In this document: in pieces, positions 1 to 64,000 of the stretch
How the letters are laid out: each line of letters begins with the position of its first letter
Position numbering within the stretch: position 1 is the stretch's first letter
Notes under the pieces: generated by a model
The model's database searches: none
What the model was told of the DNA's origin: nothing
Seen by the model: only the letters and a program-made list of their open reading frames with translations
Origin: an uncultured Methanosarcinaceae archaeon
GTDB lineage: Archaea > Halobacteriota > Methanosarcinia > Methanosarcinales > Methanosarcinaceae
Direction of reading: 5' to 3'
DNA length: 64,000 nucleotides
NCBI GenBank assembly: GCA_963727895.1
Contig: CAVSHT010000008.1
Coordinates: 96,001-160,000, forward strand
Program-made: the position numbers and the translations under genes

Positions 1-728
1 CTGCGTACACGTTCGATCCCATAATTAGCATATAATCGTCGTGAGTCATGTGGTTTCAGCCTCTGATTTTATGCATCTAATTTACCAGTATGATTATATA
101 AAATGCTTCTTAATCAGTTTTTGTTGTGAAATTGTACTTAAAAATAATGGTATTGTTATCTAAACATAGTTAACTCTTTATTTCTTTATTTCATCAATAG
201 AATAACCGAGTACTTTAGCATTTCAAGACTCTTCGTATAACACTTTGTCTTTCTTCTCAACCTTGCCAGAAAGTGCCTCAATATGCTGTTATATCCCTCA
301 ACAGTATACGTTTCTGCTTTGGATTGAGTATGAATCGTTTCAGGAAGAAACTCTGCATATGCCCTCCAGTGATCTGTCATCACTTCTCCAATGTCTTTTT
401 TCTTCACTTTTTCCCAGAGTAGTTTTCCAGTTTCCGTTCCTCTGCTGCCAAAAGAGCAGTTGATGAACTTTTTCCCAACTCTATCAACAGCAATCCAGAT
501 CCAGCAATATTTTGTTTGTTACCGATGTAAGTGTGCATTTCATCCATTTCAACAATAGATATTTCATTTTCACTTTTTAGAGCCTCCAACTCTTGACCAA
601 ATTTCTTGATCCATTTTTGGACAGAAACGTGACTTACCCCTAAAACGCACATGCTTTTCTTCGAATAACAAGCACAACTAATGAAAGTACTCTCCGTTCT
701 TTTTTTGGACTATTAAGCCCTCATTACC

Positions 729-862
729 TTGGGCAGTAAGGTTGTCTCGATTTTGGTTTTTCAAAACCGTCCTAAAACTAATCAGTGAATTGCCATCGAA
801 GGCTCAAGTGTGACTTTGATCACGGATGCTAAATTGGCCTTTTAGGCAATTCCACTGCCCAA
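729..862 (+). ncRNA. Putative IS110 bridge RNA core (target- and donor-binding loops); strand assumed from the transposase direction
   Basis: Closing stem TTGGGCAGT 729-737 / ACTGCCCAA 854-862. Hairpin GGTTTT-TC-AAAACC (755-768) flanked by CGATTTT and CCTAAAA, which match the target. Stem GAATTGCC/GGCAATTC encloses CAAGTGTG and ATGCTAAA, which match the element ends. Confidence 0.72.
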
Positions 863-881
863 ATAAATTTGGTGATCTAAT

Positions 882-2070
882 TTGATTGAAGTCATAAACA
901 AAGCTTGTGGTTTAGACATTCACAAACTCTTTTTCATTGCTACAATTTTCAGTAGATCTGGTGAAAAACAACAGCAACGTTTCAACAGAGATGATGAAGG
1001 AATTTTAGCCCTTAAAAATTGGGTAATATCAGAAAAATGTGATGTTGTTGCATGTGAATCAACCAGCTACTTTTGGGTTCCGATTCATGATTCATTGGTA
1101 AAGCATCTAACTGTGATAGTTGGAAATGCGCGAGATATGAAGGTATTTACCCATAAAAAACAGATAAGATTGACTCAGAAGTCATTGCACAACTTGCACT
1201 TAATAATATGATTCAGCCATCAAGAGTTTTTCCAAAGGATCATATAGATTTTAGATCATATGTTCGACTTCGGTTAACACTTGTACAAAAAAGAACAGAT
1301 TTAAAAAATAAAGCTCACTCAATTCTTGCATCTGAAATTCAATTCTTGCATCTGAAATGCTACACCTGAATAATGTGCTGACAGACGTTTTTGGCAAGAA
1401 TGGCAGAATGATCTTATTAGGAATCTCTTCAGGTAAGAGTGTTGATCAGATTATTGCAAGCCTCTCTCCAAATGTTCGGAAAAAAGCTGCTCAGATAAGA
1501 GAAATTCTTGATCGAGAAATTTCTCAAAGTGCTGCATTCAGACTTCAGATCTGTCTGAAACTCATAAAAAGTCTTGATGATGAACTCGAAGCTTTAGAAA
1601 CAGAAATTTTCAATTATGCTTCTCGAAATCATAAGCGAGAAATGGAGATTTTAATGTCAGTTCCAGGTATAGGGGAACTTGGTGCGGCAATTTTACTTGC
1701 TGAAATAGGCAACTTTAAGGATTTTTCTTCTGGAAATAAGCTTGCTTCTTGGCTTGGTCTAGTTCCTAATGTGTATCAATCTGCAGATAAATACTATAAC
1801 GGCAGAATCACAAAGAGGGGATCAAAAGTAGCAAAGTGGATTCTGACACAGATTGCTTAAGCAGCAGCAAGAAAGAAGAATAGCAGGTTAAAAGAGTTTT
1901 TTAACAGAAAAAAGAAGTCGATTGGACATGCAAAAGCAATTATTGCCTTAGCAAGGAAAATTGCAACGATACTATGGCATCTTATTACAAACGATGAGAT
2001 GGACGAAGATGAAACCGGATATCAAAAGAGAAATCCAAAAGAGAAAGATTATTGAGACTGAGATTTTTTA
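882..2070 (+). pseudogene. IS110 DEDD recombinase/transposase, disrupted
   Basis: Motifs GLDIHK, ACEST, KTDKIDS (intact in copy 2), VPGIG and YQSAD. Broken by a 1-nt deletion near 1155, a 20-bp tandem duplication at 1321-1358 and TAA at 1858-1860. Confidence 0.92.
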
Positions 2071-2416
2071 GGTTGATGAACTGATTAAAATAATTAGTGG
2101 AATATTTGCGATTATGGGGAAAAAGGATCAAGAGAGCACGTGAGGATAATCTCCTCATGTACTTTCATGCTAAATCATCCTATTGAGCGAAAGCCCAATC
2201 CTTCAAGATAGAGTTGTAAAGCCTGTCTTTTTACAGAAGCGGAAAAAGCAGTTGATTTTAGCTCTACTGTATAGTTATATCCACAATCATGGCATTTGTA
2301 GCGTTGACGCCCACCAACTATACCATTCTTTTTGTAATTAGAACTATTGCATCTGGGGCAGTTCATGAAGAAATATATGTTATAAGCATATATATCTATT
2401 TTTTAGTACCAATACC

Positions 2417-2451
2417 AAATAAAGAACTGGATATATTTAAGTAACAATGCC
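2417..2451 (+). mobile_element. Orphan right end of another short IS1 copy
   Basis: AAATAAAGAACTGGATATATTTAAGTAACAATGCC closely matches the IS1 right end at about 43185-43219. Confidence 0.75.
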
Positions 2452-2953
2452 AAATAATAAAATGTCATAGTCTATAAAAATCAAGAAGAGTCTTCTCACT
2501 TGATAAATAAAGTATATTAAAATAGCTGTTTTCCTCAAGATCTTTTGTCCTGCCCAAAAGCTATTTACTTAATAGGCTCTCTATTTTTGCTACAATGGTT
2601 CTAAAACGCAGGAGAAGAATTATTAAAGAAAACCCAGTTATCTAGCCTAAATACCTGGTAATAAATACAAAAAAATCTTGACAATGCAAACTTGAAATAT
2701 GAGAAGGGGGAGTTTGTAACAATTGTTGAGGCATTGAGATTCGACTTCGTTTTCCGATATCTTTGACTACGTTTAGATTTTATGGAAAGCAGGAAGATTA
2801 ATTTATAAATTACTAAGGTAGCTGAATCAAAATATAATTAGATTTTACAATATAAGATTTTTATTGTGTGTCTAGTCATAATAAAAACCTGATCTAAAAG
2901 ACTGATAGAATTAACAGGCTTATGGACGGGAAAATTACAGATGAGGAAAAAAG

Positions 2954-3409
2954 ATGGAGTATGTAAAAGGAAGAATTGGTAGGGTATTTACCGTCAGGAT
3001 TGATCATGGCGATGATTTGATTCTAGAACTTATAAAACTTGCTGAATTGGAACATATTGAATCTGCCATTTTTATGCTGCTTGGAGCATTAAAGGAAGCA
3101 ACGCTTGTAGCAGGTCCAAAAAAAAATATAGTTCCTCCAGAACCTGTATGGTTTGGCTTTAATGATGCTCATGAAATCCTGGGAATAGGAAATATATTCT
3201 TAAAGGACGGAAAACCAATGGTTCACCTGCATGCGGGAGCAGGCAGGGGGGACGATGTAAAAGTGGGATGTTTAAGAGGAGAAAGTGAAGTTTTTATGGT
3301 AGTTGAGGCTTTCGTCCTTGAACTGGATGGCATCTCTGCCAGAAGAATTGAAGATAAGGAGCAGGGCTTTGCTCCTGTACGTTTTGGTCAAGCTTCTAAC
3401 ATAGAATGA
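2954..3409 (+). CDS. PPC/DUF296 domain putative DNA-binding protein
   Basis: GRVFTVRIDHGDDL, EILGIGNI, VHLHAG and GCL motifs typical of DUF296. Confidence 0.85.
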   Translation: MEYVKGRIGRVFTVRIDHGDDLILELIKLAELEHIESAIFMLLGALKEATLVAGPKKNIVPPEPVWFGFNDAHEILGIGNIFLKDGKPMVHLHAGAGRGDDVKVGCLRGESEVFMVVEAFVLELDGISARRIEDKEQGFAPVRFGQASNIE

Positions 3410-3501
3410 CAATTCTTCAAGTAAAACAAGCTCTATATAGTATCTCGAAAAGTTGGGTATAACAAGGAAAATTAATATTCAATCCTACATTTTGCTCAAA
3501 A

Positions 3502-3891
3502 TTAGTTTTGTAACATTGTATCTATTTCCCGAAGCCTTTTTAGTGCAATTAATTTTTCCTTGTTATCTTTTAAGAAATTTTCTTCAAGGATCTTTACAAT
3601 TTGTGGGAAGGGTACTGTTAACTGATAATACTTCACAGGTCTGCCTTTTCCTTTATTCTTTTTTTCAGACCTTTCATCCACCCAGCCTCTATCTTTCAGG
3701 GGACGCATGGCTACACTCACTTCCGGTTGCCTCAGTCCTGATACAAGTTCGATGTGAAGGGACCTAAGCTCACTGCAATCTTTAAGGCATACGATTGCGG
3801 TAGCCTCTGTCCTTGGGAGTCCTAGGCTTTGGAGCATATCAATGATTGAATACTCTTTTTCGGTTAAATTAACGGGAGAATCGTCGGTCAT
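3502..3891 (-). CDS. Winged-helix transcriptional regulator (Methanosarcina-type ArsR/TrmB-like)
   Basis: LRQPEVSVAMRPL HTH segment and KGKGRPVKYY wing. Confidence 0.8.
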   Translation of the reverse strand: MTDDSPVNLTEKEYSIIDMLQSLGLPRTEATAIVCLKDCSELRSLHIELVSGLRQPEVSVAMRPLKDRGWVDERSEKKNKGKGRPVKYYQLTVPFPQIVKILEENFLKDNKEKLIALKRLREIDTMLQN

Positions 3892-4470
3892 CGAGGAAGA
3901 ATAATACTTTCAGGTTTATATATTTTATGTAGATAAAATTGTTTTATTAAATAAATTGAGTATAGTTACAGAGTAAAATAGCTATCGGACCCTAAGAAAT
4001 CCTTTTTTTGGAATGTTTTAATATAAAAACTAATATTTGTAAATCTTCGGAAAAAAACAGGTTTTGTGATCCTGACCAAAACCTTTAAAGCTAGTGTTTG
4101 CAGGAAATGAATACTTCTGAATTAGAAAACCTACTAGATAAGGGTTAAAAATAAGAAAAGCTCCTTTAAACACTGGAAGTATGATATTCCTGAATTTACA
4201 GGAATACAAATATCGCTATCTAATGAAAAAGTATTTCTGGATTCGGAATTTCAATATAACTCTTTATGTGTTAATTAAAGGTTCTTATGAGAAAATAGCG
4301 TAAAACTTAATTAAAATTATTCTCGTTAACCGAATAAAGAATTAAATACAATTTTGACATCTAACGGTTAGGTTAAAGTCAAGTTTCAAACTAAGGTTTA
4401 AGTCTCAGATTAAGCTTAAGCTTCAAATAACAGAATATATCTATAGATAGATCAAGATAAAAAGGGTGAA

Positions 4471-5760
4471 ATGATGTCGTATATCGGTCTACAGCAGGAT
4501 TCTGGAGAATACAAAATCCAAAAGATACATGCTCGGGAGATTCTGGATTCAAGAGGAAATCCCACTATTGAAGTTGATGTGTTTACACCAAAGGGATTTG
4601 GCAGAGCCAGTGTTCCTTCTGGGGCTTCCACTGGTACAAATGAAGCCCTTGAACTGCAGGATGCAGACCCCAATAGATATGAAGGAAAAGGAGCTCTTAC
4701 TGCAGTAAAGAATGTGAACACTATTATCCAGAAAGAATTACTGGGGCTTGATGTACGAAACCAGCGGGAAATCGATGAGCTAATGATTGAGCTCGATGAG
4801 ACTGATAACAAATCAAACCTTGGAGCAAACGCAATCCTTGGAGTATCAATGGGTGTTGCAAAAGCAGCTGCAGATTCCCTTAATATTCCACTCTACCGGT
4901 ATTTTGGAGGTTCAAATGCTTTTACTTTACCGGTACCCACAATGAATGTCCTTAATGGAGGCAAGCACGCGGGCAATGAGCTTGCAATTCAGGAATTTAT
5001 GATTCAGCCCAAAGGGGCAGAAACCTTTTATGAAGCTCTCCAGATTGGGGCAGAAATTTATCATACTCTTGGTAAAATCCTTGAAAAGAAATACGGTAGG
5101 TCCTCAACTAATGTGGGCTATGAAGGAGGATATGCCCCAAAAATGAGTGAATCAACCGAAGCCCTTGATGCCCTTGTCCAGGCTATTGAGGAAGCAGGCT
5201 ATACTGATACCGAGGTCACAATCGGGCTTGATGCTGCAGCTTCTGAGTTTTACGAAGACGAAACCTACACAATTGACGGAAAGAAACTCACTTCTTCGGA
5301 ATTGATGGATTACTATGTAGAACTTGTGAATTCCTATCCTATCCTTTCAATTGAAGACCCCTTCTATGAAGAAGCCTTTGAGGACTTCGAAGCCCTGACC
5401 AATGAATTATGGGATACAATTATTGTAGGAGATGATCTCTTTGTTACAAATATTGAGAGGCTATCAAAAGGTGTTGACATGGGAGCAGCAAATGCACTCT
5501 TACTAAAGGTCAACCAGATTGGAACCCTTTCTGAAGCTTTTGACGCTGCAAACATGGCTTCAAGAAACGGCTATACTGTAATAGTAAGCCACCGCTCTGC
5601 CGAAACCGAAGACACAACAATCGCGGACATCGCAGTAGCTATCGGAGCAGAAATGATCAAGACCGGAGCTCCGGCCCGTGGAGAAAGAACTGCAAAGTAT
5701 AATCAGCTTCTCAGAATAGAAGAAGATCTTGGTGAAGTCGCACATTACGTGCAGCTTTAA
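4471..5760 (+). CDS. eno: Enolase (phosphopyruvate hydratase)
   Basis: [39 protein letters not shown] and [11 protein letters not shown]. Confidence 0.98.
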
Positions 5761-5963
5761 CCTTTTTTATTTTCGTTATTAATCTCTTTTTTGTTTTTTC
5801 TTTTCTTAATTTTTGTAATATACTCTTTTGTAATGAATACTAAAATCAATAGTTTATTTACCAAGATTAATTGAAGATTTATAAATCGATAAATTGACAA
5901 ATTGTTTACACATTAGTTTACAAATTTATATTCAACAAACAGATATATGAATTAATTATTGTA

Positions 5964-6629
5964 ATGGGTGTAAGAGGCGCTTTTATGATTGAAATGAAGT
6001 TACACGGTACATACAACATCTATTATGCCATTATAGGAATGAGGAACCCTATGAATTCCTGGCATCTTATGGACAGTAGCAAGCCCGATGAGGCCGGAAA
6101 CTGCAAGCTAGGAGAAAAGGACCTGAACCTGGCCCAGCGCCTGACCCTTGCAGGAAATGAACATGGCAAGTTTTTAAGGTTCATTACTGTCTGTTTTGAC
6201 CTTACAGCTCCTCTCTACTGGTGGAAGGAATTTGACACCTACAAGTTTGCAGAAAAGAACTCCACTTCAACGATGCATAAGCTAACCAGCAGAGAACTTG
6301 TTCCTCAAGATTTTTCTTTTGATACCCTGACAGATTACAGGAGTGAACAGATCCGGCATCTTAATGACCTTATCAAAGACTACAAATCCCATGAAGAAGA
6401 CAGCAAAGAAGAAAATGCTTATCGGAAAGCAATTTTCAGGGAACTTGTGCAGGATCTGCCAAGCGCATTTCTGCAGAAAAGGACAATTATAACCAATTAC
6501 GCTGAACTTCGAAATATTTACTTCCAGCGCCGCAATCACAAGCTTGATGAGTGGAAAGAGTTCTGCACCTGGATAAAAGAGACGTTACCGTATGCAGAAG
6601 AGTTAATTTGCTTAGAAAATAAGGGATAA
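5964..6629 (+). CDS. Divergent ThyX-fold (FAD-dependent thymidylate synthase-like) protein
   Basis: HGKFLRFITVCFDL and LPSAFLQKRTIITNYAELRNIYFQR resemble ThyX blocks. The canonical RHRx7S motif is absent. Confidence 0.6.
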   Translation: MGVRGAFMIEMKLHGTYNIYYAIIGMRNPMNSWHLMDSSKPDEAGNCKLGEKDLNLAQRLTLAGNEHGKFLRFITVCFDLTAPLYWWKEFDTYKFAEKNSTSTMHKLTSRELVPQDFSFDTLTDYRSEQIRHLNDLIKDYKSHEEDSKEENAYRKAIFRELVQDLPSAFLQKRTIITNYAELRNIYFQRRNHKLDEWKEFCTWIKETLPYAEELICLENKG

Positions 6630-6651
6630 AACTAAAAATATTTTTAAAACA

Positions 6652-6735
6652 ACCCTGCTGGAAATCAAATTGCGTGCGGCCATCTCATCCAAAAAGATGA
6701 GATACGCTTTGAGCCGCACTCTCAGTTTCAGGGGT
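6652..6735. ncRNA. GC-rich nested stem-loop, candidate small RNA or structured UTR element
   Basis: GTGCGGC 6674-6680 / GCCGCAC 6713-6719. ATCTCATC 6682-6689 / GATGAGAT 6696-6703. Imperfect outer stem ACCCTG../..CAGGGGT. Confidence 0.5.
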
Positions 6736-7121
6736 CCGAAATTTTCAATTATTCTTTGATCAGGTTTTACTGATTTAGAAGATTTGGATTCTGCTTTCGG
6801 TTTTTTATGATTCCTTGACATAATGTTTAATTATGTTAGCTGTTACATTTTCAACTGATTAATAGAATTTGCCACTTGACCATAGACTTCCACTCTAATA
6901 TCGTTTTTTATAATTCAGGATGAAGCTTGAAAAGTCTGTAAGAACTTCCTTCTTTCAGTATTGAATATTGAATAACTTGCGATAAGGAATTACCTGGATG
7001 AAATTCTACGAATAAGTGAACATAATCATCTACAATTTCCAGAGCATGAATCTTGTAGCCTTGCTCATTGCAAATGTTGTTGAAGTTCAATTCACAATCC
7101 TTTTTTATTCGCTTATTGTAG

Positions 7122-7251
7122 GAGCCTATCCTAAAACTCAAAATTTGCTTATTAGGCATTCAATTTCATATATTCAACCAAGATTTTGATTGTGAAAACA
7201 ATTCCGACAATTCCCAACAATTAAGAATAAAGTAGCTTTTGGGATAGGCTC
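7122..7251. mobile_element. MITE with IS5-like ends, copy 1
   Basis: TIR GAGCCTATCC / GGATAGGCTC, 3-bp target duplication TAG. Homologous copy at 56755-56882. Confidence 0.88.
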
Positions 7252-7285
7252 TAGATATATTGTATCGATACTTTGGCACCACCTA

Positions 7286-8360
7286 TAATCACCACTTTAA
7301 ATAATGCGACATTTTATGTTTAAATGTATGTTTCTCCCAAAATTCATTCATTTCTCCCTTTAATGCTTCAATATTTTTAAATGATTTTATTGACGTTAAG
7401 TTTTCTCCTGTCACTTTCCAACAGTATTCTACTGGGTTCCTATCTGGAGTAGCTGGAGGGAAAAATATTATTTTCAACCAATGCTTATTATTTTGATAAA
7501 ATTCCTTTGTCTTTGCTGATCTATGCCATGTAGCTCTGTCCAGTAAAAGAAATATCCTTGCCCCTATATCTCTTTGAAACTTGATTAATGATTTTAAGTA
7601 AGAGTCTGTATTCTGTGTAATTCCTAAATCATACCAATAAAATTCTCCATTTTCAGTGTAGAATCCCCAATATTGATTTTTTCTTTTGAACCACTTGTAA
7701 ATTTAATAGGTTTTGAGCCCTTTATTGCCCAATATCTTGATCTATTTGAATCCACACAAAAATTACTTTCATCATGGGTAACGAATAAATGGTTAGGGTT
7801 TAGTAATCTGTTTTTTGGACTTCTCTTATGAACTATTTTTTAAGCACCTCATTTCTTCTTTTAGATTGAGGTCGACATGTGATTTTTCTCAACCCTAAAT
7901 TTTTTAAAATTTGTCTCATTCTTGATTTGGAATAAGATACTCCAAATTTTTCCTTGACAAATTGAACTGCATCTTTTGTTTGCCAACCACGAGAATAAAC
8001 ATCATCTGTTGGTATAGGTTCTAAAAATGCCTCTCTTAACTCAGATAATTGTTCTGCAGTTAAAAAAGACTTGATTCTTCGACCAGGTTTATATTTAAGG
8101 CTAAACAAACCGTCGGTTTCAGCTCGTTTTATCCAGCGATGAACAGTTGAATGGTGAACTGAAAAATCGTCGGCAACTTTAGCGGGACTCAAACCATTTT
8201 TGACCAATAATAAGGCTTGAAGTTTAATCTGCTCGTTTTTGTTACAGGAATTTATGATAGCTGTAGAAATATCAAAAGTTGTAAACATTTCCAAACTCAT
8301 ATATAAAATTATATACTAATTTCAGGTATAATAATGTTGCAGTAAATACAGAGGTGACTA
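7286..8360 (-). mobile_element. IS630-family element, transposase degenerate
   Basis: TIR TAATCACC / GGTGACTA with TA duplication. HTH ORF at 7833-8300. DDE fragments HDES, LDRATWH and PDRNPVEYCW with stops and frameshifts. Confidence 0.88.
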
Positions 8361-8985
8361 TATGTCCAGAGTGCCAAAAAGCTCATTTTACAAAAAAGTA
8401 ATGATTTAGAGAATTAAAGAGAGAAAAGAAGAGACGAGGGTTCGCCTTGTTCCCAACCTAAAGGTCGGAATATTCGCGATGCTCTGCGCTTCCATTGTAA
8501 TAAATAAGGTAGTATAACTTATTCAATACATTAAACTCGAGCTTTAAGGCATGGAATTCAAAAGATAGTTAAAATCAAAAGAGATCTTAGTTTCTATTTG
8601 ATATCAAGATAGTACAAGAAATCTAAATGTGTAAAAAGTATTGATCAAAAACTAATTTTTGCCTTAATATTTTGCTTTCACCATAAAGATTTGTGTGTAA
8701 TCTTCTAAATCTTGACGATATTATGGTAGTTAGTATTGACTGAAAAATACGTGGGAACTTTAAAGATCGTTTTGAAACACAAATTTATAGGAGAAAATAC
8801 ATATAATTTAACATATCAAATATTCAAAAGAGCTTTCTTGTTTTTTGAAGCGATGTGATAATTTTTCAACAAAAATTGTAGTTCCAAAAAATATTAATAT
8901 TAACTTAAGTCGGGATAAAAATAGGAAACTTTACTTATTAAAGAGAATTTTATAAAGTTTATTGAGGCATAAAGAGTGAAAAAAC

Positions 8986-9294
8986 ATGACTAAAAAACAA
9001 TTAGCAATTGCTTGTACTCTCTTATTCATAATAGCTCATATGTTCAGACGATGGAAAAAGATGCAAAAATCTCTTGTATGGAAAGGGTTTCTAATTGAAT
9101 CTATGTGGGTAGATGGCTATAGAGACCTATCACTTTTCGAGAAATTTGTTTTTTGGGTGGATTATCCGTTCTCGTATGTTAAATTTTTATGGGTTGTCAT
9201 ATGGGATTATATTGATAGACTATTTTTTAGAAATTCAAGGATAGGATTCACTAAAACAAGAGTTGAATACCGAAAGTCCTACAAAATAGAATAA
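8986..9294 (+). CDS. Small hypothetical membrane protein
   Basis: 102-aa ORF with an N-terminal hydrophobic segment and a GAGTGA RBS-like motif upstream. Confidence 0.55.
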   Translation: MTKKQLAIACTLLFIIAHMFRRWKKMQKSLVWKGFLIESMWVDGYRDLSLFEKFVFWVDYPFSYVKFLWVVIWDYIDRLFFRNSRIGFTKTRVEYRKSYKIE

Positions 9295-9592
9295 TATGAA
9301 AAGTTACTTGTTATGTTGAAAAACTCTTATTGTTCTTGATAATCTTTTGAATATATATTATATTGGAATTTCTGCATATTTCAATCTACATACGTTCTTT
9401 AGGCGTAGAGCCTTAATTCAATTATCTTAACTAAGTTATAGTTATAGTTCTATGAAAAAAGTTTTGTGAAAAAACGGAAACATTAACACGTTTTGACATC
9501 GTCTTATAACTTTGATATTAAATCTGTTTTTCAATGGGTTTGAAAGTGGAAAACTATTAAAAATCATGGCAACAACTTAAAGCAGAAAGGTA

Positions 9593-10798
9593 ATGGAAAT
9601 GCTTTACAGAAAAATGCCAACGAACGGTGACGAACTTTCAATACTCGGATTTGGGTGTATGCGTCTTCCAGTGAAAGAAGACGGCACAATAGATGAAGAA
9701 AGAGCTACCAAGCAAGTTCGCTATGCAATTGATCATGGAGTAAATTACATAGATACTGCATGGCCGTATCATATGGGAGAAAGCGAGCCTTTCCTTGGAA
9801 AAGCCCTTGCCGAGGGATACAGAGAAAAGGTTAAAATCGCCACGAAACTTCCATCCTGGACAATACAAAAAGCAGATGATATGGACCGAATCTTGAATGC
9901 CCAGCTTGAGAGACTAAGGACAGATCATATAGATTATTATATGGTACATGGGCTTGTAGGGATTTTGTGGGATAAAATGGAAAAGCTTGATATCCTGAAC
10001 TTTCTTGACAGAGCAAAGGCTGATGGACGAATTATAAATGCAGGTTTTTCCTTTCATGGATCGGTTGAGGATTTCAAGCGGATTGTTGATGCATATCCCT
10101 GGGCTTTCTGCCAGATACAGTATAATTTTCTGGATGAAAAACATCAAGCAGGAACTGAAGGGCTTGAGTATGCCGCTTCAAAAGGACTTGGCGTAATTAT
10201 AATGGAGCCTCTGCGCGGAGGGAAGCTTACAAACCCCGTGCCTCCAGAGGTACAGCATATCTGGAACGAAGCAGAAGTAAAACGAACCCCTGCAGAGTGG
10301 GCCCTTCGCTGGGTGTGGAACCGACCTGAGGTTACAGTTGTACTTTCAGGAATGAATGAAGAATCACAGGTAGAAGAGAACCTGAAAATTGCAGATGAAG
10401 CCTACCCAAATTCCCTGACTGAAACCGAACTGCAACTTGTCAAAAAAGTGGAAAAAAAGTACAGGGAACTTATGAAGACAGGTTGTACTGGTTGCAGATA
10501 CTGTTTACCCTGTCCTTCGGGCGTGGATATCCCTGGCTGTTTTGAAATCTACGATAATTACTACCTGTCAGGCAATGAAAAAGAAGCGAAACTGATGTAT
10601 GCAGCAAAACCCGGAGGAATTATTAGAGGTGACGTCCCTGCATATGCATCCCAATGTGTGCAGTGCAGACAGTGCGTTGAGAAATGCCCACAACATCTTG
10701 ATATCCCTTCCCTGCTTGAAGCTGTGAAAGAGAAATTTGAGGGAAAAGACCTGAAAGGATGGAAAGTTATGGCAAAAAAAGCTTTTAGGAAAGAATAA
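9593..10798 (+). CDS. Aldo/keto reductase with C-terminal 4Fe-4S dicluster
   Basis: LGFGCMRLP, YIDTAWPY, CTGCRYCLPCP and CVQCRQCVEKCP. Confidence 0.93.
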   Translation: MEMLYRKMPTNGDELSILGFGCMRLPVKEDGTIDEERATKQVRYAIDHGVNYIDTAWPYHMGESEPFLGKALAEGYREKVKIATKLPSWTIQKADDMDRILNAQLERLRTDHIDYYMVHGLVGILWDKMEKLDILNFLDRAKADGRIINAGFSFHGSVEDFKRIVDAYPWAFCQIQYNFLDEKHQAGTEGLEYAASKGLGVIIMEPLRGGKLTNPVPPEVQHIWNEAEVKRTPAEWALRWVWNRPEVTVVLSGMNEESQVEENLKIADEAYPNSLTETELQLVKKVEKKYRELMKTGCTGCRYCLPCPSGVDIPGCFEIYDNYYLSGNEKEAKLMYAAKPGGIIRGDVPAYASQCVQCRQCVEKCPQHLDIPSLLEAVKEKFEGKDLKGWKVMAKKAFRKE

Positions 10799-10924
10799 AG
10801 ATCAGATGATAAAGCACTGATCTTTTTAGCTTTTTAAAGCTTCAGCTTTTATAAACCTTGTCTATGTGTGTTTTTATTAATTTTGTACTGGTTAACTTAT
10901 ATATACATTTTTATTTTTTTTCGT

Positions 10925-11491
10925 TTAGAGTTCCTTGCCTATCGAAAAAGCTTTTCCAATACTGCATCCAACTCCATAATAGTTTCTATTCCCTGGGCTG
11001 TATATCACAGGTTTAATTTTCTCAATATCAGGGTTTCCATTTTCATCAAGTACAGATTCATCGGCTTTAATGTCCACGATTTCCCCTACAAATAATGTAT
11101 GAAGCCCGATTTCAAGAGTATGAAGGAGTTTGCATTCGAGGACAAATGGAAATTCTCCTACATATGGAGCAGGCACAAGCTCACTTCTTACCGGTGTCAG
11201 ACAGGCGGTCTCAAACTTATCTTCTTCCTTTCCGCTTGCAATGCCGAAATGATCCACCTGCTTTACGTAATCTTCTGATGGGATACTGACAGTAAATGCC
11301 TTGTTTTCCATGATACATGCGTAAGTATAAGTCACTTTTCTTAAGGATACGCTGACACATGGAGGATTTGAACAGCAAATTCCTCCCCAGGCTACTGTCA
11401 TGGCATTTGGCTTTCCATTCATGTCATAGGCTCCAACAACCCATGCTGGCGTTGGAAATGTAAGTGGCTTTGCTCCTATTGATTGTTTCAT
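10925..11491 (-). CDS. Flavoredoxin / flavin reductase family protein
   Basis: [25 protein letters not shown] and [10 protein letters not shown]. Confidence 0.9.
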
Positions 11492-11530
11492 ACCAGTGCT
11501 TTTGTTTTAGATAAGATATAAATCTATTAT

Positions 11531-12325
11531 TTAGTTTTGATTGGCGGGAAGAGATCCATTTGGTATATCCAATAATTTAGTCTTAGTGAATTGGGTATCT
11601 TTCTCGAAAAAACTAAAATGGGGTTTATCAGAATAACCATGTACCCACATATAGAATTCAATACCAAAGACTGAAGGTCTAAATAAAATTCCGGGAACGG
11701 TTGCTACTTGACAATGTAATTCTTTAAGGTCATTTTCTCCGGTTACTGTAGCTACTTCAATCAAACCTAACCTAGTAAGTCCCCATATAGTATTTGAAAG
11801 CATTAGATCGAATTCATTTTTTTCCTGAATATCCATAGATTGCATGTATACATCAAATGGTAGAAACACTTCCGTTTTCCTTCTATCTTGAGAATAATTA
11901 AGATTAAAATTGTTGTCATTAAATAATTCTTATAGAATTGTATAAAATATGTAATGAGTTCGTATTTGATAAGATGACATTGATTCTAGTAGTGATAAAT
12001 AAATTAGACCTCTATCATCCCTCGAGCTACAATTACGCGAAGAAGCTAACACTCCTCCAAAATACTCAAGAGTTAACTCGTCCTCACAAAAAACACCATC
12101 ATCAAAAATACGTTTTAAGATTCTAGGACTTACCTGCCCAGGTGATTCAATTTTGGAACCAAGAATTGTTGTAGCATGAATAAAAATATGTTCAATGTTT
12201 TTGCAGGATTTCTCAACAAGGTTCTTTGTCTCATTTCCGAGATAATCTGCTGTAGGACCAAGTAATTTAAAAATTAGATCCTTTCCACCAATTAAAACTA
12301 AGCCAGTACCTATACTTATACTCAT
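11531..12325 (-). pseudogene. Abi-alpha/DUF4393-like hypothetical gene with one in-frame TAA
   Basis: ORFs 11930-12325 and 11531-11869 share a frame and are separated only by TAA at 11930-11932. SPRILKRI..EDELTLEYFGGVLASS..LLESMS resembles the DUF4393 pattern (family call tentative). Confidence 0.6.
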
Positions 12326-12522
12326 AACAATCGTTAAAAATTAAAAGTTTACACAATAATTAAATCTTTCCATTTTTGTAAGCCTCCAAAGAAGACAAAA
12401 TCTAGACACCAGACTTCAAGTGTTAATGAACCATTTGAGAAAACAAAGAAATTGCCTTCATTGTAGGTATTGTCCCGATAGAAATATTTTATTTTGCGGA
12501 TATTGCTTTATTCTGGATTTTT

Positions 12523-12662
12523 GGTTCTGTAGAAATCCTGAATATTCAGGCAAAAATCAAAGTTAACAAGAATTCAAAAAATATTATTATATTATTAATT
12601 ATTGGATATATTCGTCGGTTTCAACCTACTAATGGCTAATTTGATATAGTTTCTACAGAGCC
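12523..12662. mobile_element. MITE with GG(T/C)TCTGTAGAAA ends
   Basis: TIR GGTTCTGTAGAAA / TTTCTACAGAGCC, 8-bp target duplication GGATTTTT. Homolog at 57337-57468. Confidence 0.9.
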
Positions 12663-13038
12663 GGATTTTTTGTTAGTTTTTTACAGTCTTTTCGATGAAA
12701 AAAACCAACAAAAAATGAAAAAATTTATTTCGCTATCGTTTTCGATCAAAAGAGTTTCATTTTTGAGCATTTTCACTTACGTGATATTTGAAGGAAAAAG
12801 CATTTTTTCGATAAAGTTTTAGTCACCATTTTTACTTAATTTCCGGTTTTTTTCGCTGGATATCTGACAGTTTCACAATATGAAGTCAATTAAAAAATTA
12901 TTATTATTTTTTATAGTTGCCGTTATATAATATGTTGGCTATAAGATATATACAGGAGTATTAACTTCTTATTTTCCTTCCCATAAAAAATGATAAGAGA
13001 GGATTTTCGGGAAGGGAAAAATCACCGGGGGTTTTAGA

Positions 13039-13386
13039 TTGCGACATGTAAACAAATATGGTAAGCTATTGCTTAGTGCATACATTATGAAAAAACTTAA
13101 GTCAGGTGGGGCTCCAAAGGGCAGGAGAAATATGGGTAAATATATTAAGCTGGCTGTTGGGGCTTATCTTCTTGATAGATTCAAGGCAGGAAAAGTTGAA
13201 AAAGAGATCGAAGCCGAAATAAAACCTGAAGAAATGATAATGGGTAAAGCAGTAGAAGCTGAAACAGGTAAGAGATCCTCAATGGGAATCGGTAAAATGA
13301 TTCTAGGAGCTCTTACAGGCGCGACACTTGTATATGCTCTTAAAAAGCGTGCTGCTAAAAAAAGGTCTAAAATCGACGTAGAATGA
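13039..13386 (+). CDS. Hypothetical basic protein with three short amphipathic repeats
   Basis: KYGKLLLSAYIM, KYIKLAVGAYLL and KMILGALTGATL segments; TTG start. Confidence 0.6.
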   Translation: MRHVNKYGKLLLSAYIMKKLKSGGAPKGRRNMGKYIKLAVGAYLLDRFKAGKVEKEIEAEIKPEEMIMGKAVEAETGKRSSMGIGKMILGALTGATLVYALKKRAAKKRSKIDVE

Positions 13387-13391
13387 ACTTA

Positions 13392-13466
13392 GATACATTG
13401 AATTGATACATTGAATTGATACACTGAATTGATACACTGAATTGATACACTGAATTGATACACTGA
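13392..13466. repeat. 13-bp tandem repeat, about 5.8 copies
   Basis: GATACA(T/C)TGAATT units: two T variants followed by C variants. Confidence 0.95.
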
Positions 13467-13560
13467 CTTTGGCATTTTCAGGTAAAATAAGTTCGTCTAC
13501 ATACAAGTTATTTTTAAATTGTTTTAATTGTTTTTATTGATATTTTAAAGGGAGTTTTTT

Positions 13561-14292
13561 TTATTTATCTCCCAATTTATCAATAAGTTCACTACTTCCC
13601 TTACTATCGTGGACTATAAAAGTGAATTTACCATCCTTCAAATTCATTTTTGCAAATTCAAAACCTTTTTTTAATCTCTGGAAGTCTTCAAAGTTTTCAT
13701 AAGTCTTAAGCGTGTCCTCAAGCTCCGAAATATATCTTAAGAGAAGATTATCTGCTAGTTTTCGGCTGTCTTCTATAGAGATTGGGGACCCTAGACCTTC
13801 ACACTCACAGGTCTGTAGTCGGAGCTCTTCGATATAAAAAGGATAAGTACTGCATAGCATCGGCCGCACCGGATAAATTCTACATTTGTGCGTATTTCTT
13901 TCAAGGAAAATGCAATCTCCGCTTCTTTTCCTTCTGAGTATCCATCCAAAAGTATGAATCTTGCCCTCAGAATCGATAAACTCTTTAAGAGATTCAAGAA
14001 GCTCAAAAGAGAGATATTCTTTGTTTTTCTCTGATGAATTAGATGAAGTTTCAGGATATTTTTCTTCATTTTCAAAGACATCATTTTGGGTAGAAGAGTC
14101 AAGCACAAAAGGCCTTACAATTTCAAGTTTTGATAAGCCTGTAGATTCCTGGATATTTTCGATGTCTGAAGGGATCACTGCTACTCTATTGTCCCCAAAA
14201 GCTTGCCTACAGCATTTTCCACATTGACGACAGAAAAAACCGATTTTTTGGATTTCAACTGCTAGTTTTTCATAATCAAGTTTGCGAGCCAT
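13561..14292 (-). CDS. YkgJ-family CxxCxxCC cysteine-cluster protein
   Basis: FFCRQCGKCC, DCIFL, CRIYPVRPMLCSTYPF and CEGLG. Start taken at MARKL. Confidence 0.88.
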   Translation of the reverse strand: MARKLDYEKLAVEIQKIGFFCRQCGKCCRQAFGDNRVAVIPSDIENIQESTGLSKLEIVRPFVLDSSTQNDVFENEEKYPETSSNSSEKNKEYLSFELLESLKEFIDSEGKIHTFGWILRRKRSGDCIFLERNTHKCRIYPVRPMLCSTYPFYIEELRLQTCECEGLGSPISIEDSRKLADNLLLRYISELEDTLKTYENFEDFQRLKKGFEFAKMNLKDGKFTFIVHDSKGSSELIDKLGDK

Positions 14293-14539
14293 TTCTATTT
14301 CTTTTTTGAGATAGGCAATAAGAAGTAGCTGATAGGTTGTTTTTCTGGATGCCTGTTTATTGCCTATGATGGGAGCTTCCATGCAAAGACTCGTGTCCTG
14401 CTGGTACATCAAATTAACGCAAGTAAAACTTGATGTGATTAATACTCGTAAATCTGATTCTGAAAAATATATACCTGGCTAAAAATGGATCTTAATAAGA
14501 AACTATATATCAGGGAACCTGATTTAAACTTTAGTTTAT

Positions 14540-15043
14540 ATGTGGCAGACATTACTCAAAAAATTTGAAAAATATCCTGCACAGGCAAAAGTGCTTAAGT
14601 TGATTTTTGAACGTGGATTTCAAGTTAACGAAGAAGGGAAGGTTACCTCTGGAAGTATTGAGATTGCTCATACTCAGCTTGCAAAGGAAGCTGATGTTGA
14701 CCGGCGTGTGGTTGATGCAACTACAAAGACCATTATTTCAGACGAACTTTTAAGTAGAATTTTCAAAAATGTTCATTCGATTCCTTTTCTTAGAGACGTA
14801 GCCCCTTCACTTGGCCTTGGAGTAATCATTATTATCCCTGAAGATGCAGCTCACGTAGGCATTATTGCAGAAGTTGCAAGCCTGATTTCTGAAAGCAATG
14901 TGAGTATACGCCAGGCTGTCTCGGATGATCCCTATCTTACTGACGATCCAAGACTCACGATAATTACCGATAAAAAAGTGCCTGGGGAGCTCGTGGATAA
15001 GATTCTAGAATTACCATCGGTCAAAGGAGTAAGCATTTATTGA
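14540..15043 (+). CDS. ACT-domain regulator of amino acid metabolism (archaeal)
   Basis: N-terminal HTH-like LAKEADVDRRVV and C-terminal ACT-like GIIAEVASLISESNVSIRQAVSDDP. Confidence 0.85.
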   Translation: MWQTLLKKFEKYPAQAKVLKLIFERGFQVNEEGKVTSGSIEIAHTQLAKEADVDRRVVDATTKTIISDELLSRIFKNVHSIPFLRDVAPSLGLGVIIIIPEDAAHVGIIAEVASLISESNVSIRQAVSDDPYLTDDPRLTIITDKKVPGELVDKILELPSVKGVSIY

Positions 15044-15281
15044 ACCTTCTTCTGTGTCATGGGCTAAGATTCAATAAAATAATATAAAATAAAGTAAAAT
15101 CTGAATAATTAACTATAACTCCACTTGAAAGGCCGCTTTTCCTATTTAACCAGACTTTTCCGTGAACATTAGCCTATTTTCTGCCATATTGGTTCTAAAG
15201 TATGCAATGACATATAGTATATTAAGACAGCTTTACGCAGAGATTCCAAACAAGAAATAAGAATTTTTTTTATAAATATTT

Positions 15282-15453
15282 ACATATTTGAAGGAATTCT
15301 TTCTTCCAGAACCATTGAAAATTATAATTAATATATATTATGATTCAGTCTCCCGATTATCCTGTTATAGTAAAAAGTCATGAGAACTGAATCATAATAT
15401 ATATTAATTATAATTTTCAATGGTTCTGGAAGAAAGAATTCCTTCAAATATGT
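15282..15453. repeat. Perfect 68-bp inverted repeat with 36-bp spacer
   Basis: Arm 15282-15349 is the exact reverse complement of 15386-15453. Confidence 0.97.
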
Positions 15454-15528
15454 GTAAAATCACAAATCCAAAGGTTTTTAAGCAGATCTTAGTTAATCCT
15501 AGAAAAATTCAGCTGGAGAAGACGCATC

Positions 15529-16083
15529 ATGCAAGAAAAAATAAAAGAAATTGCAGATAGAATACATGAATTGCGTGAATTATCGGATTTCACTGTCAAA
15601 GACATGGCAGAATATTTACAAGTATCCGATGAAACCTATGAAAATTATGAAAATGGAATTGAAGACATTCCAGCAAGTATACTTTTCGAAATTGCACACA
15701 AACTGCGCGTAGATATGGCTACACTCCTGACAGGAGAAGAGCCCCGCATGAATATCTTTACAGTCACACGAGATGGAAAAGGGGTCAGTGTCGAGAGAAG
15801 AAAGCAGTATAAGTACCAGAACCTGGCTGAAAACTTCATTCATAAAAAGGCTGAATTTTTTATAGTCTCAGTAGAACCCAAACCTGACGAGACAAAACCT
15901 GAAACCAATTCACATCCAGGGCAAGAATTTGATTATGTACTTGAAGGAAGTCTGAAGGTCTATATCCACAACAATGTGATTGTCTTGAAAAAAGGAGATT
16001 CCATTTATTTTGATTCCACTTATGAACATGCTATGGAAGCTCTGGAAGGAGAAACAGCCAAGTTTCTGGCAGTTATAATATAA
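15529..16083 (+). CDS. XRE-family HTH-cupin transcriptional regulator
   Basis: N-terminal HTH (RIHELRE..YENG) and cupin [21 protein letters not shown]. Confidence 0.92.
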
Positions 16084-16316
16084 TTCATTAATTTGACTTT
16101 GTTTTGGTAGATTCCATTTAAGTAGATAGTTTATCAACTCGATACAATGAATTCAATTTAAGAGAATTTGGTCTCAAACTCGATAAGAAATCCGATATCC
16201 AGGATAGGCTTGAAAAATATCCAAGATAAAGCTTGAAAATCTTGAAATTTAAATGAGTTCATGAAGCCTTCAAAATATAGAAGCTATAGAAATAAGTAGA
16301 TAAAACGGGTGTCTAA

Positions 16317-17996
16317 ATGACTTCTTTGCTCAATAAATTTGTTTATAAAACTGATTTTGAATCCTATGAAGATTTTGAGAAAAACTTCAAAATCCTTGTT
16401 CCTGAAAACTTCAACTTTGCCTATGATGTGGTAGGTGCCTATGCAAGAGATTCCCCTGAAAAGATCGCAATGATCTGGTGTAACGACAACGGGAAAGAAA
16501 AAATCTTTACTTTTAAAGACCTGAAGTACTACAGCGACAAAACCGCAAATTTCTTTGCAAAGCATGGAATTGGCAAGGGTGACTATGTAATGCTCACCTT
16601 AAAGAGCCGATATGAATTTTGGTACTGTATCATTGCGCTTCATAAATTGGGAGCCATTGCTGTACCTGCAACCCACATGCTCAAGACAAGAGATATTATA
16701 TATAGGATCAAAAAAGCCGGGCTGAAGATGATCGTCTGCATATCGGAAAACGGTGTTCCCGAACAGATTGACGAAGCACACTCCGAATGCGGAAATATCG
16801 AACTCAAAAAAGCAGTTGTTGGAGGAAAAGCCCGAGAAGGCTGGATTGATTTCAGGAAAGAACTCGAAGAATCCTCTCCTGATTTTGAACGCCCTTCAGG
16901 TGAAGCTGCTACGAAAAATAGTGATATATCTCTCGTGTATTTCTCTTCAGGGACTGCCAGCTTCCCGAAAATGGTTGAACACGACTATACTTATCCCCTA
17001 GGACATATTCTTACCGCAAAATACTGGCAGAATGTAGAAGATGACGGGCTGCATTATACAGTTGCCGACAGCGGCTGGGGAAAGTGCGTATGGGGAAAAC
17101 TCTATGGGCAATGGATTGCAGGTTGTGCGGTCTTTGTCTATGACTACGACAGATTTGAAGCCAGAAACATGCTTGATAAAGCCGCTAAATACGGAGTTAC
17201 AACTTTCTGTGCCCCGCCAACAATTTACCGATTTCTGATTAAAGAAGGTCTCTCAAAATCCGATTTTAGTACCCTGAAATATGCAGTAGTTGCAGGTGAA
17301 CCTCTTAATCCTGAAGTATATAATCGATTCCTTGAATTTACAGGAATAAAACTCATGGAAGGATTCGGGCAGACTGAAACTGTTGTAAGTATCGCAACTT
17401 ATCCATGGATGGAACCAAAACCCGGATCTATTGGAAGACCATCTCCTGGGTATAAAATTGAATTGATGGACAAAGACGGTAGGCTCTGTGAAGTAGGAGA
17501 AGAAGGAGAACTCGTAATCAACACAAAGGAAGGAAAACCTGTAGGACTCTTTGCCCACTATGGAAATGATCCAAAGAAAACTGAGGAAGCTTGGCATGAC
17601 GGCTATTATCATACAGGAGATATGGCCTGGATGGATGAAGATGGCTACCTATGGTTTGTGGGAAGAGCTGACGATATCATAAAAACTTCAGGATATAAAG
17701 TAGGACCTTTTGAAGTGGAAAGTGCTCTTATCCAGCATCCTGCAGTGCTCGAGTGTGCAATTACAGGTGCTCCTGACCCTGTAAGAGGTCAGATTATCAA
17801 GGCAACCGTTGTGCTCACAAAAGGATACAAACCTGAAGATTCACTTAAGAAAGAGCTTCAGGAACACGTAAAAAAAGTTACTGCTCCCTACAAGTATCCG
17901 CGTATTATAGAGTTTGTGGAAGAGCTTCCAAAGACAATTAGCGGAAAAATCCGCAGGGTTGAGATCAGGGATAAAGATCAAAACGAACTAAACTAA
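16317..17996 (+). CDS. AMP-forming acyl-CoA synthetase
   Basis: [28 protein letters not shown] and LPKTISGKI. Confidence 0.95.
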
Positions 17997-18047
17997 AGAT
18001 ACTAGCTGGAAGTCCATAATAAGATAAATAGAGAAAATAATAGAGCC

Positions 18048-18086
18048 TGTTATGATCCGGAAATAGACAACTTGCGGATCATAACA
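18048..18086. repeat. 12-bp perfect inverted repeat (hairpin) downstream of the acyl-CoA synthetase
   Basis: TGTTATGATCCG 18048-18059 / CGGATCATAACA 18075-18086. Confidence 0.8.
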
Positions 18087-18384
18087 AAAAGGAAAAGAAA
18101 GAAATAAGTACCTTAAACCTTCTGAAATGTTTATTTTAAGAAGATTTGGTTCAAAATTGACTTTATAGTTTTATTTGATTTTCTTTTAACTAATAACCAT
18201 ACGTTTTACAATGCAAGAAACGTATGGAAACCTAAAGCTCTTCTTTCTGGCATGCAAAAGGTTGAAAAAACAGAGACTGCAAAGGTCGAAAGAGAACGAC
18301 CCCAGATTTTTCCAAATCCAGTAATGTACCTGAAAACCAGGAAGAGTACAAGGGTAAATTGAAAAGTAAAATGTGAGGATTCAT

Positions 18385-18633
18385 ATGTCAAACAATGATA
18401 AAAAAGAACCTTATCCTGTTATTAATACTCTGGAGTGCAAGGCCTGCGGACGCTGCCTTCTTGCCTGTCCCAAAGGTGTACTTTTTATGAGTGAAGACCT
18501 GAATGCACGAGGCTACCATTATGTGGAATATAAAGGAGAAGGTTGCTCAGGCTGTGCAAGCTGCTATTATACCTGTCCGGAACCGCTTGCAATCGAAATT
18601 CATATTCCTCTAAAAACTCAGGAAGCAATTTAA
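18385..18633 (+). CDS. vorC: 2[4Fe-4S] ferredoxin subunit of 2-ketoisovalerate oxidoreductase
   Basis: [12 protein letters not shown] and [12 protein letters not shown]; first gene of the vor cluster. Confidence 0.85.
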
Positions 18634-18654
18634 CTCAGAAAAGGAGGAAAAACT

Positions 18655-19710
18655 ATGACAACACAACTCATAAAAGGTAATTCTGCAATAATTGTCGGTG
18701 CACTCTATGCTGGATGTGACTGCTTCTTTGGATATCCAATAACTCCGGCAAGTGAGATTCTTCACGATGCATCCAAATATTTGCCGAAAATAGGCAGGAA
18801 ATTCGTCCAGGCTGAGTCTGAAGAGGCGGCGATTAACATGGTCTATGGAGGAGCAGCTGCAGGGCACAGAGTCATGACATCATCTTCAGGTCCTGGAATT
18901 AGCCTGATGCAGGAAGGAATTTCCTACCTTGCTGGCTCCGAACTTCCCTGCGTGGTTGTTGATATAATGAGAGCAGGTCCTGGGCTGGGAAACATAGGGC
19001 CGGAGCAGGCAGATTACAGTCAGGTAGTAAAAGGTGGAGGGCATGGGAACTACAAAAATATCGTGCTTGCCCCAAATTCAGTGCAGGAAATGTGCGATTT
19101 TACCATGAAAGCTTTTGAGCTTGCTTTCAAGTACAGGAATCCAGCTGTGGTGCTTGCAGATGGTGTTCTCGGACAGATGATTGAGTCACTAGAATTCCCA
19201 AAGCAAGCTATTGTCCCTGAGATTGATACTACCTGGGCAGTTAACGGTACAGCTGAAACCAGACCTAACCTGATAACCTCTATTTTTCTGGACTTCAATG
19301 AGCTAGAAATGTTCAATGAAAAACTGCAAGCAAAGTATGAGCTCATAAAGAAGAATGAAGTAGATTATGAGGAGTACCTGACTGATGATGCTTCAATTAT
19401 CCTTGTTTCATATGGGATAAGCAGTCGTATATGCAGGTCAGCTGTAGATTTTGCCAGGAAAGAAGGTATCAAAGTAGGGCTTTTTAGACCAAAGACACTG
19501 TTCCCATTCCCTGCAGCACAGTTGAAATCTCTGGCAGACAGAGGCTGTTCATTTATTTCTGTAGAAATGAGCAATGGACAGATGATAGATGATGTCAGGC
19601 TTGCAATCAATTGTTCACAGCCTGTAGAGCTTGTAAATCGTATGGGAGGGAATTTAATAGCCCTCGATAAGATCATGGACAAAATAAGGAAAATGGCAGG
19701 AGAGGCATGA
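18655..19710 (+). CDS. vorB: 2-ketoisovalerate:ferredoxin oxidoreductase alpha-type subunit
   Basis: [24 protein letters not shown] and RAGPGLG. Confidence 0.9.
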
Positions 19711-21158
19711 AAATGGCAGCGGAAATCATTAATGGAGAAAAAGTAATAAGAAGGCCAAAAGCCCTGTATTCAGACTATCCTCGTAAAGGCTCAGTAGCCT
19801 CGACAGCTACTCACTACTGCCCTGGATGTGGACATGGGGTTCTGCATAAACTTATTGCCGAAGCAATTGATGATCTTGGGATTCAGGATCGAACTGTTAT
19901 GATCAGCCCTGTTGGCTGCGCCGTCTTTGCTTACTATTATTTTGATACAGGCAATATCCAGGTTGCTCACGGACGTGCGCCTGCGGTTGGGACAGGAGTT
20001 TCAAGGGCAGAAGAAAATGCTGTAGTTATTTCATATCAGGGAGATGGAGACCTTGCTTCTATAGGTCTAAATGAAACTCTACAGGCTGCAAACAGGGGTG
20101 AAAAGCTTGCAGTATTTTTCGTAAACAATACTGTTTACGGAATGACAGGGGGACAGATGGCACCTACAACACTTGTGGGTGAAAAGACCACGACATGTCC
20201 AGATGGTCGAGATCCCCGCTTTGCAGGTTATCCTCTCCATCTGTGCGAGCTGCTAAATAACCTTAAGACTCCGGTTTTTATTGAAAGGGTTTCAGTCTCA
20301 GATATTTCCCATATAAGAAAAGCTAGAAAGGCTGTAAGAAAGGCACTTGAGATCCAGCATGATGGAAAAGGATATGCTTTTGTTGAAGTCCTTGCAGCCT
20401 GTCCGACTAACCTTAAGATGGATGCGGAGAAAGCTATCAATTTCATAAATGAGGAGATGGAAACGGAATTCCCTCTCCAGAATTTTAGGGATAAATCTCA
20501 AGAAGTTGAGCCCCTGCACCGTGGAGTTAGTGACTTTACAACTAAAACCCTTGAACAGCTTTACGGAATTGAAACAGATTCAGGAGAAAAACCCTCCCGA
20601 AAAGACTTTGTACCGATCCAGGCCAAGATTGCAGGTTTCGGAGGGCAGGGTGTCCTGAGTATGGGTATTATCCTTGCGCAGGCCGGAGTAAAGGCAAACC
20701 TCAATGCTTCCTGGTTCCCGTCCTATGGTCCTGAACAGAGGGGAGGAACATCAAACTGTTCGGTCGTTATTTCAGGCCAGGCAATTGGATCCCCTACAGT
20801 TTACACTCCGGATATCCTGATAGCTATGAACCGCCCTTCCCTTGAAAAGTTTGAAGGAGTAGTCCGAGAAAGAGGACTTATTCTCTATGATTCGTCCATT
20901 GGCGAAGTAGAGACACCTGCGCACGTTAAAGTCGTTGCAGTTCCTGCAACCGAAAAAGCCAAAGAAGCAGGTTCAGAGAAAGCAGCCAATTCTTTCATGC
21001 TTGGAGTCTTGATGGGCCTTAAAGCAACAGGCCTGGAAGAGGAAGTATTCAAGGAAGCCCTTACTGAGAACTTTGCAGGAAAACCCAAAGTTATAGAGTT
21101 TAACCAGATGGTTCTTGATGCAGGAGCTCAGTGGGCAAGAGAAAACGTTAAGTTCTAA
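19707..21158 (+). CDS. vorA: 2-ketoisovalerate:ferredoxin oxidoreductase fused beta-gamma subunit
   Basis: [14 protein letters not shown] (TPP motif), YGMTGGQ, then AGFGGQGV and SYGPEQRGG. Confidence 0.9.
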
Positions 21159-21477
21159 GGACCTTAGGGTCTGAAGATATATAGATTAAAGAGTTTGAAA
21201 TTTGAAGAATTTATGATTTGAGATAAGTTTAGAGAACACTTATTTTTTATAAAATAGGTGGAGATATTTTATCTCTACCTGCTTGTTTTTTCAATGACTT
21301 TTCATTGACTTTTAAGTGATTTTTCAGTATTTTCAAGTAACTTTGCCCTTTTAATTGCTGAAATTCCGGCTCTGTAGAAATGGTTATTTAATGCAAATTA
21401 TTTCTATCACTTTTTTGTTTATATTATACACTAACAGTTTAATTTTTATTTCCTTCACTTGATTGTAGTATTTTCTT

Positions 21478-21615
21478 GGGCAGTGTAACATAAGTTATGC
21501 AAAATTACAAATTTCAAGAAGTTTTTGAGTCACAAATTCCATATTAGAAGATCAATTTTTTATACTGTATACAAAAACTTAACTTAGACTTTACAGCAAA
21601 TTCGCGACACTGCCC
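21478..21615. mobile_element. Probable MITE with GGGCAGTGT ends
   Basis: TIR GGGCAGTGT / ACACTGCCC; no clear target duplication. Confidence 0.65.
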
Positions 21616-21898
21616 ACTTTTTCATGACCCGAAACTCGATTGATCCTTCCATATTAGCGATTCAGAGGAGCAATTTTGAGTATTAGGATCAGATTCACTA
21701 CTTAGTTATAATCATTTGAAAACTGAAAAAGTTTTTATTTTCTAAACTCAAAATATGGAAATATTATTTCAAAAATATTATATTTAGAAAATGAAATGAG
21801 TAAATCCACAGAAGCAAAAGTTCCGTATGTTGGATCAAATATCGACAGTTAAAGGTTTAATGCTATTATTTTTCAGCTCAAACGCATAAATATTATTT

Positions 21899-22640
21899 GG
21901 CATTGTTACTTAACTATATTTAATTATTTATTTCTGTATTTCATCAATAGAATAACCGAGTACTTTAGCATTTCAAGACTCTTCGTATAACACTTTGTCT
22001 CTTTCTTCTCAATCTTGCCAGAAAGTGCCTCAATATGCTGTTATATCCTTCAACGGTATACGTTTCTGCTTTTGATTGAGTATGGATCTTTTTTGGAATA
22101 AACTCTGCATATGCTCTCCAGTGATAGGTCATCACTTCTCCAATCTCTTTTTTCTTCACTTTTTCCCAGAGTAGTTTTCCAGTTTCCGTTCCTCTGCTAT
22201 CAAAAGAGCAGTTGATGAACTTTTTCCCAACTCTATCAATAGCAATCCAGATCCAGCAATATTTTTTTTGTTACCGATGTAAGTGTGCATCTCATCCATT
22301 TCAACAATAGATATCTCACTTTCACTTTTTAGGTCCTCTAACTCCTGACCAAATTTCTTTATCCATCTTTGGACAGAAACATGACTAACCCCTAAAACTC
22401 TTCCTATTGAACGAAAGCCCAATCCTTCAAGGTAAAGTTGTAAAGCCTGTTTTTTAACAGAGGCGGAAAAAGCAGTTGATTTTAGCTCTACTGTATAGTT
22501 ATATCCACAATCATGGCATTTGTAGCGTTGACGCCCGCCAACTATACCGTTCTTTTTGTGACTGGAACTATTGCATTTTGGGCAGTTCATGAAGAAATAT
22601 ATGTTATAAGCACATATATCTATTTTTGTTTACCAATGCC
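21899..22640 (-). mobile_element. Short IS1-family element, copy 2 (defective)
   Basis: TIRs GGCATTG / CAATGCC. insA at 22156-22590 with intact A8 slippery run. insB has MTYHW instead of MTDHW and a 3' frameshift. Confidence 0.93.
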
Positions 22641-22642
22641 AA

Positions 22643-23020
22643 ATTACAATTGATTTAGTCACTATTATCATCCTTTATATACTGCTACTGGCGCTACTTG
22701 CAGGAGTAATAAATCTCCTCCTGAATGTCAAATCAATTCTATTCGGGACTATTGGAAGCGGTTTAGGTCAGATAGTATCTAGTGTTCTCACAATTTTTGT
22801 TCTCATTGATCTTTTCAAGACTTTTGCTGATTTTCGTGAACATGAAGAAATCAAAATTGCATATGTAACCGATGCTACGATTTTAATAGTTATGCGTGAA
22901 ATCGCAGCAGGGGTATATGCCCAAAGATTTGATTATCAATTTATTTTAGGCTTATCGATGTTGTTGTTAATACTGGGTATAATAAAGGCTCTATCTGTAA
23001 AATATCCATCCAAACAATGA
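22643..23020 (+). pseudogene. PsiE-like membrane protein, 5' end removed at the IS1 junction
   Basis: Open frame with no start near the IS1 junction: VLTIFVLIDLFKTF..YVTDATILIVMREI, ending TGA at 23020. Confidence 0.72.
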
Positions 23021-23339
23021 TCTATTCACTGTTCCAAAACTCAAAATTTGCTTCTTCAATTCCTTCATATAAAGTGATCAATAAAGCATCAGATCGTGAG
23101 AACATCCTGAATAATCCTTATGGTTGAGAATGAAGTGGAGTTTTGGGGTGAGCTCTTTAATAATTTCTATCATAAAGAAAATAGTGGCGTAAAAATACCC
23201 AGTTGTTGCAGTGATAGTCTTGATCGCAACTTTATTTTCATCAGGTATTAGTAAATACTATACAACTTAGGTAAATAAGTTTGATGAGAATAAATTATGA
23301 AAAATATTATTTTAGAGAATAGATATCCGGAAAGTAGGA

Positions 23340-23612
23340 TCAACTGTACTCCATCTTTTTAGGAATATGCTCCACACAGATTTCCTTGACTGTTGTCACT
23401 TTCATCATATTTGTTTCGTTATCAGGTTCACCAGTAACTTCAACAAATTTACGGCAGAAAAATTCAAGGTAATAGTCTAGTTCCCATGGACCTCTATCCT
23501 CATACTTTAGCAGAAACTCCCTGTCCCAGGTCTGAAGATAATAATCTGGACCTTCACTTTTGCTTCCGATCCGTCCATATTTTACATAAACGAGTCCTTC
23601 AAAAATTTCCAT
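23340..23612 (-). CDS. Hypothetical protein
   Basis: 90-aa ORF with strong GGAGG RBS; GSKSEGPDYYL motif. Confidence 0.75.
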   Translation of the reverse strand: MEIFEGLVYVKYGRIGSKSEGPDYYLQTWDREFLLKYEDRGPWELDYYLEFFCRKFVEVTGEPDNETNMMKVTTVKEICVEHIPKKMEYS

Positions 23613-23962
23613 ACAGTGTTCCTCCTTTTGAGATAAAATTCCAACTTAAAGAATAAATTATTCTAACAGGTAAATATTACCATATTATAACAATTATTTT
23701 TCAGTATTAATAAGGATGCAAGTATTACCCCATTATATCATGTATAAAACTCCTCAATGATTATGAATCTACAAAATAATTTCAGGATACAACAACATAT
23801 AAAAAAGAGTCTCACAAACACGAAAGAGTACAAAGGACAAATTGACATTGAGGTTTTGACCCAACTTAGAGCATGTCTTGAAATTAAACTTGGTTATTTA
23901 TAGTTTCATTGCAATATATAAATTCTGAAATTTCTCTTAATCCATAACAGGAGGGGTATTAA

Positions 23963-24148
23963 ATTATACATTTATGGGAGTATGATTCTCGCAGGATTGA
24001 TGGTGTTAACACACCACAACAAATGATCGACCTTGAAAGAATAGGAAACGAAGGCTGGGAACTGGTTTTGATCAAGAATGATATTGATGAAGAAGGAAAG
24101 GCAACTGCTATTTTCAAACGGGCAAAGCTCGAGACGATATCTTTATAA
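23963..24148 (+). pseudogene. DUF4177-like small protein with ATT in place of the start codon
   Basis: GGAGG RBS, then (I)IHLWEY..LERIGNEGWELV..IFKR. Confidence 0.65.
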
Positions 24149-24283
24149 CTTTCTTTTTATTTTTAATTACTTTTTGTGCAATCCACATTGAATTAAGCAT
24201 TTTGTCCTTTTCTATATGGAGATAAACTGGATAAGACCGGCTCTCTGATTTTACATGCCTTAAAGGCTTTGATCATTGAGGAT

Positions 24284-26510
24284 TTATGACTCTGGTACTT
24301 CAAAAAGGGCAGGATACTTCTTTTTTAGGGTTATGAGAAGCTCGTTGTCTAATTTTGCATTATGAAGTGTTTTCACTGTAGAAAGCTGGTCAAGTGACAA
24401 ATGCTGAGCTCCTTCAAGGTCAGCTCCTTCAAGGTTAGCCCCTTGAAGGTTAGCTCCTTTAAGGTTAGCCTCTTTAAAGTTAGCTCCTATAAGGTAAGTC
24501 CATTTAAGGTTAGCCCCTTCAAGATTAGCTCCTTGAAAGTTAGCCTCTATAAGGTAAGCCCCTTCAAGGTTAGCCTCTATAAGGTAAGCCCCTTCAAGGT
24601 TAGCTTCTACAAGGTAAGCCCTTTCAAGTTTAGCCCTTTCAAGTTTAGCTCCTCTAAGTTTAGCCCCTTTAAGATTAGCTTCTATAAGGTTAGTCTCTTC
24701 AAGGTTAGCCTCTATAAGGTAAGCCCTTTCAAGTTTAGCCCTTTCAAGTTTAGCTCCTCTAAGTTTAGCTCCTTTAAGATTAGCTTCTTCAAGGTTAGCC
24801 CCTTCAAGGTTAGCCTCTATAAGGTAAGCCCTTTCAAGTTTAGCCCTTTCAAGTTTAGCTCCTCCAAGTTTGGCCCCTTCAAGGTTAGCTCCTTCAAGGT
24901 TAGCCTCTATAAGGTAAGCCCTTTCAAGTTTAACTCCTCCAAGTTTAGCCCCTTGAAGGTTAGCCCCTTCAAGTTTAGCCTCTTGAAGGTCAGCTCCATA
25001 AAGGTTAGCCCCCTGAAGGTTAGCCCCTTGAAGGTCAGCTCCATAAAGATCAGCTCCTTGAAGGTTAGCCCCTTGAAGATTAGCCAAATAAAGTTTAGCC
25101 AAATGAAGTCTAGCCAATTGAAGGGTAGCCTTTTCAATGTTAGCTCCTTGAAGGTTAGTCCCTTGAAGGTTAGCCTCTGTAAGATCAGCATAAAAAATAT
25201 CAGCTCCTCGAAGGTTAGCCTCTTGAAGATTAGCTCCTCGAAAGTTAGCCTTTTCAAGTTTAGCTCTTTGAAGGTTAGCTCCTTGAAGGTTAGTCCCTAT
25301 AAGGTCAGCTCCTTGAAGGTTAGCTCCTTGAAGGTTAGCTCCTCGAAGGTTAGCTCCTTGAAGATTAGTCCCTTAAGGTTAGCCCCTTGAAGGTTAGCCT
25401 CTTCAAGGTTAGCTCCTTGAAGGTTAGCTCCTTGAAGGTTAGCCTCTTGAAGATTAGCCTCTATAAGGTCAGCTCCTTGAAGGTTAGCTCCTCTGAAGGT
25501 CTTTTCTCTCTGGAATATCCATTTACAATTATCGGCTTTGAACTAAAATAAGCATTACTATGCCAGGAAGATATCTTCTGCTCTTCAGGATTTAGTTTTT
25601 AAAATTGTGTATATTTATAATATGGATCCATTGGTCATCGGTTAAGGAATTTTCTTGCTTGAAAGCTATCGATTTGCACTAGAATCCTGCCTTAAATCTT
25701 GGCTTATTTACATGAAATCGACACTCTGTTCCAGCTTATGATCTATTAACATATTTAACAAATGTAAAAGAAATTGACGCAATTTGTCACGATTCCTCAC
25801 TTAACCGAAGATGCATGAATATGGATCTATAAGAACCTGCAAGAACGCCAGCTATGTTTTACTCTATGACGTTGCTATCCTGCATGGATCTTTCAGTGTG
25901 AAATTTTTTTTCAGTTATTTCTGATATCTATATTTTGCAGAATATGAGGCATACTGCCCTCACTCAGAAGGAAAGAAGACTATTAAAGAAAATAAGCATC
26001 ATTAACAAGGGTAAAAATAGAAACAAAGCCTATATCCACTATGGATAACAAAAAACTTGCGAGTATGTGCACAGTTCCACCAACATTAAGAGAACTGTTG
26101 AAGAAACAAAAGGAACTAGAAATGCAAGAAAAGGAAAAATATTTCAAATCTTAATTAACAAAAAATACATCCGAATTTCAGTAGAAAAAACTGCAATTTC
26201 TACTGAGAAAAGACTAGGACTCACGCATTTGAGGAACAAAATCAGGTACATTCGGAGTTATTACTCCTTTATTATGTTAGACAGCTGGCGGTTTAATGCT
26301 ATCGATATCTCTTTCAACCGGGTAAGTCTACACTATAATTCAAATTCTATAATCATGGAAAACAGTAATGGGCACGGAAAAATTCAATCTAGACCCTCTA
26401 ACCACGAAAAATACGGAAAGCACAGAAAGATTATGCCAGTCTTCCTTTTATTCCTTGTTTTCTGCACTTTTAATGGTTTACCTTTTCGTTTGAATTATAG
26501 CCCATCGCTG
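24284..26510 (-). pseudogene. Pentapeptide-repeat protein, N-terminal part degraded (5' boundary approximate)
   Basis: About 70 A(N/K/Y/D)LxG-type repeats in one frame over about 24400-25495. Upstream region is frameshifted and interrupted by a MITE. Confidence 0.8.
25629..25817. mobile_element. MITE with IS4-like CAT..ATG ends
   Basis: Imperfect TIR CATTGGTCATCGGTTAAG / CTTAACCGAAGATGCATG, 10-bp target duplication AATATGGATC (25619-25628 and 25818-25827). Confidence 0.88.
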
Positions 26511-26629
26511 AATTAAGTACACCCTTAAACACCATTAGTATCATAGAACTAGGTTTATAAAACGTACTTAATTTATGAGTGTATTATAATCAACAATTAC
26601 GGACACAACCTTTTTTATCCTTACTTCTT

Positions 26630-27712
26630 TTACGCTACTGTAAACCTGATAGTGAATTCCGTCCCATTGTCTCTTTTCAATTCAAGTTCGCCTTCTAACT
26701 GGTCTACAAGAGTGGTTACCAGTTGTATACCAAGACTATCGAGATTTTCCAGATCAATATCTTCAGACATCCCTAGCCCATTATCTGATATTGTAAGACT
26801 AAAATCGGCACCTTGTGTATCGTCATTATTGCCTTCTGTTCTATTGTCTTTATATTTTTTTGATTCTTCCCTATAAAGTCTGATTCGAATTCTCCCGTTA
26901 TCTCTTCCATTTAATGCGTGTTTGAGAGAATTTGAGACAAGTTCGTTAACAATTATTCCTAGTGGGATTGCAGTATCCTTGTCAAGGAAAATGTTTTCTT
27001 CCAGATTCATATTTAAGCCGGTACTGGCATTTCCAAGCCTGTATGTCTGGAAAAGATTCTTAGCGAGTTCCTTAACATAAGATGAAAAGTTTAGTGTATC
27101 GAGCCCTCCACCTTGTACAGTTCCTCATGGATAAGAGCCATGGATACCACTCTGTCCTGACTTTTCCTGAAGGCTTCCAGGACTTCCGAATCCTTTACAT
27201 ATTCCCTACTGTTAAATTTCTCAGCCTGAAGATCTAGCAGAGAGGAAATTACCTGCAGGTTATTTCTTGATCCTGTGATGGATTTCCTGTTTACGGGCAG
27301 TTTCGATATTCTCAAGAAACTTTTCGGTCTCTTTCCTTTAGGCAACATCATAAATTGTACCCTGGTAGAATTCCGTATTTCCATTCTTTCTCTGAATTTT
27401 CTGGTAAATTTCATTAACTCATCTGATTCTTCCGTCCCTGTGTTTTATACGAAATTCGATTTCTTCATAAACGGCGGATGGAGAACTTTGAATCTTTTCC
27501 TCTCCTTTGAGAACGAGAGGTAGGTCATCCGGATAGATAATGTCTTTCCACTTAATCCGGGACATAAATTCCTCTTCGCTATACCCGGTGATTTCTTCAA
27601 CAGCCCCATGCAGAAATACAGGAACAAAGTTTTCATCCACCTGGAAAGCGATCCTATGAATAACCATAAATTTGCTCTGCACCTTTATTCCAGCTAGTAA
27701 TGATGCCATCAA
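26630..27712 (-). pseudogene. PAS-domain HisKA_2 sensor histidine kinase, frameshifted
   Basis: EEITGYSEEEF..YPDD (PAS), NNLQVISSLL, ALIHEELY, NELVSNSLKHA, SDNGLG and SLGIQLV spread over different frames. Confidence 0.88.
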
Positions 27713-27871
27713 GGGATTTGGTTAATGGCATCGTTTGAATATTCCACGATACTTGCTAAATTCAGTCTATTTTCTTCTGCCATTTTACGCCTGGAACTTT
27801 CTATTTGCTCCCATTTCCTTCCCTTTTGATCAAAGCAAATCGATGAGCAATCACGTCAATGATTCTTTGAT

Positions 27872-29028
27872 GGTCCATTTATATTTGATTGATATTATAT
27901 ATTTGAAAATCATATATTTATACTATGGGTAAAAGAGGTCCAAAACCACGATTTATTGACGTTGCTTGTCCAAACAAAAACTGCAAACTCTATGGTCTTA
28001 CTAACCAAGGCAATGTTGTTGGAAATGGAACTTACATAAGTCGTGGAGAAAAAACAAGAAGATATCTTTGCCGCCATTGCAGTAAAGTATTTAACGATCA
28101 TACAGACACTTTTTATCATAATCTTCGGAAAGCTGAGAAAACTATTGATTTAGCTTTAAAAATGTCTATGAAAGGTATGAGCATTGAAGCCATTGCCGAT
28201 GTTTTAGAGGTAGAATCTGCCAGTCTAAAACGATGGTTAGCTCGTGCAGCTAACCAAGGCAATGAAGTAAATGACAGCATGATGAAAAACATGGATGTAC
28301 CCAAGATAGAAATGGATGAACCATGGGTAACAATTCAAAAAAAAAGTTCCTAAAATAAAAGATTATGAAGATGATGGACTATGGATGTGGATAGCTTTTG
28401 CACCAGGTTGTAGGCTAATACTTGACTTTGTAATCGAACCAAGAAAACAGTATGTTGCGGATAAGTTAATTGAGTCAGTTAAAAAACATCTTTCTGATAA
28501 AATCCCTTTTTTGTCACACATGGGTTGAACTTTTATAGAGAAGCTCTTTTGAAACATTTTGGAGTTTTGATTGAGTTTCCAAGGACTGGGAAAAGAGGAA
28601 GACCAAAGAAACCAAAAATTTTTCCCTCTGATGATTTGAAATATGCACAGGTAGTCAAAATAAGAATAAATGGGTTACTTAAGAAAGTAGAGAAGAAGAC
28701 TATCTTTGGAAAAGACATTGAACAAAGCGAAATCTCAACAACTTTACTTGAAAGACAAAACCTGACTTTTAGGCAGGATAACAACAGAGTTTCAAGAAAA
28801 ACAATAGGATTTTCAAAAGCGAAAGAATGGTTAGAGTATCAAATGAGGTTATATTGTACCCATTTTAACTTATGTAGAGGTCATAGAGGATTAAAGTACA
28901 AAGATGAAAGAGGGGTTGAATGTAAAAATACACCTGCAAGAGAGGCAGGAATTGTGGACTCAATATGGACTTTAAAGGAACTGCTAACATTCAGGTGTTT
29001 TAAAACATCAATCAAATAAAGATTAACC
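27872..29028 (+). mobile_element. Longer IS1-family element, transposase frameshifted
   Basis: Imperfect TIRs GGTCCATTTATATTTGATTGAT / ATCAATCAAATAAAGATTAACC. Zinc ribbon CPNKNC..CRHC, EMDE, LERQNLTFRQ and RKTIGFSK. Confidence 0.85.
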
Positions 29029-29145
29029 ATCAATTTTTTTGTATATGAAATAATTCAAAAAAGCCAAATCAAGTTTGTATAAATGTATACTTGAAAGACT
29101 TTTTTTTCTTTTTAACTAAAATAATCAATTATTATTCTGTAGATT

Positions 29146-29385
29146 TCAAGTTAAAAGTAGATCAAGTTAAAAGTAGATCAAGTTAAAAGTAGATCAAGTT
29201 AAAAGTAGATCAAGTTAAAAGTAGATCAAGTTAAAAGTAGATCAAGTTAAAAGTAGATCAAGTTAAAAGTAGATCAAGTTAAAAGTAGATCAAGTTAAAA
29301 GTAGATCAAGTTAAAAGTAGATCAAGTTAAAAGTAGATCAAGTTAAAAGTAGATCAAGTTAAAAGTAGATCAAGTTAAAAGTAGA
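29146..29385. repeat. Perfect 16-bp tandem repeat, 15 copies
   Basis: TCAAGTTAAAAGTAGA x15 with no spacers. Confidence 0.97.
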
Positions 29386-29579
29386 TAGAAATATTTCACT
29401 AACAAATTAAAGGCGTAATTAGTTAAGCGGATAACTATAGTTTTCACTTACAAAAAATAGCATCCGCTACTCATTTAATAGCTTCATTTCAGGCAGTTAC
29501 CAAGGTCACACAAGAAATTCTGATAGTAACTCCTATCGGATTAGTTGTGTATATAGGATTTATCAATGATTTTATGAGT

Positions 29580-29807
29580 TTAAACGATTCTACCAGGCTC
29601 TTCTATAATTTTATAGCCAGCTTTAAGCAAGGTCATCTGTATGACATATGCATCAGTTTTCCTGCTATCATATACTACATTTACGGTTTTTTCAAGAATG
29701 TTGATGTTTACTCTGGAAATCCCGTCAATGGAGTTAATGAGCTTTGTGATCACATCCTTGCAGTACCGGCACACAAGATCGTCTACTATAAATGTTGTTT
29801 CCCCTAT
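29580..29807 (-). CDS. Heavy-metal-associated (HMA) domain protein, start codon appears as ATA
   Basis: LVCRYC metal motif and LLKAGY. GGGGGTGA RBS is followed by ATA rather than ATG. Confidence 0.7.
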   Translation of the reverse strand: MGETTFIVDDLVCRYCKDVITKLINSIDGISRVNINILEKTVNVVYDSRKTDAYVIQMTLLKAGYKIIEEPGRIV

Positions 29808-29922
29808 GAATTCACCCCCGTATCACACCTGTCATTTTCAAACAAGCGTTTATCTATATAGTAAAAATTTGTATTTTTAGTATATAATTAATTCTTTTAA
29901 AGCTCTATCAGAAGTTAACATA

Positions 29923-30144
29923 TTATATAGGCTCATATCCGCTTTCCCTAATTGCATCCTTAACCTTTTCAATATTTGCCTTTCCTTCCTCATAATCAAC
30001 AGTTACCTGTTTAGTCTGAAGGTTTACGTCAGCTCTCTGTACACCTTCCACAGCTTCAACTGCTTTTTTAACTCTTAACTGGCAATGCATACATGACATG
30101 CCTTCAACTTTTATTATTTCTTGATTCATCTTTTCAATCTCCAT
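29923..30144 (-). CDS. copZ: Copper chaperone (CopZ-like HMA protein)
   Basis: VEGMSCMHC and IRESGY. Confidence 0.88.
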   Translation of the reverse strand: MEIEKMNQEIIKVEGMSCMHCQLRVKKAVEAVEGVQRADVNLQTKQVTVDYEEGKANIEKVKDAIRESGYEPI

Positions 30145-30610
30145 ACTATTTTATTTAATAATAAACATAATAATTGCTGGAATACTGCAAGATTGAATAA
30201 GAATATATTCGGCTTACCACAAATTCTTTGCGTAACCTAGATAATGAAGCTGTCCATGAGCAGATCTCTAATAAAGATCTATCTGTGAGCAGAGACCTTT
30301 TTCAAAGATCGTTTGCCTTGCCCCAGTACTCATTTCCTCTAAAAGAACTATTTATTGCAGCCTCATTGACTTCTTTTTCCAACCCATTTCCCGACTTGGA
30401 TCAGGGAGTATTTCTAATCGTTTTTAACGCTAAAGGTTCCCCCAATAAAAGCAAGGTTGTTTATCTAATTTCAAAACAATTACTGAATTGAGCAAGATGT
30501 CAGTAGGTATCTAGAGATTTTGGGCAATATATGACTTTTTGAAATAGTATTTTTGGCCACAAAAAGAAAGACAGAACTTGACTTTAAGACTGGATAATAA
30601 TAATTTAGTA

Positions 30611-31351
30611 GGAATTGATACTTAAACATAGTTATATACTATTAGAAAGTATATTTCTTCATGAACTGCCCCAAATGCAATAGTTCCAGTCACAAAAAGA
30701 ACGGTATAGTTGGCGGGCGTCAACGCTACAAATGCTCTGATTGTGGCTATAACTATACAGTAGAGCTAAAATCAACTGCTTTTTCCGCCTCTGTTAAAAA
30801 ACAGGCTTTACAACTTTACCTTGAAGGATTGGGCTTTCGTTCAATAGGAAGAGTTTTAGGGGTTAGTCATGTTTCTGTCCAAAGATGGATAAAGAAATTT
30901 GGTCAGGAGTTAGAGGACCTAAAAAGTGAAAGTGAGATATCTATTGTTGAAATGGATGAGATGCACACTTACATCGGTAACAAAAAAAATATTGCTGGAT
31001 CTGGATTGCTGTTGATAGAGTTGGGAAAAAGTTCATCAACTGCTCTTTTGGTAGTAGAGGAACGGAAACTGGAAAACTACTCTGGGAAAAATTGAAGAAA
31101 AAAGAGATTGGAGAAGTGATGACCTATCACTGGAGGGCATATGCAGAGTTTCTTCCAGAAACTATTCATACTCAATCAAAAGCAGAAACATTTACAGTTG
31201 AGGGATATAACAGCATATTGAGGCACTTTCTGGCAAGATTGAGAAGAAAGAGACAAAGTGTTATACGAAGATATTGAAATGCTAAAGTACTCGGTTATTC
31301 TATTGATGAAATATAGAAATAAATAACTAGATATATTTAATTACCAATGCC
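30611..31351 (+). mobile_element. Short IS1-family element, copy 3 (defective)
   Basis: TIRs GGAATTGATA / CAATGCC. insA at 30661-31095. insB has MTYHW and a frameshift. Confidence 0.93.
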
Positions 31352-31585
31352 GAATTTCAAGAAAAACAATAGGTTTTTCACAGAAAATTAAAGGACTATA
31401 CAATCAAATGAGACTTTACTGTACTTATTTTAACTTTTACAGATATCATAAGGGATTAAGAAGCGAAAAGGAAAAGGGAATTTTGGGAAAGAGAGCACCT
31501 GCAGAAGAATGTAGAATTACTAAAAAGAAATGGAAATTTACAGAGTTGTTAAACTACAGGAGTCTCAAAAACGTCAACTAATTAA
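31352..31585 (+). pseudogene. 3' remnant of a long IS1-family transposase truncated by IS1 copy 3
   Basis: ISRKTIGFSQK..QMRLYCTYFNF is homologous to the C-terminus of ORF 28525-29019. Confidence 0.8.
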
Positions 31586-31646
31586 CTATGGAGCACCTAA
31601 TGGAGTATTCTATTATAACTGTTAATCCGGTCTTTTTGGATAGCTC

Positions 31647-32411
31647 TTAAATTATAAGTAGTCCATTTTGCCAGTCATTGATTATTCTGGTAGCAGCTCT
31701 TGTTTCGTCTACTTCGCCTTTTTTCTGCAGGAAATTGCACTGTTTGCCTATCAGTTCAAGCACATCATAGGAAGTCTCGTTTTCGATTATGATATGATAA
31801 AAAGATTCAAGGATTGCTTTATTCTCAGCAAGCATTTTTTCAATTATCTTCAGGGCTACGCCGATCTTGTCCTTAAGGTGAGTTGTATCCTTTATCCCAA
31901 GCAGGCCCTGAAGATATTCATCGTTTTCGTCACAGGGAATCACTCCAGGTGTATCTATGAACATAATGTGTGAGCCTGCATCCACATGCTGGACTCCTTT
32001 AGTGTGGCCGGATACAGGAGATGTGCTTGCCCTATGGCGGCCTGTAACATTGTTAATTACCGAAGATTTGCCAACATTGGGATAACCAAGGGCACCGACA
32101 AGGATATTTTGCCCTTTCATAGAAGCTGATGCAAGAATCTGGTATCTCAACATCGTCATTCCTGACCTGTCTTTACTGGAAACAAAAATTACAGGTGCAG
32201 TTTTAGAGAAGCGCGATTTAGTTTTTTCGAGTTTTTCTCTTGATACAAGATCTGATTTGTTGATCACTATAATGAAAGGTTTGTTTAAGCGGATAATCTC
32301 ACGCTCAACTTCACTATTTCGGGTCTCATCAGGAAACCTGGCATCTATTATTTCAAGAAGGACGTCAGCTTTTTTGATAACATCTTTTACAAGGGCTTTG
32401 TAGCTTGCCAT
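31647..32411 (-). CDS. RbgA/YlqF-like circularly permuted GTPase
   Basis: DARFP, NKSD, GYPNVGKSS and DTPG in G4-G1-G3 order. Confidence 0.92.
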   Translation of the reverse strand: MASYKALVKDVIKKADVLLEIIDARFPDETRNSEVEREIIRLNKPFIIVINKSDLVSREKLEKTKSRFSKTAPVIFVSSKDRSGMTMLRYQILASASMKGQNILVGALGYPNVGKSSVINNVTGRHRASTSPVSGHTKGVQHVDAGSHIMFIDTPGVIPCDENDEYLQGLLGIKDTTHLKDKIGVALKIIEKMLAENKAILESFYHIIIENETSYDVLELIGKQCNFLQKKGEVDETRAATRIINDWQNGLLII

Positions 32412-32606
32412 ATGTTGTGGCTATGGCTCAAGCTGGTATATATAATGAAAGACAAGGATTTTAAAAACGGATAAATATTTAGAAGTTAAGATCTAATAAT
32501 TGGCAAAAATAAGTAAAAGGAATTATTGAATATATGAAAGTAACCTCAGTGCAAAATTCTGGAAAATAAAACCAAAGTAAGAATAAAAAGGTAGTGTATC
32601 GATAAA

Positions 32607-32726
32607 TTTGATACTATAATTTTTACCTTAAGGTACCTTTTTTCTGGTGATGAAATTGATTAACTTTCCTATTTATAAATGTTTACACTGATTTTGTAAC
32701 AAAGCCAGATTTTTTGCGCCATAACC
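32607..32726 (+). repeat. Degenerate partial copy of an IS6-derived MITE
   Basis: 95/120 ungapped identity (counted by hand) to 33327-33446. Confidence 0.8.
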
Positions 32727-32803
32727 AATAAATTAAAAAAGTTTCTAATATTACCTACTCATGTAGTAGTCTATTTATACATCTTAATTGTACGAGTAGT
32801 AGT

Positions 32804-33214
32804 ATGAAGCAATACAAAACTTTCAGACTTTCTAACAGTGTATTGTCAGACCTGAAAGCTTTGCAGAAAGATTGTGAATCGATTCCAGATACCATTAAAA
32901 GACTGAATAACGATTATTTATATTGTGTTGAAGAAATTCATTACAGATATTCAAGAGATCTAATGAATGACGGGTCATTTACTCAATATATTTCTATCAC
33001 TGCGTGTAATAATAGTAGGTATGGTTTACGATATACTGAATATTTTATGAAGATCGGAGAAGAGCTAAATGACATTGTTAGGCTTCCAAAAGACGTTCTT
33101 GATGAAATTAGTTGGATGCCACAACACCCAGATGAGATATTCAATACTACTATGTTCACGTTGATATCTATTGAGAAGGCTTTAATGGAATGGAATGAAG
33201 AAGATCAAAAATAA
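32804..33214 (+). CDS. Hypothetical protein, possible N-terminal ribbon-helix-helix
   Basis: KTFRLSNSVLSDLKALQKDCESIPDTIKRL resembles an RHH/antitoxin-type N-terminus. Confidence 0.6.
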   Translation: MKQYKTFRLSNSVLSDLKALQKDCESIPDTIKRLNNDYLYCVEEIHYRYSRDLMNDGSFTQYISITACNNSRYGLRYTEYFMKIGEELNDIVRLPKDVLDEISWMPQHPDEIFNTTMFTLISIEKALMEWNEEDQK

Positions 33215-33296
33215 AACTAATATTAACTTCTCTTTGTTAAAATTTTCATAACCATTTTGTTTACGAACTCATAACCCCACCTACTATTCTATTTTT

Positions 33297-33446
33297 GGTT
33301 CCGTTGCAAAAATAATATTTCTGCATTTTGACACTATAATTCTCACTTATATGTATCATTTTTCTGGTGATTAGATAAATTAACTTTCCTAATTGTGAAG
33401 GTTTTCACTTATTTTGTAAAATAGCCAGATTTTTTGAACCCGAACC
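33297..33446 (+). mobile_element. MITE with IS6-type ends
   Basis: Left end GGTTCCGTTGCAAAAA is identical to the IS6 TIR at 46568. Right end AGATTTTTTGAACCCGAACC is a degenerate version of the IS6 right end. Confidence 0.82.
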
Positions 33447-33567
33447 GCCGTCACTATACTATAAGTTTTAATGATTTTGGCATCATTAGAGCCTAGTTAT
33501 ACTGCCATTTAGATGAATTGTTCATATTTTTCCACGTTACTACTCCAGAAAAAGTCAATTTACGATT

Positions 33568-34323
33568 TTAGGATGACTTACCCTGTCCGTGTCCCATCAT
33601 AGTTGTCAGTTTAGGGTCAATCACACGTATCTCGTACTCGTCTGATTCGAAGGCTTTCATTGCAGGCTGGACGAACTCTATGGTCGTAATACCAAAATAA
33701 GTCTGTCCCCTGGCTTTCCTTGCACCCTTATCGAGGTTTGTATCTACCATAGGGGGAATTAGTTCGAATACTTTAACAGTCGTTCCTTCCAGTTGCTGCC
33801 TGAGCAAGATGCTGAGCATATGAACAGCCGCCTTGGTCGCACAATAAACAGGAAGAATTGGCATCGGATGAAATGCAAGCCCAGAAGAAACGTTCATAAT
33901 TGCGGCTTCTTTTTGCTTCATCAGGTGTGGGGTAAAGAGTGCTGTCATATAAACGAGAGATCTGAAATTTACCTCTATCTCATCTTCTCCATCCGCCGTC
34001 CATTGCTTGGTAAGATCCTCAGTTCCTTTTTTGAAGTCGATCATACGCTGAATGCCAGCATTATTTATTAAGATGTTCAGGTTTTTGAAATTAGAAGTTG
34101 CCCAGGTATACAATTCCTCACATTCCGATTCTTTAGAAATATCGCACTTCCTGACATACAGATGAGGGATTTTTTCCTTAGCTTGCTTCAGGTTCTCCTC
34201 GGTCCTTGAACAGACGATGACCTCACTACCTGCTTTGACAAAAGCTTCTGCCAGAGCTAAACCAATACCAGTCGCTCCGCCAGTGATCAATATTGTATTT
34301 CGACTCGTTCTCATATATTTCAC
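33568..34323 (-). CDS. Short-chain dehydrogenase/reductase (DltE-like)
   Basis: TGGATGIG, NNAG and YCATK. Confidence 0.93.
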   Translation of the reverse strand: MKYMRTSRNTILITGGATGIGLALAEAFVKAGSEVIVCSRTEENLKQAKEKIPHLYVRKCDISKESECEELYTWATSNFKNLNILINNAGIQRMIDFKKGTEDLTKQWTADGEDEIEVNFRSLVYMTALFTPHLMKQKEAAIMNVSSGLAFHPMPILPVYCATKAAVHMLSILLRQQLEGTTVKVFELIPPMVDTNLDKGARKARGQTYFGITTIEFVQPAMKAFESDEYEIRVIDPKLTTMMGHGQGKSS

Positions 34324-34442
34324 TCGATGTTACACTATTAATAGTGTAGAACTTACGTATTATTACAAAAGAAGTACACAGTTATATATACAGTACTCCG
34401 CTAAAAATCCCTTTTCTATGCTTTCCCTGGTGATTTACTTTA

Positions 34443-34532
34443 GAGCTTGTCTTAAAATTCATTCTCATATATATTGAGTTTCGCTATTCTTCTAACCATT
34501 ATGCGAATGATGATGAATTTTAAGATACGCTC
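34443..34532. mobile_element. 90-bp MITE with IS5 (IS1031-like) ends
   Basis: TIR GAGCTTGTCTTAAAATTCAT / ATGAATTTTAAGATACGCTC (18/20), TTA target duplication. Confidence 0.85.
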
Positions 34533-34648
34533 TTATTCATTCGATGTAAGGTGTTTTTGTAAGAAGTGACTTTGGTAATTAGCAACGCCTGTCAAATTAA
34601 GGTTTTAAATCAATATTTATTTAAAGCATCTTGCTAATCACTCATGGC

Positions 34649-35692
34649 ATGGAAACCACTGAACCCTCATCTTCTTTTGCAAAAAACTCATCTTTTGCAA
34701 CAAATATATCCCACGTTAATAGTGGAATAGAGCAGGTGTTTACCTGGTTTTCAGACAATTTCGGCACACTTTTGTTCATACTTTTCATTGGTTTGATAAC
34801 CGTCCTTATTGCAAGGAATATAAACCGTCTTATGGAAAGCTACTTCAAAAAAGCAAGCGGCAAGCTGCGAATGGACACAACGTCTTTTCGAATGTTTAGA
34901 CATATTGTTGTCGCACTAATCTATTTTATGGGAATTATCGCTGTTGTTTTCAGTATTCCAAGTCTTCGAAGCCTCTCGGTCGCCCTCTTTACAGGAGCAG
35001 GAATTGCCGGTATAGTTCTCGGTTTTGCAGCTCAGAATACACTGAGCAATATAATTGCAGGACTTTCTCTTGCCATATTTCAACCTTTCAGGGTTGGAGA
35101 TCGGCTTAATATCATGAATGAATACGGAAAAGTTACAGATCTTAACCTTCGGCACACTGTCATTATAACCTGGGATAACAGGCGACTTATAATACCCAAC
35201 TCTGTAATCAGCAATGAAGCAATAATTAATTGGACTATAGAAGACCCTGCGGTAATATGGCCAATCGATGTTGGAATAAGCTATGATGCCGATATAGACC
35301 AGGCAAGAAAAATCATGATAGAAGAAGCAAGAAAAAATCCCAATGTAATGCCTCCGCAGGAAGTTCAGTATAGTGTTGTAAAACCTAGCTTAATTAAATC
35401 CGAAACATTGAATATGGGATTTTTTGACTCTCCTGTACTTCATCCAGTTGACCCGGATTTCAGGGAAAGAGGAGAGGTTAAAGTAAACGTTGTTGAATTA
35501 GGAGATTACGCTGTACAACTCCGTCTGAATGTCTGGTTCAAAGACAGGAGCATTGCACACAGTTCAGGATGTGAAATTAGGGAAGCTATTAAAAAACGTT
35601 TTGATAAGGAAGGAATAGAAATTCCTTACCCATATAGAACTATTGTGTATAAAACTGATATTGAAAAAGAGAAGAAGGATACTAAAAAATGA
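34649..35692 (+). CDS. Small-conductance mechanosensitive channel (MscS family)
   Basis: GIVLGFAAQNTLSNIIAG, PFRVGD, IIPNS and GIEIPYP. Confidence 0.93.
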   Translation: METTEPSSSFAKNSSFATNISHVNSGIEQVFTWFSDNFGTLLFILFIGLITVLIARNINRLMESYFKKASGKLRMDTTSFRMFRHIVVALIYFMGIIAVVFSIPSLRSLSVALFTGAGIAGIVLGFAAQNTLSNIIAGLSLAIFQPFRVGDRLNIMNEYGKVTDLNLRHTVIITWDNRRLIIPNSVISNEAIINWTIEDPAVIWPIDVGISYDADIDQARKIMIEEARKNPNVMPPQEVQYSVVKPSLIKSETLNMGFFDSPVLHPVDPDFRERGEVKVNVVELGDYAVQLRLNVWFKDRSIAHSSGCEIREAIKKRFDKEGIEIPYPYRTIVYKTDIEKEKKDTKK

Positions 35693-35946
35693 TCCCATAC
35701 AGAGAGATAAAATTAGTACGCTGTAAAATGCCAATTAGATACAATTATTTTGCCTATCTATAATTAGGACATACAGATTAGGACATACAGCATTTAAATT
35801 AATTTAGAAAATTATACACAGGTATTTTATTTTTTAAAAGTATCAGTGGCTAACGAGATTATCATAAATTAAAGTTGTGCTGGCGCACCCCGCAGCAAGC
35901 CAAGGATATTCGACTGAAATAAAAATCAATTTATAGGAATAATCTT

Positions 35947-37263
35947 ATGGCCTTACCTCCACTAAAAGAACGAACTTTTGGGTATGAATTTTCAGGGAGT
36001 GAACATAAACTTATTTTTGAAAAAGAAAATATTGGTTATGTTCGGTACAAAAATAAAGCCGCTAAAATTTTTTATCTTGATCCTTCTCCTTATTATAATG
36101 ATCCCAGAAATCAGATCTATACTGTAAAAAGTGGGTCTTTGCCTCCAGACGGACAATTAATTGAGGTAAATGTTACAGAAACTGAAAAACTTCGTATAAC
36201 CTCAAATGATTATGATAAAACCTTTAAATCTACAAAAAAACCTCTTGCTTGGGCAGCACAAACCCAGAATAATATTTACACCACAAATATCAAGTATGTG
36301 GTTGGTTGGAATTTGGTAAATCCTAATAAAATTCGAAGTAATAATCTAACGAGTAAGGATGATTTTTTGGAGTTTTTATCAATTCCAATAAAAAATAAAA
36401 TTTTGGATATTGAAGACTTGCAATATAGTCTGGGAATGTGTGCAGTCTCAGCTCCTCAAATTACTGACCTTGAAAAAGGTGGGGTAAATACAATAGTACT
36501 GGATAAAAATTATGATTCAATGAAATGGGCTGCCTTCAAACGAATTATGAGTATTGTTCCGCGTGAATTTAAACAGCCTGCCTCAAAAAACTTTTATGAA
36601 TACCTTACAACCAGTGAACAGCCTTATCCGACAGCCAGTATTGAGGTTAACTTGTCTTATTTTAATATACAGGATGTACCCATTCATCTCCCAATTCCTT
36701 TTGACATGGAATTCAAAACTCTTGGGGAATATAAAGAGAGTTTTGATCATTATCTTCCTCTGGCAAGAGCCTATATGATTGATTCTCTGTTATTTCAGCC
36801 ATATATTCCTGAGAAAATCGAAAAACGTATGGAAGAAGCAATGTACTTCATTTTAGATGATATTTCTTCTACCGGCATAATTCCCTACTATCAGGATATA
36901 GGTTCAGTCATCCCGAAATTAGCCACTTCTTTTGCAAGACTCAATTTTGATTCCTGGATTTCTTATAGAGATCTGGACAAAAGTAAAGGAATCTGGATTG
37001 ATCTTGTGACTGAAGCCAGGAATACCACAGATTCTACAAGGACTCGAAGTACAGATAAGCTTTACCAGTTGACACCAGATGCAGAAAAGCTACTGAAGGA
37101 ATTAAATGAACTGGAAGATGCAGGTATTCCTCTCCTTATAACCACCATCAAGGAAAAAACTTCATTAATAGAATGGAATTTTGAGAACGCCCTGAAAAAA
37201 TTAAAAATCTGTGGATATGTCTATTTCCCAAATAATGAAAGGATAGGGCTTATCCACTACTAA
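35947..37263 (+). CDS. Hypothetical protein, degenerate MCM-like architecture
   Basis: IPKLATSFARLNF resembles the MCM lid helix and the C-terminus resembles a winged helix. No Walker A or B motif. Confidence 0.6.
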   Translation: MALPPLKERTFGYEFSGSEHKLIFEKENIGYVRYKNKAAKIFYLDPSPYYNDPRNQIYTVKSGSLPPDGQLIEVNVTETEKLRITSNDYDKTFKSTKKPLAWAAQTQNNIYTTNIKYVVGWNLVNPNKIRSNNLTSKDDFLEFLSIPIKNKILDIEDLQYSLGMCAVSAPQITDLEKGGVNTIVLDKNYDSMKWAAFKRIMSIVPREFKQPASKNFYEYLTTSEQPYPTASIEVNLSYFNIQDVPIHLPIPFDMEFKTLGEYKESFDHYLPLARAYMIDSLLFQPYIPEKIEKRMEEAMYFILDDISSTGIIPYYQDIGSVIPKLATSFARLNFDSWISYRDLDKSKGIWIDLVTEARNTTDSTRTRSTDKLYQLTPDAEKLLKELNELEDAGIPLLITTIKEKTSLIEWNFENALKKLKICGYVYFPNNERIGLIHY

Positions 37264-37440
37264 TCTTCTTTTTTCTATCAAACTCTATCAAAATATATCA
37301 AATTGAGATACTTTTTTTGAATTAAATGATTTTGATATAGATAAGTAATATTAGTAATAAATTGGTTGAGAAAAAAGCAAGTGAAAAACAGATTGAATAA
37401 CAAAATAGAAGTTGGATATAAAAAAATAAAAGGAGAATTT

Positions 37441-38748
37441 TCACAGTTCCCTTTCATCAATTACTCTCTTTGTCTTTTTCATGCTGCGGGGAAGTTCCCC
37501 CATCTTCACACCTACAACATCAACGGTTACGCCTATGAAGTCCTTAAAGGCTTTTCTGAGAGCTTTTTCTGCTTTTTCTTTATTTTCACGGTTTTCTACG
37601 TCTTCAAGCTCTATTCTAAATGTCATGCTATCTCGGCCATCCTTACGGGTAAGCAGAATCTGATACTCGCTGCTTACTCCAGGAACCCTGTGAACAAGAT
37701 CTTCAATCTGACCAGGATAGATATTTACAGCTTTGAATTTTATACGGTCATCTGACCTTCCCAGGATCCTGTCAATTCTCGGAAAAGGACAACCGCATTT
37801 GCAGACGCCGGGAATAATCCTTGTAAGGTCTCTTGTTCTGTAGCGGATAAGAGGAGCTCCTTCTTTTGTGAGAGTTGTGATTACAAGTTCTCCAAGCGTG
37901 CCTTCAGGAAGCTGCTCGCCTGTAATAGGATCGATAATCTCAAAAATCAGATGATCAGACCAGTAATGCATACCATCATGGAAAGAACAATCAAGGCCAA
38001 TCCCTGGCCCGTATATCTCGGTTAGCCCGTAAATATCAAAAGTTTCGATCCCTAATTCGGTTTCGATCCGGCTGCGCATTTTTTCACTCCAGCGTTCCGA
38101 ACCTATAATGCCTTTTTTGAGATGGATCTTAGATTTAAGCCCACGTTTTTCAATTTCTTCAGCAAGCAATATAGCATATGAAGAAGTACTTGCAAGAGCC
38201 GTGGATTTCAGGTCAACAAGCATTTCAAGCTGTTTTTCAGTATTTCCAGGACCTGTAGGTATAGCCATTGCTCGCAGACGTTCAGCTCCAAGCTGGAAAC
38301 CTATTCCTGCAGTCCAGAGCCCGTATCCTGGAGTAATCTGGATCCGGTCCTGGTTGGTAAGTCCTGCCATCATATAGCAGCGCATCATCATCTCGGCCCA
38401 GGTATCCACATCTTTCCTGGTATAAGGAATAATTACAGGTTTTCCGGTAGTTCCTGATGAGGAATGAATCCTTACGATCTCCGAATCAGGAACAGCCTGC
38501 AGTCCAAGAGGATAAGCATCCCTGAGTTCTTCTTTATTAGTGAAAGGAAGAAGTTTCAGGTCGCTAAGTGACTTTATTTCCTCAAGATCGACATTCGATT
38601 CCTTGAACTTTTTCTGGTAAAAAGAACTGTTTTCAACTACGTGTTTCAGCAGCGCCTTCAATTTTAAAAAGGTTTCTTCTTCCGAAATATCAGGATGGTA
38701 AAGCTGAACATTGGGATCAAGTTCAGTCTCAGTTAATGCTTCATACAT
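37441..38748 (-). CDS. paaK: Phenylacetate-CoA ligase
   Basis: HSSSGTTGKP, DIYGLTE, PLIRYRTRD and GRSDD. Confidence 0.93.
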   Translation of the reverse strand: MYEALTETELDPNVQLYHPDISEEETFLKLKALLKHVVENSSFYQKKFKESNVDLEEIKSLSDLKLLPFTNKEELRDAYPLGLQAVPDSEIVRIHSSSGTTGKPVIIPYTRKDVDTWAEMMMRCYMMAGLTNQDRIQITPGYGLWTAGIGFQLGAERLRAMAIPTGPGNTEKQLEMLVDLKSTALASTSSYAILLAEEIEKRGLKSKIHLKKGIIGSERWSEKMRSRIETELGIETFDIYGLTEIYGPGIGLDCSFHDGMHYWSDHLIFEIIDPITGEQLPEGTLGELVITTLTKEGAPLIRYRTRDLTRIIPGVCKCGCPFPRIDRILGRSDDRIKFKAVNIYPGQIEDLVHRVPGVSSEYQILLTRKDGRDSMTFRIELEDVENRENKEKAEKALRKAFKDFIGVTVDVVGVKMGELPRSMKKTKRVIDEREL

Positions 38749-38773
38749 ATAGTTTCACCCTCTGATCCCCAGT

Positions 38774-39373
38774 TCAGGTGCCGGAGACAAATTTAATACA
38801 TTTCATTGCGCGTTCGAATGCTGCCCTGTTTACAGCTCTGTATTTTTCAGGGATTTCGGCATTTAGCACTGCCTTTAAAGTTTCCTCTGAAAAAGGCAAG
38901 ACTCGTGCGCCTGCAGCCGCACCAATCATTGCAACGTTTGCAGCCCTGTACGTTCCTGCTTCTGCTGCAAGCTCCGTGAAATCGGAGCAGAGAACATCCT
39001 GGTAATTTGCACGTAAAAAAAAGAGCAAAGCTGAAGAATCATATTCAGGACTTCCGGGTGGTCTTGAAGCCGGAGGAATAGCATGGGTATTTACCAGCAC
39101 TTTCCCACCGTTCCTGACAAAAGGCAGGTTCCTTATGGTTTCTGCAGGTTCAAGGCCTAAAAGCAGGTCTACCTGTCCAACTGGAATAAGTGACCCGGGA
39201 ACTTCCTCTCCTATTCTTATATGGCTGCTGACCGAACCTTCCCTCTGAGACATGCCTATCGTTTCGGCAGTGCTTACATGAAATCCGGCTTTCATAGCAG
39301 CAAGTGCAAGCAAACGGGAGGCAAGCACAACACCCTGCCCGCCAACGCCTGCAATTAGAATATCATATTTCAC
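38774..39373 (-). CDS. iorB: Indolepyruvate:ferredoxin oxidoreductase beta subunit
   Basis: AGVGGQG and ETIGMSQREGSV; GTG start overlaps the iorA stop. Confidence 0.92.
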   Translation of the reverse strand: MKYDILIAGVGGQGVVLASRLLALAAMKAGFHVSTAETIGMSQREGSVSSHIRIGEEVPGSLIPVGQVDLLLGLEPAETIRNLPFVRNGGKVLVNTHAIPPASRPPGSPEYDSSALLFFLRANYQDVLCSDFTELAAEAGTYRAANVAMIGAAAGARVLPFSEETLKAVLNAEIPEKYRAVNRAAFERAMKCIKFVSGT

Positions 39374-41250
39374 AGCTTTACCCCTCCTATGCAAATAGCT
39401 TCTGACGGACATACCTGAGCACAGAGTCCGCAGCCGCTGCAACTATCCTGTATAACAGGCTTATCCGCAACAAGGTTAATTGCAGGGCAGCCGAGCTCTT
39501 TTATACAGAAACCACAACCTGTACAGGCTTCAGGTTTTATTTCGTAATATTTGTCAGGTTTTGTAATCCCTACACACTTTCCTTTAAAAACTATAACCGA
39601 CGGCCCTTTAAAATTCATAACTTCCTTTGCAGCTTTTATACAAGTCTCAAGGCTGTCTGGATCTACGGTGTCAACAGTTTTTACAAATTCAATCCCGCAA
39701 CTTCGAATCACATCTGCAATCTCAATGACCTTGGAAGCGCTTCCTAGTGCTGTTACGCCTACACCAGGGTGAGGCTGATGTCCTGTCATTGCAGTTGTGC
39801 GGTTGTCAAGGACTGCAATAGTGATATCTGCGCTGTTATATACAGCGTTTATTACTGCAGGGATACCGGAGTGGAAAAAGGTTGAATCTCCAATAAAAGC
39901 TACCTGTTTTGCTTTCGGGTTCGTGCGGGAGAGCCCTCCTGCAAGGCTTATTCCGGCTCCCATGCAGAGGCAGGTATCTACAACTTCAAGGGGATAGGCA
40001 TTTCCAAGTGTATAACAGCCAATGTCTCCAGAGAAAATAGTATCAATTTGAGCCTCTTTTTTAAACTGTTTTGCAGCCTGCTTGAAAGCATAAAAAACAG
40101 TCCTGTGCATACAACCAGCACAGAGGGTCGGGGCTCTGATAGGAAGAGGAGGAAGTTTTTCTCTTGATATGGCAGGAAAAGCGTGAGAAAGTCGTGAATT
40201 TTCTCCAAAAGCTGCAAGTGAGTTGTTAATACTATCAATTACAATATCCACATTGTATTCTCCACTTATAGGGAAAAAGCCATTCTTTTTTCCATAAACG
40301 TCAACAGGCAGATGTGCTTTTCCTATAAGCTGTAGAATTTGTTCTTCAAGGTAAGGGTCAAGCTCTTCAACAACAATTAACCTGTCAATGCCTTTCAGAA
40401 AAGAAAGAGCTGCTTGTTCCGGAAACGGATATGCTGTTCCAACACGGAAGAGAGTAAAAAGTTCTTTAAAATCACTGACAGTTTTTACGGCTTCCTTTAC
40501 ATAAAGAGCTGAAACGCCTGAAGCAATGATCCCGATTTTACCGGACCCTGATATTGAATTGAAAGAAAGCTCTGAAAAACGTTCGGAAAGCTTTTTCTGC
40601 ACGCTTTCAAGCCAGGGGTGCCGCTCAGCAGTAAGCTTTGGAAAGATCGTCCAGCGTCTATCTTTTATAAAACCCTCCTTAATAGCTTCAACAAGAGCAG
40701 GTTCTGAAACTTTGACTTCAACATCTCCGCAACTGTGGGAAACTCGCGTGGTGGTTCTTAAGATTACAGGAATTTCAAATTCATGCGAAAGCTCAAAAGC
40801 CAGCTTTGTTAATTCATAGGCTTCCTGAGGGGTTGCAGGGTCAAGGACAGGAATATTTGCAAAATGTCCAAAAGCTCGAGTATCCTGTTCAGTCTGGGAA
40901 GAATGAGGCCCCGGATCGTCGGCAACTAGCAGGACAAGAGCTCCTTTTACCCCTATATAACTCAAGCTCATCAGGGGATCGGATGCAACATTCAACCCTA
41001 CCTGTTTCATGGTGACAAGAGTCTTTGCTCCTGAATAAGCCGCTCCTGCAGCTGTTTCAAGTGCAACTTTCTCGTTGCTGGACCACTCAGTATAGATTCC
41101 ACATCGATCTGAATATCGTATAATTGTCTCCAGAGCTTCAGTCGATGGAGTTCCAGGATACCCTGTAACAACCTGGGCACCGGCTTCTATAGCTCCAAGT
41201 GCAATGGCTTCATTACCCATTAACAGTTTTTTGTCAGTCAATAAACTCAT
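39370..41250 (-). CDS. iorA: Indolepyruvate:ferredoxin oxidoreductase alpha subunit
   Basis: GYPGTPSTE, MKQVGLNVA, GDIGCY, IGDSTFFH and two C-terminal ferredoxin motifs. Confidence 0.95.
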   Translation of the reverse strand: MSLLTDKKLLMGNEAIALGAIEAGAQVVTGYPGTPSTEALETIIRYSDRCGIYTEWSSNEKVALETAAGAAYSGAKTLVTMKQVGLNVASDPLMSLSYIGVKGALVLLVADDPGPHSSQTEQDTRAFGHFANIPVLDPATPQEAYELTKLAFELSHEFEIPVILRTTTRVSHSCGDVEVKVSEPALVEAIKEGFIKDRRWTIFPKLTAERHPWLESVQKKLSERFSELSFNSISGSGKIGIIASGVSALYVKEAVKTVSDFKELFTLFRVGTAYPFPEQAALSFLKGIDRLIVVEELDPYLEEQILQLIGKAHLPVDVYGKKNGFFPISGEYNVDIVIDSINNSLAAFGENSRLSHAFPAISREKLPPLPIRAPTLCAGCMHRTVFYAFKQAAKQFKKEAQIDTIFSGDIGCYTLGNAYPLEVVDTCLCMGAGISLAGGLSRTNPKAKQVAFIGDSTFFHSGIPAVINAVYNSADITIAVLDNRTTAMTGHQPHPGVGVTALGSASKVIEIADVIRSCGIEFVKTVDTVDPDSLETCIKAAKEVMNFKGPSVIVFKGKCVGITKPDKYYEIKPEACTGCGFCIKELGCPAINLVADKPVIQDSCSGCGLCAQVCPSEAICIGGVKL

Positions 41251-42002
41251 CTCGAATATAGGGTAATATTTTAACAAATCTTACAAACTTAATAAATTCT
41301 AATAAATCTAGATCTAATAAATCTAGAAGGAACAAAGGGAAGTTAAAAATAATTTGTATCCTCAAACAAGTTATTAAAATTATTTTATGTAATTGAAAAT
41401 ACATTTTAAGGTATTTAATCGCTCTTTTACGCTATGGGAACGACGATGACCATCTATGTACAACGCTGTCTGAAAGAAGTACGTAAAATTTGCATATAAA
41501 GTTTTTGTTTTATAAGTCTGTGTGATTATTATTTTAGTTGTAGTATGCAGAAAATTCGGTAAATTCTAATTTATGATGCAGAAATTTTTGAGATAATACT
41601 TTTTTACTCGAGAAAACAACATTTAGTCTAGAACCTTGACTATATTATATATTTAAAATTAAAAATTTACAAAAATTTAGGTACACTGCCAAAATCTAAT
41701 GTTAATGCTATGAAGTACCAATTATTTAGAAACTTATTAATTCTAATAAAAAAATATGAATTTATTAAAACCACTGAATCAAATATAAAGTGCTTCAAAA
41801 CAACTTGCACGTCATAATGAGGATTTGTGGATTGTTGGACTAGAGCACTAGATTTGCTGGAGAAAACTAAATCTATGACATTGATTACCAGTAATATATC
41901 AACTTCTATAAACAGTACCTCTATTTTTTCTATTCTACAATTCCTAACGGATTTTATGATACATTTAATTAAATTTTTTTAGTTTTATTTGTACTATTTT
42001 TT

Positions 42003-43469
42003 ATGTTTCGATTTCTAATATTTCTCTCAAAAGGGAGTGAAGAAATAATTATACTTCCATTTACAGTGAATTCTGATAATAAAAAATACGACGGTAAAAT
42101 AATTTCAGATTCTCTTATAGTAGAATTGAGAAAAATTAAAAAGATCCATGAACATAAGTTTGAGGAAGAAGAGATAAACTTTGAAAAAATTTACTTGCCC
42201 AAATTAACTCCAGATTCAGAAAACTTTGAAACAAAAATCTCTAATTTAAAGGATATAAACATTGGCGGATTGACAATATCCATTCTTGGAATTCTCACTG
42301 TTTTTAGGCTATTATGGCCATTTGGAGAGCAAGTTAAAACTATCAGAGGAAATTTGCAAGAATGTGATTCAGAAATTCATTTAATTGCATTAATGGAAGG
42401 TCCTAAAGTTCATGGATGGGATCTAATCTTAAAATTGAAAAATCCAAAAACGAAGATAGACTTCCAGAATTAATTAAAAGGCATTGATACTTAAATATAG
42501 TTATATACTATTAGAAAGTATATTTCTTCATTAACTGCCCCAGATGCAATAGTTCCAGTCACAAAAAGAACGGTATAGTTGGTGGGCGTCAACGCTACAA
42601 ATGCCATGATTGTGGATATAACTATACAGTAGAGCTAAAATCAACTGCTTTTTCCGCCTCTGTTAAAAAACAGGCTTTACAACTTTACCTTGAAGGATTG
42701 GGCTTTCGTTCAATAGGAAGAGTTTTAGGGGTTAGTCACGTTTCTGTCCAAAGATGGATAAAGAAATTTGGTCAGGAGTTAGAGGACCTAAAAAGTGAAA
42801 GTGAGATATCTATTGTTGAAATGGATGAGATGCACACTTACATAAGTAACAAACAAAATATTTCTGGATCTGGATTGCTGTTGATAGAGTTGGGAAAAAG
42901 TTTATCAACTGCTCTTTTGGTAGCAGAGGAACGGAAACTGGAAAACTACTCTGGGAAAAATTGAAGAAAAAAGAGATTGGAGAAGTGATGACCGATCACT
43001 GGAGAGCATATGCAGAGTTTATTCCAAAAAAGATCCATACTCAATCCAAAGCAAAAACGTATACTGTTGAAGGATATAACAGCATATTGAGGCACTTTTT
43101 AGCAAGGTTGAGAAGAAAGACAAAGTTTTATACGAAGAGTCTTGAAATGCTAAAGTACTCGGTTATTCTATTGATGAAATAAAGAAATAAAGAACTAGAT
43201 ATAGTTAAGTAACAATGCCACAAAGGTACTGTTCTTGATGATCTTGATCGAAAAGATGAGGCTTTGTGTGGTATAACAAAGCATGTGCTTATTCTTTGAT
43301 GAATAAAAGAAATGAAGCTCTTGCAGATTTAAAATGTGCAATTGAACTTGATCCTGATTATATAGAATTAGCAAAAAATGATAAAGATTTTGAGAAGCTG
43401 TGGGAAGATAAAGACTTCATAAACATAGTTACAGCCAATAAAAGTATTAACAAACTCTTGACTGACTGA
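42003..43469 (+). pseudogene. TPR-containing protein fragments on both sides of IS1 copy 4
   Basis: N-terminal fragment at 42003-42473. C-terminal WYNKACAYSLM..AIELDP..AKNDKDF TPR end at 43266-43469. Confidence 0.65.
42480..43219 (+). mobile_element. Short IS1-family element, copy 4 (defective)
   Basis: TIRs GGCATTGATA / CAATGCC. insA start ATG changed to ATT; slippery run mutated. Confidence 0.93.
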
Positions 43470-43904
43470 TAGAATCCTAAATTTTCTATTTCTGAAAATC
43501 CAAGCATAGTTACCTACGTTTGATATTTTTAATTTTAATTTAAATAATCATATTACAAGATTTAGTACTATTATTCTAAAGTATGTAACAATATTCCTGA
43601 AAAATAGTTTTAGCAATTTGTAGGAGTGGGGTTCATGAAATAGGTTTTTTTCCAATTTAGAGAAATCTTGATCACATACGCTGATTCCCCACTGCCCATT
43701 AAATATAGCACATCGTTTCTATATATATTTAATTTTAACAACATATAATCTGATTTAATTATAAAAGAATGTATATAATTCCTGATATGTAAAGATTAAA
43801 AGTAAAGCTAAATCTGAAAACTCAAACTTAAAAAGGAAGATTTCACTATCAAGATAAAGTCTACTAAGTTTCAAATTGTTTTAGAAATTATAGGTTTTTT
43901 TATA

Positions 43905-44336
43905 TTGGTTGGCATAATTGCTTTTGTTTATACCCGATGGAATCAACTTCCTTCACAAATCCCTGGGCACTATAACGCAATGGGAAAAATCGATAGATGG
44001 GGAAGTAAAAATGAAATACTCATAACGCCAATAATAGGTACTTTAGTTTACATATTCATAACTGTTATGTCCTTTTTTCCGCAAACCTGGAATTTATCTA
44101 TACAAGTAACAGATGAAAACAGGGAAACAGTGTATAGCTATGCAAAAAATTTGATAATACTCACAAAAGTAGAAGTATTGAGCATATTTTTTTATCTAAC
44201 TTATTATATGGCAACAACGCAGCCTTTGCCCATAGCTTTTTTGCCTGTTTCGATGATAATCTTATTTTCCACAATAATATTCTTCACTGTGAAAATCTAT
44301 AGATCCGGAACTAGAAAAAAGCAAACATCAAATTGA
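43905..44336 (+). CDS. DUF1648 membrane protein (start uncertain)
   Basis: LPSQIPGHYNAMGKIDRWGSK. Confidence 0.8.
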   Translation: MVGIIAFVYTRWNQLPSQIPGHYNAMGKIDRWGSKNEILITPIIGTLVYIFITVMSFFPQTWNLSIQVTDENRETVYSYAKNLIILTKVEVLSIFFYLTYYMATTQPLPIAFLPVSMIILFSTIIFFTVKIYRSGTRKKQTSN

Positions 44337-44479
44337 TCCAAAAATCAACTTTATTCTCAAGTCACTATTTTGTAGAGTTTTCTATGATCAGAATTTATGA
44401 ACCTGACAGGAATCATAATTGCTCAAAGTAAAACAATTTACCGGAAAATATTTTTACAATTCGCATTATTGTTTGATTC

Positions 44480-44743
44480 ATGAATCAAGAAAATAAAACG
44501 ATAGTTAACGCAGATAAGAGTCGTGAATTTGGAGCAATGGGAGAGCTCTTAAGAGAACTTCAGAAAGAAGAAATGGAACCAATTGAAACATCAGCTGTAG
44601 AAACCCCAGAAGAAAAGATAATCTCAGAAGAAAACATAAACCAAAACATGGTCATGTTAATAACAGAAATCAATGAATCATTAAAAGAAATTACAGAGAT
44701 GCAGAAAAGTATACTGGAAGAGTTAAAACGCAGACCTATTTAA
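44480..44743 (+). CDS. Hypothetical acidic coiled-coil protein
   Basis: 87-aa ATG-started ORF with a heptad-like C-terminus. Confidence 0.6.
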   Translation: MNQENKTIVNADKSREFGAMGELLRELQKEEMEPIETSAVETPEEKIISEENINQNMVMLITEINESLKEITEMQKSILEELKRRPI

Positions 44744-44827
44744 AAAGGATTTGAGAGCAATCTTTTAGGGAGAAAGCTTTACCAAATATTCTAAGTGGAA
44801 ATGCAAGCCTTTTCAAAAAAAATAAAA

Positions 44828-45072
44828 GGTATTGATACTTAAACATAGTTATATGTTATTAGAAAGTATATTTCTTCATGAACTGCCCCAGATACAATAG
44901 TTCCAGTCACAAAAAGAACGGTATAGTTGGTGGGCGTTAACGGTACAAATGCTCTGATTGTGGCTATAACTATACAGTAGAGCTAAAATCAACTGCTTTT
45001 TCCGCTTCTGTAAAAAGACAGGCTTTACAACTCTATCTTGAAGGATTGGGCTTTCGCTCAATAGGACGATTT
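44828..45072 (+). mobile_element. Short IS1-family element, copy 5 (5' part only, interrupted by IS110)
   Basis: Left TIR GGTATTGATACTTAAACATAG and mutated insA up to GGACGATTT. Confidence 0.9.
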
Positions 45073-46567
45073 AGCATGAAAGTACATGAGGAGATTATCC
45101 TCACGTGCTCTCTTGATCCTTTTTCCCCATAATCGCAAATATTCCACTAATTATTTTAATCCGTTCATCAACCTAAAAAATCTCAGTTTCAATAATCTTT
45201 CTCTTTTGGATTTCTCCCTTTTGATATCCGGTTTCATCTTCGTCCATCTCATCGTTTGTAATAAGATGCCATAGTATCGTTGCAATTTTCCTTGCTAAGG
45301 CAATAATTGTTTTTGCATGTCCAATCGACTTCTTTTTTCTGTTAAAAAACTCTTTTAACCTGCTATTCTTCTTTCTTGCTGCTGCTTGAGCAATCTGTGT
45401 CAGAATCCACCTTGCTACTTTTGATCCCCTCTTTGTGATTCTGCCGTTATAGTATTTATCTGCAGATTGATACACATTAGGAACTAGACCAAGCCAAGAA
45501 GCAAGCTTATTTCCAGAAGAAAAATCCTTAAAGTTGCCTATTTCAGCAAGTAAAATTGCCGCACCAAGTTCCCCTATACTTGGAACTGACATTAAAATCT
45601 CCATTTCTCGCTTATGATTTCGAGAAGCATAATTAAAAATTTCTTTTTCTAAAGCTTCGAGTTCATCATCAAGACTTTTTATGAGTTTCAGACAGATCTG
45701 AAGTCTGAATGCAGCACTTTGAGAAATTTCTCGATCAAGAATTTCTCTTATCTGAGCAGCTTTTTTCCGAACATTTGGAGAGAGGCTTGCAATAATCTGA
45801 CCAACACTCTTACCTAAAGAGATTCCTAATAAGATCATTCTGCCATTCTTGCCAAAAACGTCTGTCGGCACATTATTCAGGTGTAGCATTTCAGATGCAA
45901 GAATTGAATTTCAGATGCAAGAATTGAGTGAGCTTTATTTTTTAAATCTGTTCTTTTTTGTACAAGTGTTAACCGAAGTCGAACATATGATCTAAAATCT
46001 ATATGATCCTTTGGGAAAACTCTTGATGGCTGAATCATATTATTAAGTGCAAGTTGTGCAATGACTTCTGAGTCAATCTTATCTGTTTTTTTATGGGTAA
46101 ATACCTTCATATCTCGCGCATTTCCAACTATCACAGTTAGATGCTTTATCAATGAATCATGAATCGGAACCCAAAAGTAGCTGGTTGATTCACATGCAAC
46201 AACATCACATTTTTCTGATATTACCCAATTTTTAAGGGCTAAAATTCCTTCATCATCTCTGTTGAAACGTTGCTGTTGTTTTTCACCAGATCTACTGAAA
46301 ATTGTAGCAATGAAAAAGAGTTTGTGAATGTCTAAACCACAAGCTTTGTTTATGACTTCAATCAAATTAGATCACCAAATTTATTTGGGCAGTGGAATTG
46401 CCTAAAAGGCCAATTTAGCATCCGTGATCAAAGTCACACTTGAGCCTTCGATGGCAATTCACTGATTAGTTTTAGGACGGTTTTGAAAAACCAAAATCGA
46501 GACAACCTTACTGCCCAAGGTAATGAGGACTTAATAGTCAAAAAAAAGAACGGAGAGTACTTTCATT
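45073..46567 (-). mobile_element. IS110-family element, copy 2, left end truncated by IS6
   Basis: Reverse complement of about 680-2171 with the same 20-bp frameshifting duplication. ORFs 45877-46365 and 45173-45889. Confidence 0.93.
46385..46518 (-). ncRNA. Putative IS110 bridge RNA core, copy 2
   Basis: Reverse complement of 729-862 with the same guide segments. Confidence 0.7.
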
Positions 46568-47424
46568 GGTTCCGTTGCAAAAAATATCTGCTAAGGATAT
46601 AATTAAAATAAAAATGAAATCAAAGATAGTGATATGCTATCTAATTCCTTTAAATGGAAGCACTTTGTAGGTGAAATTATTTTATTGAATGTTAGATGGT
46701 ACTTAAAATACCCACTTAGTTATAGAAATTTAAAGGAAATGATGGCAGAAAGAGGGATAATAGTCAACCATACAACCATTATGAGATGGGTACATCAATA
46801 TTCACCTGAAATCGAAAAGAAGGTCAGAAGGCATTTAAGACCAACAAACGACTCTTGGAGAGTTGATGAAACTTATATCAGAGTTAAAGGTGAATGGAAA
46901 TATTTTTACCGAGCAGTTGACTCAAATGGAGATACAATTGATTTCATGTTAAGTGCAAAACGAAATAAAAAAGCAGCGAACAGATTCTTCAAAAAAGCTT
47001 TGAACTCTAATCATAATCAAATTCCAAGAGTAATCACAGTTGACAAAAATCCAGCTTATCCACCTGCTATAGATAAACTGAAAAATGATAAAATACTACC
47101 TATAAACGTAGGCATTCGACAAATCAAATATTTGAATAACATTATAGAACAGGATCATAGATCCATTAAACGAATAGTTAATCCAATGTTAGGATTTCAG
47201 TCTTTTCATACAGCCATTAAAACTTTAAAAGGAATTGAAACTATGAATATGATTAAAAAAGGACAAATCAAGAACTTAAATTACTCTGGCTTTAATGAAG
47301 CTAAATATATTAATCAATTATTTGGAATAGTTCTATAATATTGACATATCTTTTTGAATATTTTAACTTTTATTCATTATTCATAGATTTACAGGCTTAT
47401 TCTAAGATTTTTTGCAACGGAACC
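46568..47424 (+). mobile_element. IS6-family element
   Basis: Perfect TIR GGTTCCGTTGCAAAAAAT / ATTTTTTGCAACGGAACC; no target duplication. Confidence 0.95.
46634..47338 (+). CDS. IS6-family transposase, apparently intact
   Basis: FKWKHF, LSYRNLKEMMAERG, WRVDETY, ITVDK and YLNNIIEQDHR. Confidence 0.95.
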   Translation: MLSNSFKWKHFVGEIILLNVRWYLKYPLSYRNLKEMMAERGIIVNHTTIMRWVHQYSPEIEKKVRRHLRPTNDSWRVDETYIRVKGEWKYFYRAVDSNGDTIDFMLSAKRNKKAANRFFKKALNSNHNQIPRVITVDKNPAYPPAIDKLKNDKILPINVGIRQIKYLNNIIEQDHRSIKRIVNPMLGFQSFHTAIKTLKGIETMNMIKKGQIKNLNYSGFNEAKYINQLFGIVL

Positions 47425-47517
47425 TTCTATGGAGTTCCATAGAACGTCATCGATTTCACGGACTGACATATAAGTAAATTTATAATTTCAACAGAATATT
47501 ACTTTCGGGATAGGCTC

Positions 47518-47561
47518 TAATATAAATTAGTATTTAATATAAATTAGTATTTAATATAAAT
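47518..47561. repeat. 17-bp tandem repeat, about 2.6 copies
   Basis: TAATATAAATTAGTATT units directly after an orphan GGGATAGGCTC element end. Confidence 0.8.
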
Positions 47562-47627
47562 GTATAACAATTTAAATATTCTAAAGACTACAAACAGCTT
47601 TATGTTAGTCCAACCAATATCTCTAAA

Positions 47628-48938
47628 ATGTCATATTTGCTTGAGATTGCAATCGTCCTTTTATTGATCGCACTCAATGGCATATTTTCCATGTCAGAAT
47701 TTGCTCTAGTTTCTGCCAAAAAAACTCGTCTCAAGCATAGGGCGGAAAGCGGGGATCTACAGGCAGCTGCTGCACTTAAACTCACCAGTGATCCAACTCC
47801 GTTTCTATCTACTGTGCAAATCGAAATCACCCTTATTGGAATCTTTGCTTGTGCGTTTGGCGGGGGTCACCATATCAGAAGAATTTTCAGCTTACCTTGG
47901 AAAATTCCATGCTCTTTCTCCGTACAGTAATGCGATAAGTATTACTCTTGTAGTACTCTTAATTACCTATTTGACCTTAGTTTTTGGAGAACTTGTTCCA
48001 AAAAGACTTGCACTTAATAATGCGGAATCAATTGCCTCCAGCATGCAAAACCTATGTTTTTTCTTTCTGTTCTAGTAAAGCCTTTTGTGATAATTCTTAG
48101 CAGTTCTACCGAAGCTGTGCTCGGGATCATGAAAGTTAGAAAGTCTCATGAACCGCCGGTAACAGAAGAGGAAATTAAAATTCTATTTGAGGAAGGAACT
48201 AAAGCTGGGATGTTTGAGAAAGCTGAGTTGAGTATGATAGAAGATGTTCTTGAAATTGGTGATCTTCGAGTTGATAGCCTGATGACACATCGCAATACTA
48301 TCACTGCTATTGACCTTGGAGATCCTATTAATAAAAGTATGTGGAATATAATTGAAAGTGGTCGATCCAATTTTCCAGCGTATGAGGAAGTTTTGGACAA
48401 TATTATCGGTATGATATCTGTAAGAAAAGTCCTTGAGAAATTTGTGGAAAGTGGTACAGTTAATTTCAAAGAACTTGTTACACAACCCCTCTTTGTACCT
48501 AAAAGCGCTTCAGTTCTTAAGCTTCTTGAATCGTTCAAGGAGACTGGAGTGCATATCGCTCTTATCACTCATGAATATGGAAGCATTCAAGGTGTTATTA
48601 CGCTGCATGATATTCTTGAAGCGATTGTAGGCGAAATCCGTTCTCTTGGGGAGCCTGTGGAGACAAAGGTTCAGGTTCGAGAAGACGGTTCCTGGCTCAT
48701 CGATGGAGATACACCCATTGAAAAGATTAAAGATATCTTATCTGTAACTTCCTTTCCTGGAGAAGGACTTGGATATTACCGGACTATTGCCGGGCTGATA
48801 ATTTTCCTCCTTCAGAAAATCCCTGCAACTGGAGACCATATAATATTAGGGGAATTTCGGTATGAGGTTGTCGATATGGATGGTAATCGAGTAGATAAAG
48901 TTCTTGTAACACGAGTTTCAATAGTTTCCAAAAGTTAA
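47628..48938 (+). pseudogene. HlyC/CorC (CNNM-CBS-CorC) family transporter, two frameshifts
   Basis: NGIFSMSEFALVS, FGELVPKRLA and CBS/CorC domains lie in three successive ORFs. Confidence 0.88.
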
Positions 48939-49108
48939 ACGTAATCTCTCAAATTGAAAGTTAGGTTTTGAGATAATAAAGACAAAGAAAACGAAATTGC
49001 CATAAAAATCAAAAAAGAGCTACAGAAAACGTCAAAAAATTATTGTCATATATCTTGAAACATTAGGTTATCAAGATTATGACATTTAAGATTCTCAAGT
49101 TTTATTTT

Positions 49109-50722
49109 TCAAGATTTCTTCACTCTTAGGAATAATGTAACTATCAGAATTCCTGCCATAGCAAGGATCGAACTGAATCCTGGGGAATCTTCTTCATTTT
49201 GATCTTGATATGATGATTCATTTTTCTCCTGATTTGATCCCGTTGATCCCGAAGATTGCTTGCTGCTCCCGTTAAGGAAAACTGGAACTCCTACATAAAC
49301 AACAGGAGTTTCTGAAACAACTTCTCCTGAATATTCATCAAGGTCTAGAAATCCTGCTTTACATGCAGGCAGATGAATTTTCCCTTCTTTATTCATTTTC
49401 AGGATGTAAGTTATTGTTTTTGAACCGCCATCACTTTCAAGGATCTGTTTAAAACTTGTTTCCCCGCTTATTAACTTAGCTTCCTGAGGTACGGTATCGG
49501 TTAATGTTACGCTTGCATCAACATTTCCAGTGTTTTTTACCATGACCGTTACAGTCAATTCGTCTCCGGAATTTAGCTGTTGCTTATTTATTGATTTTGT
49601 TACTGAGATTTCAGGCCCATAAACCTTTACTTTTTCCGAATTATTGGAACTAGAGTTTCCACTTTGTCCATTAGGAAGAGTAAAGTTAGCTGTTGTTTTC
49701 GGAAATGTAAATTCTCCAGGTTTGTCAGGAATTAGAGTGTACTCAAAAACGTTTTCAGTTAATTCTTTGGATTTAAGAGAAAGGGTCTTATCAAGTACTG
49801 TATCTTTATCAAGGTGCATTTCGGTTATTATTGAATCCTTAAGTTTAATATTACTTATATCACAGAGCCCATTGTTAAGGACATTGATCGAGACATGTAC
49901 AGGCTTTCCCATATGGTTTTCTCTTGTAACAGTCTTTGAAATAACAAGGCCCCATTTTTTCTCTATTTTTATGACTTTCGAGCCTATATATTCATACTTC
50001 TCATTCCTAACATCAAAACATGTAGTTTTTGCAGTTATATTGAGATCAGTATCAACCCATGGAGATGGGGCTTTCAAAGTTAGGTTTACAGGTGCAAGAG
50101 TTTCGCCTTTAAGTACATCTCCAAGACTGTACTTCGTTTTTCTTTTAAGGACTTCCATTCCGGCTGTATCGATAGTTAGAACAGTATCCTTCGCTTTTGC
50201 CTCCTCATCATTTTTAAGCTTTATTGATACATCGATTCTGCTGTCTCCGGCAGATTTGGAATCATATGTATCTTTTCTTGTTTCAACATCTATGTCAAAC
50301 TTTGGTTCTCCTTTTACAAAGATATCCAGTTCAGCATAAGGATTCCAGTTTTTAGTCTTAAATTCCTTATCATCTATAGTGATAGTTTCATGGTTTGAAT
50401 CCACTTTCTGGGCATAGACCTTTATTCTGTCATTATATACGACCTCTGAACCTGCGGAAAGTGGAGCAGTCTTCAGTTTTTCCCCATCCTTTGAGATTGA
50501 AACAAAAACCTGATTGTTTTCGTTAATATTTTCTGCTTTTATAACATAATCATTGACTGTTACTGTATCCCCCCAGTATAGTTTTGTTCCATCCTGTTTC
50601 TCTACCCATTCAATGTCTTCCGCCGCAAGAGCGTTCATAGAGATGGCAAAAAGAGAAAATACGATAAGTAATGCCATCAGTGCAAGTTTCTTAGCCATAG
50701 TTACCGTCCTTGAATTTGACAT
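49109..50722 (-). CDS. Secreted cell-surface protein (DUF11/BatD-like) with PGF-CTERM sorting signal
   Basis: Signal peptide, ISVTKS..GDELTVTVMVKNTG and C-terminal SPGF + TM helix + basic tail. Confidence 0.85.
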   Translation of the reverse strand: MSNSRTVTMAKKLALMALLIVFSLFAISMNALAAEDIEWVEKQDGTKLYWGDTVTVNDYVIKAENINENNQVFVSISKDGEKLKTAPLSAGSEVVYNDRIKVYAQKVDSNHETITIDDKEFKTKNWNPYAELDIFVKGEPKFDIDVETRKDTYDSKSAGDSRIDVSIKLKNDEEAKAKDTVLTIDTAGMEVLKRKTKYSLGDVLKGETLAPVNLTLKAPSPWVDTDLNITAKTTCFDVRNEKYEYIGSKVIKIEKKWGLVISKTVTRENHMGKPVHVSINVLNNGLCDISNIKLKDSIITEMHLDKDTVLDKTLSLKSKELTENVFEYTLIPDKPGEFTFPKTTANFTLPNGQSGNSSSNNSEKVKVYGPEISVTKSINKQQLNSGDELTVTVMVKNTGNVDASVTLTDTVPQEAKLISGETSFKQILESDGGSKTITYILKMNKEGKIHLPACKAGFLDLDEYSGEVVSETPVVYVGVPVFLNGSSKQSSGSTGSNQEKNESSYQDQNEEDSPGFSSILAMAGILIVTLFLRVKKS

Positions 50723-51197
50723 TTTTATGCTGGGTCTGCACTGGAAACATACATTTTAAGCTTCTGTAATTGCTACGGCTTGTTAATATTTGTGTCTGAA
50801 AATTATATATTAATAAATGTTTATCCCGTATTTTTCAGCCGTATTTGGTTATTTGATGTATTGTTTTTGCCCCAGCACTCCCCTATAATGCACGAATTTT
50901 AACTAGTGATCACTTTATAATTTTAATTTCAATGGTTTTTCTGAAACTCAAATTCTTGTACTATTTTATAATTTGTTAGTTTACATTTTTTGATTAAGCT
51001 CTAGTTAATATGAGATTTTTCAACTATCTAAATTATAAGTAAATGTTTCGTTTCTATTTTTTTATTTAATTATGGGCCTAATAAATCTCTAGTATCGTGG
51101 GTGTTTTCTTTTACTGGAAATCCTTAAATAAAAAAGCAATAACATTTTGAATTTGAAATAAAAATTAGTAATTTTTCCTATGTACTAGAGGTCTTCT

Positions 51198-51944
51198 ATG
51201 GAACTTATAAAAATTGTAAAAATTCTTGAAGAAATTGCTCCACCTGAGCTTGCTGAAGATTTTGATATAGGCAGGATTGGTCTGATTTTAGATATGGAAA
51301 ACAATGTAGAAAGAATTACAGTTGCTCTTGATGCGAATTCTTATGTGCTTAAAAAAGCTGCGGAAATGAATGCAGACCTTCTAATTACGCATCACACTCT
51401 TATTTTCCATCCGATAAACAAAATCTCAAAATCACTTGCAGAATCCCTTAAACTTGCTCTTAATAATGAGATATCCCTCTACAGTATGCATACAAATTAT
51501 GACAATGCTGAAGGAGGCGTTAATGATGTGCTTGCTTCGAGGCTTGGGCTCAAGAATACAAAAAATGCGGAAATGGGCAGGATAGGAGAAATAGAACCCT
51601 GTACTTCGGCTGAGCTGGCATCTCATGTCTCGGAAGTTCTAAAAACGCCTGTAGTATATGCAGGAAAAAAAAAGGAGATTAGACGAGTAATGGTTGTTGG
51701 AGGAAGCGGCTTTTCAACTGATTTTCTTGAAATAGCCAGGGCAAATAGAGTTGATGCTTTTGTTTCCTCTGAACTCAAGCATAATATTCTCCGAGATTAT
51801 GAGGATCTCTGCCTTATTGATGCCACTCACTACGCTACAGAAAATCCTGGTATAGAAGTTTTATGTTCCAGGTTGCGTGAAATTCTCGACCTCGATGTGA
51901 GATTCATTGAACAGCCTTCTGGACTTAAATCAATACATAAATAA
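51198..51944 (+). CDS. Nif3-like dinuclear metal-center protein
   Basis: IAPPELAEDFD, LITHH, MHTNYD and ATHYATE. Confidence 0.93.
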   Translation: MELIKIVKILEEIAPPELAEDFDIGRIGLILDMENNVERITVALDANSYVLKKAAEMNADLLITHHTLIFHPINKISKSLAESLKLALNNEISLYSMHTNYDNAEGGVNDVLASRLGLKNTKNAEMGRIGEIEPCTSAELASHVSEVLKTPVVYAGKKKEIRRVMVVGGSGFSTDFLEIARANRVDAFVSSELKHNILRDYEDLCLIDATHYATENPGIEVLCSRLREILDLDVRFIEQPSGLKSIHK

Positions 51945-51970
51945 TGAGCGTCTAAAGCAGGTGTGGTTAT

Positions 51971-52192
51971 ATGACAGAGGAAATAGATATCAGTAGAAAG
52001 GAGATCATTAGAAAGGAGATAACAGAAACAGACCTCAGTACGAAGAATAAAGAAAAAAAAGATCTAAGTAGAAAAGAAGAGCTTAAGGAAAATTCAGTTG
52101 AAGAGCTGCTAGAAGAACAATCAAGAAACCAGATTCGTTCAGATTATCGACGCAGCTTGGGTAATGAATACCGTAGACGATATATGGAATAA
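51971..52192 (+). CDS. Small charged hypothetical protein
   Basis: 73-aa ORF downstream of the Nif3-like gene, with an RBS-like GGTG upstream. Confidence 0.55.
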   Translation: MTEEIDISRKEIIRKEITETDLSTKNKEKKDLSRKEELKENSVEELLEEQSRNQIRSDYRRSLGNEYRRRYME

Positions 52193-52376
52193 ATTTCTCC
52201 ATTTTTATTCAAAATCTAAACTTATTTTTTGTTATTTTGTATTAGTTTCAGCTATATTTAAACAGTCCTTAATATGTTCACTTATGATCTGTACTTCTTC
52301 GGTTTTTGGAATTGATACCAGAATCTTGTCGATATAACCGTATTCTTTGAGAAGAGCAAAAGTTGTCGGAAAATTT

Positions 52377-53116
52377 GGTATTGGTAATCAAAAATAGATA
52401 TGTATACTTATAACATATATTTCTTCATGAACTGCCCAAAATGCGATAGTTCCAGTCACAAAAAGAACGGTATAGTTGGTGGGCGTCAACGCTACAAATG
52501 CCACGATTGTGGCTATAACTATACAGTAGAGCTAAAATCAACTGCTTTTTCCGCTTCTGTAAAAAGACAGGCTTTACAACTCTATCTTGAAGGATTGGGC
52601 TTTTGCTTAATAGGAAGAGTTTTAGGGGTGAGTCATGTTTCTGTCCAAAAACGGATCAAGAAATTTGGTCAAGAGTGAGAGAATCTAAAAAGTGAAAGTG
52701 AGATATCTATTGTTGAAATGGATGAGATGCACACTTACATCGGTAACAAAAAAAATATTGTTGGATCTGGATTGCTGTTGATAGAGTTGGGAAAAAGTTC
52801 ATCAACTGCTCTTTTGGCAGCAGAGGAACGGAAACTGGACAACTACTCTGGGAAAAATTGAAGAAAAAATAGATTGGAGAAGTGATGACCGATCACTGGA
52901 GGGCATATGCAGAGTTTCTTCCAGAAAAGAGTCATACTCAATCAAAAGCAGAAACATTTACAGTTGAGGAATATAACAGCATATTGAGGCACTTTCTAGT
53001 AAGGTTGAGAAGAAAGACAGAGTGTTATGCGAAGAGTCTTGAAATGCTAAAGTACTCGGTGATTCTATTGATGAAATACAGAAATAAAGAAATAGATATA
53101 TTTAGTTAACAATACC
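52377..53116 (+). mobile_element. Short IS1-family element, copy 6 (defective)
   Basis: TIRs GGTATTGGTAA / TTAACAATACC; in-frame TGA and TAG. Confidence 0.93.
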
Positions 53117-53601
53117 AAATAAAGATTTATCTATCCCTTCGCTTTGCGAATATATTCTCAATCCTAATCTTCTGTGTTATCCGTTTTCACTCAGATCAAT
53201 TAATTTTACAACATAGAACGAATGATTTTAGTGTAATTACTTCTTATATAGATACCTTTATACATTTTACTGTATCTTTCGAATTCAATTTCTTGTTTAT
53301 GACATTCAGTTTCTTGTTATAAATCTATAACTGCCAATGCAGCACCTAAAAAAATCTAAGAGAGGGCTCTAGTGCAAAAGAGTTTAAAAAGAAAAGATAA
53401 AATACCGAGCCGAAGGACTTAAAACTGAAGGGAGAGCAAAAAGAGCTAGATTTGAGAATAAATTTAAACGAGATTTAAACGAGATTTGAAAGAGCTTAAG
53501 GGAAATTAAAGATAATTTATGAAAAGTTAAGGAAATTTAAAGATAACTTAAGGAAATTTAAAGAAAATTAAAGTGCTTCCTGCTTAGATTCGGGTGAAAA
53601 T

Positions 53602-55503
53602 ATGGAAAAATACGATTATAGTGAACTTGGGCTGAAAGCCGGGCTTGAAATTCACCAGCAGCTGGATTCAAAGGAAAAATTGTTCTGCCGGTGTCCTACC
53701 CTGATAAGGGATGTCAAGGATTCGGACTTTGAGTTTTTCAGGTATCTAAGGGCTACTGAAAGTGAGATGGGAGAAAAGGACAGAGCTGCTGTAGAGCAGA
53801 CAAAGATCAGGAGGAAGTACATCTATAAGGCTTATGACACCACCTGCCTTGTAGAAAATGATGAGGAGCCTCCAAGAGAACTCAATAAAGAAGCTCTGGA
53901 CATCTCTCTTGTAATTGCAAAACTTTTTAACATGAATCCAGTTGACCAGATGCACGTCATGAGGAAAATTGTCGTGGATGGGTCAAACACTAGCGGATTT
54001 CAGAGAACTGCTTTTCTTGCAAGCAATGGGTGTATTGAAACCTCAGACGGTCGCTGCGGGATTGACAGTCTCTGCGTAGAAGAAGAAGCTGCCCAGAAAG
54101 TAGAGGAAATCGGGGACTCCATAATTTATTCCCTTGACCGATTAGGAATCCCACTTGTAGAGATTGCAACTGCACCGGATATCAAGTCTCCTAGCCAGGC
54201 AAAAGAGGTTGCCGAGCAGATAGGAATGGTCCTCAGGTCCACAGGAAAAGTAAAGAGAGGACTTGGCACAATCAGGCAGGACGTTAATATCTCAATTGCC
54301 GAAGGAGCAAGAGTAGAAATAAAAGGCGTTCAGGCTCTTGACCTCATAGAAGACATTGTCCGCAGGGAAGTTGAAAGGCAGTTGAATCTTCTTTTCATCA
54401 GGCAGGAACTCATGGAAAGAAAAGCTTTCGTCTGTGAAGAAATCTATGATGTAACAGGGCTTTTCGTAGATACAAAATCGAAAGTTCTACAAAAAGGCAT
54501 AAAAAAAGGTGCAATCCTAGCTGCTCTTCTCAGGAAATTCGACGGGCTTGTAGGCAAAGAAGTCCAGCCCGGAAGAAGGCTAGGAACAGAATTTTCTGAC
54601 AGGGCAAAAACGGCAGGTGTTGGAGGGATTTTCCACACAGATGAACTCCCCAATTATGGAATTACCGAAAAGGAAGTTAAGGCTTTAAGGGATGCAATAG
54701 GCGCACACCCCGGAGATGCCGTAATAATGGTTGCTGATGATCCCGAAAAATCAAGGCTTGCAATTGAAGCGGTTATTGAAAGGGCAAAGGAAGCCATAAT
54801 AGGAATTCCTGAAGAAACTCGAAGAGCTCTGCCCGATGGAAACACTGCTTATATGCGTCCCCTTCCGGGTGCAGCAAGGATGTATCCTGAAACCGATGTG
54901 CCGCAGATCGAAATTTCACAGGATTACTTTGATTCTATTGAGGTTCCAGAACTTCTTACTGAACGGGCTAAGCGTTTTGTTTCCGAAAATGGTTTAAATG
55001 AAGAGCTTGCCGGAAAAATAGCTTATTCAAAGTATCTTCCTCTCTTTGAAAGCTTGATTGAGACTTACGGAAAAGATGAAACTGTAAACTCAACCCTTAT
55101 TGCCAGAACTCTTGTCGGAATCGTTCCAGAAGTCCGTAGAAATGGAGTTGATACCGAAAACCTTACAGATGAACATTTCATAGGTCTTTTTGTAGCTATT
55201 TCAAACCAGGAAATCGCAAAAGAAGCTATTCATGACCTTTTGACAGCTCTTGCAAAAGAGCCTGAACTAAGCGTGTCAGAAGCAATTTCAAAGCTTGGGC
55301 TGAGTGCTTTTGACCCCGAAGAGGTAGAAAAATTCATCAAGAAAACAGTAAAGGAAAGGGAAGACTTTATTAAGGAAAAAGGTCCTGCAGCTCTTGGTCC
55401 TCTCATGGGCATTGTCATGAAGGAATACAGGGGCACAGTTGATGGAAAAATCCTTAGTCAGATGCTAAAAAAGGAACTGGATAGTTTCATCAGCCAAGGG
55501 TAA
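53602..55503 (+). CDS. gatE: Glutamyl-tRNA(Gln) amidotransferase subunit E
   Basis: [32 protein letters not shown] and [11 protein letters not shown]. Confidence 0.98.
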
Positions 55504-55844
55504 TCCCTTCCTATTTTTTCAATTTTCACGCTTCATTTTTATTTTTCATCCCCTTCTCTTAGTTTTAATTTAGGTCTGAAAAAATATAACCTTTTATTAT
55601 TGTTTTTTAGACTAATATTTATATTAATTAATATCTATTTTGAAACTAAAATGATCCTATTCTTACAGAAAAACATCTAATTATCATGGATAAAAGTTAA
55701 CTTTTTATATTAATTGAGACATTTATACTATTAACTGTGGAGTATTAAAGTAGCTGAAATTTTGTTACTTCTCAATTGGGAGATGATAACTGATATAACG
55801 GTCCAAAAAAGATTAAAAAACAATAATTTAAGGAGTAAATCGCC

Positions 55845-56228
55845 ATGAAAGTGTTGCTTGTAGATGATGATCCTTTGTTTTTGGAGCTATCAAAAACTTT
55901 CTTAGAAGTTTTCCATGACATAACTTCAGATACTGTGAACTCTGCAAGGGAAGCCCTTCAGAGATTGGAGATCAGTTCTTATGATGTTGTAATTTCGGAT
56001 TATGACATGCCTTTTATGGATGGAATTGCGTTTTTGAAGACAATTCGTGATAAAAAAATTAATATTCCTTTTATCCTGTTCACAGGTGTGGATAGAAAAG
56101 AACTTATGCGTCAGGCAATCGAAAACGGTGCAAGTTCCTTTATTGAAAAAATAGGAGATCCAAAAGCTCAATATACAGAGTTGTCTGAAAAAATATATCA
56201 GGTTGTCAGCAGCAGTACAGGCTACTAA
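55845..56228 (+). CDS. Single-domain response regulator receiver
   Basis: LLVDDD, SDYDMPFMDG, FTG and IEK. Confidence 0.92.
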   Translation: MKVLLVDDDPLFLELSKTFLEVFHDITSDTVNSAREALQRLEISSYDVVISDYDMPFMDGIAFLKTIRDKKINIPFILFTGVDRKELMRQAIENGASSFIEKIGDPKAQYTELSEKIYQVVSSSTGY

Positions 56229-56389
56229 AAAGAACAAAAGAAGGACATTTAACCTTGAGGTAGCTTTCAACCAATTTCTTAATGCTTAATATTATGTATT
56301 TTACTTTCAATAGCTTTGCTAATTTCTGCTTTTGTGCTTTTTAAAAATTATTAGGAAATTCTGAAATTTATTATTCTTTTCCTTATTGT

Positions 56390-56732
56390 GGCTTTGTAGA
56401 AATCCTTAATATAACCTTAATTTGACAAAAATTGTTAATTACTAAAGTAATTTTTTACAAAAACACTTTGTATCGGTATAGAATTTTGTGGAAAACTGGA
56501 AATATCAAAACTCAAAGAACGTAGTATATAAATTACAGTTGTAGAGAAAAATGTAAGCATGCAGCTGATTTAGTCATTATAATATTTATGATTCTGTAAA
56601 ATTCGGGATATAATGCAAATTATTTTTATAGTTTTTCTTTCTATGTTGTACACCATCAGTTTAATTTTTATTTTTTTACTTGATTACGTAACTCTCTTGC
56701 CCCAAGTGTTTTTAGAGTATTTTTACAAAGCC
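56390..56732. mobile_element. Longer non-autonomous element with GGCTTTGTAGAAAT ends
   Basis: TIR GGCTTTGTAGAAAT / ATTTTTACAAAGCC, related to the 12523 MITE ends; no target duplication seen. Confidence 0.6.
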
Positions 56733-56754
56733 CATCAAGCATATAGTGTATTTT

Positions 56755-56882
56755 GAGCCTATCCTAAAACTCAAAATTTGCTTATTAGGCATTCAATTTC
56801 ATATATTCAACCAAGCTCATGATTGTGAAAACAATTCCGAAAATTCCCAACAATTAAATAAAGTGGCTTTGGGGATAGGCTC
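56755..56882. mobile_element. MITE with IS5-like ends, copy 2
   Basis: Homologous to 7122-7251; TTT on both sides. Confidence 0.88.
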
Positions 56883-57336
56883 TTTAATAAAATCTGTTTT
56901 GACTCTATATTACATACTTATTTTCTTTTAACTCAGTGCAAGAAGAAAATTTTTGCAACATAATCTTTATGTTCCAAAATAGTTTTAGTAAAAAATCACA
57001 ATGTTTTTTAATTTTTAAATCAATTTCGTTTTGCAGGCCGACACAACCTTATATCTCAAAATCCTATAGTTAACCAAATTTCTGAAAAATTGTAATCATC
57101 GGCCTGCAAATATCTTTTTTTGATAGTGTCTTAAGGCATTTATTCTATTTGATTTACGCTAAGCTTCTCTTATTATTTCAGCTGAGGCATTTCTAATCTT
57201 TGACACAAATAGAAAAAGAGACTTTATCTTAATCAATTAAGAAAAACATGACTTAACACCCTATATATAAACTATTTTGATATGTTTAATTAATCATAAT
57301 ACTATTTAATTTTAGAAATATAGTTTGCAAAAAATC

Positions 57337-57468
57337 GGCTCTGTAGAAATCCTCAATATTCAGACGAAAATCAAAGTTAAAAATAATTCAAAATGTATTT
57401 TCACTTATAGAATAGATTTGCCGGTTTCAACCTACTGACAGTGGATTTGATAGGTTTTCTACAGAACC
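57337..57468. mobile_element. MITE with GG(T/C)TCTGTAGAAA ends, copy 2
   Basis: Homologous to 12523-12662; TIR GGCTCTGTAGAAA / TTTCTACAGAACC. Confidence 0.85.
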
Positions 57469-57520
57469 ATTCTGGAATATATTTATCTCCTAGAATATTC
57501 ATGTTTTTAAAGGGGATTTT

Positions 57521-59002
57521 ATGGTTCAGGAGTACAAGCTGTTTATAGGGGGAGAATTTAAAGACTCATCAACCGGAGAGGTTTTTGATGATCTAAATCC
57601 GGCTACTCTGGAAAATATGGCAACAATACAGATAGCTGGAGACGAAGACATTGACAGGGCAGTTGAGGCTGCCGAGTCAGGGTTCAGGTTATGGAGCAAG
57701 ATCCCTGCTCCTAAAAGGGCTGAGGTGCTCTTCAGGGCAGCGCGGATTTTGCAGGAAAGAAAGGAAGAGCTGGCTGTCCTTATGACGAAAGAGATGGGGA
57801 AGGTACTGCCTGAGACAAGAGGGGATGTACAGGAAGCCATAGATATCACAAATTATGCCGCAGGGGAAGGAAGGCGGATGCTTGGAGAAACAACGACTTC
57901 CGAACTCAAGGAAAAGTTCTGTATGACCTTGTTGAGGCCGATAGGAGTAGTTGGTTTAATAACACCCTGGAACTTTCCAATTGCCATTCCTGCATGGAAA
58001 ATCATGCCAGCTCTGATAGCCGGAAACGCTATCGTTTTTAAGCCTGCAAGTGATACTCCCCTGCTTGCCATTAAACTGGTAGAGGTTCTTATTGAGGCAG
58101 GTCTGCCTCCAGGAGTAATTAACTTAGTTCTCGGGCCTGGCATTACTGTTGGAAAAGCTGTAGTCCAGCATCCACGCATCAAGGCTATTTCTTTTACAGG
58201 CAGTCTTAACACCGGGAAATGGATAATGGAAGAATGTGCAAAAACCATGAAACGGGTTTCTCTGGAATTAGGTGGCAAAAACCCGGTAATTGTCATGGAC
58301 GACGCTGAACTTGAACTGGCTCTTGAGGGTGTTCTGTGGGGAGCTTTTGGGACTACCGGGCAGCGCTGTACTGCCACGAGCAGGCTGATTCTGCATGAGA
58401 AGATAAAAGACGAATTCATAAAAAGACTGCTTGCAAAAGTAAAAGTTCTAAGAATAGGTGACGGAATCCTTCCTGAAACGGATATCGGACCTATTATCAA
58501 CAAAGCGCAACTTGAGAAAATCGAGAGATACGTGAAAATAGGAAAAGAAGAAGGAGCAACTCTTCTTATTGGGGGAAACAAAATCGATTATGAGCTTCCC
58601 GGTTATTTTTTCGAGCCCACTTTATTTACAGACGTTAGACCGGAGATGCAGATTGCACAGGAAGAGATTTTTGGGCCAGTACTCGGGATCTTTACGATTT
58701 CAGACCTTGAAGAAGCAATTGAAATTGCAAATAATACCAAATACGGGCTTTCTTCAGCAATTTATACCAGAAATATAGGAAATGCTTTCAGGGCAATCGA
58801 GAAAATTGAAGCTGGAATTACATATATTAATGCCCCTACAATAGGAGCTGAAGTTCATCTTCCTTTTGGGGGTGTGAAAGGAACAGGTAATGGGTTCCGG
58901 GAAGCAGGGACTGATGCGGTTAAAGAATTTTCTGAGGAAAAAGCTGTCTATATAGATTACAGCGGTAGGTTGCAAAAAGCCCAGATAGATTCTTCTGAAT
59001 AA
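57521..59002 (+). CDS. NAD(P)-dependent aldehyde dehydrogenase
   Basis: ITPWNFP, SFTGS, LELGGKNP, GQRCTA and EEIFGPV. Confidence 0.96.
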   Translation: MVQEYKLFIGGEFKDSSTGEVFDDLNPATLENMATIQIAGDEDIDRAVEAAESGFRLWSKIPAPKRAEVLFRAARILQERKEELAVLMTKEMGKVLPETRGDVQEAIDITNYAAGEGRRMLGETTTSELKEKFCMTLLRPIGVVGLITPWNFPIAIPAWKIMPALIAGNAIVFKPASDTPLLAIKLVEVLIEAGLPPGVINLVLGPGITVGKAVVQHPRIKAISFTGSLNTGKWIMEECAKTMKRVSLELGGKNPVIVMDDAELELALEGVLWGAFGTTGQRCTATSRLILHEKIKDEFIKRLLAKVKVLRIGDGILPETDIGPIINKAQLEKIERYVKIGKEEGATLLIGGNKIDYELPGYFFEPTLFTDVRPEMQIAQEEIFGPVLGIFTISDLEEAIEIANNTKYGLSSAIYTRNIGNAFRAIEKIEAGITYINAPTIGAEVHLPFGGVKGTGNGFREAGTDAVKEFSEEKAVYIDYSGRLQKAQIDSSE

Positions 59003-59024
59003 AATTAGAGAACGTAAAGAAATC

Positions 59025-60455
59025 GTGGAGGAATGTATTCTGGCTCAGAAAAATTCTAAAGAATTTGAAAAGGCTCAAGGAATAGAAAGGCTGAGAAGAA
59101 ATTCCGCACAAAACAAAGGACATGATGATATATCTGGTCTTTATTTTTGTGGGGAGAAAACCGAACTTCTAGAGGTTAGCGGCCCAAAAGCTAGAGAAAT
59201 TATCGACCAAGACTGCAATATAACTTCAGCCTGTGCAGTTCGTCCCTATCCTCTGGTTGTAGACAGTGCAGAAGGTTCCATAATCAGAGATGTAGACGGA
59301 AGAGAATACCTTGACCTTGTTGCAGGGATTGCTGTCATGAATGCAGGATACTCCAACCCTCAGGTTAAAGCTGCAATCTCAACTCAGCTTGAAAAAATGA
59401 CTCAATGCGGATATGGGGATTTCTTTGCTGAGCCCCCTCTAAAGCTTTCAAAAAAGTTAAAAGAGCTTTCAGGTTATTCAAAAGTCTTTTATTGCAATAG
59501 TGGAACTGAAGCTGTGGAAGCTGCAATCAAGCTAGCTTTCTGGAAAACAAAAAGGCAGGGTATTGTCTCATTTTATAATTCCTTTCACGGTAGGACTCTG
59601 GGCTCTCTTTCTCTTACCTGCTCAAAAGTCAGGCAAAAGGAGCATTTTCCTGCGATCCGCACAGCTCATTCCCATTATGCTTACTGTTACCGTTGTCCCT
59701 TTAAATAAGAATATCCTTCTTGCGGGATCGAGTGTGCAAAAGAACTTGAAAATTTAATATTCAGGCGGGAACTGAGTCCAAAAGATACAGCTGCCGTTTT
59801 TATTGAGCCGGTTCAAGGAGAAGGAGGTTATATTGTTCCTCCTCCTGAGTTTCATAAAGAAATAAGGCAAATATGTACGGATAATGATGTTCTCCTTGTA
59901 GCTGATGAAGTACAGGCTGGTTGTTTCAGAACAGGCCCATTCCTTGCAATGGGAAATTTTGGGGTCAGAGCTGAGATTTCATGCCTTGCAAAAGCTCTTG
60001 GAAGTGGTCTTCCACTGGGTGCGATGCTTGCAGACCAGAAACTTATGGACTGGCCTCCTGGAGTTCACTCAAACACTTTTGGAGGAAATCTGCTGGCTTC
60101 AGCTGCATCTCTGGCTTCTCTTGAATTTTTGGAAAAGGAAAATACTGAGACTCGGGTAAAAGAACTTGGCTCCTTTATAAAGCAGCGCCTTTTGGAGCTT
60201 CAGGAAAACTTCCCCTGCATAGGGGATGTACGAGGTATTGGCTTGATGATTGGAATCGAAATAGTAAAACCCAATAAATCCATAGATTCCATAAAAAGGG
60301 ATAAAATTCTAATGGAAACCTTTAAAGAAGGAATCTTGCTCCTACCCTGTGGGGACTCAGTAATTCGTGTTTCTCCGCCGCTGGTTATTACAGATGAAGA
60401 AATCGAAATTGGCCTCGAAAAGTTTCAAACGGCTTTAAAAAAGGTAAGTATTTAA
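59025..60455 (+). pseudogene. Class III PLP aminotransferase (GABA/acetylornithine type) with one premature TAA
   Basis: NSGTEAVEAA and SFHGRT, then TAA at 59706-59708, then in-frame EPVQGEGG, ADEVQ and AKAL. Confidence 0.9.
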
Positions 60456-60505
60456 ATTTCTGAAATGAAACTCAAATTAAAGAGTACTAAATAATTTGAT
60501 TTTGA

Positions 60506-61867
60506 TCATACTTTAAGTGTTTCAGAGTTGTTTTCCATTTCTCCTAGCCACTGACAATATTCTTCCCTGTTAACCACTCCAACAGTAAATGCTATTCCAC
60601 TTGTTTCTACATATTCTTTTATTCTCTTAAAGGCATGGTCTACCATTCCACCAGCTGTAAGGATAAGACAACGTTTTCCGCAAAGTGCCATAAGGATCGT
60701 TTTGTCTATCACGCCTGAGGAAACGTCTAACCGGACTCCATCTTGCTCAGCAAGGGTTTTACTTTTCTTTCCCATTGCTCCAACAAAGGCAATTTCTCCT
60801 TCTTTAAGAATTTGTTTTATTTCTGGCAGTGAGTAGCTGTCAGTATCATAAATTAAAACTCCACCAGCTTTGATCCCTTTACGCTTTAACTCAACAATAG
60901 CCCTTCCATCCGGATGGATATGCAGTACAGTAGCGTTAACAGCTTCATAAGGAGACTGGGTAGCATATTGCCCGTACATAACCCCTAAGTTTAAACTATC
61001 TCCTTCTTTGACTCCCGGAGGAACATCGACCCATATAAGATCAATAGGTTTTAGAGTATTGACAAGTTCAGGAATGGTTTTTGGGGAATTTCCACCAGAT
61101 GCAAGTCCTCTTCTTTCTATTTCATGATATATCTCAAGGGTGATTGGTTGTCTAAGCCCAGTTTTTTTTAGGAGTTCTGAGTTTTTGAAAACCTCTGTCG
61201 GAATGCCCTGCCCTATTATTTTGCTGTTTGACAGTAAAAATATGTAATCAGACCAGCGGTATGCCAGATCCACATCATGAGTAGAGATAATAATAGTGCT
61301 CCCAAACTGGTTAAATTCGTTAAGTAAATCCACTATTTCATCCGCCCCTACAGGATCAAGATTAGAGAGCGGTTCGTCAAGGATAATTACTTCAGGTTCC
61401 ATTGCCATAATTCCGGCAATTGCAACACGTTTCTTCTGTCCTCCACTTAGGTGATGAGGCGGTTTATCTTTTAAACGAGAAAGCCCTACCTGTTCAAGGG
61501 CTTGGTGTACGCAAGTATCAATTCTTTCTTTTGAGTAACCCAGATTTGCCGGTCCAAAAGCTACATCCTGGTACACTGTTGGAGCAAAGATCTGGTCATC
61601 GGAATTCTGAAAAACAATTCCTATAGATTTTCGAATTTCCCGAAGGGATTTTGAATCGTACTTAATAGGAACTCCATGAAAAAGAACCTTACCTCCAGCT
61701 GGTTTTAGGGTTCCGTTAAGTAAAAGAAAAAGAGTGGACTTTCCAGAGCCGTTTTGTCCCACAAAAGCTATCTTTTTTCCTTTTTTTATTTCGATATTCA
61801 GATCTTGAATAGCTGCAGTCCCGTCCGGATATGTGTATTTAAGGTCCTTTGTCTCAAGAATAATCAT
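60506..61867 (-). CDS. cbiO: Cobalt ECF transporter ATPase with C-terminal extension
   Basis: [17 protein letters not shown] and ILDEP; last gene of the cbiMNQO cluster. Confidence 0.92.
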
Positions 61868-61878
61868 GATCTATTACC

Positions 61879-62661
61879 TCAAACGATGGATATGTTTTTT
61901 GCAAAATAAAACAGTGCAAGAGTTGAAAGAAAGTAGGCAGAGGTTAGAAGCAATTCTGTTGCCTTTACAGGTCTTTGAACCTCAAAAAGAGTCATTTTTC
62001 CGTCATAGCACCTGGAATTCATTGCCAGAAAGAGTTTGTCTCCCTGTTCCCAGGAACGAATGAAGAGAGTGCTTGCAAGCATTCCAATAGAATTTATAGA
62101 ACGCCTGAAGTTTGAGTATCCAAGTCTTACAGTCTGGGCATACCTTATGCAAAGGGCCATATCTAAGAAAACAAAGATGTACCTGTATATAAGCATTGAA
62201 AGTTCTATAAGAGATTCTGGGAGCCTGGCAGCTTTGAGTACGGCAAAAAGTTCGATCATGGGGGTTGTCAGTGCGAGAAAATAGAGACAACACATCCCGC
62301 TTATTGATCTTGCAAGCACAAGAATGGCAAGCTCAAATCCATCTGTTCTTACAGAGAGAGGATAACTGAGGAATTTGAATGACAACAATTCTGGTCCCGA
62401 TCCTGAAGAGAAGAGAATTATAAGAATACCTACAATAGCAAAGCCCAATGGAGCTAGCAAGAGTTTGAAATATGTTTTAAGAGGCGCTTTGCCAAGAGCC
62501 ACTGTTGAAAAGCTCATGCATAATGCTATAAAAATAGGGGGAATAGGGGATGTGGCTGAAACTCCTGCAAGTAAGCCGAATAATACTATCGCCAGTTTCA
62601 ACCAGTTGTTTCGGTGCCTTAGGGGGCTTATTAGGGCATAATCGTCAAGTATATTGGTCAT
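61879..62661 (-). CDS. cbiQ: Cobalt ECF transporter T component
   Basis: LIYRYIFV, QTVRLGY and AMNSRCYDG. Confidence 0.93.
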   Translation of the reverse strand: MTNILDDYALISPLRHRNNWLKLAIVLFGLLAGVSATSPIPPIFIALCMSFSTVALGKAPLKTYFKLLLAPLGFAIVGILIILFSSGSGPELLSFKFLSYPLSVRTDGFELAILVLARSISGMCCLYFLALTTPMIELFAVLKAARLPESLIELSMLIYRYIFVFLDMALCIRYAQTVRLGYSNFRRSINSIGMLASTLFIRSWEQGDKLFLAMNSRCYDGKMTLFEVQRPVKATELLLTSAYFLSTLALFYFAKNISIV

Positions 62662-62721
62662 AGAAAACCCGCAAATAAATGGCTGGAAATTAAAACTGAA
62701 CGTTAAATAAAAACTAGAAGA

Positions 62722-62753
62722 TAAAAGCTTTCCTCCCGTGAAGGAAGGAAAGC
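62722..62753 (-). terminator. Hairpin plus T-tract between cbiN and cbiQ
   Basis: GCTTTCCT 62727-62734 / AGGAAAGC 62746-62753, followed on the minus strand by TTTT. Confidence 0.5.
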
Positions 62754-62789
62754 GAACATGGCAAAGAAGAAAATGTATAAAGGGTATTT

Positions 62790-63137
62790 TTATAGTGACT
62801 GCTTTTCGGTTTTACTTTCGGTTTTACTTTCAGTTTTGAACCCAAGCTGTTTTTCATAGTTGCTTTTGGCCCTATAATATCCTAGGAAGTATCCAATGAT
62901 CCCTGCACCGAAAGCTGCCTGTAAAGCAAAAAGCAGGCTTTCAATTTCCGCGCTTGGAGGTTCCCAAATAGGATGTGCAATGGGTTTATAGGTTCCATTG
63001 GTAATTTGCTCAATGGTACCTGCAGGTTTGTCATCAGCTCCTCCATATTCAGCGTGTGTAGTCGAAGAGACATATACGAACTGAGCTACGAAAATTAGAA
63101 GGATAGCAAGTACTATAAGTTCTAGTTTTCTACTCAT
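62790..63137 (-). CDS. cbiN: Cobalt transport protein CbiN
   Basis: YGGADD and WEPPSAEIESLLFALQAA. Confidence 0.95.
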   Translation of the reverse strand: MSRKLELIVLAILLIFVAQFVYVSSTTHAEYGGADDKPAGTIEQITNGTYKPIAHPIWEPPSAEIESLLFALQAAFGAGIIGYFLGYYRAKSNYEKQLGFKTESKTESKTEKQSL

Positions 63138-63841
63138 GCAGAGAGCCCCCTAAGTTTTCTTACAAGTGGTTCTCCAAGAACTTTCATTTCAACTAATAAA
63201 TCACTTTTAGCTTCTACGATATACTTGAAAAGCAGTGAACTGACAGCACCTTCTACAATTGCCAGAGGTACCTGAGTAATTGCGAAAATTGCAACAAATT
63301 TGCTGAATGAACTGAAGAATCCTCCTAAAGTAAGTATTCCTCCTGCAGGAAATGCCAAAGCAAGTTCCGTAGAAGTCACAATGTAAGTAGCCCAGTCTCC
63401 AAGGGTTGCAGCCAAAAAGACAATTAAATAGAAATTAAGTTTGGCCTTCATTCCAGCCTTGTAGATCAGATATGATACTACCGGACCCGCGATACCCATC
63501 GAGAAGACATTTGCTCCTAGAGTTGTCAGACCACCATGCGCCAGGAAAAGAGCCTGATAAATAAGTACAATTACTGAGATAACTGAAGTAATAGCAGGTC
63601 CAAATATGATCGCACCTATGCCAGTTCCTGTTGGGTGAGAACAGCTTCCGGTAACCGAAGGCATTTTGAGTGAGGAGAGAACGAAAATAAATGCACCTGC
63701 AACAGCGAGCACAGGTAAAATTCCGCGTTCTTCTTTCACTAGCTTATTCAGTTTGTAAACACCATATGCTATAACTGGTATTGATACTACAAACCATACT
63801 ATACACCAGATAGCTGGTAAATACCCTTCCATTATATGCAT
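63134..63841 (-). CDS. cbiM: Cobalt ECF transporter S component
   Basis: MHIMEGYLP, GSCSHPTG and AHGGLTTLGAN. Confidence 0.96.
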   Translation of the reverse strand: MHIMEGYLPAIWCIVWFVVSIPVIAYGVYKLNKLVKEERGILPVLAVAGAFIFVLSSLKMPSVTGSCSHPTGTGIGAIIFGPAITSVISVIVLIYQALFLAHGGLTTLGANVFSMGIAGPVVSYLIYKAGMKAKLNFYLIVFLAATLGDWATYIVTSTELALAFPAGGILTLGGFFSSFSKFVAIFAITQVPLAIVEGAVSSLLFKYIVEAKSDLLVEMKVLGEPLVRKLRGLSA

Positions 63842-64000
63842 TGAATCACCATAAAAATAATAAAGTATATAAAAGGTATCAAGTAAATATTATTGAATGT
63901 AAGACAAGTTAAATTGCGTTAGTTTATATATAAATATTACGGTGATGAAAAACAGGGACACGAGGGCTTAAATAATGAGTTTAAAAGTAAAAATATTTCC

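Follow-up and report, generated by a model that had tools for sequence, protein, structure and literature searches.

The window, by which we mean the whole 64,000-nt stretch of DNA analysed, carries near its start one insertion sequence inside another: a defective copy of an IS110-family element stands between the two parts of an interrupted IS1 that is read on the opposite strand (Table 1). The left end of the IS110-family element opens with a 73-nt conserved leader, which is followed by the predicted bridge RNA, and a ribosome-binding motif (GGTGAT, 870–875) lies next to the recombinase start codon. The right end is short, ~35–115 nt, its length varying with where the recombinase frame ends. 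Within the leader, a T7 run (703–709) precedes the outer stem of the RNA by 20 nt and is retained as a T-run in close relatives; it may serve as an archaeal terminator for transcripts reading in from outside, or belong to the RNA's own promoter. The genome assembly (3.67 Mb in 19 contigs, 84% complete) contains mcrA, which identifies its source as a methanogenic archaeon. The element is present in it as 20 full-length copies with identities of 92.6–100%, together with fragments. The second copy in the window (C8:141072-142571) is 98.7% identical over query positions 31–1527. A second subfamily, 78% identical, is present in the same genome as a truncated copy (G000:C4:93227-94164, L024), whose bridge RNA carries other guides (TACTGAAA; ATGTCAA).

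Table 1. Features of the IS110-family element, its predicted RNA and the interrupted IS1 (window coordinates).
Feature	Position	Strand	Remarks
Interrupted IS1, downstream part	186..645	-	helix-turn-helix region and DDE domain; DDE_Tnp_IS1, E = 4.6e-10; 186-652 in the wider delimitation
Interrupted IS1, upstream part	2172..2366	-	InsA-like zinc ribbon (2175-2366); Zn_ribbon_InsA, E = 7.9e-4, below Pfam's cut-off
IS110-family element, defective copy	646..2171	+	1526 nt; ends common to 20 full-length copies
AA core copies flanking the element	644-645 and 2172-2173		
Non-coding left end	646..881	+	236 nt; alignment of 27 homologs
Predicted bridge-RNA core, covariance model R1	719..872	+	six helices
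Helix P1	729-736 with 855-862		
Helix P2	740-744 with 779-783		closes module 1, GGUUG/UAAUC
Helix P3	754-758 with 765-769		
Helix P4	787-794 with 845-852		
Helix P5	799-803 with 837-841		
Helix P6	809-813 with 820-824		
Target-loop 5' strand (predicted guide)	745..754	+	UCUCGAUUUU; CGAUUU (748-753) complements core AA and right target ATCG
Target-loop 3' strand (predicted guide)	771..778	+	CCUAA of left target, AA core (776-777), C778
Donor-loop 3' strand (predicted guide)	826..834	+	AUGCU of right-end tip, AA core (831-832), AU
Proposed fourth guide, CAAGUGUG	805..812	+	overlaps helix P6
Recombinase gene, broken	882..2055	+	three lesions
Right-end tip, CATGCT	2166..2171	+	
Second copy of the same IS110 element	45014..46571	-	~30 nt of left end absent

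The left junction reads ...CCCCTAAAA/CGCACATG (the slash marks the boundary, base 1 of the element being 646) and the right junction ...CATGCT/AAATCATCC. Contigs from two other studies contain the empty site, in which position 643 is joined to 2172; 1528 nt are skipped and two letters fit both sides, so that the element proper is 1526 nt long and the core is AA. The junctions carry four plus three A's where the empty IS1 site has five. The 2-nt AA core is thus duplicated upon insertion, as the original prediction had proposed (the core being AA on the + strand), the expected circle junction being CATGCT-AA-CGCACATG. The CATG at 650–653 and that of the right end make up a short subterminal inverted repeat, limited to CATG in the window copy, which in close relatives extends to 7 bp (TTTCATG / CATGAAA) and in distant ones to 5 bp (TCATG / CATGA). 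Two observations concern distant family members. A 3069-nt contig (G018:C139, L083) is filled by two head-to-tail copies of one such member, joined as right-end tip, AAA and left-end tip, an arrangement that might represent a tandem dimer or else a circle captured in the assembly. Near another (L058), at ~2810–2835 and 463 nt past the point where scanning of its right-end region began, there is a solitary TTTCATGCTAAA motif with the same sequence as the right end in the subfamily of the window copy.

Fragments of the window's recombinase gene match both DEDD_Tnp_IS110 and Transposase_20. A full-length genomic copy (P0001) matches PF01548 (2.5e-17), PF02371 (3.6e-26) and NF033542, ‘IS110 family RNA-guided transposase’ (261 bits, cut-off 140); by these profiles the gene family is that of the IS110 RNA-guided transposases. 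Similarity to IS621 is detectable in the Tnp domain alone (8wt6, E = 3.7e-9), where the catalytic serine is aligned (YQS/YES). P0001 retains D12, E59, D98 and the YQS serine, while its third position is Y95 as against D in 25/25 homologs (KTD-x-x-D; this motif is mapped to D102/D105 of IS621 by its spacing, not by alignment). According to the available text of PMC11208158, mutation of the third DEDD residue abolishes the activity of IS621. The window copy is frameshifted at the KTD-x-x-D point. A full frame is found in just one of the copies, the one with Y95 (390 aa, G000:C4:393128-394297, L031/L016); it is terminated by a TAG at a position that encodes serine in relatives, whose frames continue to 416 aa. 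In another copy (G000:C9:87979-89148), TAG replaces a conserved W. Organisms that use pyrrolysine can read through TAG.

No copy in the 84%-complete assembly has a consensus-like recombinase gene; the 16% of the genome that is missing may harbour a functional one. The lesions of the window copy are a frameshift near 1211, a 20-nt tandem duplication at ~1318–1359 and an in-frame TAA at 1858–1860; unable to make recombinase, it could at best be moved in trans. The 20-nt duplication is present in perfect form in 11 of the 20 copies (five more appear to be of the same length class) and is absent from the RNA-library contigs of relatives, so the broken form has multiplied after inactivation, whether by trans mobilisation, composite copying or gene conversion.

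Homologs of the recombinase (E ≤ 1e-20) occur in 112 of 301 genomes of the same class. The regions upstream of the gene were aligned for 27 loci, and 40 more distant loci were collected. The common structure has six helices, in which an outer stem encloses a target loop (module 1, split by a hairpin) and a donor loop (module 2). Pairing extends to 90.9% of cells across 24 sequences, with compensatory changes on both sides in 13 of the 36 pairs; when the partners are slid by 1–3 columns, 28–48% are paired. The covariance model built on this structure (R1) matches upstream of the recombinase gene in 62/68 homologous loci at E ≤ 0.001, all from the same archaeal class, and reaches homologs with ~33–36% protein identity. 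With filters off, R1 has no match (best E = 0.32) in the two closest plasmid-borne bacterial relatives fetched, those of Caballeronia (33%) and ISBth13 (28%); among the genomes searched, the family is found only in the window's own archaeal class. Rfam has no family in 400–2400 at E ≤ 10 save three chance-level hits, and no gathering-score match anywhere in the window. The minimum free energy of the single sequence is ordinary (z = -1.5), so support for the structure comes from the comparison of homologs, folding energy contributing none. When the 236-nt end is shuffled with its dinucleotides preserved, CCTAAAA and ATGCTAAA are both present in 8 of 20,000 shuffled sequences. One homolog (L050, 1243–1490) has a ~90-nt insertion within the target-loop hairpin, and its donor guide (ATGCTAA) no longer fits its right end (CATGCCAA).

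The elements from which the original prediction had been assembled are all in place: CGATTTT (748–754), the hairpin GGTTTT-TC-AAAACC (755–768) and CCTAAAA (771–777) in module 1, the stem formed by TTGGGCAGT (729–737) and ACTGCCCAA (854–862), and, in module 2, GAATTGCC (787–794) opposite GGCAATTC (845–852), CAAGTGTG (805–812) and ATGCTAAA (826–833). The last of these had been proposed as a donor guide matching the right end. The match holds and its extent is revised: the right end stops at CATGCT (2171), so ATGCTAAA is made up of 5 nt from the end, both core nucleotides and a single further nucleotide in agreement with the right flank.

Homologous elements including the RNA region are present in RNA-library contigs from four studies (for example X4 750–876 and X1 721–1608); such contigs say nothing on the start, end, strand or level of an RNA and may derive from DNA, and stretches that they do not cover were disregarded. 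Among the joints listed for these contigs, none runs backwards from right end to left end as a circle junction would, although contigs are no proof of absence. Each of 24 RNA runs from 10 studies holds only 7–9% of the sampled words.

In the target loop, the right target read by the 5' strand (ATCG) is that of the consensus IS1, and U754 is able to pair with one further A. The core is recognisable as a terminal AA in the two 3' guides and as a terminal UU in the 5' target guide. Adjoining the 3' guides are bases in handshake-like positions: C778 is the same as base 1 of the left end of the element, and A833/U834 of the donor loop are the same as the first two bases of the right flank. The corresponding matching bases are TC in L078 and A in L060; all of these are individual examples and carry no statistic.

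Throughout the family, conservation is seen in the helices, and the loop strands change with the DNA around each element. This was quantified by scoring each strand against the DNA of its own element and against that of foreign pairs, which are pairs with a differing guide. The 3' strand of loop 1 matches the 8 nt before the left end at 6.51 of 8 positions in own pairs and 4.12 in foreign ones (59 insertions, 34 distinct guides), with at least 7/8 in 39 of the 59 own pairs; chance matches are made more frequent by the A/T-richness of many guides, and 4.1/8 is already reached by foreign pairs. The reverse complement of the loop-1 5' strand matches the right flank at 6.52/9 (own) and 4.72 (foreign; n = 48, 34 guides), the right end having been located in this test via the loop-2 guide, independently of loop 1. 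For the loop-2 3' strand against the right-end tip plus core the values are 7.27/8 and 5.56 (n = 55, 12 distinct guides). In each of the three tests none of 10,000 permutations is as good; the permutations ignore kinship of the elements, whose insertion sites are independent. Loci whose left end is replaced (L048 and L099) were left out, as were those with a right end beyond the fetched DNA, those with a donor-guide match below 7 nt and duplicates with identical flanks; L050, with its hairpin insertion, and L090, a partial hit, are absent from the alignment used (A3). Alignment columns 74/75 (target-loop 3' strand) match the flank in 87–92% of sequences, and columns 134/135 (donor-loop 3' strand) are identical in 100% of 48 sequences.

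Individual examples that are not A-rich illustrate the agreement. CTGCGGAAA in L064 equals its own left flank, as does TTAGTGAAA in L072, where AAACGGCGG equals the right flank. ATGTGGGA in L071 and ATGTGGGT in L068 differ and each fits its own right flank; likewise CACAAAG (L060) and CGCAAAG (L097) each fit their own left flank. Donor guides that fit their own right ends comprise ATGCTAA, ATGCCAA, ATGCAAA, ATGGGAA, ATGTGAA, ATAGGAA, ATGCGAA, ATGGCAA, ATGGTAA and ATACCAG. Comparison of these sequences shows guides that have been naturally reprogrammed among relatives.

The donor-loop 5' strand behaves differently. It is just 0–5 nt long between helices P5 and P6, and its best 8-nt window matches the left-end tip at 4.64/8 in own and 4.80 in foreign pairs (n = 39), with 1972 of 2000 permutations at least as good. 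The original prediction had proposed a test for covariation of loop 1 with the target and of loop 2 with the circle junction. Both strands of loop 1 track the target and the 3' strand of loop 2 tracks the right end; for the 5' strand of loop 2, including the weak guide CAAGUGUG that had been assigned to the left-end tip, there is no signal. An ‘AUG-N4-UU’ register overlapping P6 was considered as a fourth guide and rejected; its spacing fits and covariation is absent. When every RNA column was compared with left-end positions 1–4 and 9–12 by mutual information, the signals were clade-level only, and no RNA column tracks positions 1–4. Among the columns scanned, an RNA guide for the left-end tip thus finds no support.

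The insertion target sits between the zinc ribbon and the helix-turn-helix of IS1. Of the 205 IS1 sites that stand uninterrupted in the genome, 124 read ACCCCTAAAACTCTTCC, 41 ACCCCTAAAAATCGTCC and 12 ...AAAAATCTTCC, the remainder being minor variants. The target that had been reconstructed from the interrupted copy, with five A/T and a CGA codon, is therefore real, as it is the sequence of those 41 sites. The right flank of the window copy carries a G>A change (TCATCC). On the left, all 20 copies have CTA(A/C)AA directly before CGCAC/CATAC...ATG (CTAAAA in 18, CCTAAAA in 16), and on the right all 20 read ...CATGCTA followed by AA(A)(T/C). Of the 48 genomic occurrences of the composite guide–target 11-mer CCTAAAAATCG, 46 are in IS1. 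The two target guides jointly predict six A's and IS1 has five, or four then C; the six-A 12-mer that both guides predict without slippage has no occurrence in the genome, and pairing thus needs a one-base slippage in the A-run. Occupancy is 8/50 for IS1 variants of the ...ATCG(T/A)CC kind and 3/136 for the ...CTCTTCC type (Fisher p = 0.0014, or 0.011 once three copies sharing the private G>A are counted as one).

IS1 is found on at least one side in 17 of the 20 copies: on both sides in nine, on the left only in four (C11_266262, C3_101625, C3_277507 and C9_235776 of G000), on the right only in four (C11_229057, C4_54050, C4_394533 and C5_291645) and on neither in three. Left flanks outside IS1 all still finish with CTAAAA. 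The one-sided pattern fits exchange between copies, through inversion or translocation, or insertion where only half of the site matches. The IS1 load, at least 205 uninterrupted target regions plus 13–17 interrupted ones in 3.67 Mb, is unusually heavy for an archaeal genome. These sequence matches support IS1 as the programmed target in this genome, and in its main point the original prediction is upheld. Since its target site is nearly unique to IS1, the element colonises IS1 copies, a multi-copy ‘safe harbour’. Homing into other mobile elements is known elsewhere in the family, a 2003 paper by Partridge and Hall being, by its title, on IS4321/IS5075 and Tn21-family inverted repeats.

Taken as a whole, 646–881 is very probably the bridge-RNA gene of an IS110-family insertion sequence. 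The RNA is presumably made, and bound by the recombinase; the RNA-bound DEDD/serine enzyme would join the circle junction CATGCT-AA-CGCAC with the site CCTAA-AA-ATCG, and strand exchange at the AA core would leave AA on both sides, the chemistry being taken from homology to IS621. The segments that match the flanks might instead act as DNA, as internal copies of ends and target that the protein reads as subterminal binding sites, with no RNA guide involved. The RNA-library data, which are contigs only and demonstrate no transcript, would allow this, and short subterminal inverted repeats (TCATG/CATGA) do exist. Yet the segments lie in loops of helices that are kept by compensatory changes, a constraint at the RNA level; one loop segment has the same sense as the target and the other is complementary to it, as pairing to both strands requires; and the family of the protein has been demonstrated to be RNA-guided, on the available text of PMC11208160 and PMC11208158. 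We give the DNA-level explanation almost no credence. It is equally far-fetched that the leader is a mere cis-regulatory 5' UTR, acting on translation or stability of the recombinase, to which the flank matches are incidental. Its position directly upstream of the start codon, with the GGTGAT motif at 870–875, would suit such a role, and small RNAs have been proposed as modulators of recombinase expression in another family member (PMC11208160, in the part available); an incidental match, however, would not track 34 left-flank sequences and 12 right ends.

A further question concerns how a bridge-RNA-guided element became so frequent in IS1. Its abundance there might derive mostly from the copying of a few IS1::IS110 composites or from recombination between copies, and less from repeated guided insertion. 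Three copies share the right-flank G>A (TCATCC), which occurs in 0/205 empty sites, and the four left-only and four right-only copies form the pattern expected from inter-copy exchange; some copies may be duplicated composites or products of such exchange. As the main source of the IS1 copies this is nonetheless improbable: at least four distinct right-flank variants of IS1 are occupied, the three copies outside IS1 also have CTAAAA / AA(T/C), and occupancy favours the variant that fits the guide. Composite copying is compatible with guided insertion, the two being non-exclusive.

The comparison thus describes what is a real bridge RNA, a layout variant of the kind described in 2024. Archaeal IS110 recombinases are already in print, 662 being counted in the available part of bioRxiv 10.1101/2024.06.21.599552. 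In the portions available, PMC11208160 predicts bridge RNAs in 85.7% of ISfinder IS110 elements and a 2026 survey (bioRxiv 10.64898/2026.10.21.760802) in 32,190 loci with 86 models, many structures deviating from IS621; the survey drew on bacterial and archaeal intergenic sequences and followed the same approach as here, covariance models combined with covariation against reconstructed target and donor. Because surveys of bridge RNAs already span tens of thousands of loci, the finding is far less novel than the original prediction implied. In the literature as far as its text was available, no description of the archaeal family, its layout or its IS1 target was found; supplements or model databases may contain it. 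The known mechanism is unchanged by the archaeal family. What the family adds is a well-documented archaeal bridge RNA with a natural reprogrammed series (34 left-target guides, 12 donor guides), a layout whose guide order is not that of the IS621 paradigm and in which one guide is apparently missing, and a clear case of one insertion sequence landing on another, very abundant one (>200 IS1 copies). The IS1 landing pad bears on how mobile elements limit damage to the host, and the uninterrupted methanogen orthologs are of interest for engineering in a host group short of genome-writing tools.

In most of its architecture the system resembles IS621 as described in the available text of PMC11208160 and PMC11208158. 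Both have a recombinase with a DEDD RuvC-like domain and a Tnp-domain serine, an RNA encoded upstream of the gene in a long left end (here 236 nt) and a short right end. The RNA has an outer stem with a target loop followed by a donor loop, each internal loop being split by a hairpin; the guides read opposite DNA strands on either side of a 2-nt core, which is included in the guides. Extra bases beside the 3' guides match the non-cognate partner, as the handshake guides do, and the natural target is a multi-copy repeat. The IS621 paradigm invoked in the original prediction does not extend to the order of the guides. In IS621, on the same portions of these papers, each 5' strand carries the top-strand sequence of the left target or of the right end together with the core, and each 3' strand complements the core and the right target or the left end. 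In the archaeal RNAs it is the 3' strands that carry left target or right end together with the core, so that the order is reversed within both loops and the geometry is that of IS621 after a 180-degree turn. Also unlike in IS621, a guide for the left-end tip was not found and the donor loop has one supported guide, its 3' strand. The core is AA (AG in some relatives) in place of CT, the host is an archaeon and the element is known from its sequence alone.

The reversed order has a counterpart among IS1111-type elements. Siddiquee et al. (PMC11187229, as far as its text is available) report that the order of top- and bottom-strand matches is reversed between IS1111-type and IS110-type seekRNAs. 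The archaeal RNAs agree with the IS1111-type seekRNAs of ISEc11, ISPa11 and ISKpn4 in having the top-strand complement first and the bottom-strand complement second, a comparison which assumes that the top strand in the available part of PMC11187229 runs in the direction of the transposase gene. In IS1111-type elements, on the same text, the RNA lies downstream of the transposase gene, whereas it lies upstream in all 62 loci matched by R1, and the long left and short right ends seen here also set the family apart from them. Subterminal inverted repeats are 5–7 bp in the relatives analysed here and 7–17 bp as reported for IS1111 (PMC11187229, available part). On sequence comparison, the guide order fits the IS1111 type and the position of the RNA the IS110 type. 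It is conceivable, if rather unlikely, that the archaeal family is an intermediate between the IS1111 and IS110 groups, maybe with three RNA guides, the left-end tip being read by the protein or through the palindromic CATG repeat. Were such an intermediate position true, the bridge-RNA module would have moved between element ends as a unit; were there three guides, donor recognition could be half RNA and half protein.

Follow-up and report, generated by a model that had tools for sequence, protein, structure and literature searches.

Bridge recombinases of the IS110 group, exemplified by IS621, are two-domain recombinases with a long non-coding leader upstream of their gene (PMC11208160, PMC11208158). 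In the available parts of these two papers, each loop of the IS621 RNA has two guide segments, a 5' one with the sense of the target or donor and a 3' one that pairs with the opposite side; the 5' guide has 9 bases and is followed by one linker base and a hairpin. Donor and target share a short core, and insertion is conservative, orientation-specific and directed at a repeated sequence. The element described here resembles IS621 in these respects, with a predicted core whose second base would be T when read in the sense of IS1. Measured against the same parts of the two papers, it differs in its archaeal host (Methanosarcina group) and in its target, which is the coding sequence of another insertion sequence rather than a REP element. 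With its 7 bases, the right-target guide is long and dominates, and sites outside IS1 retain only the right half. The side to which the 5' guide binds becomes joined to the transposase-distal end, not to the leader end as in IS621, and the polarity relative to the gene appears inverted. Furthermore, a long-range stem closes both loops, and there is no match to an Rfam model. According to the seekRNA paper, the order is reversed in IS1111 relative to IS110 types, and the inverted guide polarity is treated here as a variant, not as an exclusion from the IS110 group.

A bacterial member of the same superfamily likewise has its natural target inside another mobile element, and so accumulates in the copies of that element. 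Its target is the terminal repeat of a Tn3-family transposon, whereas transposase codons of an archaeal IS1 are targeted here. In the available description of this Tn3-targeting member, we found no sign that occupancy of the target element depends on its allele, and among the matches listed by our literature search none was relevant to escape from bridge RNAs or to IS110 nested in IS1. For IS621, the accessible text of one report describes half-match recombination, in which the core and a single arm suffice for insertion; this was shown both in vitro and in E. coli (10.64898/2026.08.31.748434). As bridge recombinases are under development as programmable genome editors, natural mismatch data are directly relevant. 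The genome studied here constitutes a natural experiment, with about 200 near-identical targets, two variable guide-paired bases and a record of occupancy, and it provides a putative bridge-RNA element in an archaeon with another transposon's gene as its safe harbour.

IS110-family insertions in IS1

The window, that is, the whole stretch of 64,000 nucleotides that was analysed, contains the following features.

149..646, minus strand: IS1 right part of occupied copy 1, by BLAST to the IS1 reference (positions about 243-741), with the end ...CCCCTAAAAC at 637-646
647..2174, plus strand: IS110-family element copy 1, leader at 647 to about 880; boundary ambiguous in an A/T run
731..866, plus strand: bridge-RNA-like leader of copy 1, from the consensus fold of relatives, guide-flank covariation and variants among copies
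745-753, 755-768 and 771-777, plus strand: 5' guide, hairpin and 3' guide of the predicted target loop of copy 1; the leader also has a closing stem
826-833, plus strand: 3' guide of the predicted donor loop of copy 1, within the leader at 731..866
2175..2416, minus strand: IS1 left part of copy 1, site allele TGAT, an in-frame stop in insA
21895..22640, minus strand: empty IS1, AGAG allele, from sequence and BLAST
30611..31355, plus strand: empty IS1, AGAG allele, used as reference; orfB frame matches DDE_Tnp_IS1
42480..43219, plus strand: empty IS1, AGAG allele, from sequence and BLAST
44828..45072, plus strand: IS1 left part of occupied copy 2, site allele CGAT, then three T
45073..46567, minus strand: IS110-family element copy 2, with split frames and the first 15-35 or so leader bases gone
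45173-45889 and 45877-46365, minus strand: split frames of copy 2, matching Transposase_20 and DEDD_Tnp_IS110, respectively (Pfam)
46568..47424, plus strand: IS6-family element (DDE_Tnp_IS240) that truncates IS110 copy 2
52377..53120, plus strand: empty IS1, AGAG allele, from sequence and BLAST

The initial annotation placed both IS110 copies at the same point of IS1, and the junctions, read directly at 45072/45073 and 2174/2175, agree. In IS1 sense, copy 2 has ATAGGACGATTT at 45061-45072 and, directly after it, AGCATG at 45073-45078; copy 1 has ATAGGATGATTT and then AGCATG in the reverse complement of 2163-2183. All four empty copies read ATAGGAAGAGTTTTAGGGG at the target site. The codon changes that had been proposed were recovered in frame, C240A being synonymous (Arg) and T243G replacing Phe by Val, and the T at position 240 of copy 1 creates a TGA stop. 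The two IS1 hosts are indeed different, with 20 mismatches over the 229 left-half columns compared. At copy 2, the IS1 right part expected beyond the IS6-family element is missing.

The frames of the window match DEDD_Tnp_IS110 (PF01548, 72 bits) and Transposase_20 (PF02371, 90.7 bits), the DEDD/RuvC-like N-terminal and the C-terminal domain of the two-domain recombinase by which the IS110 group is defined. The frames of copy 1 are broken (882-1211, 1357-1860), and the Pfam domains were demonstrated on copy 2 and on an intact copy, P0001 on contig 4, which carries both in one uninterrupted 392-residue frame. A 20-base duplication that splits the frame is common to 19 of the 23 IS110 copies in the genome.

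The target element follows the IS1 family in its length of about 745 bases, terminal repeats, A-run and DDE_Tnp_IS1 domain, with a putative insA-like zinc ribbon plus helix-turn-helix. The orfB frame scores 43.9 bits for DDE_Tnp_IS1 (PF03400, cut-off 24.1), and the insA frame passes for HTH_23 (30.7 bits), with Zn_ribbon_InsA at 16.8 bits, under the cut-off of 26.1. The A-run between the two frames is visible in the sequence and would hold a putative frameshift site. In the reference copy, the insA helix-turn-helix spans the target codons. The stretch for which the guide would be programmed has 11 bases and is composed of CGAT, a predicted TT core and TTAGG in IS1 sense. Unlike the family at large, IS1 is present here at very high copy number (a family of about 250 copies, with 198 full-length empty ones and additional fragments in 3.67 Mb), and its population is near linkage equilibrium: r2 falls to 0.01 past 50 bases, private changes amount to about 0.8 per 714 columns, and the median nearest-neighbour distance is 24.

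At least one junction lies at the IS1 site in 20 of the 23 IS110 copies, always in a single orientation; the transposase-distal end is found in IS1 at the target point in 16 copies and the leader end in 15. This common insertion site is far above chance expectation. Eight copies are flanked by IS1 on one side only, which points to recombination between IS110 copies, and three lie entirely outside IS1, at sites that retain a TTAG half-site. Half-match recombination, as described in the accessible text on IS621 (10.64898/2026.08.31.748434), would fit these three copies and possibly the AGAG hosts, in which right arm and core are kept, judged here from the flanks. The T-run totals are balanced, with target 5 plus donor 3 equalling 4 plus 4 in CGAT and AGAT hosts, and target 4 plus donor 3 equalling 3 plus 4 in AGAG hosts. 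Insertion is thus conservative, specific for site and orientation and without target duplication beyond the shared core, as in the definition of the IS110 group. In six occupied copies, both window copies among them, the junction is one T shorter than the canonical form.

The leader as a putative bridge RNA

Alignment of the leader with 20 relatives suggests a bridge-RNA architecture, structured and with programmable target and donor loops. Variation is confined to two loop segments, each lying between invariant stems of the consensus structure. In a set of 27 elements, agreement between the 3' segment and the left flank averages 6.15 of 7 positions, against 4.73 after shuffling (maximum of 2000 shuffles 5.33). 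For the reverse complement of the 5' segment and the other junction, it averages 6.52 of 9, against 5.52 after shuffling (maximum 6.15). This covariation of loop segments with flanks indicates that insertion is guide-directed, in keeping with the sequence-specific insertion first proposed for the window. Both variable segments spell the CGAT-type IS1 site in this genome, and relatives in other genomes follow the same guide-flank logic with different targets. The single-sequence fold of the leader is no better than shuffles (z -1.16), and the predicted structure comes from the alignment only; an Rfam scan of copy 1 gave no match at E up to 1.

The register of the guide is fixed by two relatives, L065 and L077, in which the ninth base of the 5' segment is not T, and CGAT plus five T becomes the canonical target here. 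A register with a two-base linker, for which the four-T allele would be the ideal target, was dropped for the one-base linker owing to the same relatives. From these two we also infer a TT core, which would lie inside the T-run, its exact position being deduced likewise. It is the IS1 left part that the 5' guide segment matches, and in 16 of 16 cases this part adjoins the transposase-distal end. The 5' guide of the donor loop shows only partial complementarity, and the consensus fold puts this segment in a hairpin.

Guide variants among the IS110 copies replace C by T, with wobble pairing preserved, and none of the variants compared, in any copy, changes towards AGAG. In this allele, two of the four left-target bases that pair with the guide are mismatched. 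In our own reading of the sequences, the 3' guide and the next two leader bases pair at 9 of 9 positions with AGAG, and the available text on IS621 states that cognate pairing of the handshake bases prevents strand exchange (PMC11208158). We postulate that the leader is expressed and would guide recombination.

Site alleles and occupancy

Guide mismatches had been attributed to all empty IS1 copies. This holds for the four AGAG copies of the window and fails genome-wide, where the 198 full-length empty copies comprise 125 AGAG, 40 CGAT, 11 AGAT, 8 CGGT, 5 CGAG and 9 other alleles; all 222 site-spanning IS1 matches show the same allele set. The TGAT junction form occurs in three occupied copies and is absent from empty ones. 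In eight related genomes, 11 of 11 IS1 sites are C240/T243 (CGAT-type). A 19-mer of the AGAG site has 125 matches here and none in the 58 other genomes of the genus, and the CGAT 19-mer is present in 12 of 59. On this comparison, AGAG is derived and CGAT ancestral. The IS1-directed guide is found 21 times here and in none of the 58 other genomes; the junction scan of the genus used a pattern for the AGAG junction type, and the guide scan covers the wider question.

Occupancy differs between alleles, with 13 of 74 T243 copies occupied versus 3 of 135 G243 copies (odds ratio 9.4, p = 1.3e-4). Restricted to the C230 background, the contrast is 10 of 30 versus 3 of 72 (odds ratio 11.5, p = 2e-4), and C240/T243 copies on a T230 background are occupied in 0 of 28 cases. 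AGAG stands beside IS110 in 3 of 16 occupied left halves, with three different IS110 variants. AGAG copies are found occupied about ten times less often, yet are not immune. The initial annotation had raised the possibility of a target-escape allele, against which it counted IS110 in AGAG copies and many empty CGAT copies alongside an active IS110. In its strict form this claim does not survive: the three AGAG hosts are such copies, and the 40 empty CGAT copies coexist with a family that retains one uninterrupted transposase frame.

As a count, the deficit of occupied AGAG copies is real; it is confounded by history, because occupied copies are also ancestral at flanking sites that the guide cannot read. 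The ancestral-allele fraction rises in occupied copies from 0.50 to 0.88 at position 230, from 0.36 to 0.82 at 254 and from 0.52 to 0.91 at 274, all beyond plausible guide contact, and this enrichment equals that at position 243 (0.31 to 0.81). The mismatches themselves may reduce the insertion rate; AGAG as a partial-resistance allele is plausible but unproven. If the effect is causal, the genome holds a natural measure of the stringency of left-target and handshake bases and an example of mobile-element conflict, and the evolution of multicopy targets away from RNA-guided invaders becomes testable.

Guide matching, history and copying

Guide matching and history have probably shaped the pattern together, through guided insertion of IS110 into IS1. 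In this scheme, an IS110 element with a DEDD/RuvC-like plus Tnp recombinase would carry, ahead of its transposase, a bridge-RNA-like leader whose target loop is programmed for the 11-base stretch of insA helix-turn-helix codons. Conservative, orientation-specific recombination at this target would split IS1. The ancestral CGAT would match the guide, and AGAG, now the commonest allele here, would mismatch it at two left-target bases. Occupancy would then be shaped by guide match, by the timing of IS110 activity and by the IS1 variants existing at that time. The scheme builds on what was observed of the insertion site and its orientation, of the domains, of the covariation between guide and flanks, and of the counts and polarity of the alleles. 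Weighing against it are the occupied AGAG hosts, the empty CGAT copies, the ancestral flanks of occupied copies, the possible non-independence of events, the one-T-short junctions, the partial complementarity of the donor-loop 5' guide, the lack of an Rfam match and the apparently inverted guide order.

History might also have acted alone, which we consider possible, if on the whole unlikely. IS110 would then have been active, with no allele discrimination, while most IS1 copies had the ancestral haplotype (C230, CGAT, A254, A274); occupied copies would be fossils shielded from change, and AGAG and a young CGAT burst would have spread later in intact copies. Accordant with this, the ancestral enrichment of occupied copies spans positions 179-301 and weakens outward (72-site mean 0.58 versus 0.54), and the C230/A254/A274 background is found in 8 of 9 complete composites versus 47 of 198 empty copies. 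The frame-splitting duplication in most IS110 copies points the same way, as does the close similarity of some IS1 copies: 13 of 26 T230/G254/G274 CGAT copies have a neighbour within 2 mismatches, half of this subgroup being a recent burst, and 33 IS1 pairs are identical, set against 6 differences in 1509 bases for the closest IS110 pair. The allele contrast remains, however, inside the C230 background. On this background, AGAG and CGAT copies have similar nearest-neighbour distances (median 29.5 versus 33 mismatches), and AGAG was already present while IS110 was active, since its hosts hold three IS110 variants, one of them the most divergent copy. Should history be the whole explanation, the locus would be an ordinary though clean example of IS110 site specificity.

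It is doubtful that AGAG became the majority because its IS1 lineages avoided inactivation by IS110, in a transposon-versus-transposon arms race. AGAG as selected partial resistance, with two guide-paired substitutions, one of them adding handshake pairing, a spared lineage and a takeover of the genome, seems equally improbable. The uniform CGAT-type sites of related genomes and the confinement of both AGAG and the IS1-directed guide to this genome are what such selection would leave. So is the ancestral flank background, on which the commonest empty and occupied haplotypes differ only at the two guide-paired positions and 10 of 15 CGAT-type versus 3 of 39 AGAG copies are occupied. The co-occurrence of guide and AGAG nevertheless amounts to one genome, the IS110 guide shows no counter-change, AGAG is not immune, and the IS1 lineage now expanding is CGAT and unoccupied. 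Linkage between 240 and 243, considered as possibly exceptional, is ordinary for sites 3 bases apart (r2 0.59), and the same picture would arise if a single active AGAG master copy had been the founder. If selection did act, the case would be the first in nature of a target site escaping an RNA-guided transposon, with a transposon on either side of the conflict.

One or a few insertions might instead have been multiplied, in place of repeated guided insertion, either as IS1::IS110 composites duplicated by IS1 transposase in trans or as IS110 with short flanks moved by homologous recombination. This is very unlikely, although the TGAT junction confined to three occupied copies, the one-T-short junction common to six, the single IS110 sub-lineage in 3 of 4 canonical CGAT junctions, the local flank haplotype that occupied copies share and that decays with distance, and the one-sided IS1 flanks would all fit copying. 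The junctions fall into at least three types that differ in their IS1 allele (CGAT, AGAT and AGAG) and have conservative T-run totals; together with the three copies at TTAG half-sites wholly outside IS1, they argue for more than one insertion event. Host halves are as divergent as random IS1 pairs (left 6-29 of 229, background 8.5%; right 9-37 of about 480), IS110 bodies within classes differ by the 20-base duplication, and relatives apply the same guide-flank logic at other targets. Genome-wide, more than one event took place; the window pair, initially proposed to be two independent insertions, may go back to one event or to two. These two insertions have the one-T-short junction in common and differ near the junction only by C/T at position 240, and host divergence is no clock because IS1 copies are recombinant mosaics. 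An IS1 host phylogeny, run to separate independent insertion from duplication, was uninformative for the same reason. Given this mosaicism, the number of independent insertions lies somewhere between 4 and 16; when each junction class is counted as one event (n = 4), no test is significant.

Joint action of guide matching and history remains our preferred reading. A heritable short-end sub-lineage, considered for the one-T-short junction, finds no support in nearby IS110 markers, and the shortening recurs in relatives. The IS110 tree shows no clean association with junction class, the IS110 copies being mosaic too. The short junction could stem from a target with four T, from a donor with two T or from slippage at a later time. 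The IS110 boundary as first drawn is one of several equivalent placements within the T-run.

IS110 copies at a single point of IS1

The window is taken from contig 8 (96001-160000) of a 3.67 Mb genome in 19 contigs with about 36% G+C. It holds two IS110-family elements at separate loci and in opposite orientation, each abutting a split IS1. The features below were read directly, apart from the IS6-family element, which is a domain match.

149-646, minus strand: IS1 right part, copy 1
647-2174, plus strand: IS110 copy 1
2163-2183: junction of copy 1, the counterpart of that of copy 2 in opposite orientation
2175-2416, minus strand: IS1 left part, copy 1
44828-45072, plus strand: IS1 left part, copy 2
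45061-45078: junction of copy 2, where the IS1 left part meets the transposase-distal end of IS110
45073-46567, minus strand: IS110 copy 2
46568-47424: IS6-family element (DDE_Tnp_IS240)

The IS6-family element, present genome-wide as 52 full-length copies and about 100 fragments, removed the first leader bases of IS110 copy 2 and the entire adjoining IS1 right part. The host element is identified as IS1 by DDE_Tnp_IS1 in its second frame and a zinc ribbon and HTH in its first; the target codons of IS110 fall within the HTH match. The split frames of IS110 copy 2 match DEDD_Tnp_IS110 and Transposase_20.

Direct reading of the window bore out the sequence statements, codon assignments and left-end difference reported in the initial annotation. 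The shared insertion point that it described is also real, and far stronger genome-wide. A BLAST census with IS1 and IS110 returned 301 IS1 matches, including 198 full-length empty copies, 16 left parts ending at the site and 11 right parts beginning at it, and 27 IS110 matches, which resolve into 23 copies and two distant fragments. Twenty of the 23 copies touch IS1 at one same point, with the transposase invariably antisense to insA; the distal end lies in IS1 in 16/23, the leader end in 15/23 and both ends in 11. IS1 flanks eight copies on one side only (four on the leader side, four on the distal side; contigs 3, 4, 5, 9 and 11). Such hybrid flanks would result from inversions or translocations and point to IS110 copies having recombined with one another at a later stage. 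A further three copies are fully outside IS1, and their leader-side flank ends in a CTAAAAC motif, as at the IS1 site. The closest IS110 pair (contig 11, 88847-90383 and 111677-113214; 6/1509 bases differ) is also outside IS1, so the latest moves may have been to half-matching non-IS1 sites. Insertion at half-matching sites is reported for IS621 (10.64898/2026.08.31.748434).

A 20-base internal duplication splits the transposase frame in 19/23 IS110 copies. In the window it lies at 1290-1340 and 45880-45930, separating the DEDD-domain frame from the Tnp-domain frame. Duplication-bearing copies still reached many sites, non-IS1 sites among them, which implies that they were mobilised in trans or that the split protein works. 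In one contig 4 copy, both domains lie in a single uninterrupted frame of 392 residues.

The leader as a proposed bridge RNA

The non-coding leader upstream of the transposase was aligned between this genome and 19 relatives. The alignment shows a closing stem plus two loops, target and donor, of which the target loop comprises an outer stem, 9-10 variable bases, a hairpin, two linker bases and 7 variable bases. These two target-loop segments are its only variable stretches. Over 27 elements, the 3' segment is identical to the leader-side flank at 6.15/7 positions on average, and the other junction agrees with the reverse complement of the 5' segment at 6.52/9 on average, both above all 2000 shuffles. 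The layout agrees with the IS621 bridge RNA, described in PMC11208158 and PMC11208160 as a 9-base left guide, one linker base, a stem-loop, a G-containing linker, a right guide and two handshake bases. We propose the same mechanism as in IS110 bridge recombinases, and consider guide-directed targeting of IS1 by the leader highly probable. An Rfam search of copy 1 gave no match, the single-sequence fold of the leader is unremarkable, and the donor-loop 5' guide is only partially complementary. A long-range stem closes both loops.

Unlike in IS621, the side bound by the 5' guide becomes joined to the transposase-distal end. Relative to the transposase direction, the two target-guide segments (window 745-777 in the leader of copy 1, and relatives L002-L089) seem to stand in the opposite order from those of IS621, although the leader precedes the gene, as it does in the IS110 group; the seekRNA paper (PMC11187229) mentions a guide order reversed between IS1111 and IS110 types.

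The register was fixed by two relatives, L065 and L077. Because their ninth 5'-segment base is not T, the core would be bases 7-8 of the 5' segment, with the distal end giving one T. In IS1 sense the target is predicted to read CGAT, followed by TT and TTAGG, which is the five-T CGAT allele. Junctions agree with conservative recombination and a three-T donor: in 7 copies with CGAT or AGAT hosts both sides carry four T, and in the 3 with AGAG hosts one side carries three and the other four. The six other occupied copies, both window ones included, read CGA or TGA followed by three T only, one T short; candidate causes are a target with four T, a donor with two, or slippage at a later time. Relatives whose guide is rich in T often show this shortening (e.g. 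L036/L037 versus L029), as do 11/13 distal junctions in one Methanosarcina record, and the homopolymer length at this junction is unstable across the family. Where the 5' guide is T-rich (L029, L036, L037, L048-L062), the distal junction mostly falls one A/T short of the guide prediction, and at one orthologous site its homopolymer is four versus three between genomes.

Site alleles and occupancy

Alleles are named by IS1 positions 240-243 in IS1 sense; C240A is synonymous (Arg), and T243G replaces Phe by Val. AGAG is derived, because all 11 IS1 sites from 8 related genomes carry C240 and T243, and the AGAG 19-mer, with 125 matches here, has none in 58 further genomes of the genus, whereas 12/59 genomes contain the CGAT 19-mer. 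Searched for within its stem context, the IS1-directed 3' guide gave 21 matches in this genome and none in the other 58; as far as sampled, AGAG is thus limited to the sole genome with this guide.

Table. Site alleles among 198 empty full-length IS1 copies and 16 occupied left parts.
Allele; empty; occupied
AGAG; 125/198; 3/16
CGAT; 40/198; 10/16 (CGAT-type, including 3 TGAT)
AGAT; 11/198; 3/16
CGGT; 8/198; 0/16
CGAG; 5/198; 0/16
Other; 9/198; 0/16

Occupancy is 13/74 for T243 and 3/135 for G243 (OR 9.4, p 1.3e-4). The contrast persists without copies that have a near-identical neighbour (OR 11) and on the C230 background alone (10/30 versus 3/72), and the roughly tenfold lower occupancy of G243 stands as a count. 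The initial annotation held that all empty IS1 copies mismatch the guide. This is true of the four uninterrupted copies in the window, all AGAG, but fails genome-wide, and the three occupied AGAG and 40 empty CGAT copies contradict AGAG as a strict escape allele.

How far the count reflects guide pairing depends on independence and history. The IS1 population is near linkage equilibrium (101 common biallelic columns of 714, about 0.8 private changes per copy, nearest neighbour at a median of 24 mismatches, r2 0.12 below 50 bases and 0.01 beyond). Host divergence is therefore unable to date or separate insertions, and the host phylogeny suggested earlier cannot tell independent insertion from duplication. 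This loss of linkage among some 200 copies reflects either intense short-tract exchange or an assembly or polishing effect in repeats. The window copies differ at 16/1492 aligned bases in their IS110 bodies and at 20/229 columns in their IS1 left halves; they have the one-T-short junction in common and, from IS1 position 153 to the junction, differ solely at 240. Both the two independent insertions initially claimed and descent from one composite are compatible with these data. TGAT, found in three occupied and no empty copies, points to some copying of composites or junctions, while wholesale copying is disfavoured because IS110 bodies differ within junction classes by the 20-base duplication and guide variants. 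Counting each junction class as one event gives a lower bound of 4 independent IS1 insertions, and the upper bound is 16; with only 4, none of the tests reaches significance. Ancestral alleles at the flanking positions 230, 254 and 274 are enriched in occupied copies as strongly as at 243, fading with distance: the C230/A254/A274 background accounts for 8/9 complete composites versus 47/198 empty copies, and C240/T243 on T230 is occupied in 0/28. The main CGAT subgroup is half a recent burst (13/26 within 2 mismatches of a neighbour). As even the closest IS110 pair is 6/1509 apart, IS110 activity seems older than this latest IS1 expansion, which carries the guide-matching allele.

Several observations favour a real mismatch effect. 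Among copies with the ancestral flanks, the empty haplotype seen most often departs from the occupied one at the two guide-paired bases only, and AGAG copies there are as distant from their neighbours as CGAT copies. AGAG was already present when IS110 was active, as three different IS110 variants occupy AGAG hosts. For IS621, double mismatches are poorly tolerated and cognate handshake-base pairing blocks strand exchange (PMC11208158 and PMC11208160). G243 removes the left-guide pair adjoining the core, and with it the 3' guide plus the next two bases pair 9/9 with the target; by analogy with the IS621 handshake lock, we read this as a hindrance. A causal mismatch effect on occupancy is slightly favoured on balance. 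Selected escape seems unlikely. In five copies both guide segments carry C to T changes, and the two oldest copies have other guide changes; none of these variants comes closer to AGAG, and the IS110 side has no arms-race signature. The initial interpretation finds partial support: guide-directed targeting is highly probable, and escape is not proven, being confounded by independence and history.

Related systems and a possibly retargeted copy

IS4321/IS5075, of the same superfamily, are reported to target another mobile element, at Tn21-family terminal repeats. IS110 relatives at 66-89% protein identity are almost all in records titled Methanosarcina or Methanosarcinaceae; none of those examined lies in IS1. 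Among the literature listings searched, no paper addresses escape from bridge RNAs or IS110 nested in IS1. New here are an archaeal IS110 member whose guide addresses coding sequence of insA in a high-copy IS1, a guide polarity that looks inverted, and a series of naturally occurring target alleles that differ in occupancy.

The IS110 copy at 52523-54055 of contig 4 has a divergent leader (about 54039-54090), whose 3' guide differs from the IS1-directed one and matches its own left flank 8/8. A 53-base piece from the end of the IS6-family element makes up this flank, and the opposite end of the copy lies in IS1. The arrangement may reflect a second retargeting event, directed at another IS, after which IS110 copies recombined with each other.
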